From: Obrimoposthia wandeli
Lineage: Eukaryota
Length of the DNA stretch: 64,000 nt
Assembly (NCBI GenBank): GCA_977020255.1
Contig: CDROCS010002469.1
Coordinates: 1-64,000, forward strand
Reading direction: 5' to 3'
Position numbers and translations under genes: made by a program
In this document: positions 1 through 64,000 of the stretch, in pieces
How positions within the stretch are numbered: position 1 is the first letter of the stretch
Layout of the letters: the number at the start of each line of letters is the position of its first letter
Notes under the pieces: generated by a model
What the model was told of the DNA's origin: nothing
Database searches by the model: none
The model's input: the letters and a program-made list of their open reading frames with translations, nothing else

Positions 1-90
1 GATTATTGGGTTTAAAATAGTAACGCTCAAAATATGCAGTAAATCAATATGGGAAAAGTCTCCCCCATTCCCCATAGATAATAATCGAGT

Positions 91-888
91 TTAGGCGGCA
101 ACCCACCCGCCATCAACACTAATACTGCTGCCTGTAATGTTTTGCGCTCCATCCGAACACAAAAACAATGCTGTGTCTGCCAGCTCACTTACTTCAACAA
201 ACTTTCTAGTCCATTGCTTTTCCAATAATATTTCCGTTTTCACTTGCTCTTCACTTAAACCTTTCGATACCGCTAAGTCGGTCACTTGCTTTTGCACTAA
301 AGGGGTCATAACCCAACCTGGGCAAATAGAATTACAAGTAATGTTTTGTTGCGCAGTTTCTAGTGCAGTGGTTTTAGTTAAACCGATAATGCCATGCTTT
401 GCAGCGACATAGGCAGATTTATTAGGCGAGGCAACTAAACCATGTGCTGATGCTATATTAATAACACGCCCCCAACCTGAAGCACGCATAAGGGGTAAAA
501 CGGCTTTAGTAGTATGAAATGATGATGATAAATTAATATCTAAAATTGCATCCCAAGATTCTTCAGGGAATGTCTCAATCGATGCTACTTTTTGGATACC
601 TGCATTATTCACCAAAATATCGATGCGACCCAAAGTCTCTTGTGTGACTTTAACTAAATCTCTTATTTGATCCGGTTCTCTCATATCCGCACCATGATAA
701 TGCGCTTTGATGCCATAACTGTTTAGTTCTTTTAAAATATCTTCAATCACAGTTTCATCGGCAAAGCCATTAAGCATGACATTGACACCTGCTTTTGCGA
801 AACCAGTGGCTATACCTAAACCTATGCCACTGGTTGACCCAGTAATGATTGCCACTTTGCCTTTGACGCTTTCAACTGTAATACTCAT
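91..888 (-). CDS. bdhA: 3-hydroxybutyrate dehydrogenase (SDR)
   Basis: TGSTSGIG Rossmann motif, NNAG, YVAAK catalytic motif, ASAHGLVASPNKSAY and ICPGWV segments typical of BDH. Confidence 0.85.
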   Translation of the reverse strand: MSITVESVKGKVAIITGSTSGIGLGIATGFAKAGVNVMLNGFADETVIEDILKELNSYGIKAHYHGADMREPDQIRDLVKVTQETLGRIDILVNNAGIQKVASIETFPEESWDAILDINLSSSFHTTKAVLPLMRASGWGRVINIASAHGLVASPNKSAYVAAKHGIIGLTKTTALETAQQNITCNSICPGWVMTPLVQKQVTDLAVSKGLSEEQVKTEILLEKQWTRKFVEVSELADTALFLCSDGAQNITGSSISVDGGWVAA

Positions 889-1203
889 AAAATACCTTTT
901 GTGAAATTTTTGTGATGAATTTAATCGTGCTTTACTTGAGAATTTAAATGAATTCCCTTTGAATAACTTTATTAAGCCTCTGCATAGCTAATCGAATGAG
1001 CAAAAACCAGAGAAATAGCAGAGTCAGCATGCCCCAACTTATGGATCTTACGAGTGTAAATGAGCATTCAATATGCTCCGCTTCTCGGTTATTGGCCGTT
1101 TTAACGCCCTATTATTTCGGGCTGTTATCATGCCCTCTCGGTAAGTTATGCGCAGATCTCTTTATTAAGCTTTTAGCTATGTCGTAAAGTAAAACACTCA
1201 TTA

Positions 1204-1241
1204 CTTAAAGTCCCTACTCTTAAAGTCCCTACGCTTGAAGT
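1204..1241. repeat. 15-nt period direct repeat CTTAAAGTCCCTAC x2 plus partial third
   Basis: Copies at 1204-1217 and 1219-1232; degenerate CTTGAAGT at 1234. Confidence 0.6.
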
Positions 1242-1342
1242 TATTGTGCCTGATTTGTAACTTTTTGCGATTCGTTCTTTTTATGAATCTATAAGAACTT
1301 TCGAATTCTACCCGCTTAGCTACTTACCTACTTACATACTCT

Positions 1343-1493
1343 CATTGCTGTCCGGTTAAAAAGTGTAAGCTCACTAACTCATTGATTTGTGTTTTTCGAG
1401 CATAGGTAATTGGAATTTATTTAGCCAAAAAACTTGTGGTTAACGTGAAATCAATGAGTTATAGAACAACAAAAATTAACCCGGACACCAATG
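1343..1493 (+). mobile_element. MITE copy 1 (151 bp)
   Basis: TIRs CATTGCTGTCCGGTTAA / TTAACCCGGACACCAATG; internal 13-bp inverted repeat AACTCATTGATTT (1376-1388) / AAATCAATGAGTT (1448-1460); homologous to 31122-31272 and 32551-32702; 9-bp flanks match at only 6/9. Confidence 0.85.
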
Positions 1494-1893
1494 ATATAAT
1501 ATACTAATTGTAAGGTTTACTGATTAACATTAGCCAGTGCTTGAATTGTCACTAATCACTCTTACATAAAGGAAACTATTAGTGCAATGATAAACACTAG
1601 CTCAGCTTAAGTAAGAAAACACTCTATCAAACATGCCTATTGATTAGTGTTTAATAACACACCTGCACATAATGGACTGACTAAATCTTAGCTCTAAATA
1701 GCTAAAGTCAGATAAAGTTTGGTTTGTTGACTTATGAACCGAAAACTCACCATTACTTTATGATCACACTTTGTAAAATTGAGCGTAAAACCTTAAATTT
1801 AAACTAAAATGAGCGGATAGAGATTGAATTATGCACAACTACGTTTAACATTCATCCAACTGAGCCTTTTTTTAAAAATAATTAAAATACTCC

Positions 1894-1922
1894 TTGACGC
1901 TTTTGCCTACCAGCTCTAATAT
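1894..1922 (+). promoter_or_regulatory. sigma70 stable-RNA promoter of the tRNA operon
   Basis: TTGACG-N17-TAATAT, followed by GC-rich discriminator ACGCGCC, with an A/T-tract UP-like region upstream. Confidence 0.75.
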
Positions 1923-1946
1923 ACGCGCCAATCAGCACCCAACGAT

Positions 1947-2022
1947 TCCTCGATAGCTCAGTTGGTAGAGCAGTAGACTGTTAATCTATTGGTCGTAGGT
2001 TCAAGTCCTACTCGAGGAGCCA
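1947..2022 (+). tRNA. tRNA-Asn (GTT)
   Basis: 76-nt cloverleaf; TCCTCGA/TCGAGGA acceptor stem, CT-GTT-AA anticodon loop, GTTCAAGTC T-loop, encoded CCA. Confidence 0.95.
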
Positions 2023-2069
2023 GCTGATAACACTAAGTTTACTGATAGTAAGTTTAGAGAATAATGTGA

Positions 2070-2086
2070 CGGGGCATAGCGCAGTT

Positions 2087-2119
<33 letters not shown>

Positions 2120-2146
2120 TAGGTTCGAATCCTGCTGCCCCGACCA
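2070..2146 (+). tRNA. tRNA-Pro (TGG) copy 1
   Basis: 77 nt; CGGGGCA/TGCCCCG acceptor stem, TT-TGG-GA loop, TTCGAAT T-loop, CCA end. Confidence 0.95.
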
Positions 2147-2202
2147 CTTATTCAAAAATATAAGCTAGCATTGTAAATAAACGCTTATAAAAGTAACAAT
2201 TA

Positions 2203-2219
2203 CGGGGCATAGCGCAGTT

Positions 2220-2252
<33 letters not shown>

Positions 2253-2279
2253 TAGGTTCGAATCCTGCTGCCCCGACCA
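2203..2279 (+). tRNA. tRNA-Pro (TGG) copy 2
   Basis: Identical to copy 1. Confidence 0.95.
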
Positions 2280-2304
2280 ATTGTTACAGTTTTACAGATA
2301 GACT

Positions 2305-2321
2305 CGGGGCATAGCGCAGTT

Positions 2322-2354
<33 letters not shown>

Positions 2355-2381
2355 TAGGTTCGAATCCTGCTGCCCCGACCA
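2305..2381 (+). tRNA. tRNA-Pro (TGG) copy 3
   Basis: Identical to copy 1. Confidence 0.95.
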
Positions 2382-2427
2382 CTTATCATTAAAACATTAC
2401 ACTCCAAGACAGATATACAGATTTACT

Positions 2428-2444
2428 CGGGGCATAGCGCAGTT

Positions 2445-2477
<33 letters not shown>

Positions 2478-2504
2478 TAGGTTCGAATCCTGCTGCCCCG
2501 ACCA
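2428..2504 (+). tRNA. tRNA-Pro (TGG) copy 4
   Basis: Identical to copy 1. Confidence 0.95.
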
Positions 2505-2929
2505 CTTCTTTTTAGTTTTACTTTTGAAAACATTCTTATAATATTTGATTAAATTCTATTTTTAACTACCACGCTTAAAAAAATCCGCGCTTTGATTCAA
2601 CAATATCACTAGTGATCATCGTCACTAATGTATATTTAACTCTATGTACTTGCACCATTTAACACATTTTATAGCCTCAATCATCGTTAGTACTACAAAG
2701 CTCTAGCATGTATTACAAATTAAGCTTTATAATGTATTCTTTACATGCACTATGCTAAACCAAGAGAATACCGAGATAAAACTATCACAGACTCAAAGCA
2801 TATATTTATATATAAGAAAATTGAAGCTGAGTTTAACATCCCTATCCTCCTATGCGGCCACCATGCAAATCATCAATTAATTACCATAGTGAACATTAGC
2901 TTTATACCTGCCAAGATTTGGAGTATTTA

Positions 2930-3565
2930 ATGCCCGACGAGAATATACTCGATCAAGCTCAACCACAGCTAGACGTTGTAAGAAAGAAAAGTCCTGCTGA
3001 AGCGAATATTGAGCCGCAAGAGCTAGGCAAACGAGTCAAAGAAATAAGATTACAACAAAACCTAACACTTGAAGAAGCAAGCAAGCTAACGGGCTTAGCT
3101 CGCTCTACATTATCTAAAATTGAAAACGAGCAAATATCTCCTACTTTCAGCGCTGTGTCTAAATTAGTAAAAGGACTCGGTATTGATATACCGCAATTGT
3201 TTGCAAAAACCAGCACTCAATCAGGCCGAGGCGGGCGCAGAGATATTACTCGCGCTGGAGAAGGCAAACCACGATTAACGCCTACTTACGAACATCAAAT
3301 ACTGGGTGCACAATTACTCAACAAAAAAATGCTGCCCTATCACACAACGATTCGCGCACGCTCTTTTGAAGAATTTGATGACTGGGTTCGCCACCAAGGC
3401 GAAGAGCTTCTTTACGTACTCAGTGGCAGTGTTACCTTTTATACTGAATTTTATGAACCTATCCACTTAAACTTAGGTGATAGTGCATACTATGATTGCG
3501 AAATGGGCCATGCTGTTATTTCCACCAGCACCACAGACGCAGAAATATTATGGGTGACAGCGTAA
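2930..3565 (+). CDS. XRE-family HTH regulator with C-terminal cupin sensor
   Basis: LTLEEASKLTGLARSTLSKIENEQISPT HTH; HQGEELLYVLSG and GDSAYYDCEMGH cupin motifs; ATG 2930 chosen for the upstream GGAG. Confidence 0.85.
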   Translation: MPDENILDQAQPQLDVVRKKSPAEANIEPQELGKRVKEIRLQQNLTLEEASKLTGLARSTLSKIENEQISPTFSAVSKLVKGLGIDIPQLFAKTSTQSGRGGRRDITRAGEGKPRLTPTYEHQILGAQLLNKKMLPYHTTIRARSFEEFDDWVRHQGEELLYVLSGSVTFYTEFYEPIHLNLGDSAYYDCEMGHAVISTSTTDAEILWVTA

Positions 3566-3909
3566 TCGCTATCATCCATAGCTAGCTTTACCAGTACAAA
3601 CACCTAGACTGGGATGGAAATTAAAATTAACGCTTACTCCCAGTCAGCTTCTAAAAACAAAGCCAGTGTCAGAATTTTATACACCGCCCTAAAAACCACA
3701 CATTTAAAGCCTGATCTAAAGCTGCATTGTCATTAATCTGTAAAACAGCGCATTTTTACGAGTATATAAGCACAATTATACTTAATGCATTTATTTAACT
3801 ACAAACAAACATGTACTTCTAAGAATATTCGTATATAATACGCCTCCGTATTTATCACATCTTCGCTGGCAATTTAGCCGGCCACTAATATTGCAGGTTC
3901 AAATACATC

Positions 3910-5655
3910 ATGTCATCTGATGAGCTGCCATCTTTTTCAGCCATGGGCATAACTGGCCCATTACTTAAATCAATACAAGAAATTGGTTATGAAGCACCAT
4001 CCCCTATACAAGCTGCGAGTATTCCGTTACTACTCGAAGGCAAGGATATAATAGGTCAGGCGCAAACAGGTACTGGTAAAACAGCTGCTTTCGCATTACC
4101 TCTTATGTCACGCATCGATGTCTCGAAAAAGACACCGCAATTATTAGTGCTAGCACCTACTCGTGAATTAGCAATTCAAGTTGCAGAAGCTTTCCAGACT
4201 TATGCACGTCATATTCCTAATTTCCATGTTCTACCTATTTACGGTGGTGCAGCTTATGAAGGACAACTACGTCAACTAAGACGTGGTGTTCAAGTTGTTG
4301 TTGGTACTCCTGGCCGTGTGATGGATCACATTCGCAAGGGTACTTTGAAACTTGACGGCCTTAATGCTTTAGTTTTAGACGAAGCAGACGAAATGCTACG
4401 CATGGGTTTCATTGACGATGTAGAGTGGATTCTTGAACACACTCCTGACACACGCCAAATTGCATTATTCTCAGCGACAATGCCTTCTGTTATTCGCCGC
4501 GTTGCAACTAAGTATTTAAATGACCCGCATGAAATAAAAATTGCGAGCAAGACATCTACTGCAACTACGATTAATCAAAAGTACTGGCGCGTAGCTGGCT
4601 TGCACAAATTAGATGCACTAACGCGCATCCTAGAAATGCAATCTTTTGATGCGATGTTAATCTTTGTTCGTACCAAGTCAGCCACGATTGAACTTGCTGA
4701 AAAATTAACGGCTAGAGGCTACGCTTGCGAAGCTTTAAACGGTGATATTCCACAGCAACAACGTGAACGTACTGTTGATAAATTAAGAAAAGGCAAACTA
4801 GATATTTTGATCGCAACAGATGTTGTTGCACGTGGTCTAGATGTTGAACGCATCTCTTGCGTGTTAAATTACGACATCCCTTACGACACTGAGTCCTATG
4901 TACACCGTATCGGTCGTACTGGGCGCGCTGGTCGTTCAGGCGAAGCTATTTTGTTTGTCTCGGCACGTGAGCAACGCATGTTACGCATGATTGAGAGCGC
5001 TACGAAGCAAAAGATAGAGCCTATGTCACTACCTTCTCCTAAAGATATCAACCTAAAGCGTGTTGATACCTTTAAGACTAAGATCAGTGAAGTTCTAGAT
5101 AGTTCTGACCTTTCTTTGTACATGGATCTACTAGTTGATTACCAAAAAGAACACGATTGTGACCCTTTACATATAGCAGCAGCACTTGCTTCTATTGTTC
5201 AAGGTGATACACCGCTGTTGATTTCTGAAAAAGAATCTAGCACTCCTGTAGAATTCGGTGAGAATGAAGGACGTGGACGTAACGAAAGAGGTTCTCGTCG
5301 TGAAAGAGGTGAGCGCCCTGAAAGAGGCGAACGCTCTGAGCGAGGCCCACGTGCTCCACAAGGTGATATGCAGCGTTATATCTTAAGTGTTGGTCATGAA
5401 CATGGTGTTAAGCCTGGCAATATCGTTGGTGCAATTGCTAATGAAGCAAATATTGACAGCAAATACATTGGCCAAATTGAAATTCAAGATAACACTACAT
5501 TGATTGACCTGCCTGCTGGCATGCCAAAAGATGTAATGGATATCCTACGTAAAGCTTCAGTTTGCGGTCAAAAGCTAAACTTAAAGCCTACTGATGAAGA
5601 AATTTCTAAATCTAAAGCGCCTAGTAAGCGTCGTCGTCCGCGTAACCGCGATTAG
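3910..5655 (+). CDS. deaD: DEAD-box RNA helicase DeaD/CsdA
   Basis: AQTGTGKT, PTRELA, DEAD, SAT, HRIGRTGRAG motifs and a DbpA-type C-terminal domain (GVKPGNIVGAIANE). Confidence 0.93.
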   Translation: MSSDELPSFSAMGITGPLLKSIQEIGYEAPSPIQAASIPLLLEGKDIIGQAQTGTGKTAAFALPLMSRIDVSKKTPQLLVLAPTRELAIQVAEAFQTYARHIPNFHVLPIYGGAAYEGQLRQLRRGVQVVVGTPGRVMDHIRKGTLKLDGLNALVLDEADEMLRMGFIDDVEWILEHTPDTRQIALFSATMPSVIRRVATKYLNDPHEIKIASKTSTATTINQKYWRVAGLHKLDALTRILEMQSFDAMLIFVRTKSATIELAEKLTARGYACEALNGDIPQQQRERTVDKLRKGKLDILIATDVVARGLDVERISCVLNYDIPYDTESYVHRIGRTGRAGRSGEAILFVSAREQRMLRMIESATKQKIEPMSLPSPKDINLKRVDTFKTKISEVLDSSDLSLYMDLLVDYQKEHDCDPLHIAAALASIVQGDTPLLISEKESSTPVEFGENEGRGRNERGSRRERGERPERGERSERGPRAPQGDMQRYILSVGHEHGVKPGNIVGAIANEANIDSKYIGQIEIQDNTTLIDLPAGMPKDVMDILRKASVCGQKLNLKPTDEEISKSKAPSKRRRPRNRD

Positions 5656-5676
5656 GCTGTAGATATTTAAATCTTC

Positions 5677-5720
5677 ATTCAATGAGGGCATCGATGTTTA
5701 ATACATCGCCCTCATTGAAT
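5677..5720 (+). terminator. Hairpin after deaD
   Basis: ATTCAATGAGGGC...GCCCTCATTGAAT, 13-bp perfect arms. Confidence 0.7.
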
Positions 5721-6061
5721 CATCCTTTCTAAGCTCTACCCTTCCCTTTTTTATAGTACATTTATACCTCTACTTTAGTATTTAATGCCTGCTGCATAGC
5801 AATAAGCTTATATAGAACTAATAATTCACCGAAAATCAAATAGAAACTCCCATTGTTCAATAAGTTAGAGCTAACTAACTCGAAAGTTAATTACAATATT
5901 TGTATTGCCTGCTGGCATTAGTAAAAGCATCTTCATCAAAAAGCTATAGAACCATGAAATAGCGCAATTCAACCATACGTAAAGACAAGAAAAATAAAAA
6001 AGCGGTGATACAACACTAAATAGATTTATGATTAATCTTCGAAGAGTGGCTAGTCTCTTAG

Positions 6062-6089
6062 CTATAACCTATAACCTATAACCTATAAC
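6062..6089. repeat. Tandem heptamer (CTATAAC)x4
   Basis: Four exact copies in the region between convergent deaD and decarboxylase genes. Confidence 0.85.
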
Positions 6090-6150
6090 CAGATTAGTAC
6101 ATCAAATTACACACTATCATCGATCTTTTTATGGCACATAATAATATGCT

Positions 6151-7668
6151 CTAACACTTCGCGCCGCTTGTTGTCATTTCCAATCCAAGCTTTAGAACTT
6201 CACAAATTAAGCCATCTACTTGATGCAGCTCATGCCGGGCGCCAATATAACAAGGCCTAATAGCTAATTGACCATGCACTTTAGTCGTGCTTGGCATGTA
6301 ATTATTCTCTCTTACTAGCCTGCGATGTAACGCTTGATTAAAACGGTTTAAGTCGATGATATTATCGTCCACATAACGAAAACAACAAATGGACAAAGTT
6401 GGCTCATCCAACAATTCTAATTGAGGGTGATCAGTGGCAATTTTTGCAATATACCTAGACATATCATTATGGCGTATCACTCGCTCGCGAATCCCTTGCA
6501 CGCCTATTTCTTTAAGCAGTGCCCACACAACAATACCTCTACAAGGAGAGCTTAGCTCTACTCCATAATCGAAATAGGGTATGCCAAAACTATCTAGTGA
6601 ATGTGCCACTACTGGTGTATTTATATCTTTCGCTTGCTGCTCTGTATCTATTCCAGCGGCATTTAACTCACTACTATTTTGTTCAACACTGCCCTCTAGA
6701 TAATCAGCGGGTTCTTGTGTAAAGGCGCGCTGCAAGAGATCTCTATCTCGCACAAAAGTTGCCGCCACTCCTACCGCTGCACCTAACCATTTATGAGGAT
6801 CTATAATGACGGAATCAGCTAGATTGAGCCCTGCGTATAAATGGCTAATTCGATCATCTAAAATCCCCGGCAACCCGTAGGCACCATCAACATGAAACCA
6901 GATATGATAGCGGCTAGCCAATTGACCAATCGCGAGCAGCGGGTCAATAGCGCCCGTGTTGGTAGAGCCTGCGTTTGCTACCACGGCAATAGGTAATAAT
7001 CCGGCTGCTATATCACTTTCAATTAACTGCTCAAGATTTTTAACATCCATGCGTCCTCTAGCATCACACTTTACTGCTTTCACACAATTTCGACCCAGGC
7101 CCAGCACGCCTGCTGAACGCTGTATCGTATGATGGCATTCACCACTGGCATAAATACTGCCCGCACGAGTCATTCCCTGTTCAGCAGGATCAATTCCTAT
7201 TTTTTCAAATGCAGATTGGCGCGCAGCACCTAGAGCCACTAAATTTGCCACTGATCCACCGCTACTATAAACCCCCAGCATATTATCTAAAGACAGCATT
7301 TGGGCTAACCATTTAAGGGAAAGTTCTTCAATAAAATTGAAAGCGGTTAATGTGTAACGTTGAGGAGAGGCAATGCTAGCGGCTGCGCTAGCGATGGTTG
7401 ATGCGGTTGTGCCACCAGTAGTAATATATGCACTAAAGCCTGGATTACACATGCTGGCACCATTTGGAATAATTTGCTCAACCAGCTCTTTTGTCACTTG
7501 CTCAAGCCCAACCCCTATGTCAGGCAATGGAATATCTAACTGCTGCTGCCATTGTTTTGCGCCTTGTTGAGCATCCCCATGCACAAAGCGTTGAAACTCA
7601 TCTAGCCCAATACCTATTTGAGTTAAATGTTGTGTGAAATTGCCAACCTCGGCTAGTTCCTTTTTCAT
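6151..7668 (-). CDS. Group II PLP-dependent decarboxylase (aromatic-L-amino-acid/glutamate decarboxylase family)
   Basis: SGGSVANL, HHTIQRSAGVLGLG, GSTNTGAID, WFHVDGAYG, DPHKW (PLP lysine). Confidence 0.85.
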   Translation of the reverse strand: MKKELAEVGNFTQHLTQIGIGLDEFQRFVHGDAQQGAKQWQQQLDIPLPDIGVGLEQVTKELVEQIIPNGASMCNPGFSAYITTGGTTASTIASAAASIASPQRYTLTAFNFIEELSLKWLAQMLSLDNMLGVYSSGGSVANLVALGAARQSAFEKIGIDPAEQGMTRAGSIYASGECHHTIQRSAGVLGLGRNCVKAVKCDARGRMDVKNLEQLIESDIAAGLLPIAVVANAGSTNTGAIDPLLAIGQLASRYHIWFHVDGAYGLPGILDDRISHLYAGLNLADSVIIDPHKWLGAAVGVAATFVRDRDLLQRAFTQEPADYLEGSVEQNSSELNAAGIDTEQQAKDINTPVVAHSLDSFGIPYFDYGVELSSPCRGIVVWALLKEIGVQGIRERVIRHNDMSRYIAKIATDHPQLELLDEPTLSICCFRYVDDNIIDLNRFNQALHRRLVRENNYMPSTTKVHGQLAIRPCYIGARHELHQVDGLICEVLKLGLEMTTSGAKC

Positions 7669-7844
7669 TTTACATTCCCTTAATTGACGTATACATTAAA
7701 GCAGGTAAAAGAACTGATCATTAATAAACCTGTCTTCTTAAAGTATACATAATCATCTTCAAATCAGACCTTTCATTACTAACCAGTCATCATAAGATAT
7801 ATAAGACAGTGCTCTTAAGGGTAGCTCACTATTAATAGCAGTGA

Positions 7845-8573
7845 TTAATCACGATATGACGGATCTGTTTTATCTAGCATCATTTTTAGTTGCGCAAAAT
7901 GCGCATCACCAGCGCCTTTAAAATCATCCCAACTGGCAGCGGTTTTTTCCGCTACTTCATCACTGAGTACGTTTAATGGCTGGCCTGTTGAATAAGCAAG
8001 CACCATCGTTTTACACGCTTTTTCTAAATAATACAAAGATTCAAAGGCTTGTGCTACGCTATCACCAATCACGCTAATACCATGATTCCCCATCATTAAC
8101 GCTTGGTTGCCTTCGAAAGTTTCACTAATCCGCTTTCCTTCTGCCTCTGTTGTAGCAATACCACCAAAATCAGTATCGTAGCTAATACGGTTGAAAAAAC
8201 TAGCAGTATTATTATCTATAGGGAGTATTCGCGGATCTTTAAGCGTCGATAGTACTGTTGCGTAAGTACTGTGTACATGCAGTATTACTCGTGCGTGAGG
8301 GAATTTTTTATGTACATTGCCATGGATACTCCATGCAGACAAATCTGGCGCTTCATCAGTTGACATCACACTGTCATCTTCACTATCTAATAGCTGTAAA
8401 TTACTCGCCGTTACTTGAGAGAAGTGCATCCAACGCCGATTCATCAGAAACTTTTTCCCATCGGATGAAACCGCTGCACTTAAATGGTTAGCGACTGATT
8501 CGTGCATATCCATGTTATAAATAATACGAAAGGCCGCAGCTAAATCGACTCTTAAATCATGTTCTGATGTCAT
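7845..8573 (-). CDS. Class II aldolase/adducin-family metalloenzyme
   Basis: NHLSA, WSIHGNVH, ILHVHSTYA metal-binding histidines, LMMGNHG. Confidence 0.85.
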   Translation of the reverse strand: MTSEHDLRVDLAAAFRIIYNMDMHESVANHLSAAVSSDGKKFLMNRRWMHFSQVTASNLQLLDSEDDSVMSTDEAPDLSAWSIHGNVHKKFPHARVILHVHSTYATVLSTLKDPRILPIDNNTASFFNRISYDTDFGGIATTEAEGKRISETFEGNQALMMGNHGISVIGDSVAQAFESLYYLEKACKTMVLAYSTGQPLNVLSDEVAEKTAASWDDFKGAGDAHFAQLKMMLDKTDPSYRD

Positions 8574-8588
8574 TTCAAATCCTTATTA

Positions 8589-9227
8589 TTAATCAATTAT
8601 CCAATTATTACTGTTTTTTTCAATAAACTGCTCTTGCGAGCTAATACAAGCGCCTAAGTCTTTAATAATGCCATTTTCGATACTGTAAACCCAACTGTGT
8701 ACAGACAGCGGTACGCCGTTTTTCCAAGCTTTTTGCACTATCGTGGTATTACAAACATTGGTGACTTGCTCAATAACATTCAGTTCGCACAATAAATTTA
8801 CTTTGGCGTGTTGTGATAGACCTTTAAACTTATCAGCATTAAAGCGTCTTACATCTTTCACATGCCTTAACCAATTATCGATAAGCCCATGCTCAGTATT
8901 TTCCATCGCTGCTTTAATACCGCCACAGCCGTAATGACCGCAGACAATGATATGTTTAACTTTCAATACTTCAACAGCGTATTGAATAACAGATAGGCAG
9001 TTTAAATCGGTATGCACTACCACATTAGCAATATTGCGATGCACAAAAATCTCACCAGGTGGTAGGCAAACAATTTGATTGGCTGGTACTCTGCTATCAG
9101 AGCAACCTATCCACAAATATTCCGGCTCTTGCTGTTTTGACAGCTGTGTAAAAAAGTCAGGGTCTTGCTCCTTAATTGAATTAGCCCACTCTAGATTTCT
9201 ATCAATAAGATGTTTTAGTGTTTTCAA
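8589..9227 (-). CDS. can: Beta-class carbonic anhydrase
   Basis: WIGCSDSRVP, FVHRNIAN, VCGHYGCGG zinc motifs. Confidence 0.93.
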   Translation of the reverse strand: MKTLKHLIDRNLEWANSIKEQDPDFFTQLSKQQEPEYLWIGCSDSRVPANQIVCLPPGEIFVHRNIANVVVHTDLNCLSVIQYAVEVLKVKHIIVCGHYGCGGIKAAMENTEHGLIDNWLRHVKDVRRFNADKFKGLSQHAKVNLLCELNVIEQVTNVCNTTIVQKAWKNGVPLSVHSWVYSIENGIIKDLGACISSQEQFIEKNSNNWIID

Positions 9228-9496
9228 ATTTTAGATAGCCTCTGTCAGTACGACACTTATATAGGTGCGATGCTTCTACCTATTTTAAAGATATATTTCA
9301 ACTGTTTAATAAGTAATTTATAATATACCTACAGCTGAAAATATTTTTTAATTGGGTTGTTAATTATTACTAGTTTAGCAAATTGATCAGTGCAGATGTT
9401 TTTTATTTGAGACCAAAAATTTGCGACATAACTAAGCTACTTTATACAATAAAGCTCCGTTATAATTACTCTGTCAGTGAACACGAAATAATCTAT

Positions 9497-10330
9497 TTAG
9501 GATATTTTTTGAGCTATAATTTCAACGGGTGCAATTAAACCGCTGGTAACATTGCTAATCATATTATTTATTTTCTGCGCCGCGCTTCGTTGCATTAACA
9601 CATGAAGACCTAGTGGTGCTGGAGCTTCATTTGCTTGCTTTCTTGCCGCTGTTTTTTGAAAAAATTGTAACGCAAAACACCGACGATCATTGACTTTAAC
9701 AATCTCAAAACCGCTTTGTTCTAATGCCTGTTTATATTCTTCAATAGTAGCTAGTTTACTGATATTTTCTTGTGCCGCCCAAGGAACGGGAAAAGTTAAT
9801 GCTCCATCGTTGTGGCGCATAATATCGTAAATACCAAAGTATGAGCTAGGTTTTAGAACCCGCGAAACCTCTTTAAATAAAGCACCTTTGTCGGCTATAT
9901 TCATGCCTACATGTAACATATAACTTCCTGCAAACGTTTCATCATTATATGACATAGACACAGCACTGCCTTGCTCAAGTGTCACCGCTTTTTCAAGATC
10001 TAACCATTTACACAAAGCATTACCGGTCTCAATATATTCAAGTGACAGATCCAACCCTACCACCGTATGATTAAACGCTTTTGCAACATAACGCGCAGCT
10101 CCGCCTAAGCCACAACCTACATCTAGAATATGAGCTAGTGCTGGGTAGTTCAGCTGCGCTAGGAGATGATCTGTAGCCGCACGCCCACCAATATGGAACT
10201 CATCTACTGGGGCCAAATCTTCAAGCGTTGCATTTTTTGGGTTTTTACCACTATCTGCAAGTGCCGTTTCAATCGCTGTTAATAAATCACCATGGTGGTA
10301 ATTTTCGGTGATTGCTTTATTAGTCGACAT
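9497..10330 (-). CDS. Class I SAM-dependent methyltransferase
   Basis: DEFHIGG and LDVGCGLGG motif I; ATG 10330 has a GAGGG RBS. Confidence 0.8.
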   Translation of the reverse strand: MSTNKAITENYHHGDLLTAIETALADSGKNPKNATLEDLAPVDEFHIGGRAATDHLLAQLNYPALAHILDVGCGLGGAARYVAKAFNHTVVGLDLSLEYIETGNALCKWLDLEKAVTLEQGSAVSMSYNDETFAGSYMLHVGMNIADKGALFKEVSRVLKPSSYFGIYDIMRHNDGALTFPVPWAAQENISKLATIEEYKQALEQSGFEIVKVNDRRCFALQFFQKTAARKQANEAPAPLGLHVLMQRSAAQKINNMISNVTSGLIAPVEIIAQKIS

Positions 10331-10600
10331 TAAAGTTCCCTCATTGAAAATCATTGGTGTTCAATTTATTTTTTTAGCTGGTCAGTAATGATTGAAATCT
10401 AAAAACAGCTGGCCTTTATTGCTTTTTCATTGCTTTATTAATCAAAGTTGTTATGAGCGCGGAACATTGCTTACAAAATTAATTTAGCGCCAGACCTTCC
10501 AAAGGTATAGCTACAATATTACGCGGATTAGCGATGCGAAGAAATATTAATGGGAGAGACTTTATTAGCAACTTTTAACTTTATAAAAATATTTAATAAA

Positions 10601-10706
10601 TATCCCCGGGGCAAGCCCTCTCACTTCGTTCGATTTCACTGTGTGAAGCGGGGTATCGTTGTGACTAATATTCGCCCCAAGAGGCTGGGAATTAACCCTC
10701 TGATGA
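10601..10706. repeat. GC-rich palindromic relic, possibly IS200/IS605-end or REP-like
   Basis: TATCCCCGGGGCAAGCCC...GCGGGGTAT followed by CGCCCCAAGAGGCTGGGAATTAACCC in an AT-rich spacer; family assignment is from recollection only. Confidence 0.35.
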
Positions 10707-10804
10707 TTTAGACTCCGCCTAATTCATCTCTATTAAACTGGCTAGAAACGTGTTTAACGCTAAGTGCTTAATCACATTTCTAACCAGGCTACGGCATATC
10801 TTTA

Positions 10805-10836
10805 TCTAACTTTCTAACTTTCTAACTTTCTAACTT
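10805..10836. repeat. Tandem octamer (TCTAACTT)x4
   Basis: Four exact copies just past the paaJ stop. Confidence 0.85.
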
Positions 10837-10845
10837 TCTTTAAAA

Positions 10846-12048
10846 TCAAACAGCTTCAATCACCAAAGCAATACCTTGGCCCACACCAATACACATAGTG
10901 CAAAGTGCGTAACGCCCGCCACTGCGCTTTAATTGGTAAGCTGCTGTTGTTACTAACCTTGCGCCACTCATACCTAAAGGATGACCCAGGGAGATAGCGC
11001 CACCATTTGGGTTCACTCTAGCATCATCATCCGCTAAACCTAGCTCGCGCATCACGGCTAAACCTTGTGCTGCAAAAGCTTCATTGAGTTCAATGACATC
11101 CATTTGCGCCAACGTAAGTCCTGTTTGTTCAAGTACTTTAATACTAGCAGGTGCTGGTCCTATGCCCATGATATTAGGCTCAACACCGATTGTCGCCATC
11201 CCTAATACTTTGGCAATAGGGGTTAATTTATTGGCTTTAACTGCATCAGCATTTGCCAATAACAGCGCACAAGCACCATCGTTCACACCCGATGCATTAC
11301 CCGCTGTCACTGATCCACCCTCTCTGAACGGGGTACGCAATTTGGTTAGTGATGCAAGCTGTGTCTCCGCTCTTGGATGCTCGTCTTCTTTAACCCAATG
11401 ACTGCCTTTGCGTGATGTTATTTCTACGCCTATCAATTCATCATCAAAATGGCCTTCACTCATTGCACTTGCCGTTTTTTGTTGGCTTCGCAGGGCAAAT
11501 AGATCCTGATCGGCGCGGCTGACATTAAACCGCTCAGCAACATTTTCAGCGGTTTCTGGCATCGAATCTGTGCCGTACTGTGCTTGTAAGCTTTTATTGA
11601 TAAAACGCCAACCGATAGTCGTATCCATCATTTGTGGTGAACGGCTAAACGCACTGCTTGGCTTTTCCATCACAAACGGTGCACGAGACATTGATTCAAC
11701 CCCACCTGCGATCGCCATTTGCATTTGGCCGCTCATGATAGCGCGTGCAGCACTGCCAATTGCATCCATGCCAGATCCACATAAACGGTTTAAAGTAACC
11801 CCTGGCACTGTGATAGGCAAACCCGCTAGCAACCCACTCATTCTCGCAACATTGCGGTTATCTTCACCCGCTTGGTTAGCACAGCCATAAAAAATTTCTT
11901 CGACTTGCTGCCAATCAACGTGAGGATTTCGTTCGATCAACGCTTTAATCGGCAACGCACCTAAATCATCGGCACGTACGGTAGATAGCGCACCAGCATA
12001 ACGACCGATAGGTGTGCGAACGGCATCACAAATGAATACATCTTGCAT
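10846..12048 (-). CDS. paaJ: 3-oxoadipyl-CoA/3-oxo-5,6-dehydrosuberyl-CoA thiolase
   Basis: AGEDNRNVARM, RLCGSGMDA, GTDSMPETAENVA, GHPLGMSG, CIGVGQG; paa context. Confidence 0.9.
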   Translation of the reverse strand: MQDVFICDAVRTPIGRYAGALSTVRADDLGALPIKALIERNPHVDWQQVEEIFYGCANQAGEDNRNVARMSGLLAGLPITVPGVTLNRLCGSGMDAIGSAARAIMSGQMQMAIAGGVESMSRAPFVMEKPSSAFSRSPQMMDTTIGWRFINKSLQAQYGTDSMPETAENVAERFNVSRADQDLFALRSQQKTASAMSEGHFDDELIGVEITSRKGSHWVKEDEHPRAETQLASLTKLRTPFREGGSVTAGNASGVNDGACALLLANADAVKANKLTPIAKVLGMATIGVEPNIMGIGPAPASIKVLEQTGLTLAQMDVIELNEAFAAQGLAVMRELGLADDDARVNPNGGAISLGHPLGMSGARLVTTAAYQLKRSGGRYALCTMCIGVGQGIALVIEAV

Positions 12049-12109
12049 TCTTAATATCCTTGGTTTTGTAAGTTGAGATGATTCAACCTAGCATCATTTT
12101 TTTAAAAAA

Positions 12110-12508
12110 TTAAGTGTTTATAACCAACTGTTTGCCCCGTATCAAGGCAATTAATTGCTGATCTTGGTTGTGCACTTGTATATCACACACAATATTACGC
12201 TTGCGCCAGTGCATTACTTGCGTCGTTGCTTGCAATTGATCCCCAAGCTTAGCACTATTAATGTAATCAATTTGCGCGGATTGAGTAACAGCTGTAGCGC
12301 CTAATGCGATACAAGCAAAGGCGAGTGCCGTATCTGCTAAACTAAAAATAACGCCACCGTGACATAGGCCGTAGCCGTTTGTCATTTTGTTAGTCACCGT
12401 TAAACTTAGCACGACACTAGATTGAGAAGCACTTTGTAAACAAATACCTAACTGTTTTGACGCATTATCTTGATCTAGTATATGCTGAATCTCTTGCTGT
12501 TTAGGCAT
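12110..12508 (-). CDS. paaI: Hydroxyphenylacetyl-CoA thioesterase
   Basis: Hotdog motif MTNGYGLCHGGVIFSLADTALAFAC; abuts paaG. Confidence 0.85.
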   Translation of the reverse strand: MPKQQEIQHILDQDNASKQLGICLQSASQSSVVLSLTVTNKMTNGYGLCHGGVIFSLADTALAFACIALGATAVTQSAQIDYINSAKLGDQLQATTQVMHWRKRNIVCDIQVHNQDQQLIALIRGKQLVINT

Positions 12509-13309
12509 TTAACAGCCTTTAAAAGTAGCCGGTCTTTTTTGCATGAAAGCCGCTACCCCTTCTTGATAATCTTGGCTACGGCCTAGCTTTTGCATTAACA
12601 ACCGTTCTTCTTCTAATTGCTGGTCCATCACTTTATCAAAGCTTTTATTAATCAGCGCTTTAGTTGCCGCTACCGCCAATGGTGGTTTATTCGCTAATTG
12701 CTCTGCTAGAGCTTGAGCCTCAATCATTAATGCGTCAGTTTCACTTACTTGCCAAATCAATCCCCACTCTAGCGCTTTTTGAGCACTTAATTTGTTACCT
12801 AACATTGCCAGTGCTTTAGTGCGCGCCAAGCCTAAGCTGCGAATCATATGCCAGCTTGCCCCTGAATCGGGGATCAAACCGATAGCGCAAAACGCAAGAA
12901 TAAAAGATGCTTTTTCACTCGCTATTACAAAATCACATGCCAGAGCAATAGAAGCACCCGCCCCTGCGGCGACACCATTTAGTGCACATATAACAGGCTT
13001 ATCTAAATTAGTAATCTTACGGATCAATGGGTTGTAGTATTTCTCTACTGAAGCGCCTAAATTAACTAAAGCGGCAATTTCTTCTTGTTCACTTTTTACT
13101 GCTCTGTCACTTAAATCTTGCCCGGCACAAAACCCACGACCTGCACCAGTTAAAATAACGCAACGTACATTGGCATCATCAGCTATTTGATCTATCACTT
13201 GTGCAAGCTCTGTATGCATCTCAACATTAAAGCTATTTAGCTTATCAGGGCGATTTAGAGTGATACAAGCAATTGATTTTTTTATTTCCATCTGTATCGT
13301 GTTATACAT
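12509..13309 (-). CDS. paaG: Ring-1,2-epoxyphenylacetyl-CoA isomerase
   Basis: Crotonase fold; GFCAGQDL, NLGASVEKYYNPLIR, GLIPDSGASW. Confidence 0.88.
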   Translation of the reverse strand: MYNTIQMEIKKSIACITLNRPDKLNSFNVEMHTELAQVIDQIADDANVRCVILTGAGRGFCAGQDLSDRAVKSEQEEIAALVNLGASVEKYYNPLIRKITNLDKPVICALNGVAAGAGASIALACDFVIASEKASFILAFCAIGLIPDSGASWHMIRSLGLARTKALAMLGNKLSAQKALEWGLIWQVSETDALMIEAQALAEQLANKPPLAVAATKALINKSFDKVMDQQLEEERLLMQKLGRSQDYQEGVAAFMQKRPATFKGC

Positions 13310-13449
13310 ATTTTACCTTTTAATTAAGTCGAAATTGTTTTGTACTAAACATTAAACACCCAGTTTTAGTACTGACAGTAATTACTTTTTAAAGCTGCTA
13401 ATTGCCGATTTTTATTTTACTAAATTCACCTTTTCTAACGAGAATCTCT

Positions 13450-14037
13450 ATGCCTATTTACGCTTTAGATCAACATATTCCAGTCATTGCTAACGGTAGT
13501 TTTGTTCATCCTAGCGCCGAAATTATCGGTGATGTTATCATCGAAGAAGGCTGCTACATCGGCCCTTGTGCAGTTATACGAGGCGATTTTGGACGTATTA
13601 TTATTCAACAAAACAGTAATGTACAAGACACTTGTGTCATCCACAGTTTCCCAGGTGGTGACTGCATTCTTAAACCCGGCTCTCACGTTGGCCACGGCGC
13701 GGTTCTACATGGTTGCGTGTTAGAACCTGATTGCCTTATTGGTATGAATGCCGTGGTCATGGATAACAGTGTTATTGGTACTGAGTCTATTGTCGCCGCC
13801 AGCAGTTTCGTTAAAGCCAATAGCCAGTTTGCAGCACGATCAATGATCATGGGCACTCCGGCAAAAACCGTTCGCCAAGTTTCTGATAATGAATTAACTT
13901 GGAAACAAGCGGGTACCGCTGAATACGTTAAACTCGCGCAGCGCTGCAAAAGCACACTTCGAGAAGTTGAACCACTTAACGAAATAGAACAAGACAGGCC
14001 TCGGTTTACTAATTCTGCGGTACGCCCTAAAAGCTAA
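13450..14037 (+). CDS. paaY: PaaY gamma-carbonic-anhydrase-like hexapeptide-repeat protein
   Basis: FVHPSAEIIGDV, RGDFG, NVQDTCVIHSFP, HVGHGAVLHGC. Confidence 0.88.
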   Translation: MPIYALDQHIPVIANGSFVHPSAEIIGDVIIEEGCYIGPCAVIRGDFGRIIIQQNSNVQDTCVIHSFPGGDCILKPGSHVGHGAVLHGCVLEPDCLIGMNAVVMDNSVIGTESIVAASSFVKANSQFAARSMIMGTPAKTVRQVSDNELTWKQAGTAEYVKLAQRCKSTLREVEPLNEIEQDRPRFTNSAVRPKS

Positions 14038-14094
14038 TAACTGCAACGTAAAGAGCGCCTTTAATCTTGGCACTCTTTTCGATCTCCCAATAAT

Positions 14095-16146
14095 TTAGAC
14101 TTGCTGATCTTCTCGTTCAACCAGCGTTAAAATATCATAAAGGGCTACTAACTCTTTGTTTTGGTTATGCACTTCAACATCCCAAATCACGATGCCGGTA
14201 TGGCGATCTTCATCAGGGCGTTTTACTTTCTTGATTTTTCGCTTAGCAGTTAAGGTCACTTGGATGGTATCGCCAATGCCGACAGGCTCAATAAAACGTA
14301 AATTATCTATGCCATAGTTGGCAATTACCGGCCCCTCACCTGGATCAACAAATAGCCCTGCAGCCGCAGAAATCACAAAGTATCCATGTGCTACACGTTT
14401 ACCAAAGAACGAATCTTTAGCCGCTACTTCATCAAAGTGTGCATAGAAATGATCTCCAGAAAGACAACCAAAGTTAACAATGTCCGCTTCAGTGACTGTT
14501 CTTCTATGCGTGGTTAGTGAGTCGCCCACATACAGTTGATCGAAGTTCTTTCTAAAAGGATGGATCAGATCTACTTTACGATCTGCGCCGCGCATATATT
14601 CTTTAGTTAACGCAGTTAATGCATTGGGAGAACCTTGAATAGCAGTGCGCTGCATATAATGCTTAATCGCTCGCACACCGCCTAATTCTTCACCCCCACC
14701 AGCGCGTCCGGGCCCACCATGTACTAAACTTGGCATTGGAGAGCCGTGACCGGTTGATTCTTTAAAACATTCACGATTTAGCAATAACATACGCCCGTGA
14801 TGTGACGCAGCACCATGAATCAAATCAAAGCCAATGTCATTATCAAAACTAAACACAGATGCTACTAAGCTACCCTCTCCTAGCTGCATTAATTTAACCG
14901 CTTGAGCGTTATCGGTATACGGCATTAAAGTACATACCGGCCCAAAAGCTTCAATACTATGCACCGATTCAACTTCTAAAGGATTGCGACAGATAAGTAC
15001 TGTGGGTGGGAAAAATGCACCTGCTTCAATTTCTTGCATATCCACAGAGAACTCACTCCAATGCCCTAGTACTTGTTCACAATCACGCTTTAAAATAGCG
15101 ACGTTTTCAGCCACATCTGCACACTGGCTCTCCCCCACTAAAGAGCCCATTCGCACTCCTTCACGGTTTGGATCCCCAATCACTGTTTTTACTAATCTAT
15201 TCTTTAATGCACTAGCTACTTTATCCAGCATGAGTTCAGGCACTATTGCACGGCGAATTGCAGTACATTTTTGACCGGCCTTAGTGGTCATCTCTCTTTG
15301 AATTTCTTTGACAAAAAGTTCAAACTCAGGCATATCTTCAGTAACATCCATCCCCAATACACAAGCGTTTAAAGAGTCGGCTTCCATGGTAAATGGAACG
15401 CTGTTTCGGACGATATTAGGGTGGTTTTTTAGCATCTGCCCAGTCGTTGCCGAACCTGTAAACGTAATAACATCTTGCGAGGTTAAATGATCAAGTAAAT
15501 CACCTGTGCTACCTGCAATAAGCTGTACCGCGCCTTTAGGCAAAATTTCACTATCGACAATAGCTTTAACAACTGCTTGTGTTAAGTAACAGCCAACGGT
15601 AGCAGGTTTTACAATTACTGGTACGCCCGCAATTAAACTGGGCGCTATCTTTTCAAGCATGCCCCAAACAGGAAAGTTAAACGCATTGATATGTACTGAC
15701 GCCCCTTTTTTAGAGGTCAAAATATGATGCCCAGCAAAGCTGCCTTTTGCAGACAAAGGCTGTAAGTCACCTTCTACAATAAAACATTCGTTGGTCAATT
15801 CGCGTCTAGCAATACCAGAGTAACTAAATAAAGTACTAATACCACCTTCAATATCTACCCAACTATCTGATCTAACAGCACCAGTATGGGTCGACAATTG
15901 ATAGAATTCTTCTTTTTTGGCCATCAAATATACGGCTAGTTCTTTAAGCAAATTAGCTCTATCGTGAATACTCAACGCGTGTAATTTAGGCGCTACTTCT
16001 TCTCTGGCAAACGTAAGCATTTGCGAAAAGCCAGTTTGCATTGAATGCACCTGTGCTAGAACTTGTCCTGTAACAGCACTTTTTAATTCCGTCGCTTTAG
16101 CTTCACCGGTAACCCATTGCCCACAGGCATAACTTTGTACTATCAC
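14095..16146 (-). CDS. paaZ: Bifunctional oxepin-CoA hydrolase / aldehyde dehydrogenase
   Basis: HINAFNFPVWG, EADSLN, GQKCTAIRR (ALDH); GHGSPMP; C-terminal MaoC domain SGDHFYAH. Confidence 0.92.
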   Translation of the reverse strand: MIVQSYACGQWVTGEAKATELKSAVTGQVLAQVHSMQTGFSQMLTFAREEVAPKLHALSIHDRANLLKELAVYLMAKKEEFYQLSTHTGAVRSDSWVDIEGGISTLFSYSGIARRELTNECFIVEGDLQPLSAKGSFAGHHILTSKKGASVHINAFNFPVWGMLEKIAPSLIAGVPVIVKPATVGCYLTQAVVKAIVDSEILPKGAVQLIAGSTGDLLDHLTSQDVITFTGSATTGQMLKNHPNIVRNSVPFTMEADSLNACVLGMDVTEDMPEFELFVKEIQREMTTKAGQKCTAIRRAIVPELMLDKVASALKNRLVKTVIGDPNREGVRMGSLVGESQCADVAENVAILKRDCEQVLGHWSEFSVDMQEIEAGAFFPPTVLICRNPLEVESVHSIEAFGPVCTLMPYTDNAQAVKLMQLGEGSLVASVFSFDNDIGFDLIHGAASHHGRMLLLNRECFKESTGHGSPMPSLVHGGPGRAGGGEELGGVRAIKHYMQRTAIQGSPNALTALTKEYMRGADRKVDLIHPFRKNFDQLYVGDSLTTHRRTVTEADIVNFGCLSGDHFYAHFDEVAAKDSFFGKRVAHGYFVISAAAGLFVDPGEGPVIANYGIDNLRFIEPVGIGDTIQVTLTAKRKIKKVKRPDEDRHTGIVIWDVEVHNQNKELVALYDILTLVEREDQQV

Positions 16147-16366
16147 TTATATAACCTCTTTAGATGCGCGTTCACAAATTACGTTTGCTAGATTGTATGG
16201 AAAATCACCTGAATCTATTTTAACAAGTCCTTATAACTTCCAGATTTTATGATTGTTATTTACTAATCGGTGTTTTTTTGTTTACCTTTACTAGTTGTTA
16301 TCACCTGCATCTAACCAAGATCAGACGCTATTTAATGGTTAAATTGCTAAAGCAAAGTGATACAAA

Positions 16367-16399
16367 AAAATTGACCTTCGTCAATTTTAAGTATAACTT
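16367..16399 (+). promoter_or_regulatory. paaK promoter with palindrome over the -35
   Basis: AAAATTGAC-CTTC-GTCAATTTT perfect inverted repeat; TTGACC-N17-TAACTT. Confidence 0.55.
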
Positions 16400-16457
16400 T
16401 ACCTCATTGTAAACAAAAATAATCAGTTAAATCATAAAAAATCTTCAGGGACTGTTA

Positions 16458-17744
16458 ATGACACAATCAAAAATTGGCTTTGATGCCATCGAAAATGCAT
16501 CTATTGATGAGTTACGTGCACTGCAATTATCAAGGCTAAAAAGCACCTTACATCACGCCTACACCAACTCTAATGCCTATAAAAAGAAATTTGATGAGCA
16601 CGGCGTACACCCTGATGATTTACATAGCCTTGAAGATTTAGCTAAATTCCCCTTCACCGTTAAAAGTGACCTGCGTGATAACTATCCATTTGGATTTTTT
16701 GCTAGATCAATGGAAGATATTGTTCGAGTGCACGCTTCGTCTGGTACCACCGGCAAGCCAACCGTAGTGGGCTATACACAAAACGATATTGATACATGGG
16801 CCAATGTAGTAGCACGCTCTATTTATGCTGCGGGGGGGCGAAAAAAGGATAAAGTACATATCTCTTATGGTTACGGCTTATTCACTGGCGGCTTAGGTGC
16901 TCACTATGGCGCTGAGCGTTTGGGTTGTACTGTTATTCCTATGTCAGGTGGGCAAACGGCTAAACAGGTGCAGCTAATTCGTGATTTTGACCCCGATATT
17001 ATTATGGTCACACCTTCTTACATGCTTAATATTGCTGATGAAATAGAGAGGCAAGGTATAAACCCTGCCGATTTATCGCTGCGCTGCGGTATTTTTGGAG
17101 CAGAACCTTGGACTCGTGCAATGCGCGATGAACTCGAGCAAAGAATGCACTTTGATGCCGTCGATATTTACGGTTTATCCGAAGTGATGGGCCCAGGTGT
17201 GGCTCAAGAGTGCATAGAAAGTAAAGATGGCCCAGTAATTTGGGAAGATCATTTCTATCCTGAAATCATTAATCCTATAACAGGAGAATTAGTAGCAGAT
17301 GGGGAAGAAGGAGAACTTGTTTTTACCAGCTTAACTAAAGAAGCCATGCCTATTATTCGCTATAGAAGCCGTGATCTCACCCGCTTACTCGCTCCTACTT
17401 CTCGATCAATGCGTCGCATGGATAAAATTACTGGACGCTCAGATGACATGCTAATTATTCGTGGAGTAAATGTGTTTCCAACTCAGTTTGAAGAGCAATT
17501 ACTGTCTATTGAAGAGTTAAGCCCGCACTATCATATTACGGTTGATAAAAAAGGTAATATGGATAGCTTGCAACTACAAGTTGAGGCGAGCGATCAAAGC
17601 TTTACCGATGACTCAAAATTGGCGCAAACTTTACAGCACAAAATAAAAACGTTTATTGGTGTTTCTTGCCAAGTCAAAGTACTTGCACCTAATGCACTAG
17701 CAAGATCAGAGGGGAAAGCAATGCGCGTAACAGATAACAGATGA
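16458..17744 (+). CDS. paaK: Phenylacetate-CoA ligase
   Basis: HASSGTTGKPTVVGYT, YGYGLFTGGLGAHYGAE, GAEPWT, YGLSEVMGPGVA. Confidence 0.94.
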   Translation: MTQSKIGFDAIENASIDELRALQLSRLKSTLHHAYTNSNAYKKKFDEHGVHPDDLHSLEDLAKFPFTVKSDLRDNYPFGFFARSMEDIVRVHASSGTTGKPTVVGYTQNDIDTWANVVARSIYAAGGRKKDKVHISYGYGLFTGGLGAHYGAERLGCTVIPMSGGQTAKQVQLIRDFDPDIIMVTPSYMLNIADEIERQGINPADLSLRCGIFGAEPWTRAMRDELEQRMHFDAVDIYGLSEVMGPGVAQECIESKDGPVIWEDHFYPEIINPITGELVADGEEGELVFTSLTKEAMPIIRYRSRDLTRLLAPTSRSMRRMDKITGRSDDMLIIRGVNVFPTQFEEQLLSIEELSPHYHITVDKKGNMDSLQLQVEASDQSFTDDSKLAQTLQHKIKTFIGVSCQVKVLAPNALARSEGKAMRVTDNR

Positions 17745-17761
17745 AACATCAGCTTTGAACT

Positions 17762-17800
17762 GTGCACTACTACATAGAAATCCCTATATTAGTAGTGCAT
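17762..17800. terminator. Hairpin between convergent paaK and paaX
   Basis: TGCACTACT...AGTAGTGCA arms. Confidence 0.55.
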
Positions 17801-17862
17801 ATGAACGCTGTTCAACAGCGAACATCTCAGCCTCATTTAACATTTTATTCTTACAGTACTTA

Positions 17863-18795
17863 TTACCCTTTGTCGATGCCGCCAAAACGTAAATAAAAAC
17901 TTGCATCGGCACTTGGTAATGGACCATGTTCTGTTTCTTGTGTGGCACTTAAATAAAATTCTGCTTGTTTATACACTAAAACATAAATATTTTGGCACAG
18001 CTCACGTGCAGCATTACCCGCCCAATCACTTGGCAATAGTGCTTCAGGTAGATGCGGATCCTTCAATAATATTTTTCGATATTGGTGAATCATTAAAGAG
18101 CGCAATAAAAAGCATAGTTGCGGATCTAAACTCGCCGAGCGATCAAGCTCTTGCTCCAGTTCCGCTAATATTGGGGTAAAGGTATCAATGAACGCTTGGT
18201 AATCATCAGCTAGTTGCTTTAATTCCCACCAACCACTGACTAATTCTTTTAAAACCTGTAAGGCCGTTTCACCTTGCAGCTGGGACTTCATATGGATAGC
18301 TTTTTTCTCAATATTTAGCTCAACCAAAGTATTATGCATTTCAGTGGTATCACAATTTGGATGGGCTAATAGGCCTGATGAAACGCTGGCAAAACCCTGC
18401 CAGCGCAATTGTTTTTTTAATTCTGCTCTAGTGTCTTGATCTAAAGCTGACGTCAACAATAAATCCCACTCGCCTCGCCACTGGGGGTGTAATTCACCAT
18501 ACACACGCTTGAAAGCCAATTGAAAACGACGTAATCCATTATCGGTTATTTGATAATAGCTTCGACGCCCTACCTGATTCGCTGATAGCCAACCATCTTT
18601 AGCCAAGCGAAAAATAGAAGTGCGCACTAATCGCTGATTTAGCCCCAACGGCTCTAGCAATTTGATGATACTTCCCAGCCAAACACTACCCCCTCTAGGA
18701 ACAATCGCATCTCCATAGATACTCATTATTAAAGAGCCACCTCGAATCGGTCGCTGCAGCTTAAAGTTGCTTATTAACTCTTCTATACACTTCAA
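17863..18795 (-). CDS. paaX: Phenylacetyl-CoA-responsive repressor
   Basis: SLIMSIYGDAIVPRGGSVWLGSII, VRTSIFRL, LLKDPHLPEALLPSDWAG. Confidence 0.92.
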   Translation of the reverse strand: MKCIEELISNFKLQRPIRGGSLIMSIYGDAIVPRGGSVWLGSIIKLLEPLGLNQRLVRTSIFRLAKDGWLSANQVGRRSYYQITDNGLRRFQLAFKRVYGELHPQWRGEWDLLLTSALDQDTRAELKKQLRWQGFASVSSGLLAHPNCDTTEMHNTLVELNIEKKAIHMKSQLQGETALQVLKELVSGWWELKQLADDYQAFIDTFTPILAELEQELDRSASLDPQLCFLLRSLMIHQYRKILLKDPHLPEALLPSDWAGNAARELCQNIYVLVYKQAEFYLSATQETEHGPLPSADASFYLRFGGIDKG

Positions 18796-19369
18796 ATCTT
18801 AACCTTATGCTTATTGTAAATGTAGACTTGCATCGCGTTAGCTACGCATTAGTATTTAATTAGAAATTGTAGCAAAACCTACTTTGATTATTATTCTTTG
18901 ATACATGCGCTCAATCACCGAAGAGCCCTAAGCCCCTTCAAATGTTCTGTTATACTCTTTAGTGAAGGATTATACATCGTTTGCACATTAGGTATGACAC
19001 TTTACTTTTTACCCTGTTTTTTTTACCGCTACTTATACATTTCCGCTATCCATTACTGTCTTTATACTGCTATCTTGATCATTGCATAAACATTTGTGTT
19101 AAGTAAGCTTGCTCTTTAACGAACAACCAAATATTTCATAAAAACTAATAGCTAAAATAGTTAGTGTTAATTACTAACTAAAATAAGCATATAGAACGTT
19201 GATAATAGAGAGCTCCTCAACGCAATAATTGAACATAAAATGTTGCTAAAAAATTTATGATACAGTATGTTGTTTTTATGTGAATTTATCGTGTCGTAAA
19301 GATTCTAAGTGCTATTTTAATTTCTACGCATATTTGTACATACTCATGAGTATATATAAATAAAGAATA

Positions 19370-19388
19370 TTTCCAAATTGGAAACAAT
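19370..19388 (+). promoter_or_regulatory. Palindromic operator copy 1 (TTTCCAAATTGGAAACAAT)
   Basis: Dyad with a T-N11-A core; 18/19 identical to 22867-22885. Confidence 0.65.
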
Positions 19389-19620
19389 TATGTGCAAGTA
19401 TTCTATGTAATAGTGATAAAAAAATAAGGTATCTTGGTTTTGATATACTGCCTTATTTCGCTTTCTTATTTTTCACTAAAAATGGCATTGTGTTAACAAA
19501 TAAAAGGCAATATTCATTTTCTAAAAACAACAATAATTTAATAGATTCAACCTGTGTGATACCGATTCACCTAATTAAGTCTGTTAAATAGTATAGTAAC
19601 GTCCCCTAGGAGCAATAATA

Positions 19621-20643
19621 ATGATAAAAAGAAACTTTCTAAAATTAGCAGGTGCTGTTGCACTCAGTGTCAGCTTTTCGCAAATAGCACTAGCTGAAAC
19701 AACACTTAAAGTAGGATCTTGGTTACCCCCTACTCATGCACAAAATGCAACCGTTTGGCCTACATGGGCAGGCTGGGTAGAAGAAGCAACCCAAGGTCGG
19801 GTAAAAATAAAAATGGAATACGGTTTAGGTCACCCTAAAACGATGTTCGATTTAGTTGAAGATGGTGCAATAGACGCAAGTTTTGGCTATCACGGCTACG
19901 TTCCTGGCCGTTTTAAGCTAACTCAAGCAATCGAAATTCCATTATTGGGTGTAAATGCAGAAGCTGCATCTGTAGCTCACTGGAGAGTATTCAACAAATA
20001 CTTCGCTAAAGCGAACGAGCACGAAGGTCTTGAGCTACTAACATTATTCACCCATGGACCTGGTCAAATTCATTTAGCAAAACCAATTACCAGCCTTAGC
20101 GATCTTAAATCGAGAAAGATTCGCTTAGGTGGCGGTATTCAAGGTGAGCTTGGTAAGCGTATGGGCGTAACGGCGGTTGGAGCACCGGCCACTAAAGTTT
20201 ACGAGATGATGCAACAAGGCGTTATTGATGGCATCTTTATCCCAATGGGCGAGCAAAAAACACTGCGCTTAAAAGAAGTCGCTAAAAATGTTGTGGCACT
20301 ACCTGGTGGCATGTACTTAGGTAGCTTCTCTATGTTTATTTCGCCTGATTTCATGGCAAAAATAAGCAAAGAAGATCAAGCGGCAATTCGTGCTGTTTCT
20401 GGAGAGAAACTCGCAGCAATGGCAGGCGCTGCATGGGATGCTGCTGATGAAGCTGGTTTAAAAGCAGCTCAAGAAGCAGGTGTGAACATTACGATGGTCG
20501 CTGAAGATGGCAAAATGGCACAAGAATTTCGTGAGCTTACCAAAGGCATGGACGAAACTTGGTATGAACTAGTGGCTAAACGTGGCGTTGACGCTAAAGC
20601 AGCACTAGCTGAGATTCGCGACATAGCGCGTAATTACAAGTAA
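19621..20643 (+). CDS. TRAP solute-binding protein (DctP family)
   Basis: Signal peptide; RKIRLGGG, VYEMMQQGVIDG. Confidence 0.9.
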   Translation: MIKRNFLKLAGAVALSVSFSQIALAETTLKVGSWLPPTHAQNATVWPTWAGWVEEATQGRVKIKMEYGLGHPKTMFDLVEDGAIDASFGYHGYVPGRFKLTQAIEIPLLGVNAEAASVAHWRVFNKYFAKANEHEGLELLTLFTHGPGQIHLAKPITSLSDLKSRKIRLGGGIQGELGKRMGVTAVGAPATKVYEMMQQGVIDGIFIPMGEQKTLRLKEVAKNVVALPGGMYLGSFSMFISPDFMAKISKEDQAAIRAVSGEKLAAMAGAAWDAADEAGLKAAQEAGVNITMVAEDGKMAQEFRELTKGMDETWYELVAKRGVDAKAALAEIRDIARNYK

Positions 20644-20669
20644 GTATTACAAAGATCTGATGACTAAAA

Positions 20670-20705
20670 TATAAATTGAGAGGATTTTATTGCTCTCAAT
20701 TTATA
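20670..20705 (+). terminator. Hairpin after dctP
   Basis: TATAAATTGAGAG...CTCTCAATTTATA, 13-bp perfect arms. Confidence 0.65.
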
Positions 20706-20909
20706 CTTAGCTATTTTTTGCTGGCTAAGACACAATTATAAGCATTACCTAATGCCCTCACTTTTAAACTAAGTGCGCGCATTTTTAACATGAAAATACA
20801 TGTGAATATTGATCATTAATTTGGTTTCTTTTCAACCATAGTTTCTTTTCAAGCATAGTATCTTTTAAACCTTTTATTTATTCGAAGTATGCAACAGAGG
20901 AAATAATCT

Positions 20910-21425
20910 GTGTCTTTTAATCACTGGTTGGCCAGCAACTATTCAGAGCAAGGCCCCGTTAAATATGTTGCTTTTATTCTAGAAGCAATTTCAGCTACCA
21001 CTTTGTTTTCTTTGATGTTACTAACTTGTGCCGATGTCGCTGGCCGGTACTTTTTCTCAAATTCAATTGATGGCACCACCGAATTAACAGAAATAGCCAT
21101 CGCGGTTATGATTTTTGCAGTACTGCCAGTCATTACATGGCGTGGCGGACACGTTGTTGTCGATATTTTAGATAGTTATTTTAATACTAAAATTATCAAA
21201 GCGTTAAGCTTACTTGCTGCTTTTTTAATGTCATCAACACTCTACTTTTTAGGCGTGAGAATATTTGAACTAGCAGCGCGCTCTTTACGCCGCGAAGAAA
21301 CCACTGAGTATTTAGAGCTTCCAGTAGGCTATATAGTCCAATACATAGCAGCACTTAGCTGGATAACCGCTGGATTGATGATTACTTACGGCGTTTTCAG
21401 AATTTTACAAGCTGATAACAAATAA
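20910..21425 (+). CDS. TRAP small permease (DctQ family)
   Basis: Four hydrophobic segments, GTTELTE and GGHVVVD motifs; GAGGA RBS before GTG. Confidence 0.88.
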   Translation: MSFNHWLASNYSEQGPVKYVAFILEAISATTLFSLMLLTCADVAGRYFFSNSIDGTTELTEIAIAVMIFAVLPVITWRGGHVVVDILDSYFNTKIIKALSLLAAFLMSSTLYFLGVRIFELAARSLRREETTEYLELPVGYIVQYIAALSWITAGLMITYGVFRILQADNK

Positions 21426-21488
21426 AATGTGATGAACATCAGCTAGTTCGACCTTCCAAATATTTTAGATTTAAAAAAGGCTTCATGT

Positions 21489-22817
21489 ATGACAATTGCG
21501 TTAATTGGTTTCGCCATTTTATTAATACTTATTTTAGTGGTACGCGTACCTATTGCATTTGCCATGGGTATTGTTGGTTTCTTTGGCTTTGCTACTGTGC
21601 AAGGACTAAATATCGAAAACTTTATAGACTTTAACTGGAAGCCTTCATTAAGTATGGCGGCAAAAAGAGTTATCGATACCGCCCAAGAATACAGCTTGTC
21701 GGTTATTCCACTGTTTGTATTAATGGGTAACTTAGTTACCCGATCAGGCCTTTCTCAGGAGCTATACCGCGCATCTTACGCTTTTTTAGGCCATAGAAAA
21801 GGCGGTTTATCTATGGCTACAGTTGTCGCTTGTGGTGGATTTTCTGCCATTTGCGGCTCTAGTTTAGCAACTTCTGCGACGATGGCTAAAGTCGCCATGC
21901 CACCGATGCGTAAATACGGCTATGCTGATTCTTTAGCAACAGCATCAATTGCAGCCGGTGGTACTTTAGGTATTTTAATTCCACCAAGTGTTATCTTAGT
22001 TATCTATGGATTGCTCACTGAAACCAGTATACGTGAGCTTTTCGCCGCAGGTTTCATACCCGGCATGTTAGGCATATTGCTCTATTTAGTGGCGGTGCGC
22101 TATGTGGTTTGGCGAAAGCCCGAAGATGGCCCTTGTGGCGAGAAGTTCACTTGGAGCGAGCGTCTTGAAGCCTTAAAAGGTGTTTGGGGCGTACTTATTT
22201 TATTCTCTGTGGTCATGGGTGGCATTTACTTAGGCGTCTTTACGCCCACCGAAGCTGCCGGCATTGGCGCAGGTGGCGCATTCGTTATCGCATTAGCGCG
22301 AAAGTCACTCACTTTAGGTAAATTATTCGATGTATTAACAGATACTGCTCGCACCAGCGCCATGTTATTTTCAATTTTAATAGGCGCGCTTATTTTTTCC
22401 AATTTCATTAACCGTGCGGGCCTTCCCGATGAATTACTTAACTTTGTAACAAATTTAGACGTAGCTCCACTGACGGTTATATTTGTTATTTTAGGCATTT
22501 ATCTTATTCTTGGAATGGTATTTGAAAGCTTGTCAATGCTATTACTAACCGTGCCAATCTTTTTCCCACTGGTACAAAGCTTAGGTTTTGACATGGTTTG
22601 GTTTGGGATCGTAGTAGTCGTCGTCACTGAAATTAGCTTGATTACACCACCGGTAGGCATGAATGTATTTGTGCTCAGCGCAGTACTTAAAGATGTTCCT
22701 GCTAGCACTATATTTAAGGGGGTAACACCTTTTTGGTGCGCTGATATTATTCGATTATTACTCGTTACTTTAATCGTACCTATTTCAATATTTTTACCAG
22801 AATTGCTATATAGGTAA
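21489..22817 (+). CDS. TRAP large permease (DctM family)
   Basis: IPLFVLMG, GGTLGILIPPS, FTPTEAA, ITPPVGMN. Confidence 0.92.
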   Translation: MTIALIGFAILLILILVVRVPIAFAMGIVGFFGFATVQGLNIENFIDFNWKPSLSMAAKRVIDTAQEYSLSVIPLFVLMGNLVTRSGLSQELYRASYAFLGHRKGGLSMATVVACGGFSAICGSSLATSATMAKVAMPPMRKYGYADSLATASIAAGGTLGILIPPSVILVIYGLLTETSIRELFAAGFIPGMLGILLYLVAVRYVVWRKPEDGPCGEKFTWSERLEALKGVWGVLILFSVVMGGIYLGVFTPTEAAGIGAGGAFVIALARKSLTLGKLFDVLTDTARTSAMLFSILIGALIFSNFINRAGLPDELLNFVTNLDVAPLTVIFVILGIYLILGMVFESLSMLLLTVPIFFPLVQSLGFDMVWFGIVVVVVTEISLITPPVGMNVFVLSAVLKDVPASTIFKGVTPFWCADIIRLLLVTLIVPISIFLPELLYR

Positions 22818-22866
22818 TTTTTTAACTAGTGCGATAGAGCTTTTTATTCAAGCCAATCGCACTTTC

Positions 22867-22885
22867 TTTCCAGATTGGAAACAAT
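22867..22885 (+). promoter_or_regulatory. Palindromic operator copy 2 (TTTCCAGATTGGAAACAAT)
   Basis: Near-identical to 19370-19388; 76 bp upstream of the MBL gene. Confidence 0.65.
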
Positions 22886-22961
22886 CTTGTTCAGCTGTGT
22901 AACTTAATTATCTTCTTGATACTCGGTATTGTAATAGCACTCATTCATCAAAGGAATTCCC

Positions 22962-23924
22962 ATGGCTAAGAAACCATTTGCGTCCTCAGCGGACCTCGGC
23001 GTAAAAACAGAAACTTTAGAAGTATTAGCAGATGGTGTATACGCACTAACAGCTGAAGGTGATCCAAATATTGGCGCGATTGAAGCTGAAGATTTCATCA
23101 TTGCTTTTGAAGCAAGAGCAACTCCTAAAGCCGCCAGAGACTGGCTTGCTCAATTACGCGAGCACACAGATAAACCGATCAAATACTTAGTACTTTCTCA
23201 TTACCATGCGGTGCGCGTACTTGGCGCAAGTGCATTTAATGCTGAAACAATTATTGCCCACGAAAACACTAAGTTTTTGATTGAAGAACGCGGCATGCAA
23301 GATTGGGCAAGCGAATACGGACGTATGCCTAGACTGTTTCGTGAACCTGACGAGATTCCTGGCCTAACACATCCTGATATCGTATTTAACGATAAAATGG
23401 AAATTCCTTTAGGCGGTGATCGCGGCAGTTTGATTCTAGAGTATTGTGGCCGTGGCCATACCGCTGGTGATATTTGTGCTTGGCTACCTAAACATAAAAT
23501 TTTGTTTGCCGGTGATTTAGTAGAAGCTGCTGCAGCGCTTTATACAGGTGATGCTTTCCATTTTGATTGGTCGAGCAAAACATTAGATAAAGTAAAAGCG
23601 TATGAAGCGGAAATTCTAATCGGTGGTCGTGGCGCTGTCGCTAGAGGGCGTGATGAAGTAGATGCGGCGATTGATCAAACACGTGGTTTCTTAACCGCTA
23701 TGATTGAAAAAACCGGCGAAATCCACGCCAACGGCGGCACCGTAAAAGAAGCCTTTGAAGCAACGCGTGATCACTTAGCACCTAAATTTGGCATGTGGCC
23801 AATATTCGAGCATTGCCTGCCTTTTGATGTACAACGTCTTTGGGACGAGCTAGATGGCGTTGACTGGCCGCGAATTTGGACCGATGAGCGCGATCAGGAA
23901 GTGTGGGATAAACTACAAGACTAA
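22962..23924 (+). CDS. MBL-fold metallo-hydrolase
   Basis: SHYHAVR (variant of HxHxDH), GRGHTAGD, LFAGDL. Confidence 0.85.
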   Translation: MAKKPFASSADLGVKTETLEVLADGVYALTAEGDPNIGAIEAEDFIIAFEARATPKAARDWLAQLREHTDKPIKYLVLSHYHAVRVLGASAFNAETIIAHENTKFLIEERGMQDWASEYGRMPRLFREPDEIPGLTHPDIVFNDKMEIPLGGDRGSLILEYCGRGHTAGDICAWLPKHKILFAGDLVEAAAALYTGDAFHFDWSSKTLDKVKAYEAEILIGGRGAVARGRDEVDAAIDQTRGFLTAMIEKTGEIHANGGTVKEAFEATRDHLAPKFGMWPIFEHCLPFDVQRLWDELDGVDWPRIWTDERDQEVWDKLQD

Positions 23925-24238
23925 TCCCTGCCCTGCACTTCAAAGCGATTATTGCCGGTGTATAGATTATATATACCTGCAATGATCGATGATTTTAATT
24001 CTTTTTCTAGACTATTTTTTTACTCAGTATTTCCCTCTTCAATACCAGCTGTTATCTAAATAGCACTCGCTGCGCAATAATTATCATTTTACGATTACTT
24101 ATCAACTCTTTACATTGATTATATGTATGATTCATGTAACTTTAGATGTGAACACTCGAGTAACACAGCATCTAAAATTCAATTTTGAAGCTGCCATTAT
24201 TCGCACAACTTCCTAAAAAAGGCATTAAAAGGTTTACT

Positions 24239-25153
24239 ATGGATACTCTTACCTCAATGCGCGTTTATGCTTGTGTGGTCAAACTTAAAAGCTTTTCTTT
24301 AGCCGCTATTGAGCTAGATATTTCTAGCTCTTCTGTGAGCAAACAAGTTTCACAATTAGAAAAGCATTTAGGCGCTAAGCTGCTGCAACGTACTACTCGG
24401 CGTCTATTTGTGACTGAATTGGGCGAAGTATATTATCAAAAATGCTTAATTATCTTAGCTCAAATAGATGAAGCAGAAAGCTTAGTTTCTACCTTACAAT
24501 CAAGCACCAGCGGCAACTTAAAAATCACCTGTAATATGACCTTTGGCCAGCTTCAGCTATCTAAAGCTATTCCGTTGTTCATGCAAAAATATCCCGACGT
24601 CACGGTTGATATTACTTTAGATGATAGGCCGCCCGACTTAATGCGTGATGGCTTTGATTTAGCAATACGCATTAGTGAGCCACAATTACCCAATTCCAGC
24701 TTAATAGCCAGAGAGATATCTAAGTTATCGCTGTTTGTTTGTGCTACCAAAAACTACTTAGCTAAACATGGTACTCCGCAACAAGTCCCCGATCTAACCA
24801 AGCATAACTGTTTGATATTTGTGCATGCCGCCAACGCTGATACTTGGACATTAAAACATCCTAAAGAAAATGTCACCGTTAAAGTTGACGGGGATCTACG
24901 CGCGAATAACAGTTTAATCATTCGCGCTTCTGTATTAAAAGATCGCGGTATTGCCAACTTAGCAGGGTTTGTTATTGAAGATTATGTAAAATCTGGTGAG
25001 CTAGTTCGAGTATTTCCAGAACACCAACCGGAACAGCTCTCTGTGTTCGCAGTGTATCCTGAGCGTAAATTCACTCCACCGAAGGTTAGCTTGTTTATTG
25101 AGTTTCTACAGGCTTGGCTCAATGAAAACCATGAGACCAATCCTTGGCATTAA
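24239..25153 (+). CDS. LysR-family regulator
   Basis: SFSLAAIELDISSSSVSKQVSQLEKHLGAKLLQRTTR HTH; DLAIR; YPERKFTPPKV. Confidence 0.92.
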   Translation: MDTLTSMRVYACVVKLKSFSLAAIELDISSSSVSKQVSQLEKHLGAKLLQRTTRRLFVTELGEVYYQKCLIILAQIDEAESLVSTLQSSTSGNLKITCNMTFGQLQLSKAIPLFMQKYPDVTVDITLDDRPPDLMRDGFDLAIRISEPQLPNSSLIAREISKLSLFVCATKNYLAKHGTPQQVPDLTKHNCLIFVHAANADTWTLKHPKENVTVKVDGDLRANNSLIIRASVLKDRGIANLAGFVIEDYVKSGELVRVFPEHQPEQLSVFAVYPERKFTPPKVSLFIEFLQAWLNENHETNPWH

Positions 25154-25339
25154 TTAGATGAAAAAATAACTCTAAGTTATAAACGCTTACCTCGAACAAT
25201 ATCTTCTATTAATTCAAATTTCCTTCTATAACCCTGTCAACGATAGCAAGGTCTATTGAGGTTAGTCTCCCAGGCGCAAGAGGCTATCGCTATGCTTTCC
25301 TTGAATGGAGTCCCTTTGGCTTCCTTCGCTACCTTCATG

Positions 25340-25620
25340 TATTACTGCCGCCAAGGCAAAAAAGTACGACAAGCGCCGTCGTACTTTCAGCATTCGAGGT
25401 CGTTGAGTGCGTTCCTTTGGTGACAGTTGTTGAATTCACTGTATCGAAACAAGTAGAAGGCAAAAACAGCTGCGGCAGTGACGAAAGCAACAATCGATCT
25501 CCTCAAGCCTATGCAAGACGCAGTTCTAACGATCACAGCTGATAATGCGCTTATCACGAGGAAATTAAAGCGCTGGATCTGACTAGTTTAACGAGCCTAA
25601 TTCAAGGCCAAGAAAGTCGC
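25340..25620 (+). pseudogene. Eroded IS30-family transposase fragment
   Basis: 25463-25546 reads KTAAAVTKATIDLLKPMQDAVLTITADN; frameshifted neighbours RQGKK/KYDKRR, AYHEEI-KALD and NSRPRK resemble IS30 DDE-domain segments. Confidence 0.75.
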
Positions 25621-25777
25621 CAAGCGTAATCTATATACCCTGTATGTTAGCCTTAGTTAATTATTCGACGTAATTTTTAGGTTATTGTTAATCTATATTT
25701 ATTGGCCATTTTAAAGTTTAAACAGACTTGTAGCTTAAAAACTTAGCGCTTAAAAAAATAACTAACAGAGCATCACT

Positions 25778-27469
25778 ATGTTAAAAACTTATCAGTTTCC
25801 AAAGTACGATTATCAACGATCTGCCGATCAGGATAAAAATTTTCCTAACTTAGCCGTTCACCCAGTGGTGATCATAGGTGCTGGCCCAATCGGCCTTGCC
25901 GCTGCGGTCGATTTTTCCATCAAAGGTATTCCCGTTGTCGTGATCGACGATAATAACACTGTTAGCGTTGGCTCAAGAGCAGTGTGTTATGCCAAGCGCT
26001 TTCTTGATATCAGCGATAGGCTAGGTGTGGGTCAGCGATTAATTGATAAAGGTGTTACTTGGAATGTGGGTAAAGTTTTTTTCGAAAACGAGCAAGTGTA
26101 TAGCTTTGATATGCTCCCAGAAAAGCATCACCGGCGCCCAGGCTTTATCAATTTACAACAATACTATTTAGAACAATTCTATGTAGATAGACTCAGTGAA
26201 TTTGATACGGCGTCGCTGCGCTGGAAAAACAAATTAGTTAAGATTGAACAAGACCAAGATTTTGCCACTTTAGAAATTGAAACTCCCGATGGAACATATC
26301 AGGTTAAAGCGCAATATGTGCTTGCCTGTGATGGTGCTAACTCTAAAACACGCACCCTTTGTAACTTAGAATCAAAAGGGCAAGTATTTGAAGATCGCTT
26401 TCTGATTGCCGATATTTTAATGACTGATAAAGCCTTCCCACCTGAGCGCTGGTTCTGGTTCAACCCGCCTTTTCACAAAGGCAGCTCAACGTTACTACAC
26501 AGACAACCTGATAACCTTTGGCGCATCGATTTTGACTTAGGCTGGGACGCTGATCCAGAAGAAGAAAAAAAGCCAGAAAATATTATCCCTAGAGTTAAGG
26601 CATTCCTAGGCGAAGAGATTGAATTTGAATTAGAATGGACCTCTGTTTATACCTTCACTTGTCGGCGCATGGATAATTTTCGCCACCAGCGCATTTTCTT
26701 CGCAGGCGATAGCGCACATCAAGTGTCTCCTTTTGGTGCGAGAGGTGCCAACTCTGGCATTGAAGATATCGATAACTTGGTGTGGAAAATCCAACTGGCA
26801 TTGAATAACCAAGTAAGTGAAAAACTGCTTGATAGCTACAGCGAAGAGCGAGTGCTAGCAGCAAAAGAGAATATTTTAAACTCTACGCGCAGCACCGATT
26901 TCATCACGCCTAAGAACGCTGCAAATAAAGTTATGCGCGATGCGGTACTCTCTTTATCCAAAGAATATGATTTTGCTAGACCTCTCGTAAACTCAGGCCG
27001 CTTATCAGTGCCACCAATACTGCGCAATTGCACCTTAATCAGCGCCGATCGACAGCCCTTCGCAAGTGCGGTAGAGCCTGGATCTCCCTGTACTGATGGT
27101 CCAGTAACGATTGCAAATGAGAAAAAATACTTACTTTCTTTACTGGGTAATCGCTTTCAATGTTTATTATTCATCAATGACAAAGACTCCCTCACGACAA
27201 AACACTTAGCTGACCTGGCGCAGCTAGCGTTACTTGAACAACCTATCCATACTTTAATCTTCGTTGATCAATCCTTTAACACTAATGCAGTAAAACTACC
27301 CCAAGGTGTAGAATTTGTTGTCGATCATTTACAACTCATCGCACAACGATTAGATAGCTCTGATAAATGTTTTTACCTATTACGCCCTGACCAAATTGTC
27401 ACTGGTAGAGCAAGAAAGTTTAATTTAGCAACCGTTATACGTATGCAGCAACATGCGTTAGGAGAATAA
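25778..27469 (+). CDS. FAD-dependent aromatic monooxygenase (MhpA/PheA-like)
   Basis: IIGAGPIG, ACDGANS, FFAGDSAHQVSPFGARGANSG fingerprints; C-terminal LLRPDQIV domain. Confidence 0.87.
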   Translation: MLKTYQFPKYDYQRSADQDKNFPNLAVHPVVIIGAGPIGLAAAVDFSIKGIPVVVIDDNNTVSVGSRAVCYAKRFLDISDRLGVGQRLIDKGVTWNVGKVFFENEQVYSFDMLPEKHHRRPGFINLQQYYLEQFYVDRLSEFDTASLRWKNKLVKIEQDQDFATLEIETPDGTYQVKAQYVLACDGANSKTRTLCNLESKGQVFEDRFLIADILMTDKAFPPERWFWFNPPFHKGSSTLLHRQPDNLWRIDFDLGWDADPEEEKKPENIIPRVKAFLGEEIEFELEWTSVYTFTCRRMDNFRHQRIFFAGDSAHQVSPFGARGANSGIEDIDNLVWKIQLALNNQVSEKLLDSYSEERVLAAKENILNSTRSTDFITPKNAANKVMRDAVLSLSKEYDFARPLVNSGRLSVPPILRNCTLISADRQPFASAVEPGSPCTDGPVTIANEKKYLLSLLGNRFQCLLFINDKDSLTTKHLADLAQLALLEQPIHTLIFVDQSFNTNAVKLPQGVEFVVDHLQLIAQRLDSSDKCFYLLRPDQIVTGRARKFNLATVIRMQQHALGE

Positions 27470-27470
27470 A

Positions 27471-27683
27471 ATGCCGACACTGATTACCAGCGCCAACATT
27501 GCCAACCCTGATGATTTTTATCAGCTATTAACCGATATGACACTTGATTTAGACAACGATCAAGTTGCAGCTTTAAATGCTCGGCTTATTTTATTACTCA
27601 GTAATCACATCGGCGATATTGACGTATTACAACAGGCGATAAACGCTGCTAGCGCAACTTTACAATCAAAAGATAGTCATTAG
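27471..27683 (+). CDS. Small DUF2783-like protein
   Basis: PDDFYQLL...LNARLILLLSNHIGD pattern; starts 1 bp after the monooxygenase stop. Confidence 0.75.
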   Translation: MPTLITSANIANPDDFYQLLTDMTLDLDNDQVAALNARLILLLSNHIGDIDVLQQAINAASATLQSKDSH

Positions 27684-27931
27684 TGTATTACAGTGACAAG
27701 CTCTGAAATCACTATCAAGCATAACGATAGTCGAGTAATATCTTGACACATTGATTACTCTTTTTAACAAAACGCTACAGAGCGTGTCGTAAAACTACTG
27801 CGCTCAATAATACAGCGTTAAAAATCGGCTCAATATGCTCATTTACACCAGTAAATCCTGCTATTTCGCCAATTTTTGCCTTGTCTTATTATCGCTCACT
27901 ACCTTTTACGATGCCCTCTACAAGGATATTT

Positions 27932-28570
27932 ATGATTTTATATGATTACTGTCGATCTTCAGCAGCTTATAGAGTAAGAATAGCACTCAATTTAAAAGCA
28001 TTAGCTTATCAACAGCAATCTGTTAATTTATTGGAATCTACGCATACAGGTCCCGAGCATCAGGCGCGTAACGCACAAAAATTAGTACCGGTGTTAGCTG
28101 ATAACGAGGTTGAATTAAGCCAATCAATGGCGATTTGTGAATACTTAGATGAGGCTTACCCACAAAGCTTACAGTTAGTAATAGGCAGTAGTATTGAGCG
28201 TGCCAAAATCCGAGCTTTTGCACAAGCCATTGCCTGTGAAGTACATCCTGTAAATAACCTGCGCGTGCTTAAGTATTTAGTCACAGAACTAAAAGCGGAT
28301 GAAGAACAAAAACTAGCCTGGTACCAACATTGGGTGAACACCACTTTTAGTGCATTAGAAGAACAGCTAAGTACCAAAGCTAAGCAACATCGTTTTGCCT
28401 GTTCTGATGCACCAAGCTTAGCGGATGTGTGTTTAATTCCGCAGATATTCAATGCAAAACGTTTTCACGTTGATATGCAAGCTTACCCTTTGCTGGCAGC
28501 GATAGATGAAGAGTGTCAAAAAATGACCGCCTTTAGCGATGCCCACCCAACCAAACAGCCTGATTCATAA
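27932..28570 (+). CDS. maiA: Maleylacetoacetate isomerase (GST zeta)
   Basis: LYDYCRSSAAYRVRIALNLK, QSMAICEYLDE, CEVHPVNNLRVL. Confidence 0.9.
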   Translation: MILYDYCRSSAAYRVRIALNLKALAYQQQSVNLLESTHTGPEHQARNAQKLVPVLADNEVELSQSMAICEYLDEAYPQSLQLVIGSSIERAKIRAFAQAIACEVHPVNNLRVLKYLVTELKADEEQKLAWYQHWVNTTFSALEEQLSTKAKQHRFACSDAPSLADVCLIPQIFNAKRFHVDMQAYPLLAAIDEECQKMTAFSDAHPTKQPDS

Positions 28571-28605
28571 TAGTTAGGGACCTTTGCGATAATCAAAAAA
28601 TAAAG

Positions 28606-29052
28606 CTAGCTTTGTAACTGCTGGCTTAATTTTTGAGTTAGTTTCAGTAACTGCTCACATTCTTTTTGTGTTAAACCTGCTAACATTTTTTTCCCTTGTT
28701 GCTTCACCAAAGGCATGATTTCTAAATACATTTGATGACCATACTCACTCAGATGCAACAGACTTTCTCTTCGGTCACTACTATTTACTTGCTGCTCAAT
28801 GGCGCCAGATGTTGTTAATTTACCGATAGCTCTGCTCACCTGCATTTTATCAAGCTGGGTAAATTGGCAAACACCCTTTGCCGAAATTTCCTGATGTTGT
28901 CCTACTGTAGCCAATACTCGCCATTCAAACTTAGTTAGGCCGTACTCCTCGTGATATATCACTGCTATATAATCACTCACCTGCCCTGCTAAGATGGAAA
29001 ATTGGTAAGGGAAAAATTCATGTAAATCTAATATCGGCGGTTCGTTATTCAT
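28606..29052 (-). CDS. MarR-family repressor (HmgS-like context)
   Basis: FFPYQFSILA, EWRVL, LDKMQVSRA, SDRRESLLHL. Confidence 0.88.
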   Translation of the reverse strand: MNNEPPILDLHEFFPYQFSILAGQVSDYIAVIYHEEYGLTKFEWRVLATVGQHQEISAKGVCQFTQLDKMQVSRAIGKLTTSGAIEQQVNSSDRRESLLHLSEYGHQMYLEIMPLVKQQGKKMLAGLTQKECEQLLKLTQKLSQQLQS

Positions 29053-29174
29053 GGTGAAATCAACTCAATTTTTTGCAGCTACCGCACTGACTAGAAATAA
29101 GCAGATGCGGATTACTATAGGTATATTTATAAAAGCGTACTGAAAGCGATGCTCAACAATATAACATGACGTTG

Positions 29175-29230
29175 TTGACTTTAGTAACAAATGATACTAT
29201 TATTTCACTATAATAGTAACAAATGTTACA
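29175..29230 (+). promoter_or_regulatory. Promoter of VOC-fahA with two palindromic operators
   Basis: TTGACT-N17-TATTAT; GTAACA-AA-TGATAC in the spacer (29182-29199) and GTAACA-AA-TGTTAC at 29214-29230. Confidence 0.75.
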
Positions 29231-29248
29231 ACTAACAAAGAGGGCGCT

Positions 29249-29791
29249 ATGATAAATATAAAACAAATGCACCATGTAGCTTATCGTTGCAATGATGCAA
29301 AAGAGACTGTGCAGTGGTACAAACATCATTTAAATATGGATTTGTTAGTGGCCATTTCTGAAGACAAAGTGCCTTCTACTAAAGAGCCTGACCCTTATAT
29401 GCATGTTTTTTTAGATGCGGGTATGGGTAATATATTGGCATTTTTTGAACTGCCTACTAAGCCTAAAATGAGCCGCGACTTAAACACCCCTGTTTGGGTG
29501 CAACACATTGCTTTTGAAATTGAAAACCGTGATGCGCTGATTGCTGCCAAAGAAGAACTAGAAGCAAAGGGCGTTGATGTTTTAGGTATAACCAGCCATG
29601 GTATCATTTACTCTATTTACTTTTTTGATCCTAATGGCCACCGCCTAGAGCTAACCTATCGCAGCGGTACTGATGAGCAAATGCAACAACTTCGCGAAGT
29701 CGCCCCTGCTATGATCGAAGAGTGGTCAGTAACGAAAAAAGCGCCTCAACACGCGGCATGGTTACACGAAGACGAATTTTCTGAAAAATGA
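29249..29791 (+). CDS. VOC/glyoxalase-fold protein, candidate ring-cleaving dioxygenase
   Basis: MHHVAY, YMHVF, QHIAFE, SIYFFDPNGHRLE; overlaps fahA start. Confidence 0.8.
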   Translation: MINIKQMHHVAYRCNDAKETVQWYKHHLNMDLLVAISEDKVPSTKEPDPYMHVFLDAGMGNILAFFELPTKPKMSRDLNTPVWVQHIAFEIENRDALIAAKEELEAKGVDVLGITSHGIIYSIYFFDPNGHRLELTYRSGTDEQMQQLREVAPAMIEEWSVTKKAPQHAAWLHEDEFSEK

Positions 29792-31116
29792 GACTCAATA
29801 TGTCATTGATAAATAATACACACAATACTACATTAACAAGCTGGGTCGCTTCAGCGAACAGTGGGAATACCGATTTCCCTATCCAGAACTTACCTTTTGC
29901 TATTTTTCGCCGTAGCAATAGTGATGAAGCCTTTCGCGGTGGTGTTGCCATCGGCGACAAAATCGTTGACTTAGCAGCACTTGCTGAACAGGCACTCTTT
30001 GAAGGTGTGGCGCAAGAAGCACTGTTAATGTGTAGCAAATCGCAACTCAACGATTTTATGGCGATGGATCACACTGCTTGGTCAGCTTTAAGAGCAGCAC
30101 TGTCTAGTGCACTGGCAACTGATTCGCCACTACAAAGCAAAGTCCAATCAACACTCGTTGCACAAGACCAAGTGGAATATGATCTTCCCTGTCGTATTGG
30201 CGATTACACTGATTTTTACACATCCATTAACCATGCAACGACCATCGGCTCAATATTCAGACCTGACAACCCATTGCTACCTAATTACAAGTGGCTACCT
30301 ATTGGTTACCATGGTCGTTCTTCATCTATCACCGTTTCAGGTAAAAACTTTCATCGCCCTTGCGGTCAAACCAAGCCACCAACTGCCGACGAGCCAACTT
30401 TAGGCCCTTGTAAACGCCTTGATTACGAAATGGAAGTGGGCATCTATATCGGTTCTAGCAACGACATGGGAAGCCCTATTGCGATTGATGAAGCAGACCA
30501 ACACGTATTTGGCATGTGTTTATTTAATGACTGGTCAGCGCGGGATATTCAAGGCTGGGAATACCAACCATTAGGCCCTTTCTTGGCCAAAAATTTCGCC
30601 TCTACCGTTTCGCCATGGATCATCACTAATGAAGCGTTAGCGCCCTTTCGCGAAGCATGGAGCCGTGATGAAGCTGACCCGCAACCACTAGCTTATTTAG
30701 ATAGCGAAAAGAACAGCACTATCGGTTCTTACGACATCCAACTAGAAGTAACATTGCAAACCGCTAAAATGCGCGCTGCTAATAATGCCGGCCAAAAAAT
30801 TACTCGCACCAGTTTCAACCATTCATATTGGACAGTGGCACAAATGGTGGCGCATCACACCGTCAATGGCTGTAATTTGCAACCGGGTGATTTCTTCGGC
30901 AGTGGCACACAATCGGGCCCTAGCTTAGGTGAAGTAGGCTCAATGATGGAGCTTTCGCAAGCGGGAAAAAACAGCTTCGCTTTAGAAAATGGTGAATCTC
31001 GCGTTTTCTTAGAAGATGGTGATGCGGTAATTATGAGTGGTTTTTGTGAAGCAAAAAATGCGACTCGCATTGGTTTCGGCGAAGTAAAAGCGACTATATT
31101 ACCTGCTAAAGTATAA
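29788..31116 (+). CDS. fahA: Fumarylacetoacetase
   Basis: DFPIQNLPF, IGDYTDFY, PIGYHGRSSS, LDYEME, NDWSARDIQGWEYQPLGPF; start may be 29800. Confidence 0.94.
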   Translation: MRLNMSLINNTHNTTLTSWVASANSGNTDFPIQNLPFAIFRRSNSDEAFRGGVAIGDKIVDLAALAEQALFEGVAQEALLMCSKSQLNDFMAMDHTAWSALRAALSSALATDSPLQSKVQSTLVAQDQVEYDLPCRIGDYTDFYTSINHATTIGSIFRPDNPLLPNYKWLPIGYHGRSSSITVSGKNFHRPCGQTKPPTADEPTLGPCKRLDYEMEVGIYIGSSNDMGSPIAIDEADQHVFGMCLFNDWSARDIQGWEYQPLGPFLAKNFASTVSPWIITNEALAPFREAWSRDEADPQPLAYLDSEKNSTIGSYDIQLEVTLQTAKMRAANNAGQKITRTSFNHSYWTVAQMVAHHTVNGCNLQPGDFFGSGTQSGPSLGEVGSMMELSQAGKNSFALENGESRVFLEDGDAVIMSGFCEAKNATRIGFGEVKATILPAKV

Positions 31117-31121
31117 GTTAT

Positions 31122-31272
31122 CATTACTGTCCGGTTAATAAATGTAGGCTCTCTAACTCGTTGATTTGTGGTTTCTAGCATAGTTAATTGGATTTTTTAA
31201 GCCAAATAGCACTTGTGTTTAACGTAAAATCAATGAGTTAAAGAACAACAAAAATTAAACCGGACACTAATG
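31122..31272 (+). mobile_element. MITE copy 2 (151 bp) with 9-bp TSD ATAAGTTAT
   Basis: TIRs CATTACTGTCCGGTT / AACCGGACACTAATG; exact direct repeat at 31113-31121 and 31273-31281. Confidence 0.9.
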
Positions 31273-31373
31273 ATAAGTTATAAGAACACTGCGTTTAGTT
31301 AAGCTAAACGCTGTGTGGTTTATCAATATCAATGTTACCTTCCTACCTTTTTCAATTAGTTAAGCCAGTTAAA

Positions 31374-32345
31374 TCAATCGAACCTTTTAATATTCTTCAA
31401 AGTCTCACCCGTTTTCCAGCGCGTTATATTCTCACTAAAGAACTGTAAATAGTGACGCTCAAACCCATGCACGCCATCCGCCATATGTGGAGAAATCATC
31501 AAGTTTTCAATCTGCCACAACGGGCTATCACTCGCTAGCGGCTCCTGTGCAAACACATCAAAAAATGCAGCTTTGATCGGTCCATCTTTAAGCACTGCCT
31601 GCAACGCATCTTCATCAACTATCCCACCTCTTGCAGTATTGATCAAACAAGCTCCTTGCTTCATCGCTGATAAAACATCATAACTAAAGCTTCCGGCTGT
31701 TTGCTCATTAAGAGGCAAATGAAGAGAGACGAAATCAGCCAGTGCTAACGCTCCTAATAACTGATCTTCACCATATAATTGATCAACATTGCAATAACTT
31801 TGCGCCGAACGCCTGGTGGCAATTACCCGCATACCTAAGGCTTTAGCATTATCTGCAACCCTTTCACCCACAGCGCCTAAGCCAACAATTAGTAAAGTTT
31901 GTTCACATAACGGTTTAAACTCGCGCGGCTGCCAACTGTTTTTAATCTGTTGCTGCAAATAGTGCTGCAAATTATTATTCATCGCAAGCATTGCGCCCAG
32001 TACTGTTTCTGCTAAAAAACGTGCTAACACCCCTGCACCATTCGTCATTAAAGCATCCTCATTACTCCAAGGCAGCATTTTATCTATGCCTGAGCCTCCT
32101 ACATGGAACCATTGAACACTAGGATAAAGCCCTGCCAAGCGCATGGTACTAGGCGGTAATTCCCCATGATTGATAGAGAAAATAGCTTGTGGCTGGACTT
32201 TAGGCAGCAACAGCTCAACTTCTTCATGGTTTTGAGCATAATGAAATTCAATATCTGGATGCTGATCTTCTAAAATGCCACTAAATTGACCTTTATAGGC
32301 ATGTATTATCAATATTGATGTAATATTTTGGCGAGCTTGAGTCAT
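31374..32345 (-). CDS. D-2-hydroxyacid dehydrogenase (GhrA-like)
   Basis: IVGLGAVG, INTARGGIVDE, FDVFAQEPL, ISPHMA. Confidence 0.87.
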   Translation of the reverse strand: MTQARQNITSILIIHAYKGQFSGILEDQHPDIEFHYAQNHEEVELLLPKVQPQAIFSINHGELPPSTMRLAGLYPSVQWFHVGGSGIDKMLPWSNEDALMTNGAGVLARFLAETVLGAMLAMNNNLQHYLQQQIKNSWQPREFKPLCEQTLLIVGLGAVGERVADNAKALGMRVIATRRSAQSYCNVDQLYGEDQLLGALALADFVSLHLPLNEQTAGSFSYDVLSAMKQGACLINTARGGIVDEDALQAVLKDGPIKAAFFDVFAQEPLASDSPLWQIENLMISPHMADGVHGFERHYLQFFSENITRWKTGETLKNIKRFD

Positions 32346-32550
32346 TTATTTTTACCTTTTCCTAAAATATAGACGAGAAAACCCTGCATAAAGCTATAAA
32401 TAATGGCGTAAATTGTTTAGATTTAAATTAGCCATTTCTCTGTGCATCTTGAAATTCGTAGCACTAGTCACTATTAATGCGTTACAGCCCGTGATTTTGA
32501 CATCGTTATTGCAAATAAGCGAGAGCACCTGTAGAGCGAATAATCTACTT

Positions 32551-32702
32551 TATTGCTGTCCGGTTAAAAAATGTAAGCTCTCTAACTCATTGATTTGTAG
32601 CTTTCTAACATAGTTAATTGGACTTTTTCAGCCAAATAATACTTGTGGTTAGCGTAAAATCAATGAGTCAAAGAACAACAAATATTAAACCGGACATTAA
32701 TG
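32551..32702 (+). mobile_element. MITE copy 3 (152 bp) with 9-bp TSD AATCTACTT
   Basis: TIRs TATTGCTGTCCGGTT / AACCGGACATTAATG; exact direct repeat at 32542-32550 and 32703-32711. Confidence 0.9.
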
Positions 32703-32886
32703 AATCTACTTATACTCTTTGGCAATAAAAATTAAGGAGGATGAGCAATTTGGTAGCGCTCAAACCTATCTTTAAAATCTTACAGCATTAAATAAGGTTC
32801 AAACTAAATGCAAAGAGTGTCATTTACTTTGAAAGATAAAAAAATTCACATTCAAAAATCAGCACCGCCACATTCAAGGAGATAGT

Positions 32887-33744
32887 ATGAGTGAGCAATA
32901 TGTACCACCTAAAGTCTGGGTAAATGATGTAAATGTTGAAAACAAATGGGCGAACATTAATAGTGATGAATCCGGTGCTAGGTTTGAAAAAGAACTACCT
33001 GTAGGTAAGCATTCATTGCAACTGCATTCACTTGGAACGCCCAACGGTCAAAAAGTAACAATTATGTTAGAAGAGCTACTAGTTCTTGGTATTAAAGAAG
33101 CTGAATATGATGCTTATCAGATTAACATTGGTGATAGTGAACAATTTTCTTCAGGCTTTGTCGATATCAACCCAAACTCTAAAATCCCTGCTTTAATTGA
33201 CAAGTCAGGTCGTGAAGCTGTCAATGTATTCGAATCAGCTTCAATCCTTGTGCATTTAGCCGAGAAGTTTGGTCAATTCCTGCCAAAAACAAGCCCTGGC
33301 CGAACACAAGCGTTTAATTGGTTGTTCTGGGCACAAGGTTCAGCTCCATATTTGGGCGGTGGATTTGGTCATTTCTATGCGTATGCAGATGAAAAACAAG
33401 AATACCCTATCAATCGTTTTGCTATGGAAGCTAAACGCCAATTAGATGTGCTAGATAAGCAACTCGCTGAGAGCACTTATATAGCGGGTGAAGAATACAG
33501 TATTGCCGATATAGCTATATGGCCTTGGTATGGCTGTTTAGCACTTGGAAAATTATACAACGCTGCTGAATTTCTACAGGTAGATGCGTATACTAATGTT
33601 GTGCGTTGGGCAAAATTACTAGAATCTCGTGAAGCAGTTCAACGCGGACTCATTGTCAACCGCTCTTGGGGTGAGCAATGGGAGCAAGTGCCTGAGCGTC
33701 ACTGTGCGCAAAACATTGATGATGTTTTGAAGTTGCGCCCATAG
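32887..33744 (+). CDS. yghU: Glutathione-dependent disulfide-bond oxidoreductase
   Basis: YVPPKVW, SLGTPNGQKV, INPNSKIPAL, APYLGGGFGHFYAYA. Confidence 0.92.
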   Translation: MSEQYVPPKVWVNDVNVENKWANINSDESGARFEKELPVGKHSLQLHSLGTPNGQKVTIMLEELLVLGIKEAEYDAYQINIGDSEQFSSGFVDINPNSKIPALIDKSGREAVNVFESASILVHLAEKFGQFLPKTSPGRTQAFNWLFWAQGSAPYLGGGFGHFYAYADEKQEYPINRFAMEAKRQLDVLDKQLAESTYIAGEEYSIADIAIWPWYGCLALGKLYNAAEFLQVDAYTNVVRWAKLLESREAVQRGLIVNRSWGEQWEQVPERHCAQNIDDVLKLRP

Positions 33745-33761
33745 CATTATTGTTTGACCAA

Positions 33762-33781
33762 GCGCACCTTTACAGGTGCGC
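33762..33781 (+). terminator. Terminator hairpin after yghU
   Basis: GCGCACCT-TTAC-AGGTGCGC. Confidence 0.6.
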
Positions 33782-34418
33782 ATTACTTATCCTTAAGCTA
33801 GAGTTGCAATGGTTCATTTAATTACTTTAAGACGCTTCGCCTATTTATTGATTAGTCTTTGAGGCAGTTCATCTGGCTAATTGAATATTTTGTTCTGAAT
33901 GCGTTTTGGCTGCATAAAACCGGCCTAGTATACTAAGAATAAGTGTACATGCTGGTTAATATGTCTAGAAACCATTATAACTAGCTTATTAACCACACTT
34001 TTGTTTTATGCATAATTCGTGAAACCCTTAGAATATAATTTATATGAATGACGATGTTTTCCTCTCCATTCAAAATAAATATCTTTAGAATTAATCCATT
34101 TGTGCTAATCTAACTCAATAATATCAGCTAGCTACATTAGCTCGCTAGATTTAAGTGGTTATTCAAGTCATGTAATACTGGCGCTATAAAACCTAAAGAG
34201 TCAACGCCAATCATATCTAATCTATTGGGAATAAGCTTAACTAGAGAATATCATCACCACTCCTAGTTTTGTGGATATGTTGTTATAGAGAAAATTATAC
34301 CTAGCTGCTTAATTAAGCCGATCTCAACCTCTTTACAACCAGCTTGTTTTCAATCGCTGATAGGTAGCTAAACAAATTAATAGGTATTTAATAGAAATAA
34401 CCATGTTAGGTATAATTC

Positions 34419-36797
34419 ATGTCTAGATATTTTTTCCAAATACTGGCAAAAAAAATCAACAAATTTAGTATTGTAGTCATTTTTTTTATGGCTTCATTTA
34501 ATTGCTGGGCAAGCCATGCATACTCCGTCATCAATGTCCTAATGATTCACTCCTATAACGAAAATTTACAATGGACAAGTCAACAACACCGTACCTTTAA
34601 GCAAAAAATACAGCAATCACTCCCGTCTAGTCAGTTTAATTTTTTTGTTCAATATATTGATACCAAAAAACTATCACCAACAGATATTTATAAATCTTCA
34701 TTTCGACGCTACATACACACAAAATTTTCCGAAATAAAAATAGATCTAATTTACACCACTGATGATAACGCCACCAACTTTATGTTTGAGTCCAGTACAG
34801 GAGATTTATTATTCCCCGGTGCGCCGCTTGTCTTTTCAGGCGTTAATAACTTCAAACTGTTTACAGTGCAACAACCTGAGAACGCCACTGGAATTTTTGA
34901 AAAACATAGTACCCAAGAAAATATTGAGCTATTAACTGCACTTGATGCCAATTTAAAAAAGGTTTTAATAGTAGGCGACAGCAGCCCCTCTGCCCAGGCA
35001 ATTCAAAACGGGATAGAACAGCTTAAATTAAATTTCCCAATGCTTGATATAGTACTGTTAAATAACTCATCTCTGAGCATACTGTTAAATGATGCCAACG
35101 CACACCCCAATGCCCCCATAGTATTTTCATCTATCGGCGCGCTTCGCGATGATTCAGGGGAGCACATCTCCATTGAGGCTGCCGTAGCTAAATTTATTCC
35201 CCTAGACCGTATTTTAATAGCGACAACACCGGACTTCTTTAACCTAGACAACAGCCCCGTATTAGGTGGCTACATTACTACACCAAATGCGCAAGCGGCT
35301 GCGGCTGCGAAACTCGCTGTACAAGTTCTCACTGGAACTAAAGCAGGGGTTATTGCACCCATTATGCAGCCGCCACTTGAATTAATAATAGACCATAATC
35401 GGCTAGAAGAGCTTGGCCTGGTAATTCCATCTTCACTGCGAGGCAATCTGCGCTTTGTAAATTCACCTACTCCTTTCTTGATTAAAAACCCCAACACTAT
35501 TTATTGGATTACGGGGATTCTTTCTTTCATTTTTGTCATAGCATCGTTACTTTTTATTGTCTTTACTCGTAACCAAAACCGTATCATAAAAGAACAAGCC
35601 ACCGATATGCTTACCAGGCTTCCTAACCGAACGAGTTTAATTAAAGATATTCGAGACGCTAGCTCACCAACGCTTGCAATACTAGACATTGAAGGATTTA
35701 ATTTACTTAACAATTTTTACGGAATAGAGACAGGCGACGCAATCTTATTTAATGTAGCTCAACGCTTATCTTCTCTCGCCCCTCAGTCGATATCTGTTTA
35801 TCGTATGGGTAGTGATGTATTTGCATTGCTAGCAAAGAGAGCGGAGTATCGTGAAACCCTGCAAATAACTGCCAATAATATTGTTGATTCTTTTTCGCGC
35901 AATGATTACAAACATCAAGATGCTAATATTAAAATTAACTTATCTGCTGGGATCTCTGGCTATAAATCGATTGACCCTTTAATAGATGCCAGTAGTGCTC
36001 TATATCAAGCAAAAAACGAACACTCTCACATCGTGATCTACAAAGAAAAGCACGATAATGTGACAAGACAGCAAAAAAATAACGTCATGTGGGTACAAAA
36101 GCTGCGCGATGCACTTAGGGAAGATCGTGTGAAACCTTATTTTCAAGTTATCGTCGACAATAAAACAGGGGAGAGGACAAAAGCAGAGGCATTGGTTCGC
36201 TTAATTGAACCCGATGGCAAGGTAGTTTCACCTTTTTACTTTTTGAGCGCAGCCAAAATATCACGCCAATATTATCAAATCACACATCTTATGATTGAGA
36301 AAAGCCTGCAAGAAATTGCCAATAGCGATATGACAGTCTCTATTAATTTCACTATTGAGGACACCCAACGAGTTGAAACTGTTCAATTTCTCAAGCAACA
36401 GCTAGAAAAGTATAATTGCGCTGACCGCTTTATTATTGAATTGACAGAAAGTGAGGGTATTGAAAACTATGATGATGCGATTGAGTTCATACGGGACATT
36501 CACAGTCTTGGAGCTAAAGTCGCGATTGATGATTTTGGTACGGGTTATTCAAACTTTATGCACCTTATGTCTTTAAATTCGGATTTCCTTAAAATCGATG
36601 GATCTATAGTAAAGCGTTTGTTAGACGACCCTAACGCAGAAATTATTGTTAAAGCATTGGTGCATTTTGCTAAAGATCTTGGCATGAAAACGATTGCTGA
36701 ATTTATAGACTCTCAAGCCCTACAAGATAAAGTGACAGAACTGGGTGTAGATTACTCCCAAGGTTACCATCTTGGTAAGCCTGCACCTCATTTATAG
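34419..36797 (+). CDS. Membrane sensor with degenerate GGDEF and intact EAL domain (c-di-GMP phosphodiesterase)
   Basis: Signal peptide, SBP-like periplasmic region, one TM helix, TDMLTRLPNR, GSDVF in place of GGDEF, EALVR, IELTESE, DDFGTGYS, KIDGS. Confidence 0.85.
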   Translation: MSRYFFQILAKKINKFSIVVIFFMASFNCWASHAYSVINVLMIHSYNENLQWTSQQHRTFKQKIQQSLPSSQFNFFVQYIDTKKLSPTDIYKSSFRRYIHTKFSEIKIDLIYTTDDNATNFMFESSTGDLLFPGAPLVFSGVNNFKLFTVQQPENATGIFEKHSTQENIELLTALDANLKKVLIVGDSSPSAQAIQNGIEQLKLNFPMLDIVLLNNSSLSILLNDANAHPNAPIVFSSIGALRDDSGEHISIEAAVAKFIPLDRILIATTPDFFNLDNSPVLGGYITTPNAQAAAAAKLAVQVLTGTKAGVIAPIMQPPLELIIDHNRLEELGLVIPSSLRGNLRFVNSPTPFLIKNPNTIYWITGILSFIFVIASLLFIVFTRNQNRIIKEQATDMLTRLPNRTSLIKDIRDASSPTLAILDIEGFNLLNNFYGIETGDAILFNVAQRLSSLAPQSISVYRMGSDVFALLAKRAEYRETLQITANNIVDSFSRNDYKHQDANIKINLSAGISGYKSIDPLIDASSALYQAKNEHSHIVIYKEKHDNVTRQQKNNVMWVQKLRDALREDRVKPYFQVIVDNKTGERTKAEALVRLIEPDGKVVSPFYFLSAAKISRQYYQITHLMIEKSLQEIANSDMTVSINFTIEDTQRVETVQFLKQQLEKYNCADRFIIELTESEGIENYDDAIEFIRDIHSLGAKVAIDDFGTGYSNFMHLMSLNSDFLKIDGSIVKRLLDDPNAEIIVKALVHFAKDLGMKTIAEFIDSQALQDKVTELGVDYSQGYHLGKPAPHL

Positions 36798-37030
36798 CCA
36801 ACATACCTCATCTGATAATCAGTCACCGCAGCTTTTAGGCTAGATCCATATTCATCATTTTGGAAGGTAGATATAAAAACTTAACAATGCCTACAACACA
36901 TCACTGCCTGGAAAACCGCAGGCTAACCCAAGTAGTCCATATTGCAATGATTAATTTTCAATGTAAGTTTTTTAAAGATATGATGATATGCGATTGAAAA
37001 TAAGAAACTTATTAATATTTAGGAGGAGCA

Positions 37031-37402
37031 ATGGGAAATACTGCGAAAAAATTGAAACGTTCAAAAGACAAAGCAAAAAAAGAGCGTTCAAGAAAAGTGA
37101 ATAAAAAATTGAATACTGCTTCAGATGTAGCTCAAATCTCAGATGATTTGATTAGCTCTTTTGCAGGACTTCCTCCGCCGTGCCGCAATTTTCTTGCAGT
37201 GAAGTTTATAAAAGAGATCGCGAACCACCAAGCACCGGCAAGAGAGAGCGATAACAGTGAAATGATTGTGGCTATATTTTACGCCATGTATGTACATTGG
37301 TACTCGACAGGGAACAAAGAAATTCAGCATCAAAACATGAGTTTTCTAGCTGAATCATTTGTTAAACACCCTGTGTTTCTAAATCAATTAAATACCCTTT
37401 AA
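37031..37402 (+). CDS. Hypothetical protein with Lys/Arg-rich N-terminus
   Basis: 123-aa ORF with a strong AGGAGGA RBS; no family recognised. Confidence 0.65.
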   Translation: MGNTAKKLKRSKDKAKKERSRKVNKKLNTASDVAQISDDLISSFAGLPPPCRNFLAVKFIKEIANHQAPARESDNSEMIVAIFYAMYVHWYSTGNKEIQHQNMSFLAESFVKHPVFLNQLNTL

Positions 37403-37780
37403 GGCGGTAAAGCTCTCTATTAAGTCGAGTATTACAGTGCTAAAATTCTCGTCATATTAACAAACTTATGCTCAATGCCAAGGCTCAGTATGTACTCTTT
37501 CCCCCATCATATTTGTGATTGATACTATCCACTATTAACACCCATTACCCATATAACTAAAAGCTAACTGACAATGAAAATAGGTTATGTTGGCAGCTGT
37601 AGGCGGCCTAGTAAACAAAGAGGTTGCTCGATCAAACAAAGGAAGGAAGGAAGGAAGGACAAATACTAATATACAACAAAAACTTAACTCCGCTGAATTT
37701 ATCACTATTTCCCACCCTGGTAATGCTAAGCAGATTCAACGAGGATTAGTCACTTTCCTAACCCCTGTAGGTATTATCAG

Positions 37781-38281
37781 TTATATCCATCCCAACACCT
37801 TTAAATCAAGTGCTTGGGCTGAGGTTAACACACCATTATTATCCGCATAAACATACTCACCCGCTTTAAAAGTAATCCCCCCAAAACTAATATCGATATT
37901 CACATCCCCTAAGCCACGCTTCTGGGTTTTTAACGGATGGGATCCTAATGCTTGTACACCTAAATCTATACCAGCCATCGCATTTACATCTCTAACGCAA
38001 CCATTAATGATGATCCCCTGCCAGCCGTTTTCAGATGCTTTTTGCGCTAACATATCACCTAACATAGCGTGACGCATTGATGCCCCACCATCAACAACCA
38101 ATACTTTACCATTACCATTTTGTGCTACTAATTCACGTACTTTAGAGTTATCTTCAAAAGCCTTCAATGTCACTATTTCGCCATAAAAAGTTTCTCTTGC
38201 ACCAAAATTTCTCAGCATTGGTTGAAGAATATTTATTATATCGGCATGTTGATCACAAATTTCTGGTAGTAAATCCTGCAT
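37781..38281 (-). CDS. rraA: RraA family (ribonuclease E activity regulator / HMG aldolase-like)
   Basis: FEDNSKVRE, LVVDGGASMRHAMLGD, GCVRD, YADNNG. Confidence 0.88.
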   Translation of the reverse strand: MQDLLPEICDQHADIINILQPMLRNFGARETFYGEIVTLKAFEDNSKVRELVAQNGNGKVLVVDGGASMRHAMLGDMLAQKASENGWQGIIINGCVRDVNAMAGIDLGVQALGSHPLKTQKRGLGDVNIDISFGGITFKAGEYVYADNNGVLTSAQALDLKVLGWI

Positions 38282-38590
38282 GATTTATTCCTTCTTAACG
38301 CTCAATCTATTTGCATTTAAAGATAGTTATAATCAACCCAAGTGACAATGATTAACTGCACTTTCTATTAATAAACTGCGCCTTTGAGCTTAAATCTTAG
38401 TTTCACCAATAAACCCTCCTTACAAGAAGGCAAAACAATACTTGCTAGAATTTTTTTATTCCATTACAAAAATAAAATAATTCCTGCAATAAGAACACGT
38501 TATATGTTACAACTAAGCTGGATAAAAACTATCAGCGCTATTTCTAATCAATTGTATAGTCGCTTTTTCCTAAAACGAGAGATTCAACTC

Positions 38591-39667
38591 ATGAATAATT
38601 CAAGCTATCCTAGTGCCAGCCAAAATTTAGACCAAACACCGAAAATAGATTTTCGCAGTGATACTGTCACAAAACCAAGTGATTCAATGCGCGCTTGCAT
38701 GGCACAAGCTCAAGTTGGCGATGATGTTTATGGAGAAGATCCTTCAATTAACCAACTGCAGTTAAAAGTCGCAACTTTATTAAATAAAGAAGCGAGTTTA
38801 TTCGTTCCAACCGGTACTATGAGTAACTTACTTGCACTGATGTCTCATTGTCAAAGAGCAGATGAAGTGTTAGTTGGTGATCAATATCACATCTATAGCC
38901 ATGAAGCAGGTGGCGCATCCGTATTGGGCAGCATAGCGATGCACTCTATCGCCACCACTGCCAAAGGTTATATCAAAGCAGAGCATATCGCTGCAGCGAT
39001 AAAACCTGACGATGCACATTTTGCAAAAACTAAATTAATCAGTTTAGAGAATACTGTCTCTGGCTTTGTACAGCCACAAGCAGAGATCAATGCCATTATT
39101 CAACTTGCACAGGATAATCAGTTAAAGGTGCATTTAGATGGGGCTAGATTAATGCACGCAGTAGTGAAAACAGGGAAAAGTGCTGCTCAATTATGCCAAC
39201 ATATAGATTCAGTTTCACTGTGCCTCTCTAAAGGCTTAGGTGCACCTGCAGGCTCAGTATTAAGTGGTTCAAAAACATTCATTAGTCGTGCAAAGCGATT
39301 AAGAAAAATGCTAGGCGGAGGAATGCGACAAGCGGGTATTATTGCAGCAGCAGGCATTTATGCACTAGATAATAATGTACAGCGACTGACTGAAGACCAC
39401 CAATTAGCGAAATACTTTGCAGAGCAATTGAATAGCATATCACCGCTTGAAGTTGATAAAAATAACATTGAAACTAATATGTTTTTTGTAGATTTCCCGC
39501 TAGCTTTAGGTAAACCAGCAACGCAAACATTGGCCAATTATTTACTTCAATTTGGCATATGTATTGGTGACTCAGCAACTTGTCGTATTGTATTACACTT
39601 AGATATCAACAAAGAAGCAGTTGATTTAACATTAGCAAAGATAAAAGAATATTACCAAGCGAATTAA
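38591..39667 (+). CDS. ltaE: Low-specificity L-threonine aldolase
   Basis: DFRSDTVTKP, GDDVYGEDP, HLDGARL, CLSKGLGAPAGS, LGGGMRQAG; start taken at MNNSSY. Confidence 0.9.
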   Translation: MNNSSYPSASQNLDQTPKIDFRSDTVTKPSDSMRACMAQAQVGDDVYGEDPSINQLQLKVATLLNKEASLFVPTGTMSNLLALMSHCQRADEVLVGDQYHIYSHEAGGASVLGSIAMHSIATTAKGYIKAEHIAAAIKPDDAHFAKTKLISLENTVSGFVQPQAEINAIIQLAQDNQLKVHLDGARLMHAVVKTGKSAAQLCQHIDSVSLCLSKGLGAPAGSVLSGSKTFISRAKRLRKMLGGGMRQAGIIAAAGIYALDNNVQRLTEDHQLAKYFAEQLNSISPLEVDKNNIETNMFFVDFPLALGKPATQTLANYLLQFGICIGDSATCRIVLHLDINKEAVDLTLAKIKEYYQAN

Positions 39668-40074
39668 TTGATGTAAAAAACACTACCATTCAAGCACGAT
39701 AGATATAGCAGGCCACTAGCTAAATAAACAATATGGCTTAGTACTTTAAAGAGATTAGATTATTTATAATAACTTACAAACAGCTATGCAGTGAATAGTG
39801 CGCTTAGCCGCTCAATCAAAACCTTAATAGCTACGAGCAGCTTTTGTTTACCTTAAAATTCGCTAAGGGACCTCAGAATCACAATAGTGCTCAATAGCAT
39901 AGTGTTTAAATCGTCTATATATGCTGATTAAAATCAGCTACTTAAACTATTCAAGCCTTATCTTATGATCCCTCGATATATTATGCAGAGCCTTCAAGAT
40001 ATGAAGAAGAATATGCCCCCTTAGTCGATTTAAGCTGCGCCTAACTCACCTAAAATAAATCATAAAGCTTACAA

Positions 40075-41088
<1,014 letters not shown>

Positions 41089-41323
41089 TTAGATCTCAAA
41101 TAGGTTTTAAATGCTAAGGTGATGATTACCAACTAACCCATTATCAATGTAAATCATTTAGCGGATAAGCACATTGATTTATGCCAAACAAAAACACATT
41201 CAAAGCTCTAAATATCTGTATGCGAAATTCTGCAGAGAATCATTGGCTTCAAAAAAGCCAACTGAATACCGATAAGTCGTTAGAACATTCATTAATAATT
41301 CTCCTTGGACAAACTTAACATAG

Positions 41324-42412
41324 CTACAGTTTAGATCTTAGGCGGCGAATTTCTTCATCTTGAGAAATACTACGCTTTTCTAAATTGGCAACTTTCAATT
41401 GCGCACGTTGCAACTCCTCCTGAGCGGAACGCAATTCATTGCGTAATAAATTCTCACGACGTCCCCATTCAGTTGCCGTATTAAGTGCTTTCTGGTTGAG
41501 CCGTTTGATTTCACCGTCTTGTTCTTTACGCTTTTGTTCCAACCTTTTACTTTTGTTATGTTCTGCAAGAAGTGCAGAGGTACTACCCGCTAAGTCTCTG
41601 GATTGAGTTAAGTTAGTTTGCTTTATAACTTTAATTTCTTCTTCTTGGGAGCGTATCTGTGTGTACTGGGTATCTATACGCACTTCATGGCGAGCAATTT
41701 CTGATTGTAAATCATGATTTTTCTTAGTTAGATTAGTTTCTTTATTACCCGCATCATCCCTTAGCTTTTCTGAAGCTGTGCGATAGTACCTTGCATCTGC
41801 TTCAGATTTACTAATTTGATCCAAAGCGTGACGCTGATCTTCCTTAATTCGCTGTTCAAAAGTGCGTTTGGCATCTTCATGTGCTTTGCGTAAATGCACT
41901 AAGTCATTTTCTAACTTCGCTCTTAAATGCTCTTCTTTTTTACGGCCCGTTGCTTCTGAACCCATTGCTGTTTTTACAACACTTAGCTCAGCTTCTAAAG
42001 AACGGTTGTGAACTTGAAAGTCTTCCACTTTTGATGCCAGCTTTCGTACTTCAATCTCTAACTGTGACCGGCGGTTATGACTTTCCTTTAAGGTATCATC
42101 GGATAATTTTTTAACTTCCTCATTGGCATGACTTAAAGTCCGTGAGTCTGCACGCAAACGCGTTTCAGCTTCTTCTATTGCTTGCTGCCATATCCTGCCA
42201 AAAGCCGCCCCTAATGATTCGGGCAATCCTGGCACAGAGACTGTATTATCTTTAAAACTGAGTTTGTCAGGTACAGATTGCCACCACTTTAGCAGCTCTT
42301 TTTCCACAATATTTTGATCAAGGCCTGTTGATGCCATTATATTGTTTGTTGTTGGCTGCTCCCCACGCATTAATAAGCTTTCAGCGCTGGTAAAAACGAG
42401 CTCTTTTTCCAT
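41324..42412 (-). CDS. KfrA-N-like DNA-binding protein with long coiled coil
   Basis: N-terminal VFTSAESLLMRGEQPT...LLKWWQ...WQQA pattern followed by ~250 aa charged heptads; start uncertain (42412 or 42433). Confidence 0.65.
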   Translation of the reverse strand: MEKELVFTSAESLLMRGEQPTTNNIMASTGLDQNIVEKELLKWWQSVPDKLSFKDNTVSVPGLPESLGAAFGRIWQQAIEEAETRLRADSRTLSHANEEVKKLSDDTLKESHNRRSQLEIEVRKLASKVEDFQVHNRSLEAELSVVKTAMGSEATGRKKEEHLRAKLENDLVHLRKAHEDAKRTFEQRIKEDQRHALDQISKSEADARYYRTASEKLRDDAGNKETNLTKKNHDLQSEIARHEVRIDTQYTQIRSQEEEIKVIKQTNLTQSRDLAGSTSALLAEHNKSKRLEQKRKEQDGEIKRLNQKALNTATEWGRRENLLRNELRSAQEELQRAQLKVANLEKRSISQDEEIRRLRSKL

Positions 42413-42416
42413 TGAA

Positions 42417-43520
42417 TTACGACCCTTGCTCATATTGATTATGCTCGATAGCTAAACGCTCCACCGCCGCAGTTAAGTTTTTCTCAAGCGGTGCTTTAAA
42501 ATGTAGCTTTTCACCATCTGCCAATGTGACTGTTAAGGCAGCAGCATGCAAAAACAATCTTTTTACACCTTGCGGGCGCATTTGACTATTAATTGATTCA
42601 ACGCCATATTTTTCATCACCTATTATAGGGTGCCCCGCAAACTGTGCGTGAACTCTTATTTGATGAGTACGCCCTGTTACTGGCTTTGCTTCTACTAAAG
42701 TTGCTACATTGGCAAAACGCCTGAGGACTTTAAATAGAGTAATGGAAGCTTTTCCATCTTCTTGTACTTTCACAACACGCTCACCAGAGCTTAGTTCATT
42801 TTTCCGAAGTGGAGCCTCCACTTTTTGAACCGTTGAATCCCAACGACCCACAACTAATGCATGATAAACCTTAGAAATGCCTTGGCCCTGGCGCAACGCT
42901 TCATGTAAGTGTCTTAACATGCTGCGTTTTTTTGCCACCATAATACAACCGGAGGTATCTCTATCAAGACGATGCACTAACTCCAAAAACGTAAGAGTAG
43001 GACGCATTTGACGTAATGCTTCTATCAAACCTAGTTGAATTCCACTACCGCCGTGTACCGCCAAACCTGAAGGTTTATTAATAACTAATAATGCCTCTGA
43101 TTCATATATAATAGCTGCTTCCAGCTTTTCTAGTAATTCTCTAGAAACCTTAACAGGTTCTCCTTCTTGTGCTGTCCTTACAGGCGGCACACGAACAATA
43201 TCATCACATTTTAATTTGGTATCGGGTTTAACACGACCTTTGTTAACTCTGACCTCCCCCTTGCGGACGATGCGATAAATCATCGACTTAGGTACGCCTT
43301 TCAAAGCGGTACGTAAGAAATTATCAATTCTTTGACCTTCTTGGTCTTCAGTAATTGTGAGTAAGCGTACTTTGCTATTCACCTGATTATCAACAGCTAC
43401 TTGCGTCTCTGTCGGTGGTGTGACTGGCACTGTTACACTTGGCTTGTGTTGCTTTTTAGTGGCGGGACCGGCGTGCATACGCTCGGCTCTCTGCTTCGAC
43501 AATCTTTTTTTGCTTGACAT
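42417..43520 (-). CDS. rluC: 23S rRNA pseudouridine synthase C
   Basis: GQRIDNFL S4 domain, KPSGLAVHGGSG, HRLDRDTSG, TGRTHQIRVH; divergent from rne. Confidence 0.93.
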   Translation of the reverse strand: MSSKKRLSKQRAERMHAGPATKKQHKPSVTVPVTPPTETQVAVDNQVNSKVRLLTITEDQEGQRIDNFLRTALKGVPKSMIYRIVRKGEVRVNKGRVKPDTKLKCDDIVRVPPVRTAQEGEPVKVSRELLEKLEAAIIYESEALLVINKPSGLAVHGGSGIQLGLIEALRQMRPTLTFLELVHRLDRDTSGCIMVAKKRSMLRHLHEALRQGQGISKVYHALVVGRWDSTVQKVEAPLRKNELSSGERVVKVQEDGKASITLFKVLRRFANVATLVEAKPVTGRTHQIRVHAQFAGHPIIGDEKYGVESINSQMRPQGVKRLFLHAAALTVTLADGEKLHFKAPLEKNLTAAVERLAIEHNQYEQGS

Positions 43521-44604
43521 ATTTTTAAAAAACTTCAGTCCTTAATTGATGCTACTATCGTAAACTGGTATTCTACCGCTGCTTGGCAGGTAATGCTTTA
43601 GCTAAATGCGATAAATACATCTTATAGAGACTTTTTCTATTTTTTAATACATATATTTCATTTTGTGCTACAGCCAATTTTATTCACTCGCTGGCATTAT
43701 TACCAAGCAGGTTTTTTGAAACAATTTAAGTAGATGACAATATCATTTTACATTCATTGTTAGGTGTATCATTCTTTGTTAGTAACGTTATTTATTGGTC
43801 GTGTTAATACTTTGTTTAGCGACAGAGCGCACAAATTATAACGCAGCATTGATTTTACCTGTATAAGAACCATAAATGTAAGTTGAAAGGCGTTCGCAAA
43901 AAAAACGATTGATAATAAAACATGAAAAATGGGTGCAAGTAGCGCAATTTATAGTTATAAATACGCGCATAAAGCCAATTTTGATACTGCATTGTCGAAC
44001 AGCATTAACGATTACCTTTAAATCAAGCTTTGCTGAGTAAACTCAACAAAGTAAATAATAAATTATCATGCATTATACTACGACCCTAAGCGAATAATTT
44101 AGACGCCTCATTGGCGCTAAAATTAATAGTAAAAAGGTCGGAAAAGAATGCTTTAAATTTGAGCATAGAACAAAGTAAAACAAGTTTTTCTATTACAGTA
44201 GAGATGCGCTTTAGCCCGGAACCTGGTGCGAGTAATTCACGCCAGAAACAGCGAATATCAACAACAATATAGGCAATTGATTCCCCTACTGTAAATGTAA
44301 TTATTCATCAGCGACTTACACTATTATAAGTTGAGAGCTCATCACTGTTTGCATTCAGCAAGTTATAACTTACTGTGCAGCTCAAGTGACACCTCCTTTA
44401 ATAGTGCTATTATAAGCTATTGATTTAAAATACAATTTTTGAATATCACTTGGATAAACTTTGTTTTATGCTCCCATGAGCCTTAATAATTGATGGCGAA
44501 GAATGAATGTTACAGCACTAAGTACAGCCAATGCTGCACTTGCTTGCTCGATACCATTTGTGATTTTAAACTTTGTTAAGTGCTCCACTATTTGAGAGTA
44601 CAAA

Positions 44605-47600
44605 ATGAAAAGAATGCTAATTAACGCAACTCAACCAGAAGAGTTACGTGTCGCCCTTGTTGACGGACAAAAATTATACGATCTAGATATTGAATCTAGC
44701 AATCGTGAACAGAAAAAATCAAACATTTATAAAGGTAAAATAACCAGAGTAGAGCCAAGCCTAGAAGCGGCTTTTGTTGATTATGGCGCAGATCGCCATG
44801 GCTTTTTACCTTTAAAAGAAATATCTCGTGAATATTTTATAAAATCACCAGCTCGTGGCGGTCGCCCAAGCATTAAAGATGTTATAAAAGAAGGTACTGA
44901 AGTCGTTGTACAAGTAGATAAAGAAGAACGTGGTAATAAAGGCGCAGCCTTAACAACATTTATCTCTCTTGCTGGACGCTATTTAGTTTTAATGCCAAAC
45001 AACCCAAGAGCTGGTGGTATTTCAAGACGTATTGAAGGCGAAGATCGTACTAACCTAAAAGCAGCGTTAGATGGCGTTACTATCCCTGATCGCATGGGCA
45101 TTATTGTGCGTACTGCAGGTGTTGGTCGCTCTTCTCAAGACTTACAATGGGATTTAGATTACTTAAGTACTCTTTGGGATGCTATTCAGCAAAGCAGCAA
45201 AAAGCCTGCTCCATTTTTAATTTACCAAGAAAGCAATGTCATCATTCGTGCCATTCGTGATTATTTACGTGCGGATATCGGTGAAGTGTTAATCGATACT
45301 GATCGCGCTTTTTCAGAAGCACTTAACTTTGTTCAACAAGTAATGCCAACTTATGAAAATAAGCTAAAGCGCTACCAAGAAGATGTTCCTTTATTCAATC
45401 GCTTTCAAATTGAAGCACAAATTGAAACAGCATTTGAGCGCGAAGTTAAACTCCCTTCAGGCGGATCTATTGTTATTGATCCAACTGAAGCACTCGTTTC
45501 TATTGACATTAACTCTGCTAAAGCTACTCGCGGTGGCGATATTGAAGAGACTGCTTTCAACACCAACTTAGAAGCTGCTGAAGAGATCTCACGTCAACTA
45601 CGTCTTAGAGATATCGGTGGTTTAGTTGTTATTGACTTCATCGATATGACACCTATTAAGCATCAAAGAGCGGTTGAAGATCGCCTAAAAGATTCTTTAA
45701 AATTAGATCGTGCAAGAGTACAAATGGGTCGCATTTCTCGCTTTGGTTTACTAGAGATGTCACGCCAAAGACTGCGCCCTTCACTAACTGAATCTAGAGG
45801 CATCGTATGCCCACGTTGTAGCGGCCAGGGATCTATTCGCGATACAGAATCAATTGCGCTATCTATTATGCGTTTAATTGAAGAAGAATCAGCTAAAGAT
45901 CGTACATCACAGATCAGAGCTATTTTGCCGGTACAAGTTGCAACATACTTGCTTAACGAAAAGCGCCGTATAGTGCATGACATTGAAGTTCGCCAAAAAG
46001 TGCGAGTCGTTATCGTACCTAATCCAAATATGGAAACCCCACACTACGAAGTAGTGCGCCTGCGTGACGATAACTCTGTAGCAACCACTAATGATACAAG
46101 TTATAGCTTGCAACCTGAACCTGAACCTATTGAGCACTTCACTCAAAGTGAATCAGAGCAAATGGTTAACCGTGAAACGGCCGCTGTGCAAACGGTAACA
46201 CCTAAAACGCCTGCGCCTGCAACTGCAGCTACCGCTCCAGCAGCAGAAAAAACAGTGGCACCTGCAGCAGAAGCTAAAAAAGCGCCAACTAAACAACCAA
46301 GTATAGCTAAAAAAGGTTTTATGTTTAAACTGCTTACTTTACTAGGCCTTGGTAGCTTATTTGAAGAAGAGGCAAATCCAAAGCGCAGCAGATCTGATAA
46401 CAATCGCCCGCAAAACGCTAATCGTAAACGCCGTGAAAGCAGTGCGAGCTCTAAACCTAAGAACACTAAAAACCCACGTCGCAATCGCTCAGAAAACGAT
46501 GAAGATAAAAGACGCAATGGCAGACAAGATGACATCATTACTGTTAACTCTGAGGAAACATCAATAATTCCTGAAGCCGTCAGCAATGAAGAAAGCAAGC
46601 CTAGTCGTCGTCGCAATCGCAAAAGCAGCGACAACCGTAAGAATAAAGTTGAAAAAGCTGTCACCACTGAAACTGATGATACCCAATACACAGCTGCTCC
46701 AGCAGGTCGTGGTAAGCGTCGTCGTAATTCAACTCGCAAAGCAAATCGCAATTTAGTAGAAAATTCAGATGCACTCTCTCCTAATCCTGACTCAGCAAGC
46801 AAACCAGAGCCAGCTGCGAAAGCTAAAACGCATACTGATAACAAAGCTACTGTTGAAATAAGTCCTGTTGGGGAAGAGAATAGCGAGCAATTCGCTAAAG
46901 CTTCTGCAGAACTCGCTGCAGCAATAGCTAATAGTAACCTTGCTAAAGATACACCTGTAAATACAGCGGCAGCTGAAGCAATAGCAGAGCCTGCTGATGG
47001 CAACGTGCAAACTGAAGCGTCTTTTGAATCTAATGCAGTTGAATCTAATGCAGTTGAATCAATTGTTGTTGAAACAAACGCAGTTGAAACAAACGCAGTT
47101 GAAACTGAAACTACGCCAGTAGAAGTGGAAGTGGAAGTGGAAGTAGAAGCACCAGCGCCTATTGCTGCTGATACAAATGCTGCAGAAATTACACTTGAGA
47201 CAGCAGTAGAAGCAGTAGAAGCAGTAGAAGCTTCGCAGCCAACGCAAGAAGACAACACAGCACCAGAAGTAGTTCAACTTGAAGAAGAGAAAAACGCTAC
47301 TGAAGCAGTAATTATGCAGCCAGAACCGGAACAGCTGACTGTTGAAGCTAGCATTATTGAAGCAGATGCTGCTGAAGCTCAAGCAGATGAAAGCACTGAA
47401 ACAATCGTGCCTGAAGCAATCGTTGCTGAAACTCCGGTGGCACAAACTACTCAAGTAAGCCCTACTGTTGAATCTCAACCGGAGCTTGACTTTGAAACTG
47501 CTACTGAAGCAGAGCCTGTTGCTGTCGTTAATCAAGAAAAACCTCAAGAACCTGCTCGTCGTACACGCACTAGAGCAGCAAACGACCCTAGAGAAATAAA

Positions 47601-47628
47601 GCGTCGTCAACAGCAAGCTGACAAGTAA
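44605..47628 (+). CDS. rne: Ribonuclease E
   Basis: [40 protein letters not shown] zinc link, amphipathic [12 protein letters not shown] segment, C-terminal RAANDPRE. Confidence 0.97.
47026..47229 (+). repeat. In-frame tandem repeats in the RNase E disordered tail
   Basis: Five 15-nt units 47026-47100 ([25 protein letters not shown]), (GAAGTG)n near 47122-47145, (GCAGTAGAA)x3 at 47203-47229. Confidence 0.85.
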
Positions 47629-47641
47629 TTTTCAGACTCTA

Positions 47642-47680
47642 AGTTAGTCTATCTACTGGCAAAGTAGGTAGACTAGCTTT
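47642..47680 (+). terminator. rne terminator
   Basis: TAGTCTATCTACT-GGCAA-AGTAGGTAGACTA followed by CTTT. Confidence 0.65.
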
Positions 47681-47950
47681 CCTTCAAGCTGGTTTACCTG
47701 CTTGCACTAATCGTCCATACCATTACCACCTTCTTACTACTCCCCTATAATATTACATTGCTGCGAAAATATTTTAATTTCTTTTATTTCGTTAACTCAC
47801 AGGCGCGTTGCGTCCACACACCTCATGTTACTCATAAATCCCTAGCGACATGCTATTTAAATTAACTTATACCAAATAGATGTGCAGCCATTTTTTTTAC
47901 GTTAAAATAGCGCCATACCCTTTCATACTCAATTTGACTAAATAGCATAT

Positions 47951-48673
47951 ATGCAATTAAATAATATACGTTTTGTACTCATAAACACTTTTCATCCAGG
48001 TAATATTGGTGCTGCAGCTAGAGCTTTAAAGAACATGGGCCTATCAAACTTATATCTAGTTGACCCTGTTGACTATCCCAGTACTGAAGCCACTGCACGC
48101 GCTGCAGGTGCACAAGATGTACTGGATAATGCCATCGTTGTAAGCACACTTGATGAAGCGATTAATGACTGCCAATTAGTAATAGGAACTAGCGCTAGAA
48201 ACAGAACCTTTGATTTGCCCTTATTAGATGTCAAAGAAAGCGCGGGGAAAATTACTCAGGAAGCAAATAATGGAAATATTGCCATTTTATTTGGCCGCGA
48301 AAGTAAGGGACTATTAAATGAAGAGCTAAGTCTATGTAACTTCCACTTATTTATCCCAACCAATCCTGAGTACCCTGTGCTTAACATCTCACAGGCAATT
48401 CAAATCGTTTGCTATGAGATTTGGCTTAACTCCCAGCAAGCCCAGTCAACTATTGCCACACAATACCCATTACATAAAGACATGCATTATTTCTACCAAC
48501 ACTTAGAACAGGTATTACGTAAAGCGCATTTTTTAATACCACAACACGAAGGGAGAGCAATGCAAAAACTGCAAAGGTTCTTTAATCGCGCCCGCCCTGA
48601 GAAAGAAGAGCTAGGTATGCTGCGTGGTGTGCTTGGATCTATTGAAAAACGCATTGACGATTTAGACAAATAA
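47951..48673 (+). CDS. trmJ: tRNA (C32/U32) 2'-O-methyltransferase, SPOUT family
   Basis: HPGNIGAAARALKNMGL, GTSAR, LFGRESKGLLNEEL, LNISQA. Confidence 0.88.
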   Translation: MQLNNIRFVLINTFHPGNIGAAARALKNMGLSNLYLVDPVDYPSTEATARAAGAQDVLDNAIVVSTLDEAINDCQLVIGTSARNRTFDLPLLDVKESAGKITQEANNGNIAILFGRESKGLLNEELSLCNFHLFIPTNPEYPVLNISQAIQIVCYEIWLNSQQAQSTIATQYPLHKDMHYFYQHLEQVLRKAHFLIPQHEGRAMQKLQRFFNRARPEKEELGMLRGVLGSIEKRIDDLDK

Positions 48674-48702
48674 TTATCCATTGAAAAGAAGATATTAATA
48701 TT

Positions 48703-49866
48703 ATGAAACAACTCCCATTAGGCGACATTTCTCTGGAACATTTTTTAGAGCATTACTGGCAAAAGAAACCGCTGGTCATTCGCAATGCAATTAAAAACTT
48801 CACCCCCATTATTGATAATGATGAATTAGCAGGCTTAGCTTGCGAAGAAGAAGTTGAGTCTCGATTAATTATACAAGGCAATGAAACTACGCAGTGGTCA
48901 ATGAAGCACGGCCCACTCGCTGAAGATGATTTTGCTGCACTGCCTAAAAGCCACTGGAGCTTATTAGTACAAGCTGTTGATCACTGGCATCCGGCCGCGC
49001 ATGACTTTTTGAAAATGTTTGATTTCATTCCCCAGTGGCGCATAGATGATTTAATGATTTCTTACGCAAGCCAAGGTGGTGGAGTAGGCCCTCATTACGA
49101 TAACTATGATGTATTCTTAATCCAAGCTACTGGCACCAGGCAGTGGCAGTATGGCGGGCTATTTGATGAAAACTCTTCACGTTTAGATAACTCTGAACTA
49201 ATGCTACTAGCAAACTGGGAAGCAGAACACACTGTCACTTTACACCCGGGAGACATGCTTTATTTACCTCCAAAAGTAGGTCATAACGGTATTGCAACCT
49301 CTGATGATTGCACCACATATTCAGTCGGCTTCAGAGCCCCTTCTCACAGCGAAATTTTGCTTAATTTCAGTGATTTTGTTGCACATGATTTAAGCGCGGA
49401 ATTAAGATATAAAGATAAAGAGCTAACCGCACAAACCCATAGCGCAGCGATCACACCCAAATCAATTAGCCATGTTAAAGAAATTCTTCAACAATACATC
49501 GACCAACCAGGTTTAATTGAACAATGGTTTGGCTGCTACATGACAGAACACAAATATAACGAACAACAACAAGAATTATATCTAGATAATAGCGTTGAGG
49601 AAATTACTGAAGCGATGCAACAAGGCACCAGTGTTTGCAAAATTCCGGGCACACGATTGGCTATACAATTTAAAGACAGTCTGCAAAGTAGTGGTATGTT
49701 ATTTTTCATCAATGGCATGTGCTGTCAAATTACGCAAGACCAGCAAGATTTTGTAATACAACTTACCGAACAAGATGACATTGCATTAGAAGATGTACTG
49801 CCATCTAAAGAGCGTTTAAAGCTGATGGCAAACTTAATTAAAATTGGAGCCTATGAAATCACTTAA
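48703..49866 (+). CDS. roxA: JmjC/cupin ribosomal protein uL16 hydroxylase (RoxA/YcfD)
   Basis: YWQKKPLVIR, WRIDDLMISY, GGVGPHYDNYDVFLIQ, GDMLYLPP, SVGFRAP. Confidence 0.87.
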   Translation: MKQLPLGDISLEHFLEHYWQKKPLVIRNAIKNFTPIIDNDELAGLACEEEVESRLIIQGNETTQWSMKHGPLAEDDFAALPKSHWSLLVQAVDHWHPAAHDFLKMFDFIPQWRIDDLMISYASQGGGVGPHYDNYDVFLIQATGTRQWQYGGLFDENSSRLDNSELMLLANWEAEHTVTLHPGDMLYLPPKVGHNGIATSDDCTTYSVGFRAPSHSEILLNFSDFVAHDLSAELRYKDKELTAQTHSAAITPKSISHVKEILQQYIDQPGLIEQWFGCYMTEHKYNEQQQELYLDNSVEEITEAMQQGTSVCKIPGTRLAIQFKDSLQSSGMLFFINGMCCQITQDQQDFVIQLTEQDDIALEDVLPSKERLKLMANLIKIGAYEIT

Positions 49867-49982
49867 CATAAATAATTAACTTAACAAAGATTACATGGGA
49901 TTGTCTTTTCACCCTATACAGCTTCAGTAGATGATGCATGTTCGTGAAACACTATGGTAATAATATTTAAATCTTCAAGCCC

Positions 49983-50639
49983 TTACACTGCGATCCGCAG
50001 TGTAAAACCCTTTGATTCAGCGTCATCCTGATCAGAGCGGCGAATAATACTGCGAATCATTGTCACCATCGCATAAGCCGCTGCAACTGTTCCACTATTT
50101 TCATGGTAACCGCTAATATCAGCTTTATTCAAAGCATGCTCGAAAGAAACCGTACCGTATCTATTTTCTACCCCGTACGCATTAGCTGCTAGATGCATAG
50201 CGCAATTAACTGCTAAATTATCAATCCAATTGATAGGCAAATTGTATGCCTGGCAAGTCTGCTTAAGCAAGCGCATTTCAAATAGAGCGTCAAAGATAAT
50301 AATTTTACGATTTTTCACTATGGATTGTATTTTTGCTAACACTTCAGGCCACAAAGGACGCCCTTGCAACGCACTAAGATTAAGCCCGTGCAATCGATCT
50401 GCCTCTTTATCTATCGCAACACTTGGCATTAATTGCGAGTGAAATAGTACACTTTGATCAGTGTCCAATATAGCTATTTCAATCACTTGGGCGAACTGGT
50501 CCACACCTGTGGTTTTAGTGGTTAAATATACCGGCTTATCGCTTAGCCAGTGGACAGCGACACTCCCAGTTGGTTTTAAGTTAAATTTAGCATCACTACT
50601 AATAGCGCAACCTGCTTTGTTACTGTAGTTAAGTTTCAT
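49983..50639 (-). CDS. DnaQ/DEDDh exonuclease-fold protein with degenerate active site
   Basis: LTTKTTGVD (vs LDTETTGL), VIEIAILD, LHGL, FDALFE (vs YNAxFD), CAM, HENSGT (vs HRAxxD). Confidence 0.75.
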   Translation of the reverse strand: MKLNYSNKAGCAISSDAKFNLKPTGSVAVHWLSDKPVYLTTKTTGVDQFAQVIEIAILDTDQSVLFHSQLMPSVAIDKEADRLHGLNLSALQGRPLWPEVLAKIQSIVKNRKIIIFDALFEMRLLKQTCQAYNLPINWIDNLAVNCAMHLAANAYGVENRYGTVSFEHALNKADISGYHENSGTVAAAYAMVTMIRSIIRRSDQDDAESKGFTLRIAV

Positions 50640-50854
50640 ATATTACACCTTCAAGCACATAAATAATCGAAAGTTCTGCCGTTGATAATTGAGAACCATC
50701 ACTATTTATATGCTTCATAACGAGGAAGTGAGAATTTAAAATTTCACCCGATTAAGGTTGAATGTATTTCTTAATTTTATAAACACACCATAACTCATGT
50801 AAAATTTATAAACTCAATCCTGCAACTATTGATAAATAGCAGTATACTCAATTA

Positions 50855-50893
50855 TACTGATTATATATACACATACTGGTAATATAATCAGTA
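50855..50893. promoter_or_regulatory. Tandem LexA (SOS) boxes
   Basis: TACTG-GTAATATAAT-CAGTA at 50874-50893 is a perfect CTG-N10-CAG; CTG-ATTATATATA-CAC at 50857-50872 has one mismatch. Confidence 0.7.
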
Positions 50894-51286
50894 TTAAAAA
50901 GCCCTAATACAGCAGTTGATTTTATTACACACGTCAATATTAGCTTTTATATAGCGCTTTTTAGGCTGCATATTTAACACCACTACCAATAGTGAGCGAA
51001 AACCAAGCTACTAAAATTTTATAATAAAAAATTTAAATGAACTTAAACGATCTAATACTGCTCTATTAATATGCAGTGCTAATCAAATATTGTGGGCGTC
51101 AATCCTTAACAACCTTATTAAGTACCAAGGTTTTAAGGTAATTTTTGCTAAAGATTGGATTTGCTCCCCTCAACTCCAACCTTAATTTAAACAGTGATGA
51201 CTTATGTAATATGGCAGGTTACGATTTTTGCCATATTAGTTATGCGTAGCATTGTTAATATAAATCATGATTATGAGGGACCAATA

Positions 51287-51814
51287 ATGAAAACCACAAC
51301 TAAAGTATATCTAAGCTTATTTTCGCTTATTACTATCGGAATAGCAGGCTGCGCAAGCTCTCCATCATATGATGGCAATACGGACAAACGTTGGGCTGAT
51401 TTTAAGAAATGGACAAAAATCACTCAAGGCAGAACAGGAACGGGAGACCCTACTGGTTTAGTTGCCGCTGTTCATAAAGGAACAAATGGTTATCGTGATG
51501 TGTATGTTAACAATATCGCGCTAAAAACGAGCCAAGGAAGCGCACCTTATAGCTACCCTGTAGGATCTGTTATTGTTAAAGAACAATTTGATGATTTAGC
51601 TGCTTTTAACTCCCAACAACCCACCGATTTAACGATTATGGTTAAACTTACTGACAACGGTTCCAACGATGCCAAAAATTGGGGCTGGGCTGATGCTTAT
51701 AACGCCGAACTAAAACCTGAAAATGCTTTTTGTAGTAGCTGTCACACCGTGGTATTAAAGGATGATTTTGTTTTCACCAATGAGGACTTCTTGCAAAAAC
51801 ATAAATCTAATTAG
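51287..51814 (+). CDS. Cytochrome P460-family lipoprotein
   Basis: Lipobox IAGC; YPVGSVIVKE (cross-link Lys position), IMVK, WGW, single C-terminal CSSCH. Confidence 0.78.
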   Translation: MKTTTKVYLSLFSLITIGIAGCASSPSYDGNTDKRWADFKKWTKITQGRTGTGDPTGLVAAVHKGTNGYRDVYVNNIALKTSQGSAPYSYPVGSVIVKEQFDDLAAFNSQQPTDLTIMVKLTDNGSNDAKNWGWADAYNAELKPENAFCSSCHTVVLKDDFVFTNEDFLQKHKSN

Positions 51815-51835
51815 TCAATCGTACACACCTGCCAA

Positions 51836-51865
51836 AATAAAAGCTGACATTGATCGGCTTTTATT
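51836..51865. terminator. Bidirectional-type hairpin after the P460 gene
   Basis: AATAAAAGCTGA...TCGGCTTTTATT. Confidence 0.6.
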
Positions 51866-51971
51866 TTACTCGCTTCTCCTTATATAATATCTACATACAT
51901 GAAGTTTCTCGTAGCTATCTCATATAAAAAAATCCCCGACAAAAGCGAGGATTTTTTCATTCATTTACTTA

Positions 51972-52901
51972 TTACGTCGTTTGATCACCGTGGAATAATC
52001 TAACTACATGGCGAGCTTCTGCAAAAAACAACCAACGTTCTGCAAGTAGCCCACCAATCGTTGCAATCGAAGCTAGTATTAATAATGCACTACCACCTAA
52101 GCAAACCAAAAACATTGGTAATAGAAAAGCCACAAATAAAGTTGCGAAACGGATTTTTAATAGCTTATTTGCCGCTACAGTATAGCCAAATTCGTTATTA
52201 AGAAAACCGTTTGAGCTGTGCCCTTGATCTAACAAACGTACACTTGCCTGCGTAAAACCTGTTGCTGTTTTAATACTGCTACCCGATGGCTTACCTATCC
52301 AGAAGAAGTAAATAACCTTCACAGTGATGCCAATACTCAATAACACTAGTACCGAATTTTGCATTAAGCTTGATTGCACATCACCTAGTAGCGCTTGTAG
52401 CGCTAAAAGCAATACTGATCCTGACATTAAACCTAGCGCTAAATAATTTACAGGTGTTAGCGCACTATTCCACTGACGAATCGTTTTCAAGCTTGCATAG
52501 ATCATACTCGTGCAGAACAGGGTAATCATCGCTAAACCAATTGTAATCCAGCCCGCTGCTGCAAAAACTGCTGAAATCTCAGCACCATTTAAGTATACGC
52601 CTAGCAAGTAGATCAATAAAAAAGGGTAAAAAGCGACGGCGAAAACAGCTTCACGTGACAGCCAACTCGTTTTAAAACGGCTAAAAGCACGCCAAGCGTT
52701 TTTTGGATTTGCTAAATGCAGTGTTGATGACAACAAACCACCTGAAATCATCACAAATGACAATACACCAGCACTGAGCAGTAGTGTTTTATCTTGCAAT
52801 ACTGTTACGCCACTTAAGTGTCCTAATATCATTAGGAAAACCAAGCCGTAACCAGCACCAGAGACTACTGTAAAAACAAGCACCGAAAAAGCAGGATGCA
52901 T
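51972..52901 (-). CDS. soeC: DmsC-type membrane anchor of sulfite dehydrogenase
   Basis: MHPAFSVLVFTVVSGAGYG, STLHLANPKNAWRAFS, SWLSRE, ERWLFFAEARHVV. Confidence 0.82.
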   Translation of the reverse strand: MHPAFSVLVFTVVSGAGYGLVFLMILGHLSGVTVLQDKTLLLSAGVLSFVMISGGLLSSTLHLANPKNAWRAFSRFKTSWLSREAVFAVAFYPFLLIYLLGVYLNGAEISAVFAAAGWITIGLAMITLFCTSMIYASLKTIRQWNSALTPVNYLALGLMSGSVLLLALQALLGDVQSSLMQNSVLVLLSIGITVKVIYFFWIGKPSGSSIKTATGFTQASVRLLDQGHSSNGFLNNEFGYTVAANKLLKIRFATLFVAFLLPMFLVCLGGSALLILASIATIGGLLAERWLFFAEARHVVRLFHGDQTT

Positions 52902-52991
52902 ATTATTCTCCAATTTTTATAAACAGACTTTTAGGATGCAAAGCTCCGCTTTACACCCTAATCACATTACATTAATTAACTTAAAACGCGA

Positions 52992-53681
52992 TTAACGGCT
53001 AATAATTTTGTTAACCCAACCTTTTACGGTTTGGCTAATACTGGCCGTTTCATGCATGACAACAACTGGCTTATTACGCGGTGGCAAATACGTGTTCACC
53101 GGATTGTAGCCAAGCTCAGGTAATAACTGCTTACCTGCTCTGTCACGCACTAACTTACTAACTTCTGAGTTAGGATCATCAAAATCACCAAAGGTACGCG
53201 AGCGTGTCGGACAGGTTAGTACACAAGCAGGCTGACGCTCAGCTTCTGGTAGTTTCTGGTCATAAATACGATCCACACACAAAGTACACTTTTTCATCGT
53301 GCCTTCTTGTGGATCTAACTCACGTGCGCCATATGGGCAAGCCCATGCACATAAATTACAACCCATGCATTTATCTTGATCGACCAGTACTATGCCATCT
53401 TCAGTACGCTTATAAGAAGCGCCTGTAGGACATACTGTGACACAAGCGGCATCTTCACAATGCATACACGACATCGGCATATGCACCGTTTTAGAGTTTG
53501 GCGTATCGCCCACTTCATAAGTGCGGATACGGTTAAGCCAAGCACCATTAGGATCCTTTCCGTAAGGATCTTTATCAGATAAAGGACCTATCGTTCCCGA
53601 TGTGTTCCATTGCTTACACGCAGTTGCACAACCGTGACAACCAACACAAGAATCTAAATCAACAACTAAACCTAATTTCAT
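52992..53681 (-). CDS. soeB: 4x[4Fe-4S] electron-transfer subunit
   Basis: CVGCHGCATAC, CMHCEDAACVTVCP, CMGCNLCAWACPY, KCTLCVDR. Confidence 0.85.
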   Translation of the reverse strand: MKLGLVVDLDSCVGCHGCATACKQWNTSGTIGPLSDKDPYGKDPNGAWLNRIRTYEVGDTPNSKTVHMPMSCMHCEDAACVTVCPTGASYKRTEDGIVLVDQDKCMGCNLCAWACPYGARELDPQEGTMKKCTLCVDRIYDQKLPEAERQPACVLTCPTRSRTFGDFDDPNSEVSKLVRDRAGKQLLPELGYNPVNTYLPPRNKPVVVMHETASISQTVKGWVNKIISR

Positions 53682-56615
53682 TTACTTGTCCCCGCGAAAT
53701 AATGTGTCAGCCCAGCTGCGCACTATATTGACATTTTTATGTGTTGCATAGCTCAACATATCCGGTGATTTTTTAGCATTAGGCTGTGGTTTAAGCGGCG
53801 CAAACTGCGGCCAAGCGCCTGTTTCACCTTCTTTAGCCGGCGTAATTTTTACCCGCAAATCATACCAAGCAGCTTGCCCTGTCACTGGATCAGAGTTGGT
53901 GATTTTATCCATTTTATCACCCTTCGCAGGGAGTAACTCTGAAATCAAGTGGTTCATTAAGAACGCATCACTCGCTTCATTTGCGTCATCAGCAAGTCCC
54001 CAAGCACCACCGCGTTTAGCAATTGCGTTCCAAGTCCAAACCGTATGCTCGTTTGTGCCTTCCATCAGCTTCACTTGTACACGAATCTTACCGTTATGCG
54101 ACTCAACCCATGCCCAAGAAAGATCCTCAATACCTAGTTTTTCACCGGCTAAGCGGTTCATAAACAAGTAGTTTTGGTTCATGATTTGGCGCAGCCATGC
54201 GTTTTGGCTATCCCAGCTGTGATACATAAACATCGGGCGCTGGTTTACCGCATGAAACGGGTATTCATCTCTATCAATTCGCTGCTCTTCAAGCGGCATG
54301 TAATAGATAGGCAATGGATCAAAGTACTTAACTAAACGCTCTTTATGATGTTCTTCAGTAGGCATTGGACCATCATATAATCCTTGCCCTGCTAAACGGA
54401 ATGTCTGTAACTTTTCTGAATAAATCTCAATGAGAATTTGATCAGTACTACCGACCCAGCCAGCTTCTTTAGCAAGCTCTAAATAATCTTTATTAGCATG
54501 GCGCATATAGCGCTGATTCTCAGCTAGCTCATACTCAAAGAAACCTTCGTTTTCTTCGTAAGCTTCCCATTGGCGTGGATTTGGCTCGCCGCGTAATGAC
54601 TTAGTACCGTCTTTACCACGATAACCCGCTAAGAAACCAATACCCGGCTCTTTTTCGAAGTTGATGATGAAATCTTTGTAGTCATCGTATTTTCGCTCTC
54701 CATCTCCCTTCATAAATGCTGGAAACTCTAAGCGGCCAGCCATTTCAACCATAACTTCCTGCCATGACATAACATCACGATCAGGCTTTATTACCGGTAT
54801 ACGCACAGAATCACAAGCAGCATGTGGCTCTGAGATCGGTCTATCAAGCATAGAAATAGTATCGTAACGCTCTAGATAGGTAGTATCTGGAAGGACTAAA
54901 TCTGAGTAGGCAACCATTTCAGAGTTAAAGGCATCCGAACAAACAATAAACGGAATCTTATATCCACCATCGTCTTCTTTAGCACATAACATATCTAAGG
55001 TTTGCGCCGTGTTCATGCTGGAGTTCCAAGCCATATTAGCCATGAACAACATCAGTGTATCAATTTTGTAGGGATCGCCTTTTACTGCATTGCTTATCAC
55101 CATGTGCATCATCCCATGGCAAGATATAGGCGCATCCCAACTGTAAGCCTTATCAATACGTAACGGCTTACCATCATCATCAATAACCAGATCTTCAGGG
55201 CAAGTAGGGAAACCTAAAGGTGGCGATTTCAAAGGTGTATTTGGGATGTTTGTTTTAGCAGGTTTAATGCCTGGTGGTACGTGCTTAGGAAACGGAGGCT
55301 TAGCTAAATGCCCACCTGGGCAATCGATAGTACCTAATAAAATCTGCAACAAATGAATTGCACGACAAGTTTGAAAACCATTCGAGTGAGCAGATATGCC
55401 GCGCATAGCGTGCATAGAAACAGGGCGGCCAATAAACTTATCTTGCTTGCGCCCTGCCCAGTCAGTCCATTCTACATCTAAGGTAATGGTTTCTTTAAAG
55501 GCAACATGCGCCATTTCAAGTGCGATACGCTCGATATCTTCTGCGCTTACGCCACATTCTTTAGCCGCAACTTCAGGTGAATACTCATCATCTAAGTATT
55601 TCTCAATCAAAATACTCATCGCTGTGCGCAATGGTGTGCCATCAGGTGCTGTAAGCTCACCAAATAATGCAGGCGTTACATCTGAACGGTTAGCATCAAC
55701 ATAGGCTTCTTTTTGCAAATCCCAAACTTGTGGATGCTCAGAATCACCACGATAGAAAAGACCATCGCCTTTAACGCCCGGCGTATTTACCACTAACTGC
55801 GGTGCGTTGGTGTAACGGATTAAGAACTCATCATCAACCAGTTTATTTTTCAATAAAACGTGGATCATCGATAGTGCAAAAATACCATCAGTGCCTGGGC
55901 GAATAGAAATCCACTCATCAGCAATCGCTTGGTAACCGGTACGTACCGGGTTAACTGAAACAAATTTTGCGCCACGCTCTTTCAAACGTTTTAGGCCAAG
56001 CTTAAGCGGGTTAGAGTTATGATCTTCAGCAACACCCCACATCATGAAGTATTTAGTATTTTCCCAATCGGGATCTCCAAACTCCCAGAATGCATGACCC
56101 ATAGTGTAGAGGCCACCGGCCGCCATGTTTACAGAACAAAAACCGCCGTGTGCCGCCCAGTTTATAGTACCAAATTGGCTAGCCCACATACCTGTTAAGG
56201 CTTGCATTTGATCACGGCCAGTAAAATAAGCAAGTTTTTTAGGATCCGTTTCACGGATGCGCTTTAAACGTTTTTCTAAAATCCCAAGGGCTCTCTCCCA
56301 TGAAATTTCTTCAAACTCACCCGCACCGCGTTCAGTACCTGGCTTTCTAAGCAAAGGCGAACTCAGCTTAGCAGGAGAATACTGCTTCATAATACCTGAA
56401 TTACCCTTAGCACAAAGTACACCTTTGTTTATAGGGTGGTTAGGATTACCTTGAATATAACGCACCTTATTATCTTCAACAGTGACTTTAATACCGCAAC
56501 GGCAAGCACACATGTAACAGGTGGTAAATTTTGTTTCTTGTTTGTCTCTATCTTCAAATTCAGGTAAATCCGAAGCGATTGCAATACGATCTTCTTGGCT
56601 TGTCATGTCTACCAT
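53682..56615 (-). CDS. soeA: Molybdopterin sulfite:quinone oxidoreductase catalytic subunit
   Basis: TTCYMCACRCGI, NWAAHGGFCSVNMAAG, HAMRGISAHSNGF, MYHSWDSQNAWLRQ; no Tat signal seen, so cytoplasmic. Confidence 0.85.
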   Translation of the reverse strand: MVDMTSQEDRIAIASDLPEFEDRDKQETKFTTCYMCACRCGIKVTVEDNKVRYIQGNPNHPINKGVLCAKGNSGIMKQYSPAKLSSPLLRKPGTERGAGEFEEISWERALGILEKRLKRIRETDPKKLAYFTGRDQMQALTGMWASQFGTINWAAHGGFCSVNMAAGGLYTMGHAFWEFGDPDWENTKYFMMWGVAEDHNSNPLKLGLKRLKERGAKFVSVNPVRTGYQAIADEWISIRPGTDGIFALSMIHVLLKNKLVDDEFLIRYTNAPQLVVNTPGVKGDGLFYRGDSEHPQVWDLQKEAYVDANRSDVTPALFGELTAPDGTPLRTAMSILIEKYLDDEYSPEVAAKECGVSAEDIERIALEMAHVAFKETITLDVEWTDWAGRKQDKFIGRPVSMHAMRGISAHSNGFQTCRAIHLLQILLGTIDCPGGHLAKPPFPKHVPPGIKPAKTNIPNTPLKSPPLGFPTCPEDLVIDDDGKPLRIDKAYSWDAPISCHGMMHMVISNAVKGDPYKIDTLMLFMANMAWNSSMNTAQTLDMLCAKEDDGGYKIPFIVCSDAFNSEMVAYSDLVLPDTTYLERYDTISMLDRPISEPHAACDSVRIPVIKPDRDVMSWQEVMVEMAGRLEFPAFMKGDGERKYDDYKDFIINFEKEPGIGFLAGYRGKDGTKSLRGEPNPRQWEAYEENEGFFEYELAENQRYMRHANKDYLELAKEAGWVGSTDQILIEIYSEKLQTFRLAGQGLYDGPMPTEEHHKERLVKYFDPLPIYYMPLEEQRIDRDEYPFHAVNQRPMFMYHSWDSQNAWLRQIMNQNYLFMNRLAGEKLGIEDLSWAWVESHNGKIRVQVKLMEGTNEHTVWTWNAIAKRGGAWGLADDANEASDAFLMNHLISELLPAKGDKMDKITNSDPVTGQAAWYDLRVKITPAKEGETGAWPQFAPLKPQPNAKKSPDMLSYATHKNVNIVRSWADTLFRGDK

Positions 56616-57083
56616 CCAAGTTGAGTCTATGAATTACATAGTCAATAAACATAAGGTGTTAGTAATACTCAACAAACACGCGTAAAGTTTAAATATATAT
56701 AGTCACAGCATTTTAATTGTTATATTAGCTATAAGGTTAGATCTTATTCGAATATTGAAATAATTAACAACCTTACAAGTGCTTATAGTGATTATTGATG
56801 TATATCCTAGAAACTATGCGCCTTTAGAGCAAAGGCCAATCTTTAGTTAAAAATGGATCCAGCCTTATGATATACAGCTAACCTAGGATAATAGTGAGTC
56901 CTTTACGTTACTCATTCGGTACAATGCTTAACAAAACATACAATCTTTTTCACTTAAACTAAGCAGCTGATGTTTATAATTGAGCCTGTAAATAATTTCG
57001 TACCAACAGACCTTAAGTAAACTTCAATCTAAACTTGAGCCTTATAGCTAACATAGCCTCTCATATAAAAGTTAGCATTCTTA

Positions 57084-57116
57084 CTGGCTGCATGTAAAAC
57101 TAAAGACTGGCTCTGC
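57084..57116 (+). promoter_or_regulatory. 23-bp-period direct repeat upstream of the AAA+ gene
   Basis: CTGGCTGCAT (57084) and CTGGCTCTGC (57107). Confidence 0.45.
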
Positions 57117-57241
57117 AATTGCACGTAATAACATATAAAATAATAATCATATAATTCAATGCTCACTACGATACACCCTAATATCATGCCGATATTTTAA
57201 ACGCCAAAATCTAATGCTCATTACCACAATGGATTCACAAT

Positions 57242-58240
57242 ATGTCTGACATTAAAATCGATCAACCTGACCTTATGGTATCCGTCAGGGATGTTTTTGC
57301 CATTAACTCTATGCTAAAAGTGCCTGCTTTTAGTTTGCGTGACGAACATGTACCAGAAATAGATCCCGATTATGTATTTAACCCTGAAGTAACACTGGCA
57401 ATATTAGCAGGCTTTAGCAACAACCGTCGCGTAATGGTACAAGGTTTACACGGCACCGGTAAGTCAACACACATTGAGCAAATAGCTGCACGCCTTAACT
57501 GGCCCTGTGTGCGCATTAATTTAGACGGTCATATTAGTCGATTAGATTTAGTTGGCAAAGACACTATTGTTGTTCGCGATAATCAGCAAATAACAGAGTT
57601 TCAAGAAGGCATTCTTCCTTGGGCATTAAGACGCCCTACCGCGTTAATTTTTGATGAGTTTGATGCAGGTCGCCCCGAGGTCATGTTCGTTATTCAACGT
57701 ATATTAGAGCGTGACGGAAAATTTACGCTACTTGATCAAAATGAAGTGATTACACCGCATAACCAATTCCGTTTATTTGCCACAGCGAATACCATAGGCC
57801 TTGGCAATAGTACCGGCCTTTATCACGGCACCCAAATGGTTAACCAAGCACAAATGGATCGCTGGGATATTGTCACGAACTTAAGTTATTTGCCTTGTGA
57901 AGATGAAGTGAAAATTATCCAGGGGAAAGTTAAATCTCAAGAGAAGCCAATCGACATAGATACAATTAGATCTATGATCGCTGTTGCTGACATGACACGT
58001 AAAAGCTTTGCCGCAGGAGACATCTCAACTTTAATGTCTCCAAGAACAGTCATCTCATGGGCCGAAAACATTGGCATTTTTGATAACACGGCAGTCGCTT
58101 TCAAACTTTCTTTCCTCAACAAGTGTGACGAAGCTGAAAGACCCATTATTGCAGAATTTTTCCAACGTTGTTTTGACACCGAACTTTCAGAATCATGGGC
58201 AGATACTGCCAATCAGGTAATGGCTGATGGCCGACACTAA
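57242..58240 (+). CDS. CobS-like MoxR-type AAA+ ATPase
   Basis: Walker A GLHGTGKST, RINLDGHISRLDLVGKD, Walker B IFDEFD, ATANT, MSPRTV. Confidence 0.88.
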   Translation: MSDIKIDQPDLMVSVRDVFAINSMLKVPAFSLRDEHVPEIDPDYVFNPEVTLAILAGFSNNRRVMVQGLHGTGKSTHIEQIAARLNWPCVRINLDGHISRLDLVGKDTIVVRDNQQITEFQEGILPWALRRPTALIFDEFDAGRPEVMFVIQRILERDGKFTLLDQNEVITPHNQFRLFATANTIGLGNSTGLYHGTQMVNQAQMDRWDIVTNLSYLPCEDEVKIIQGKVKSQEKPIDIDTIRSMIAVADMTRKSFAAGDISTLMSPRTVISWAENIGIFDNTAVAFKLSFLNKCDEAERPIIAEFFQRCFDTELSESWADTANQVMADGRH

Positions 58241-59966
58241 CACTGCAACTCTTAAAGTTGAAAAGCTACAGCAGCATTTAGAAAAGCTCTGCGGCGCAAC
58301 GATAAGAGCAACCTCAGGACAACCAAGCTTTCGTTTTCGCGGCCAGCGCCCAGAAATACATGGAAAGTCTGCAATGATACGCGCGCCGCATTTGCGCCCA
58401 GACTTTGAAGAGGACAATTTTCGCTCTTTTCGCGGCGCCGCCGATGCAATTGCTTTGCGTCTTTTACATAGTGACAGCTGTTTACATCAGCAATTAATGC
58501 CTGAAAGCAACATTGGCCAGCTGATTTTTGAACTACTTGAGCAATTGCGCTGCGAGTCTTTAGTGAGTGAATTGCACCCTGGTGCACGCAAGAATTTAGA
58601 ACATCGATTTCGCCAATGGTGCAAACAGTTTTGTGCATCCGATACGGTAGACAATCAGCTGGGCTTAATGATTTTTACCATCGCTCAGGTTGTGTGGTGC
58701 CGCCTTACTAGCTTACCGATGAACCATGAAAGCGAAGATTTGATCGAACCCATGCGCATGATGATTGCTAGACATATTGGCGGCGCTTTGATGGGCATGC
58801 GCAAAAACACCACCGATCAACGCGTGTTTGCCAGCCATGCACATGTCATTGTTGATGTGCTAAACAGCCTACTACCTCAAGAAGATGATGAAAAGCCAGT
58901 TAAAGATAAAAAATCAAGCCTTAGCACTAGTAACTTTAGCTTGTATTTAGAGCCAAATGCCGAAGATGACAACAGCGATATCGCTCAAGCAGGGAAATCT
59001 CCGCAAATTCGTGGCATACGTGACATCCTAGAACAACTAAGCCAATACCAAATTTTCACCAGCAAACACGATGAAGTAGTGATGGCTGAAAAACTAGCAC
59101 TGCCCGCGCAGCTAGATAAATTTTGCAAAGTACAAGATCAACTACTCAAGAATAATGCTGTTAATATCCCTAAGCTAGCGCGTGATCTTGCAAAGATAAT
59201 TCCCGGTAAGCAATTTAGCGGTTGGAACTTCTCACAGGATGAAGGCTATATAGATGGCAGCATGCTGACTACACTGATCACATCGCCACAGTATTTGAAT
59301 ATTTTTCGTACTCAGCAACAACTCCCTAATGGCAATTGTGTTGTGAGTTTTCTCATGGATAATTCGGGGTCGATGAAAGAGCACATCCAACCAATATCGA
59401 ACTTAATCAGCATCCTTTGTAAAGCATTAGAGATGGTCGGTGCGAACACTGAAATTCTAGGCTTCACCACCAAATCATGGCAAGGCGGGAAAAGCCACAA
59501 ACAATGGATACGCAGTGGCAAACCTGAAAATCCAGGGCGTTTATGTGAAACCCGCCATATCATATACAAAGATGCGGATACCAAGTTACAGCGCGCTAGG
59601 CGCGGAATTGGAGCGATGCTAAAACTAGACCTTTTCAAAGAAGGTATCGATGGTGAAGCGCTTTTATGGGCTGCTAAACGCTTAAAGCAGCGCGGCGAGC
59701 AGCGAAAAATTTTAATTGTACTTTCAGATGGCTGCCCAATGGAGAGCGCTACCAACCAAGCTAATACTAGCAGTTATCTGGATAATCACTTAAGGCAAGC
59801 CGCCAGCATGATCGAAAATACCGGCGAAATTGAGCTTTACGCTTTAGGTTTTGGTTTAGATCTTAGCCCCTATTATCGACACAGCTTAGCACTTGAGATA
59901 CCCGAGAAAATTGAAAATTCAATTTTTAAAGAAATCCTGAAAATGCTCATGCGCAGAGGTGTTTAA
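58227..59966 (+). CDS. CobT-like von Willebrand A protein
   Basis: FRGAADAIALR, EQLRCE, MIDAS DNSGSM, LGFTT, EGIDGEALLWA, LIVLSDGCP; overlaps the AAA+ stop. Confidence 0.85.
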   Translation: MADTNTATLKVEKLQQHLEKLCGATIRATSGQPSFRFRGQRPEIHGKSAMIRAPHLRPDFEEDNFRSFRGAADAIALRLLHSDSCLHQQLMPESNIGQLIFELLEQLRCESLVSELHPGARKNLEHRFRQWCKQFCASDTVDNQLGLMIFTIAQVVWCRLTSLPMNHESEDLIEPMRMMIARHIGGALMGMRKNTTDQRVFASHAHVIVDVLNSLLPQEDDEKPVKDKKSSLSTSNFSLYLEPNAEDDNSDIAQAGKSPQIRGIRDILEQLSQYQIFTSKHDEVVMAEKLALPAQLDKFCKVQDQLLKNNAVNIPKLARDLAKIIPGKQFSGWNFSQDEGYIDGSMLTTLITSPQYLNIFRTQQQLPNGNCVVSFLMDNSGSMKEHIQPISNLISILCKALEMVGANTEILGFTTKSWQGGKSHKQWIRSGKPENPGRLCETRHIIYKDADTKLQRARRGIGAMLKLDLFKEGIDGEALLWAAKRLKQRGEQRKILIVLSDGCPMESATNQANTSSYLDNHLRQAASMIENTGEIELYALGFGLDLSPYYRHSLALEIPEKIENSIFKEILKMLMRRGV

Positions 59967-59977
59967 GCGTCTTACTT

Positions 59978-60010
59978 TTGGCTCTAACCTACAGGTTAAA
60001 CTGGCTCTAA
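59978..60010 (+). promoter_or_regulatory. 23-bp-period direct repeat
   Basis: TTGGCTCTAA (59978) and CTGGCTCTAA (60001). Confidence 0.55.
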
Positions 60011-60240
60011 AACTAAGAAAAAAGCAACCTTATACTCTAGTAGCTCTATGATATTGAATAGTATATTTATAGCTATCTGCATATTATTAATAATAATTTA
60101 TATCATTGAAGTAAGTAAGCAAATCCTTTTTTGCCACAATCTTCCCTTTAGTGTATTTATACTTAATAGAAGTAAAATACATTCGCTATTTTTTGAGCTG
60201 CGTGTTTCAATGAAATATGCAATAAATGAGACTATTAATT

Positions 60241-60633
60241 ATGAGCCAATATCCAACTTTAGAATCAATGGGCGTAAAGAGTGTAGAAGATGTAATTAAG
60301 TATACGATTCGCCATGAAAGCAATACTGACGTTTTAAAAATTTATTACAAAAGAGCAAAAGGCTCTTTTTTGTCTCGTAGTAAAAAATTCTCTTTTATAC
60401 GCGGTGTGCGCAGCATTCCTATTGAAAGCAGAAATTCCAAAGCTTTTGAAAACCTTAGCAACATCAGCCCACAATTAACACTCGCTATCCAAGAGCTTGA
60501 CCTTCTTCAAGCAGATTTATTAGAAGAAGAAAAGCTAGACCCTAAAGCTCAAATTTCAGTTCATATGGACCACCTAGAAAAAGTGGTAAATGATAAATTG
60601 AATGAAATGCAAGAACTTTTAAAGAAACTATAA
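60241..60633 (+). CDS. yaeH: UPF0325/DUF3461 family protein
   Basis: YPTLESMGV...DVLKIYYKRAKGSFLSRSKKFSFIR; start taken at MSQY. Confidence 0.78.
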   Translation: MSQYPTLESMGVKSVEDVIKYTIRHESNTDVLKIYYKRAKGSFLSRSKKFSFIRGVRSIPIESRNSKAFENLSNISPQLTLAIQELDLLQADLLEEEKLDPKAQISVHMDHLEKVVNDKLNEMQELLKKL

Positions 60634-61189
60634 TAAGTTAATTGGCAGATTTTTAACACAAAACAACTTGTAATATTGTTGCATAAATCCTCTGAGCAGA
60701 CTGTTTTAACTAATAAAGAGAGTATTAACGCCGTTTTCGCTGCTCTCTTTTATTACTGCTTATCCAAAAATCGATTACACCGCACAATGGCTAGTTTGCT
60801 ATACTTAAAAAACCATTTTGAATGGTATAATTTTTACCGTGTATTGAGTAACACGCAACAGATGATTGTTACTCTTCAACCTTTATCCCTAAGGGATGTT
60901 TGATGGTGATACATATTTATTCGTTAACTAATACTACTCATTACGGCGCTGCTCCATTTAACCAACTATTTCACCGCTATAAAAAACCTTTTATAAACTC
61001 ATTCAGAATTGATTTGGCATTTTAGCCGCATGAATTCCCAACAAAAGAGCACTTAACTCGTACAATAGTGAAAACCCGTTTAAAAACCGTTTATCTCGTG
61101 CTATATTTTCCTAGTTAATAAACTACTGTTACATTATATAAGCTACTGTTTTTTTTATATTAAATTAATTAAAAACCACCAATAAATGA

Positions 61190-61222
61190 TTGGTTCTAAT
61201 ATCAAACAGATACTGGTCCTAA
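61190..61222 (+). promoter_or_regulatory. 23-bp-period direct repeat upstream of the TRAP operon
   Basis: TTGGTTCTAA (61190) and CTGGTCCTAA (61213). Confidence 0.6.
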
Positions 61223-61419
61223 AAATAACAGCTAGTAAAGTTAACTATAGAGCTACATTGATTTGGGTCAGTATATGATCTTCTTACTGCTAAATGTAAT
61301 AACTTATGCCTTTACCAGTGAATTCAGAAGGTCATGATCAATAATAATGTAAGTAATAAACCCCTTCAAGAGTGGCTATTTAGACTCTAAAAGGGAAATT
61401 TAAATATCTGGAGTAACTG

Positions 61420-62424
61420 ATGATAACTAACAATAAAATCACAAAAGTACTTTCGTTTACCGCTGGTCTAGTTTTATCTACATCTGCTTTCGCATCTAAC
61501 TGGAACGTTGCAGTTGGTGATGGCGGCGGTAGTGCCCAAGAAGCATTGGGATTGAAGTTCGGCGAATTACTTAAAGAAAAAACGGGAGGAAAGCACAGTA
61601 CTAAGTTATTCCTTAACGGCCAATTAGGTTCTGAGCAAGACACCGTTAACGATTTAGCTTTAGGCGCTTTAGATTTTTCTATCTTAGCATCAAACAACCT
61701 AGCGCCTTTCTCTCCGACAATGGGTATTCTTTCTCTACCTTACATTTTTGAAAACCTAGAGCAAGCTGATAAAGTTGTTACTGGCGAAATTGGTGCTGAA
61801 CTGGTTAAAAACACCGTTCGTGATGCTGGCTCACGTGTTCTAGCTTGGACTTACTCAGGTTTCAGAGTTCTAAGTAACTCTAAGCACCCAATCAAGAAAC
61901 TAGCTGACCTTGATGGTGTTGTAGTACGTGTTCCTAAAAACGAAATCATGATCGATACCTATAAGTCTTGGGGCAATAACCCAACACCTATGGCTTGGTC
62001 TGAAACGTTCACAGCTCTTCAACAAGGTGTTGTAGATGGTCAAGACACGCCATACACAACTATCTATGCAATGAAATTTGGTGAAGTACAGAAGTACATT
62101 TCTGACCTTCATTACCTATTCTTGTTAGAGCCATTAGTTGTTTCTGAAGCTTTATTCCAAGCTCAAGACAAAGCGACTCAAGATGCAATGCTTGCAGCCG
62201 GCGTAGAAGCGTCTAAGTACAGCCTTCAATGGCTAAAAGACCAAGAATCTATCATCAAGAAAGAATTGGTTGAAAAGTACAACATGGAAATCAACACTAT
62301 CGAAGATGAAGCAGAATGGGCTAGCAAAGCACAAAAAGCTGTTTGGCCTAAATTCTACGAAAGCGTTGGTGGTAAAGACAAAGTTAACGCACTACTTCGC
62401 TCACTGGGCCGTGCTGAAATCTAA
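61420..62424 (+). CDS. TRAP solute-binding protein (DctP family)
   Basis: Signal peptide, NGQLGSEQD, YSGFR, VRVPKN, TALQQGVVDGQD. Confidence 0.9.
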   Translation: MITNNKITKVLSFTAGLVLSTSAFASNWNVAVGDGGGSAQEALGLKFGELLKEKTGGKHSTKLFLNGQLGSEQDTVNDLALGALDFSILASNNLAPFSPTMGILSLPYIFENLEQADKVVTGEIGAELVKNTVRDAGSRVLAWTYSGFRVLSNSKHPIKKLADLDGVVVRVPKNEIMIDTYKSWGNNPTPMAWSETFTALQQGVVDGQDTPYTTIYAMKFGEVQKYISDLHYLFLLEPLVVSEALFQAQDKATQDAMLAAGVEASKYSLQWLKDQESIIKKELVEKYNMEINTIEDEAEWASKAQKAVWPKFYESVGGKDKVNALLRSLGRAEI

Positions 62425-62484
62425 AACTTAATCCTTTTGTAAGTCTATTTTACAAAGAGAATTATTTTTATTAGATTCATCACC

Positions 62485-62516
62485 CAACTAACACACTTTA
62501 TTAAGTGTGTTAGTTG
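62485..62516 (+). terminator. Perfect intercistronic hairpin between dctP and dctQ
   Basis: CAACTAACACACTT-TATT-AAGTGTGTTAGTTG. Confidence 0.65.
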
Positions 62517-62534
62517 TTAAGCGGAGTACACGTT

Positions 62535-63089
62535 ATGGGAAAAAAACTCCTATTTATTTTAGACAATATAGAAAGCTATATTTGTCGCACTTTATTAGCT
62601 ATTTTTGTCTGCTTATTATTTTTACAAATTCTATCTAGACAATTCTTCAGTTACTCATTTTCTTGGAATGAAGAACTTTCAGTTTACTTATTTGTATGGT
62701 TTGTATTCTTTGGTGCCAGTTATGCTGCCAAACTAGCTGCTCACAACCGAGTCACCTTCCAGTTCAAAATTTTACCTAGCTTTATGCGCCCAATCCTTGA
62801 GTTCATCTCGGATTTAGTTTGGATTGCTTTTAACCTTTACTTTGTTTACCTCTCCATTGACTTCATTTTCAACAAAATGTTGCCTTTTAACAAATCTCAA
62901 ACCCTTGGCATTCATATGAAATACTTTTATATGGTACTGCCCATTGCGTTTACATTAATGACTATCCGCATTATTCAAGTGAACTACTACAAACTTGTTT
63001 TAGGCATTGATGTTCGTGACCCGGATACAAAAGAATTAGACGAGATAAAAGAATTAGAACTAGATCTTTCCGAAGACGATAAAAAATAA
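62535..63089 (+). CDS. TRAP small permease (DctQ family)
   Basis: WNEELSVYLFVW, GASYAAKLAAHNRV; hydrophobic segments. Confidence 0.87.
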   Translation: MGKKLLFILDNIESYICRTLLAIFVCLLFLQILSRQFFSYSFSWNEELSVYLFVWFVFFGASYAAKLAAHNRVTFQFKILPSFMRPILEFISDLVWIAFNLYFVYLSIDFIFNKMLPFNKSQTLGIHMKYFYMVLPIAFTLMTIRIIQVNYYKLVLGIDVRDPDTKELDEIKELELDLSEDDKK

Positions 63090-63122
63090 CAAGTAAAGCG
63101 GATTTAGCTTTAGGAGCTTTTC

Positions 63123-64000
63123 ATGGCAGAATCATCCATAGTACTTGTGCTGTTTGGAACATTCTTGTTCCTACTATTTATAGGCGCCCCCGTGACTGTG
63201 TCACTCGGCGCTGCAGCATTAGCCACTTATTTCTCTTTAGACAAAACCCCTATTGTTATGGTGCAAATGGCATTCAGATCAGTAGGTAATTTTCCATTAA
63301 TGGCACTCCCCGCTTTTATTTTAGCAGGGGCATTAATGGAAGCCGCAGGCATATCAAAGCGACTGGTCGCTGTCGCTGAAAGTTTTGCAGGCCCGTTCAC
63401 GGGCGGTATTTCTGCAGCTACCGTTCTAGCGTGTATGTTTTTTGGTGCTATTTCAGGATCGGGCCCAGCAACAACCGCCGCTGTCGGCATGTTAATGATC
63501 CCAGCAATGGTCAAACGTGGTTACGATAAAGGTTATGCTTCTGCTATTACGGCTTCTGCCGGTGGCTTAGGTATCATTATCCCGCCTTCAATCCCTATGG
63601 TAATTTACGGCATATCAGCCATAGGTTTAAGTGTACCTTTAGAAGCTGTCGCCAAATATGGTACTTTCCAAAGCGTATCTATCACTAAGATGTTTGTTGC
63701 AGGGGTAATACCTGGATTAGTCATCTCGTTAAGTTTATTAATACTTAACTATTTCCGCTGTCGTGCCTACGGCTATAAAGGTAGCGGAGCAGATTGGGAC
63801 ATGTGTGTTGTTGCTAAAGCAGTGCGCAGTGGGTTTTGGTCAATATTGGCACCCGTGGTTATTTTAGGCGGAATTTATTCAGGTTGGTTCACACCAACTG
63901 AATCAGCCATCATTGCCATTTTCTATACCTTATTTGTCGGTATCGTTATCCATAGAGAGCTCAAGCTAAAAGATATTTTCCGCTCTTTAGAAACGACTAC
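63123..64000 (+). CDS. TRAP large permease (DctM family), truncated by the window end
   Basis: Not in the ORF track. Reads MAESSIVLVLFG..., FPLMALPAFILAG, FFGAISGSGPAT, GLGIIIPPSIP, FTPTES. Confidence 0.9.
   Translation, partial: MAESSIVLVLFGTFLFLLFIGAPVTVSLGAAALATYFSLDKTPIVMVQMAFRSVGNFPLMALPAFILAGALMEAAGISKRLVAVAESFAGPFTGGISAATVLACMFFGAISGSGPATTAAVGMLMIPAMVKRGYDKGYASAITASAGGLGIIIPPSIPMVIYGISAIGLSVPLEAVAKYGTFQSVSITKMFVAGVIPGLVISLSLLILNYFRCRAYGYKGSGADWDMCVVAKAVRSGFWSILAPVVILGGIYSGWFTPTESAIIAIFYTLFVGIVIHRELKLKDIFRSLETT

What the first reader, a model, noticed from the sequence alone, without database searches (positions are those of the whole stretch)
51972..64000. CobN-less CobS/CobT-like AAA+/VWA pair within a probable organosulfonate-catabolism locus
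Seen: soeABC is divergent from a coupled AAA+ (intact Walker A/B) and VWA (intact MIDAS DNSGS) pair. The pair resembles CobS/CobT, but no cobN or other cobalamin gene is in the window. A TRAP operon follows. Known: SoeABC oxidises cytoplasmic sulfite, such as that released by sulfonate desulfonation, and MoxR-type AAA+/VWA pairs act as chaperones or activases for metallo- and cofactor-dependent enzymes. Inference: this pair is not a cobalt chelatase but a remodelling or reactivation machine for a sulfonate-pathway enzyme (SoeA maturation, or a desulfonating enzyme encoded beyond the window).
Basis: partly seen in the sequence, partly recalled or inferred. Interest (0 to 1): 0.75.

Follow-up and report, generated by a model that had tools for sequence, protein, structure and literature searches.

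The report
CobS/CobT-like motor tied to taurine breakdown
A gene pair that databases label as the motor of the vitamin-B12 cobalt chelatase belongs to a separate branch of that family that sits beside, and appears co-regulated with, the genes that split sulfite off taurine-type sulfonates. It probably serves that pathway rather than B12 synthesis.

Summary
A soeCBA-like operon (51972-56615, -) lies divergent from an overlapping AAA+/VWA pair (57242-59966, +) with intact Walker A/B and MIDAS motifs, followed by DUF3461 and a TRAP operon.

"CobN-less" is true only of the window. The same bacterium (an Oceanospirillaceae contig in a 1.35-Gb mixed assembly) has cobN in a riboswitch-led cob operon on another contig. 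That operon has its own ChlD-type AAA+/VWA gene.

The pair is not canonical CobST:
- Both proteins score under NCBIfam's equivalog cut-offs.
- CobT falls on the non-canonical side of a long, 100%-supported branch.

Non-canonical CobT tracks xsc (sulfoacetaldehyde acetyltransferase), not cobN:
- xsc was found in 21 of 22 genomes, against 14 of 191 in a class sample. cobN was found in 13 of 22.
- In 24 of 80 independent metagenome loci, xsc lies within 10 kb, typically as soeCBA<-pta<-xsc | iclR-cobS-cobT.

A 23-bp-spaced repeat, resembling TauR operators and conserved upstream of xsc in relatives, also precedes cobS, soeA, DUF3461 and dctP here.

Best reading: a CobN-independent remodelling motor recruited to the Xsc/sulfite pathway. 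The client (Xsc?) is inferred, not shown. I found no paper describing this. Scan note s1-244741 had already flagged the repeat on this same stretch.

The parts
51972..52913 (-). soeC-like membrane anchor (313 aa)
   Evidence: Pfam DmsC 79.9 bits, NrfD 25 bits.
52992..53681 (-). soeB-like 4Fe-4S subunit (229 aa)
   Evidence: Pfam Fer4_11 and related families. The DmsB/NrfC/DsrO-type NCBIfam hits all fall below cut-off.
53682..56615 (-). soeA-like molybdopterin subunit (977 aa), predicted to face the cytoplasm
   Evidence: Pfam Molybdopterin, Molybdop_Fe4S4 and Molydop_binding. The N-terminus has no twin-arginine motif. It is 86-99% identical in relatives, and homologues sit downstream of xsc-pta in metagenome loci.
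56835..56862 (-). Bipartite YTGG..N19..YTGG repeat pointing toward soeA (candidate operator)
   Evidence: It is the inverted partner of the cobS-side repeat (pair I1). It is conserved as CTGGnTCCAT-N13-TTGGCCTTTGC in L011-L014 and G014.
57084..57116 (+). Bipartite repeat CTGGCTGCAT-N13-CTGGCTCTGC upstream of cobS (candidate MocR/TauR-type operator)
   Evidence: It is conserved upstream of cobS in L011-L014, G011 and G014. It is one of only two window matches, at up to 2 mismatches, to a pattern built from xsc upstream sites of relatives; 0.20 are expected by chance.
57128..57155 (+). Best sigma-70-like promoter match for cobS-cobT
   Evidence: ATAACA-16-TATAAT, 10 of 12 positions, directly downstream of the repeat. 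This is a consensus match only.
57242..58240 (+). cobS-like AAA+ ATPase (332 aa)
   Evidence: Pfam CobS_N + AAA_5. TIGR01650 scores 519.7 bits against a cut-off of 558.55. It scores 468 bits to solved CobS 9ujv. Walker A and B are intact.
58227..59966 (+). cobT-like VWA/MIDAS adaptor (579 aa), 14-nt overlap with cobS
   Evidence: Pfam CobT + CobT_C. TIGR01651 scores 331 bits against a cut-off of 759. It scores 269 bits to solved CobT 9uka, with only 34 bits for the N-terminal domain. MIDAS residues D378, S380 and S382 are invariant. It lies on the non-canonical side of the tree.
59978..60010 (+). Bipartite repeat TTGGCTCTAA-N13-CTGGCTCTAA upstream of DUF3461
   Evidence: It resembles the TauR consensus CTGGACYTAA quoted in PMC5320631.
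60226..60633 (+). DUF3461 protein (135 aa)
   Evidence: Pfam DUF3461 122 bits. It lies next to cobT in the window's lineage and in several metagenome loci.
61190..61222 (+). Bipartite repeat TTGGTTCTAA-N13-CTGGTCCTAA upstream of dctP
   Evidence: It is conserved in L011, L013 and G011.
61420..64000 (+). TRAP transporter dctP (61420-62424), dctQ (62514-63089) and dctM (63123 to 64466, running past the window end)
   Evidence: Pfam DctP 235 bits and DctQ 99 bits. dctM was identified by homology across loci. The ligand was not determined.

Best explanation
The pair is a CobS-type AAA+ ring ATPase and a CobT-type VWA/MIDAS adaptor. It belongs to a non-canonical branch of the CobS/CobT family that works independently of CobN. 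This branch has been recruited to the Xsc pathway, in which taurine, isethionate or sulfoacetate are converted to sulfoacetaldehyde, then to acetyl phosphate plus sulfite, and the sulfite is oxidised by SoeABC.

Shown:
- The architecture and catalytic motifs are intact.
- The pair is separate from canonical CobT in the tree.
- It co-occurs with xsc in nearly every genome examined and often lies next to it.
- It persists in genomes in which no cobN was found.
- The organism's own cobN operon has a separate ChlD-type motor behind a B12 riboswitch.
- A conserved bipartite repeat is shared by the upstream regions of xsc, cobS, soeA, DUF3461 and dctP.

Inferred:
- A MocR/TauR-type activator switches on cobST together with the sulfonate genes.
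- The CobS hexamer uses ATP to pull, through CobT, on a client held by the MIDAS site, so as to mature or reactivate a pathway enzyme.
- The most likely client is Xsc. Its thiamine-diphosphate cofactor sits where sulfite, a known thiamine-cleaving agent, is released. This would work as CbbQ/CbbO does for Rubisco.
For: Family and motifs.

Not the cob-operon motor:
- cobN of the same organism lies in a riboswitch-led operon that starts with a 647-aa ChlD-like gene (Walker A GPRGSAKST, Walker B LYVDEVN, MIDAS DTSAS).
- The same ChlD-like gene lies 11-13 kb from cobN in G002, G011, G034 and G037.
- There is no riboswitch near cobST.

Tree: canonical CobT forms one side of a 1.14-1.27-long branch with SH-aLRT 100. 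The window, 17 genome copies and all 29 metagenome cluster representatives lie on the other side.

Co-occurrence:
- Among 61 relatives, xsc is in 11 of 12 CobT-positive genomes and 4 of 49 CobT-negative ones (Fisher p = 3.6e-8).
- All 10 further non-canonical genomes carry xsc, against a base rate of 14 of 191.
- cobN is in only 13 of 22.

Adjacency:
- xsc lies 2-9 kb from cobT in G426, G594, G608, G473, G450, G004, G005, G010, G011, G012 and G289.
- 24 of 80 metagenome loci, in 13 of 29 clusters, carry xsc. In 13 of the 34 loci with enough upstream DNA, xsc is divergent from cobS.
- pta, soeABC, MocR and TRAP genes recur around the pair.
- Nine canonical gamma loci carry none of these.

Regulation. 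The TauR consensus, and SoeABC (as BisC/HybA/DmsC) in TauR regulons, come from PMC5320631.

Domain divergence: the CobT N domain, which contacts CobN in the holoenzyme (preprint 10.64898/2026.07.21.739949), is the most diverged part. It is 21% identical between groups and 41% within the non-canonical group.
Against: - No experiment or expression data is available; no RNA runs were found.
- 13 of 22 non-canonical genomes do have cobN, so a second role with CobN is not excluded.
- Four xsc-bearing relatives and 8 of 14 xsc-bearing genomes in the class sample have no CobT-family gene, so Xsc can work without it.
- One lineage of metagenome loci places the pair next to a CaiB-type CoA-transferase, NudC and PhoH2, with no sulfonate gene within 10 kb.
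- In this window's own organism, xsc is on another contig.
- The repeats at cobS and soeA share only the YTGG cores and the 23-bp spacing with the published TauR consensus. A scan with that consensus alone is not above chance.
- No MocR gene was located in this organism.
- Five phylum-sample genomes were assigned to the non-canonical group by Pfam score only.
- The rooting is unknown, so the non-canonical group may not be a clade.
Confidence: 0.62

Rival explanations
1. The pair is a genuine cobaltochelatase motor. CobS and CobT work in trans with the organism's CobN, as in alphaproteobacteria where cobST are unlinked to cobN. The position next to soeABC is incidental.
For: The sequences clearly belong to the family: CobS scores 468 bits to solved CobS and 519.7 bits on TIGR01650, and the CobT VWA domain scores 233 bits to solved CobT. 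The organism has cobN and a full cob operon. 13 of 22 non-canonical genomes have cobN, against about 12% of the class sample. Public records name the proteins CobS and CobT.
Against: Nine of 22 carriers have no detectable cobN, including a closed genome. The cob operon has its own ChlD-type motor and riboswitch, and cobST has neither link. Twelve of 21 cobN-bearing relatives lack CobT. Both proteins score under the equivalog cut-offs and fall outside the canonical group. The CobN-contacting N domain is the most diverged part.
Confidence: 0.13
2. The pair is a maturation or repair factor for SoeABC, for example for insertion or protection of the molybdenum cofactor or the Fe-S clusters. This would resemble CoxD/CoxE for CO dehydrogenase or NorQ/NorD for NO reductase.
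For: The divergent soeCBA-cobST arrangement is conserved in the window's lineage, in 9 genomes including G014. A matching repeat lies on both sides of the shared intergenic region. soeABC is present in many xsc-cobST loci. In the class sample, SoeA is found in 9 of 15 CobT-positive genomes against 82 of 286 others (p = 0.018).
Against: 82 of 91 SoeA-bearing genomes have no CobT-family gene. G011, G034 and G037 keep cobST and xsc without soeA. In G011 the pair sits with MocR, xsc and TRAP genes only.
Confidence: 0.1
3. The pair is a general-purpose AAA+/VWA machine with no specific tie to sulfonates, such as housekeeping remodelling or stress repair. It would resemble the canonical CobST pairs kept by many genomes without cobN. 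The adjacency would then reflect shared ancestry or island structure.
For: 34 of 98 CobT-bearing Pseudomonadota genomes have no CobN-family gene, among them a 1.2-Mb genome. No third gene is conserved across 18 mixed loci. One non-canonical lineage has housekeeping-type neighbours.
Against: xsc linkage recurs in 13 clusters that differ by more than 30% in CobT sequence, and in several gene orders. Carriers have xsc in 21 of 22 cases against a 7% base rate. The repeat is shared with xsc even where xsc is on another contig.
Confidence: 0.1
4. The pair is an anti-phage defence module, since AAA+/VWA pairs occur in defence islands.
For: Only a weak P-loop-level match of the ATPase to IetA/IteA, at 21-23 bits.
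Against: There is no PADLOC hit for the VWA protein and no defence-type neighbours. The metabolic context is conserved instead.
Confidence: 0.02

Closest known systems
CobS/CobT, the AAA+/VWA motor of the aerobic cobaltochelatase CobNST
   Same: The domain set is the same (CobS_N+AAA_5; CobT N domain + VWA). The gene order is cobS then cobT, with overlap. Walker A/B and MIDAS are intact, and 57 CobT positions are fixed in both groups. CobS is about 60-70% identical to canonical copies.
   Different: Both proteins score below NCBIfam's equivalog cut-offs, and CobT sits on the other side of a long, fully supported branch. The N domain is only 21% identical. The pair is found in genomes without cobN and is linked to xsc, pta and soeABC rather than to cob genes. 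It has no riboswitch.
CbbQ/CbbO, NorQ/NorD and CoxD/CoxE: MoxR-type AAA+ ATPase plus VWA adaptor pairs that activate or mature a neighbouring enzyme (from general knowledge)
   Same: It is a two-gene AAA+ plus VWA/MIDAS unit encoded beside the gene of a candidate client enzyme. CbbQ is a weak sequence match of the ATPase, at 32-35 bits.
   Different: The ATPase is CobS-type, with midasin-like AAA_5 matches at 98-121 bits. The adaptor has the CobT N domain. The proposed client, a thiamine-diphosphate enzyme, has no known activase.
The tauR-xsc-pta-soeABC module of Ruegeria pomeroyi and TauR regulons of Rhodobacterales (PMC4334477, PMC5320631)
   Same: The enzymes and their order match: soeCBA, pta, xsc and a MocR regulator. 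The operators are direct repeats with a CTGG core about two helical turns apart.
   Different: The published regulons list no CobS or CobT. Here and in many loci, a cobS-cobT unit, often preceded by an IclR-type regulator gene, lies divergent from xsc or soeA.

Membership tests
Cobaltochelatase motor CobS/CobT (CobNST) | CobS: AAA+ ATPase with CobS_N domain and intact Walker A/B | tested here: met
   Pfam CobS_N 42 bits and AAA_5 47.8 bits; GLHGTGKST and LIFDEFD.
Cobaltochelatase motor CobS/CobT (CobNST) | The proteins score above NCBIfam's equivalog cut-offs (TIGR01650, TIGR01651) | tested here: not met
   CobS scores 519.7 against 558.55; CobT scores 331.1 against 759.05.
Cobaltochelatase motor CobS/CobT (CobNST) | CobT: N domain plus VWA domain with MIDAS | tested here: met
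   Pfam CobT 104.9 bits and CobT_C 176.1 bits; DNSGS and LSDG.
Cobaltochelatase motor CobS/CobT (CobNST) | Groups with canonical CobT in a tree | tested here: not met
   Canonical CobT is one side of a branch of length 1.14-1.27 with SH-aLRT 100, and the window lies on the other side.
Cobaltochelatase motor CobS/CobT (CobNST) | Depends on a CobN partner in the genome | tested here: inconclusive
   cobN is present in this organism. It was not found in 9 of 22 genomes with the non-canonical pair, one of them closed.
Cobaltochelatase motor CobS/CobT (CobNST) | Cobalamin-linked context or regulation | tested here: not met
   No riboswitch lies in 50000-64000. The cob operon on C2866 has one, plus its own ChlD-type gene.
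Cobaltochelatase motor CobS/CobT (CobNST) | Drives cobalt insertion by CobN | not testable with these tools
   This needs a biochemical assay or a knockout.
MoxR/VWA-type enzyme activase (CbbQO-like) | AAA+ ATPase and VWA/MIDAS adaptor encoded as one unit | tested here: met
   The genes overlap by 14 nt, and the cobS-cobT order is kept in all loci examined.
MoxR/VWA-type enzyme activase (CbbQO-like) | Conserved genomic linkage to the client enzyme's gene | tested here: met
   xsc lies within 10 kb in 24 of 80 metagenome loci (13 of 29 clusters) and in at least 11 genomes. The client's identity remains an inference.
MoxR/VWA-type enzyme activase (CbbQO-like) | ATP-dependent remodelling or reactivation of the client | not testable with these tools
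   This needs in vitro reconstitution.
TauR (MocR-type) taurine regulon | Direct repeats like CTGGACYTAA, two to three helical turns apart, upstream of the target genes | tested here: inconclusive
   The sites at 59978 and 61190 match the consensus with 1-3 mismatches per half-site. The sites at cobS and soeA share only the YTGG core and the spacing. The same repeat lies upstream of xsc in relatives, and a pattern built from those sites picks out the cobS and DUF3461 sites.
TauR (MocR-type) taurine regulon | A MocR-family regulator gene is present | tested here: inconclusive
   MocR genes lie next to xsc or cobT in G011, L115 and at least 8 metagenome loci. None was located in this organism, and orthology to TauR was not tested.
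SoeABC cytoplasmic sulfite dehydrogenase | Three subunits: a Mo-bisPGD subunit without export signal, an Fe-S subunit and an NrfD/DmsC-type anchor | tested here: met
SoeABC cytoplasmic sulfite dehydrogenase | Orthology to characterised SoeA (Allochromatium vinosum, Ruegeria pomeroyi) | not tested
   No reference sequence was on hand. Support is indirect: homologues sit downstream of xsc-pta, as soeCBA does in R. pomeroyi.

The most novel reading that the evidence does not exclude
Non-canonical CobST is a dedicated reactivase of sulfoacetaldehyde acetyltransferase. The CobT MIDAS domain grips Xsc, and the CobS ring opens it so that thiamine diphosphate damaged by the enzyme's own product, sulfite, can be exchanged. 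This would be the first activase known for a thiamine-diphosphate enzyme and a second, chelatase-independent job for the CobS/CobT fold.
Probability: 0.2. Interest if true: 0.85.

Novelty: new variant of a known kind. Interest (0 to 1): 0.68.

Why it matters
Databases name these proteins cobaltochelatase subunits. Genome-based predictions of B12 synthesis therefore count them wrongly.

If the link to Xsc is functional, the widespread taurine and C2-sulfonate pathway of marine and host-associated bacteria has an unrecognised ATP-driven accessory component. The CobS/CobT machine would also have a second client besides CobN.

The claim can be tested directly by knockouts and pull-downs in cultivable carriers.

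The wider finding also matters. About a third of CobT-bearing Pseudomonadota lack any CobN-family gene, so the chelatase label is unsafe for the family as a whole.

Tried and rejected
- A first neighbourhood comparison of 18 loci mixed canonical and non-canonical copies and found no conserved third gene. The signal appeared only after splitting by subfamily.
- Scanning the window with the published alphaproteobacterial TauR consensus alone gave 4 paired sites against 3.0 expected, which is not significant.
- A sigma-54 reading of the repeats was rejected by eye: the GG and GC elements are not 12 bases apart.
- Rfam found no riboswitch near the pair.
- PADLOC gave no defence assignment.
- PDB matches of the TRAP binding protein did not reveal its ligand.
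- No RNA sequencing run holds the stretch.
- The first own-genome xsc search failed and was repeated.
- Wiethaus et al. 2008 on TauR is not held in the library. The consensus is therefore cited from PMC5320631.
- ORF calling in high-GC loci produced antisense artefacts. Counts there rest on tblastn with named queries instead.
- The large profile search and structure prediction were not run. Neither would decide between the explanations.


Full report
**What is in the window**

- On the minus strand lie a DmsC/NrfD-type anchor (51972-52913), a 4Fe-4S protein (52992-53681) and a 977-aa molybdopterin oxidoreductase (53682-56615).
- The oxidoreductase has an N-terminal Fe4S4 motif and no twin-arginine signal. 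This is the layout expected of cytoplasm-facing SoeABC.
- After a 626-bp gap come a 332-aa AAA+ protein (57242-58240; Walker A GLHGTGKST, Walker B LIFDEFD) and, overlapping it by 14 nt, a 579-aa protein (58227-59966) with MIDAS DNSGS.
- Pfam assigns CobS_N+AAA_5 to the first and CobT+CobT_C to the second.
- DUF3461 and a TRAP operon (dctP, dctQ, dctM) follow.
- Rfam finds no riboswitch between 50000 and 64000.

**Where the window comes from, and cobN**

- The window is the start of a 453-kb bacterial contig inside a 1.35-Gb assembly of several organisms.
- Its CobT is 97% identical to that of an Oceanospirillaceae MAG. It is 71-75% identical to those of three other gammaproteobacteria, one of them an Osedax symbiont.
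- "CobN-less" is true only of the window. Contig C2866 of the same assembly carries a cobN that is 95.8% identical to the cobN of that MAG.
- That cobN lies in a complete cob operon with cobU, cobT-DMB, cobC, cobS-ribazole, cbiB, cobD, cobQ, cobN, cobW, cobM, cobJ, cbiG, cobI, cobL, cobK, cbiD, cobB and cobO.
- The operon opens with a cobalamin riboswitch (63 bits).
- The riboswitch is followed by a 647-aa ChlD-type AAA+/VWA gene with usable motifs: GPRGSAKST, LYVDEVN and MIDAS DTSAS.
- The same ChlD-type gene lies 11-13 kb from cobN in G002, G011, G034 and G037. CobN therefore already has an operon-encoded motor of the kind that Rodionov and co-workers proposed, as cited in PMC9227772.

**Is the pair canonical CobST?**

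- By sequence it is clearly in the family. CobS scores 468 bits to solved CobS, and the CobT VWA domain scores 233 bits to solved CobT. The CobT N domain scores only 34 bits.
- Both proteins fall under NCBIfam's equivalog cut-offs: 519.7 against 558.55, and 331 against 759.
- In a tree of 57 CobT proteins, canonical CobT (39 rows) is set off by a branch of length 1.27 with SH-aLRT 100. The window and 17 genome copies lie on the other side.
- A second tree, with representatives of 29 metagenome clusters, gives the same split: length 1.14, support 100.
- The root is unknown, so I call the window's side "non-canonical" rather than a clade.
- The two groups share 57 fixed positions, including the MIDAS residues.
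- The N domain is 41% identical within the non-canonical group but 21% between groups. In the recent holoenzyme structure, this domain and the MIDAS face are what touch CobN (preprint 10.64898/2026.07.21.739949).

**What the pair travels with**

Among 61 relatives of G002:
- 12 have the non-canonical CobT.
- cobN is in 9 of these 12, soeA in 9 of 12 and xsc in 11 of 12.
- xsc is in only 4 of the 49 genomes without CobT (Fisher p = 3.6e-8).
- G014, a closed 5.2-Mb genome, keeps soeCBA, sulP, cobS, cobT and the TRAP genes but has no cobN.
- G011, G034 and G037 keep the pair and xsc without soeA.

In an even sample of 301 genomes of the class, all at least 90% complete:
- 15 carry a CobT_C protein, 35 a CobN-family gene and 91 a SoeA homologue.
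- Only 4 of the 15 CobT-positive genomes have cobN.
- 82 of the 91 SoeA-positive genomes have no CobT.

All ten non-canonical carriers outside the relatives have xsc above the curated cut-off. The base rate is 14 of 191.

Over all 22 carriers, xsc is present in 21 and cobN in 13. Five of these carriers were assigned to the non-canonical group by Pfam score only, because their sequences could not be fetched.

**Adjacency**

- xsc lies 2-9 kb from cobT in G426, G594, G608, G473, G450, G004, G005, G010, G011, G012 and G289.
- In G011 the order is MocR regulator, xsc, then dctMQP, cobT and cobS on the other strand.
- As an independent test, I seeded a metagenome scan with an alignment of 11 non-canonical CobT proteins. 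It returned 80 loci forming 29 clusters at 70% identity.
- xsc lies inside 24 of these loci, in 13 clusters. In 13 of the 34 loci with at least 3 kb upstream of cobS, xsc is the divergent neighbour.
- The commonest layout is soeCBA<-pta<-xsc<- | ->iclR->cobS->cobT, often with a MocR gene next to cobT.
- This is the known tauR-xsc-pta-soeABC module of Ruegeria pomeroyi (PMC4334477) with an added cobST unit.
- Nine canonical gamma loci of 16-20 kb hold none of these genes.
- One lineage is an exception. Its pair sits beside a CaiB-type CoA-transferase, NudC and PhoH2, with no sulfonate gene in reach.

**Regulation**

- An earlier scan note on this same stretch (s1-244741) pointed to YTGGNYCTAA repeats with a 23-bp period.
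- I find four bipartite sites with the same 23-bp spacing. One points at soeA (56835-56862, minus strand). The others lie upstream of cobS (57084-57116), DUF3461 (59978-60010) and dctP (61190-61222).
- The cobS and soeA sites are conserved in relatives whose CobT is only 47-75% identical.
- The cobS site abuts the best sigma-70-like promoter match.
- The TauR consensus of Rhodobacter capsulatus is CTGGACYTAA in direct repeats. TauR regulons of Rhodobacterales include BisC/HybA/DmsC, that is SoeABC, but no CobS or CobT (PMC5320631).
- A scan with that consensus alone is not above chance.
- The same bipartite repeat (CTGGC-N18-CTGGTTCTAT) lies about 170 bp upstream of xsc in G001, G011 and G002, where xsc can be on another contig.
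- A pattern built from those xsc sites alone finds only two places in the 64-kb window at up to two mismatches: the cobS site and the DUF3461 site. By chance 0.20 are expected.
- I read this as good evidence for a shared regulon, and as moderate evidence that the regulator is TauR-like.

**Explanation and rivals**

- The best-supported reading is a CobN-independent CobS/CobT-type motor serving the Xsc/sulfite pathway.
- Xsc as the client, and reactivation after sulfite damage to its thiamine cofactor, are inferences from linkage and from general knowledge of CbbQO-type activases and of thiamine cleavage by sulfite.
- A role with CobN cannot be excluded where cobN exists, but nothing requires it.
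- SoeA maturation fits the window's own layout but not the wider distribution.
- A defence role has no support.

**Novelty**

Public records call the proteins CobT and CobS or "AAA family ATPase". Full-text searches found no paper linking CobS/CobT to xsc or taurine.

**Limits**

- No expression data are available.
- The organism's own xsc contigs could not be read.
- Co-occurrence counts are not fully corrected for shared ancestry.

Noticed in passing
G000:C2866:62109-88055 (loci L019-L022): This is the complete cob operon of the same organism. It is led by a cobalamin riboswitch (C2866 about 87913-88055) and a 647-aa ChlD-type gene whose Walker A reads GPRGSAKST, an MCM-like AKS variant. It contains cbiD and cbiG alongside cobN and cobW.
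   Followed up: partly
Phylum and class genome samples: Canonical-type CobT is also often found without any CobN-family gene. This holds for 34 of 98 CobT-bearing Pseudomonadota genomes and 8 of 9 canonical-type gamma genomes, including a 1.2-Mb genome (G280). What those orphan pairs do is unexplained.
   Followed up: partly
Canonical-type gamma genomes G157, G171, G317, G328: Four of nine gamma genomes with canonical-type CobT also carry xsc, against a base rate of 14 of 191 (binomial p about 0.003). xsc is not near cobT in these genomes. I cannot tell whether this is shared ecology or a wider link.
   Followed up: no
L129, L139, L142, L156, L160, L168, L186: One lineage of non-canonical cobST lies divergent from a CaiB-type CoA-transferase and a 155-aa unknown protein. 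NudC lies upstream and PhoH2 and PpnN downstream. No sulfonate gene lies within 10 kb.
   Followed up: partly
L132, L149, L175, L178, L180, L193 and others: An IclR-family regulator gene of about 275 aa sits between xsc and cobS, co-directional with cobS, in 17 metagenome loci. It may control the pair in those lineages.
   Followed up: partly
G014:C1:4760234-4762048; L042:3334-5076; L122:4283-6016: A SulP-family permease is divergent from soeA, and in G014 it lies directly upstream of cobS. It is a plausible exporter for the sulfate made by SoeABC.
   Followed up: partly
window 51194-51814 (+): A cytochrome P460-family protein (206 aa) is encoded just downstream of soeC on the opposite strand. 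It is absent from that position in L011-L014.
   Followed up: no
window 49983-50639 (-): This 218-aa protein is a DnaQ-like DEDDh exonuclease homologue with weak family scores. It is conserved in relatives at 49-82% identity. Another scan note (s1-244759) covers it.
   Followed up: no
G000:C998:221839-222825 and G000:C5466:8832-12263: The assembly holds other bacteria. One has a second CobT-like gene 35% identical to the window's. Another has a cobN 77% identical to that of the window's organism. Further cobN-like genes lie on low-GC contigs.
   Followed up: no
window 60226-60633 and L117-L124, L185: DUF3461 (YaeH-like) lies next to cobT in the window's lineage and has its own copy of the bipartite repeat. 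Its role is unknown.
   Followed up: partly
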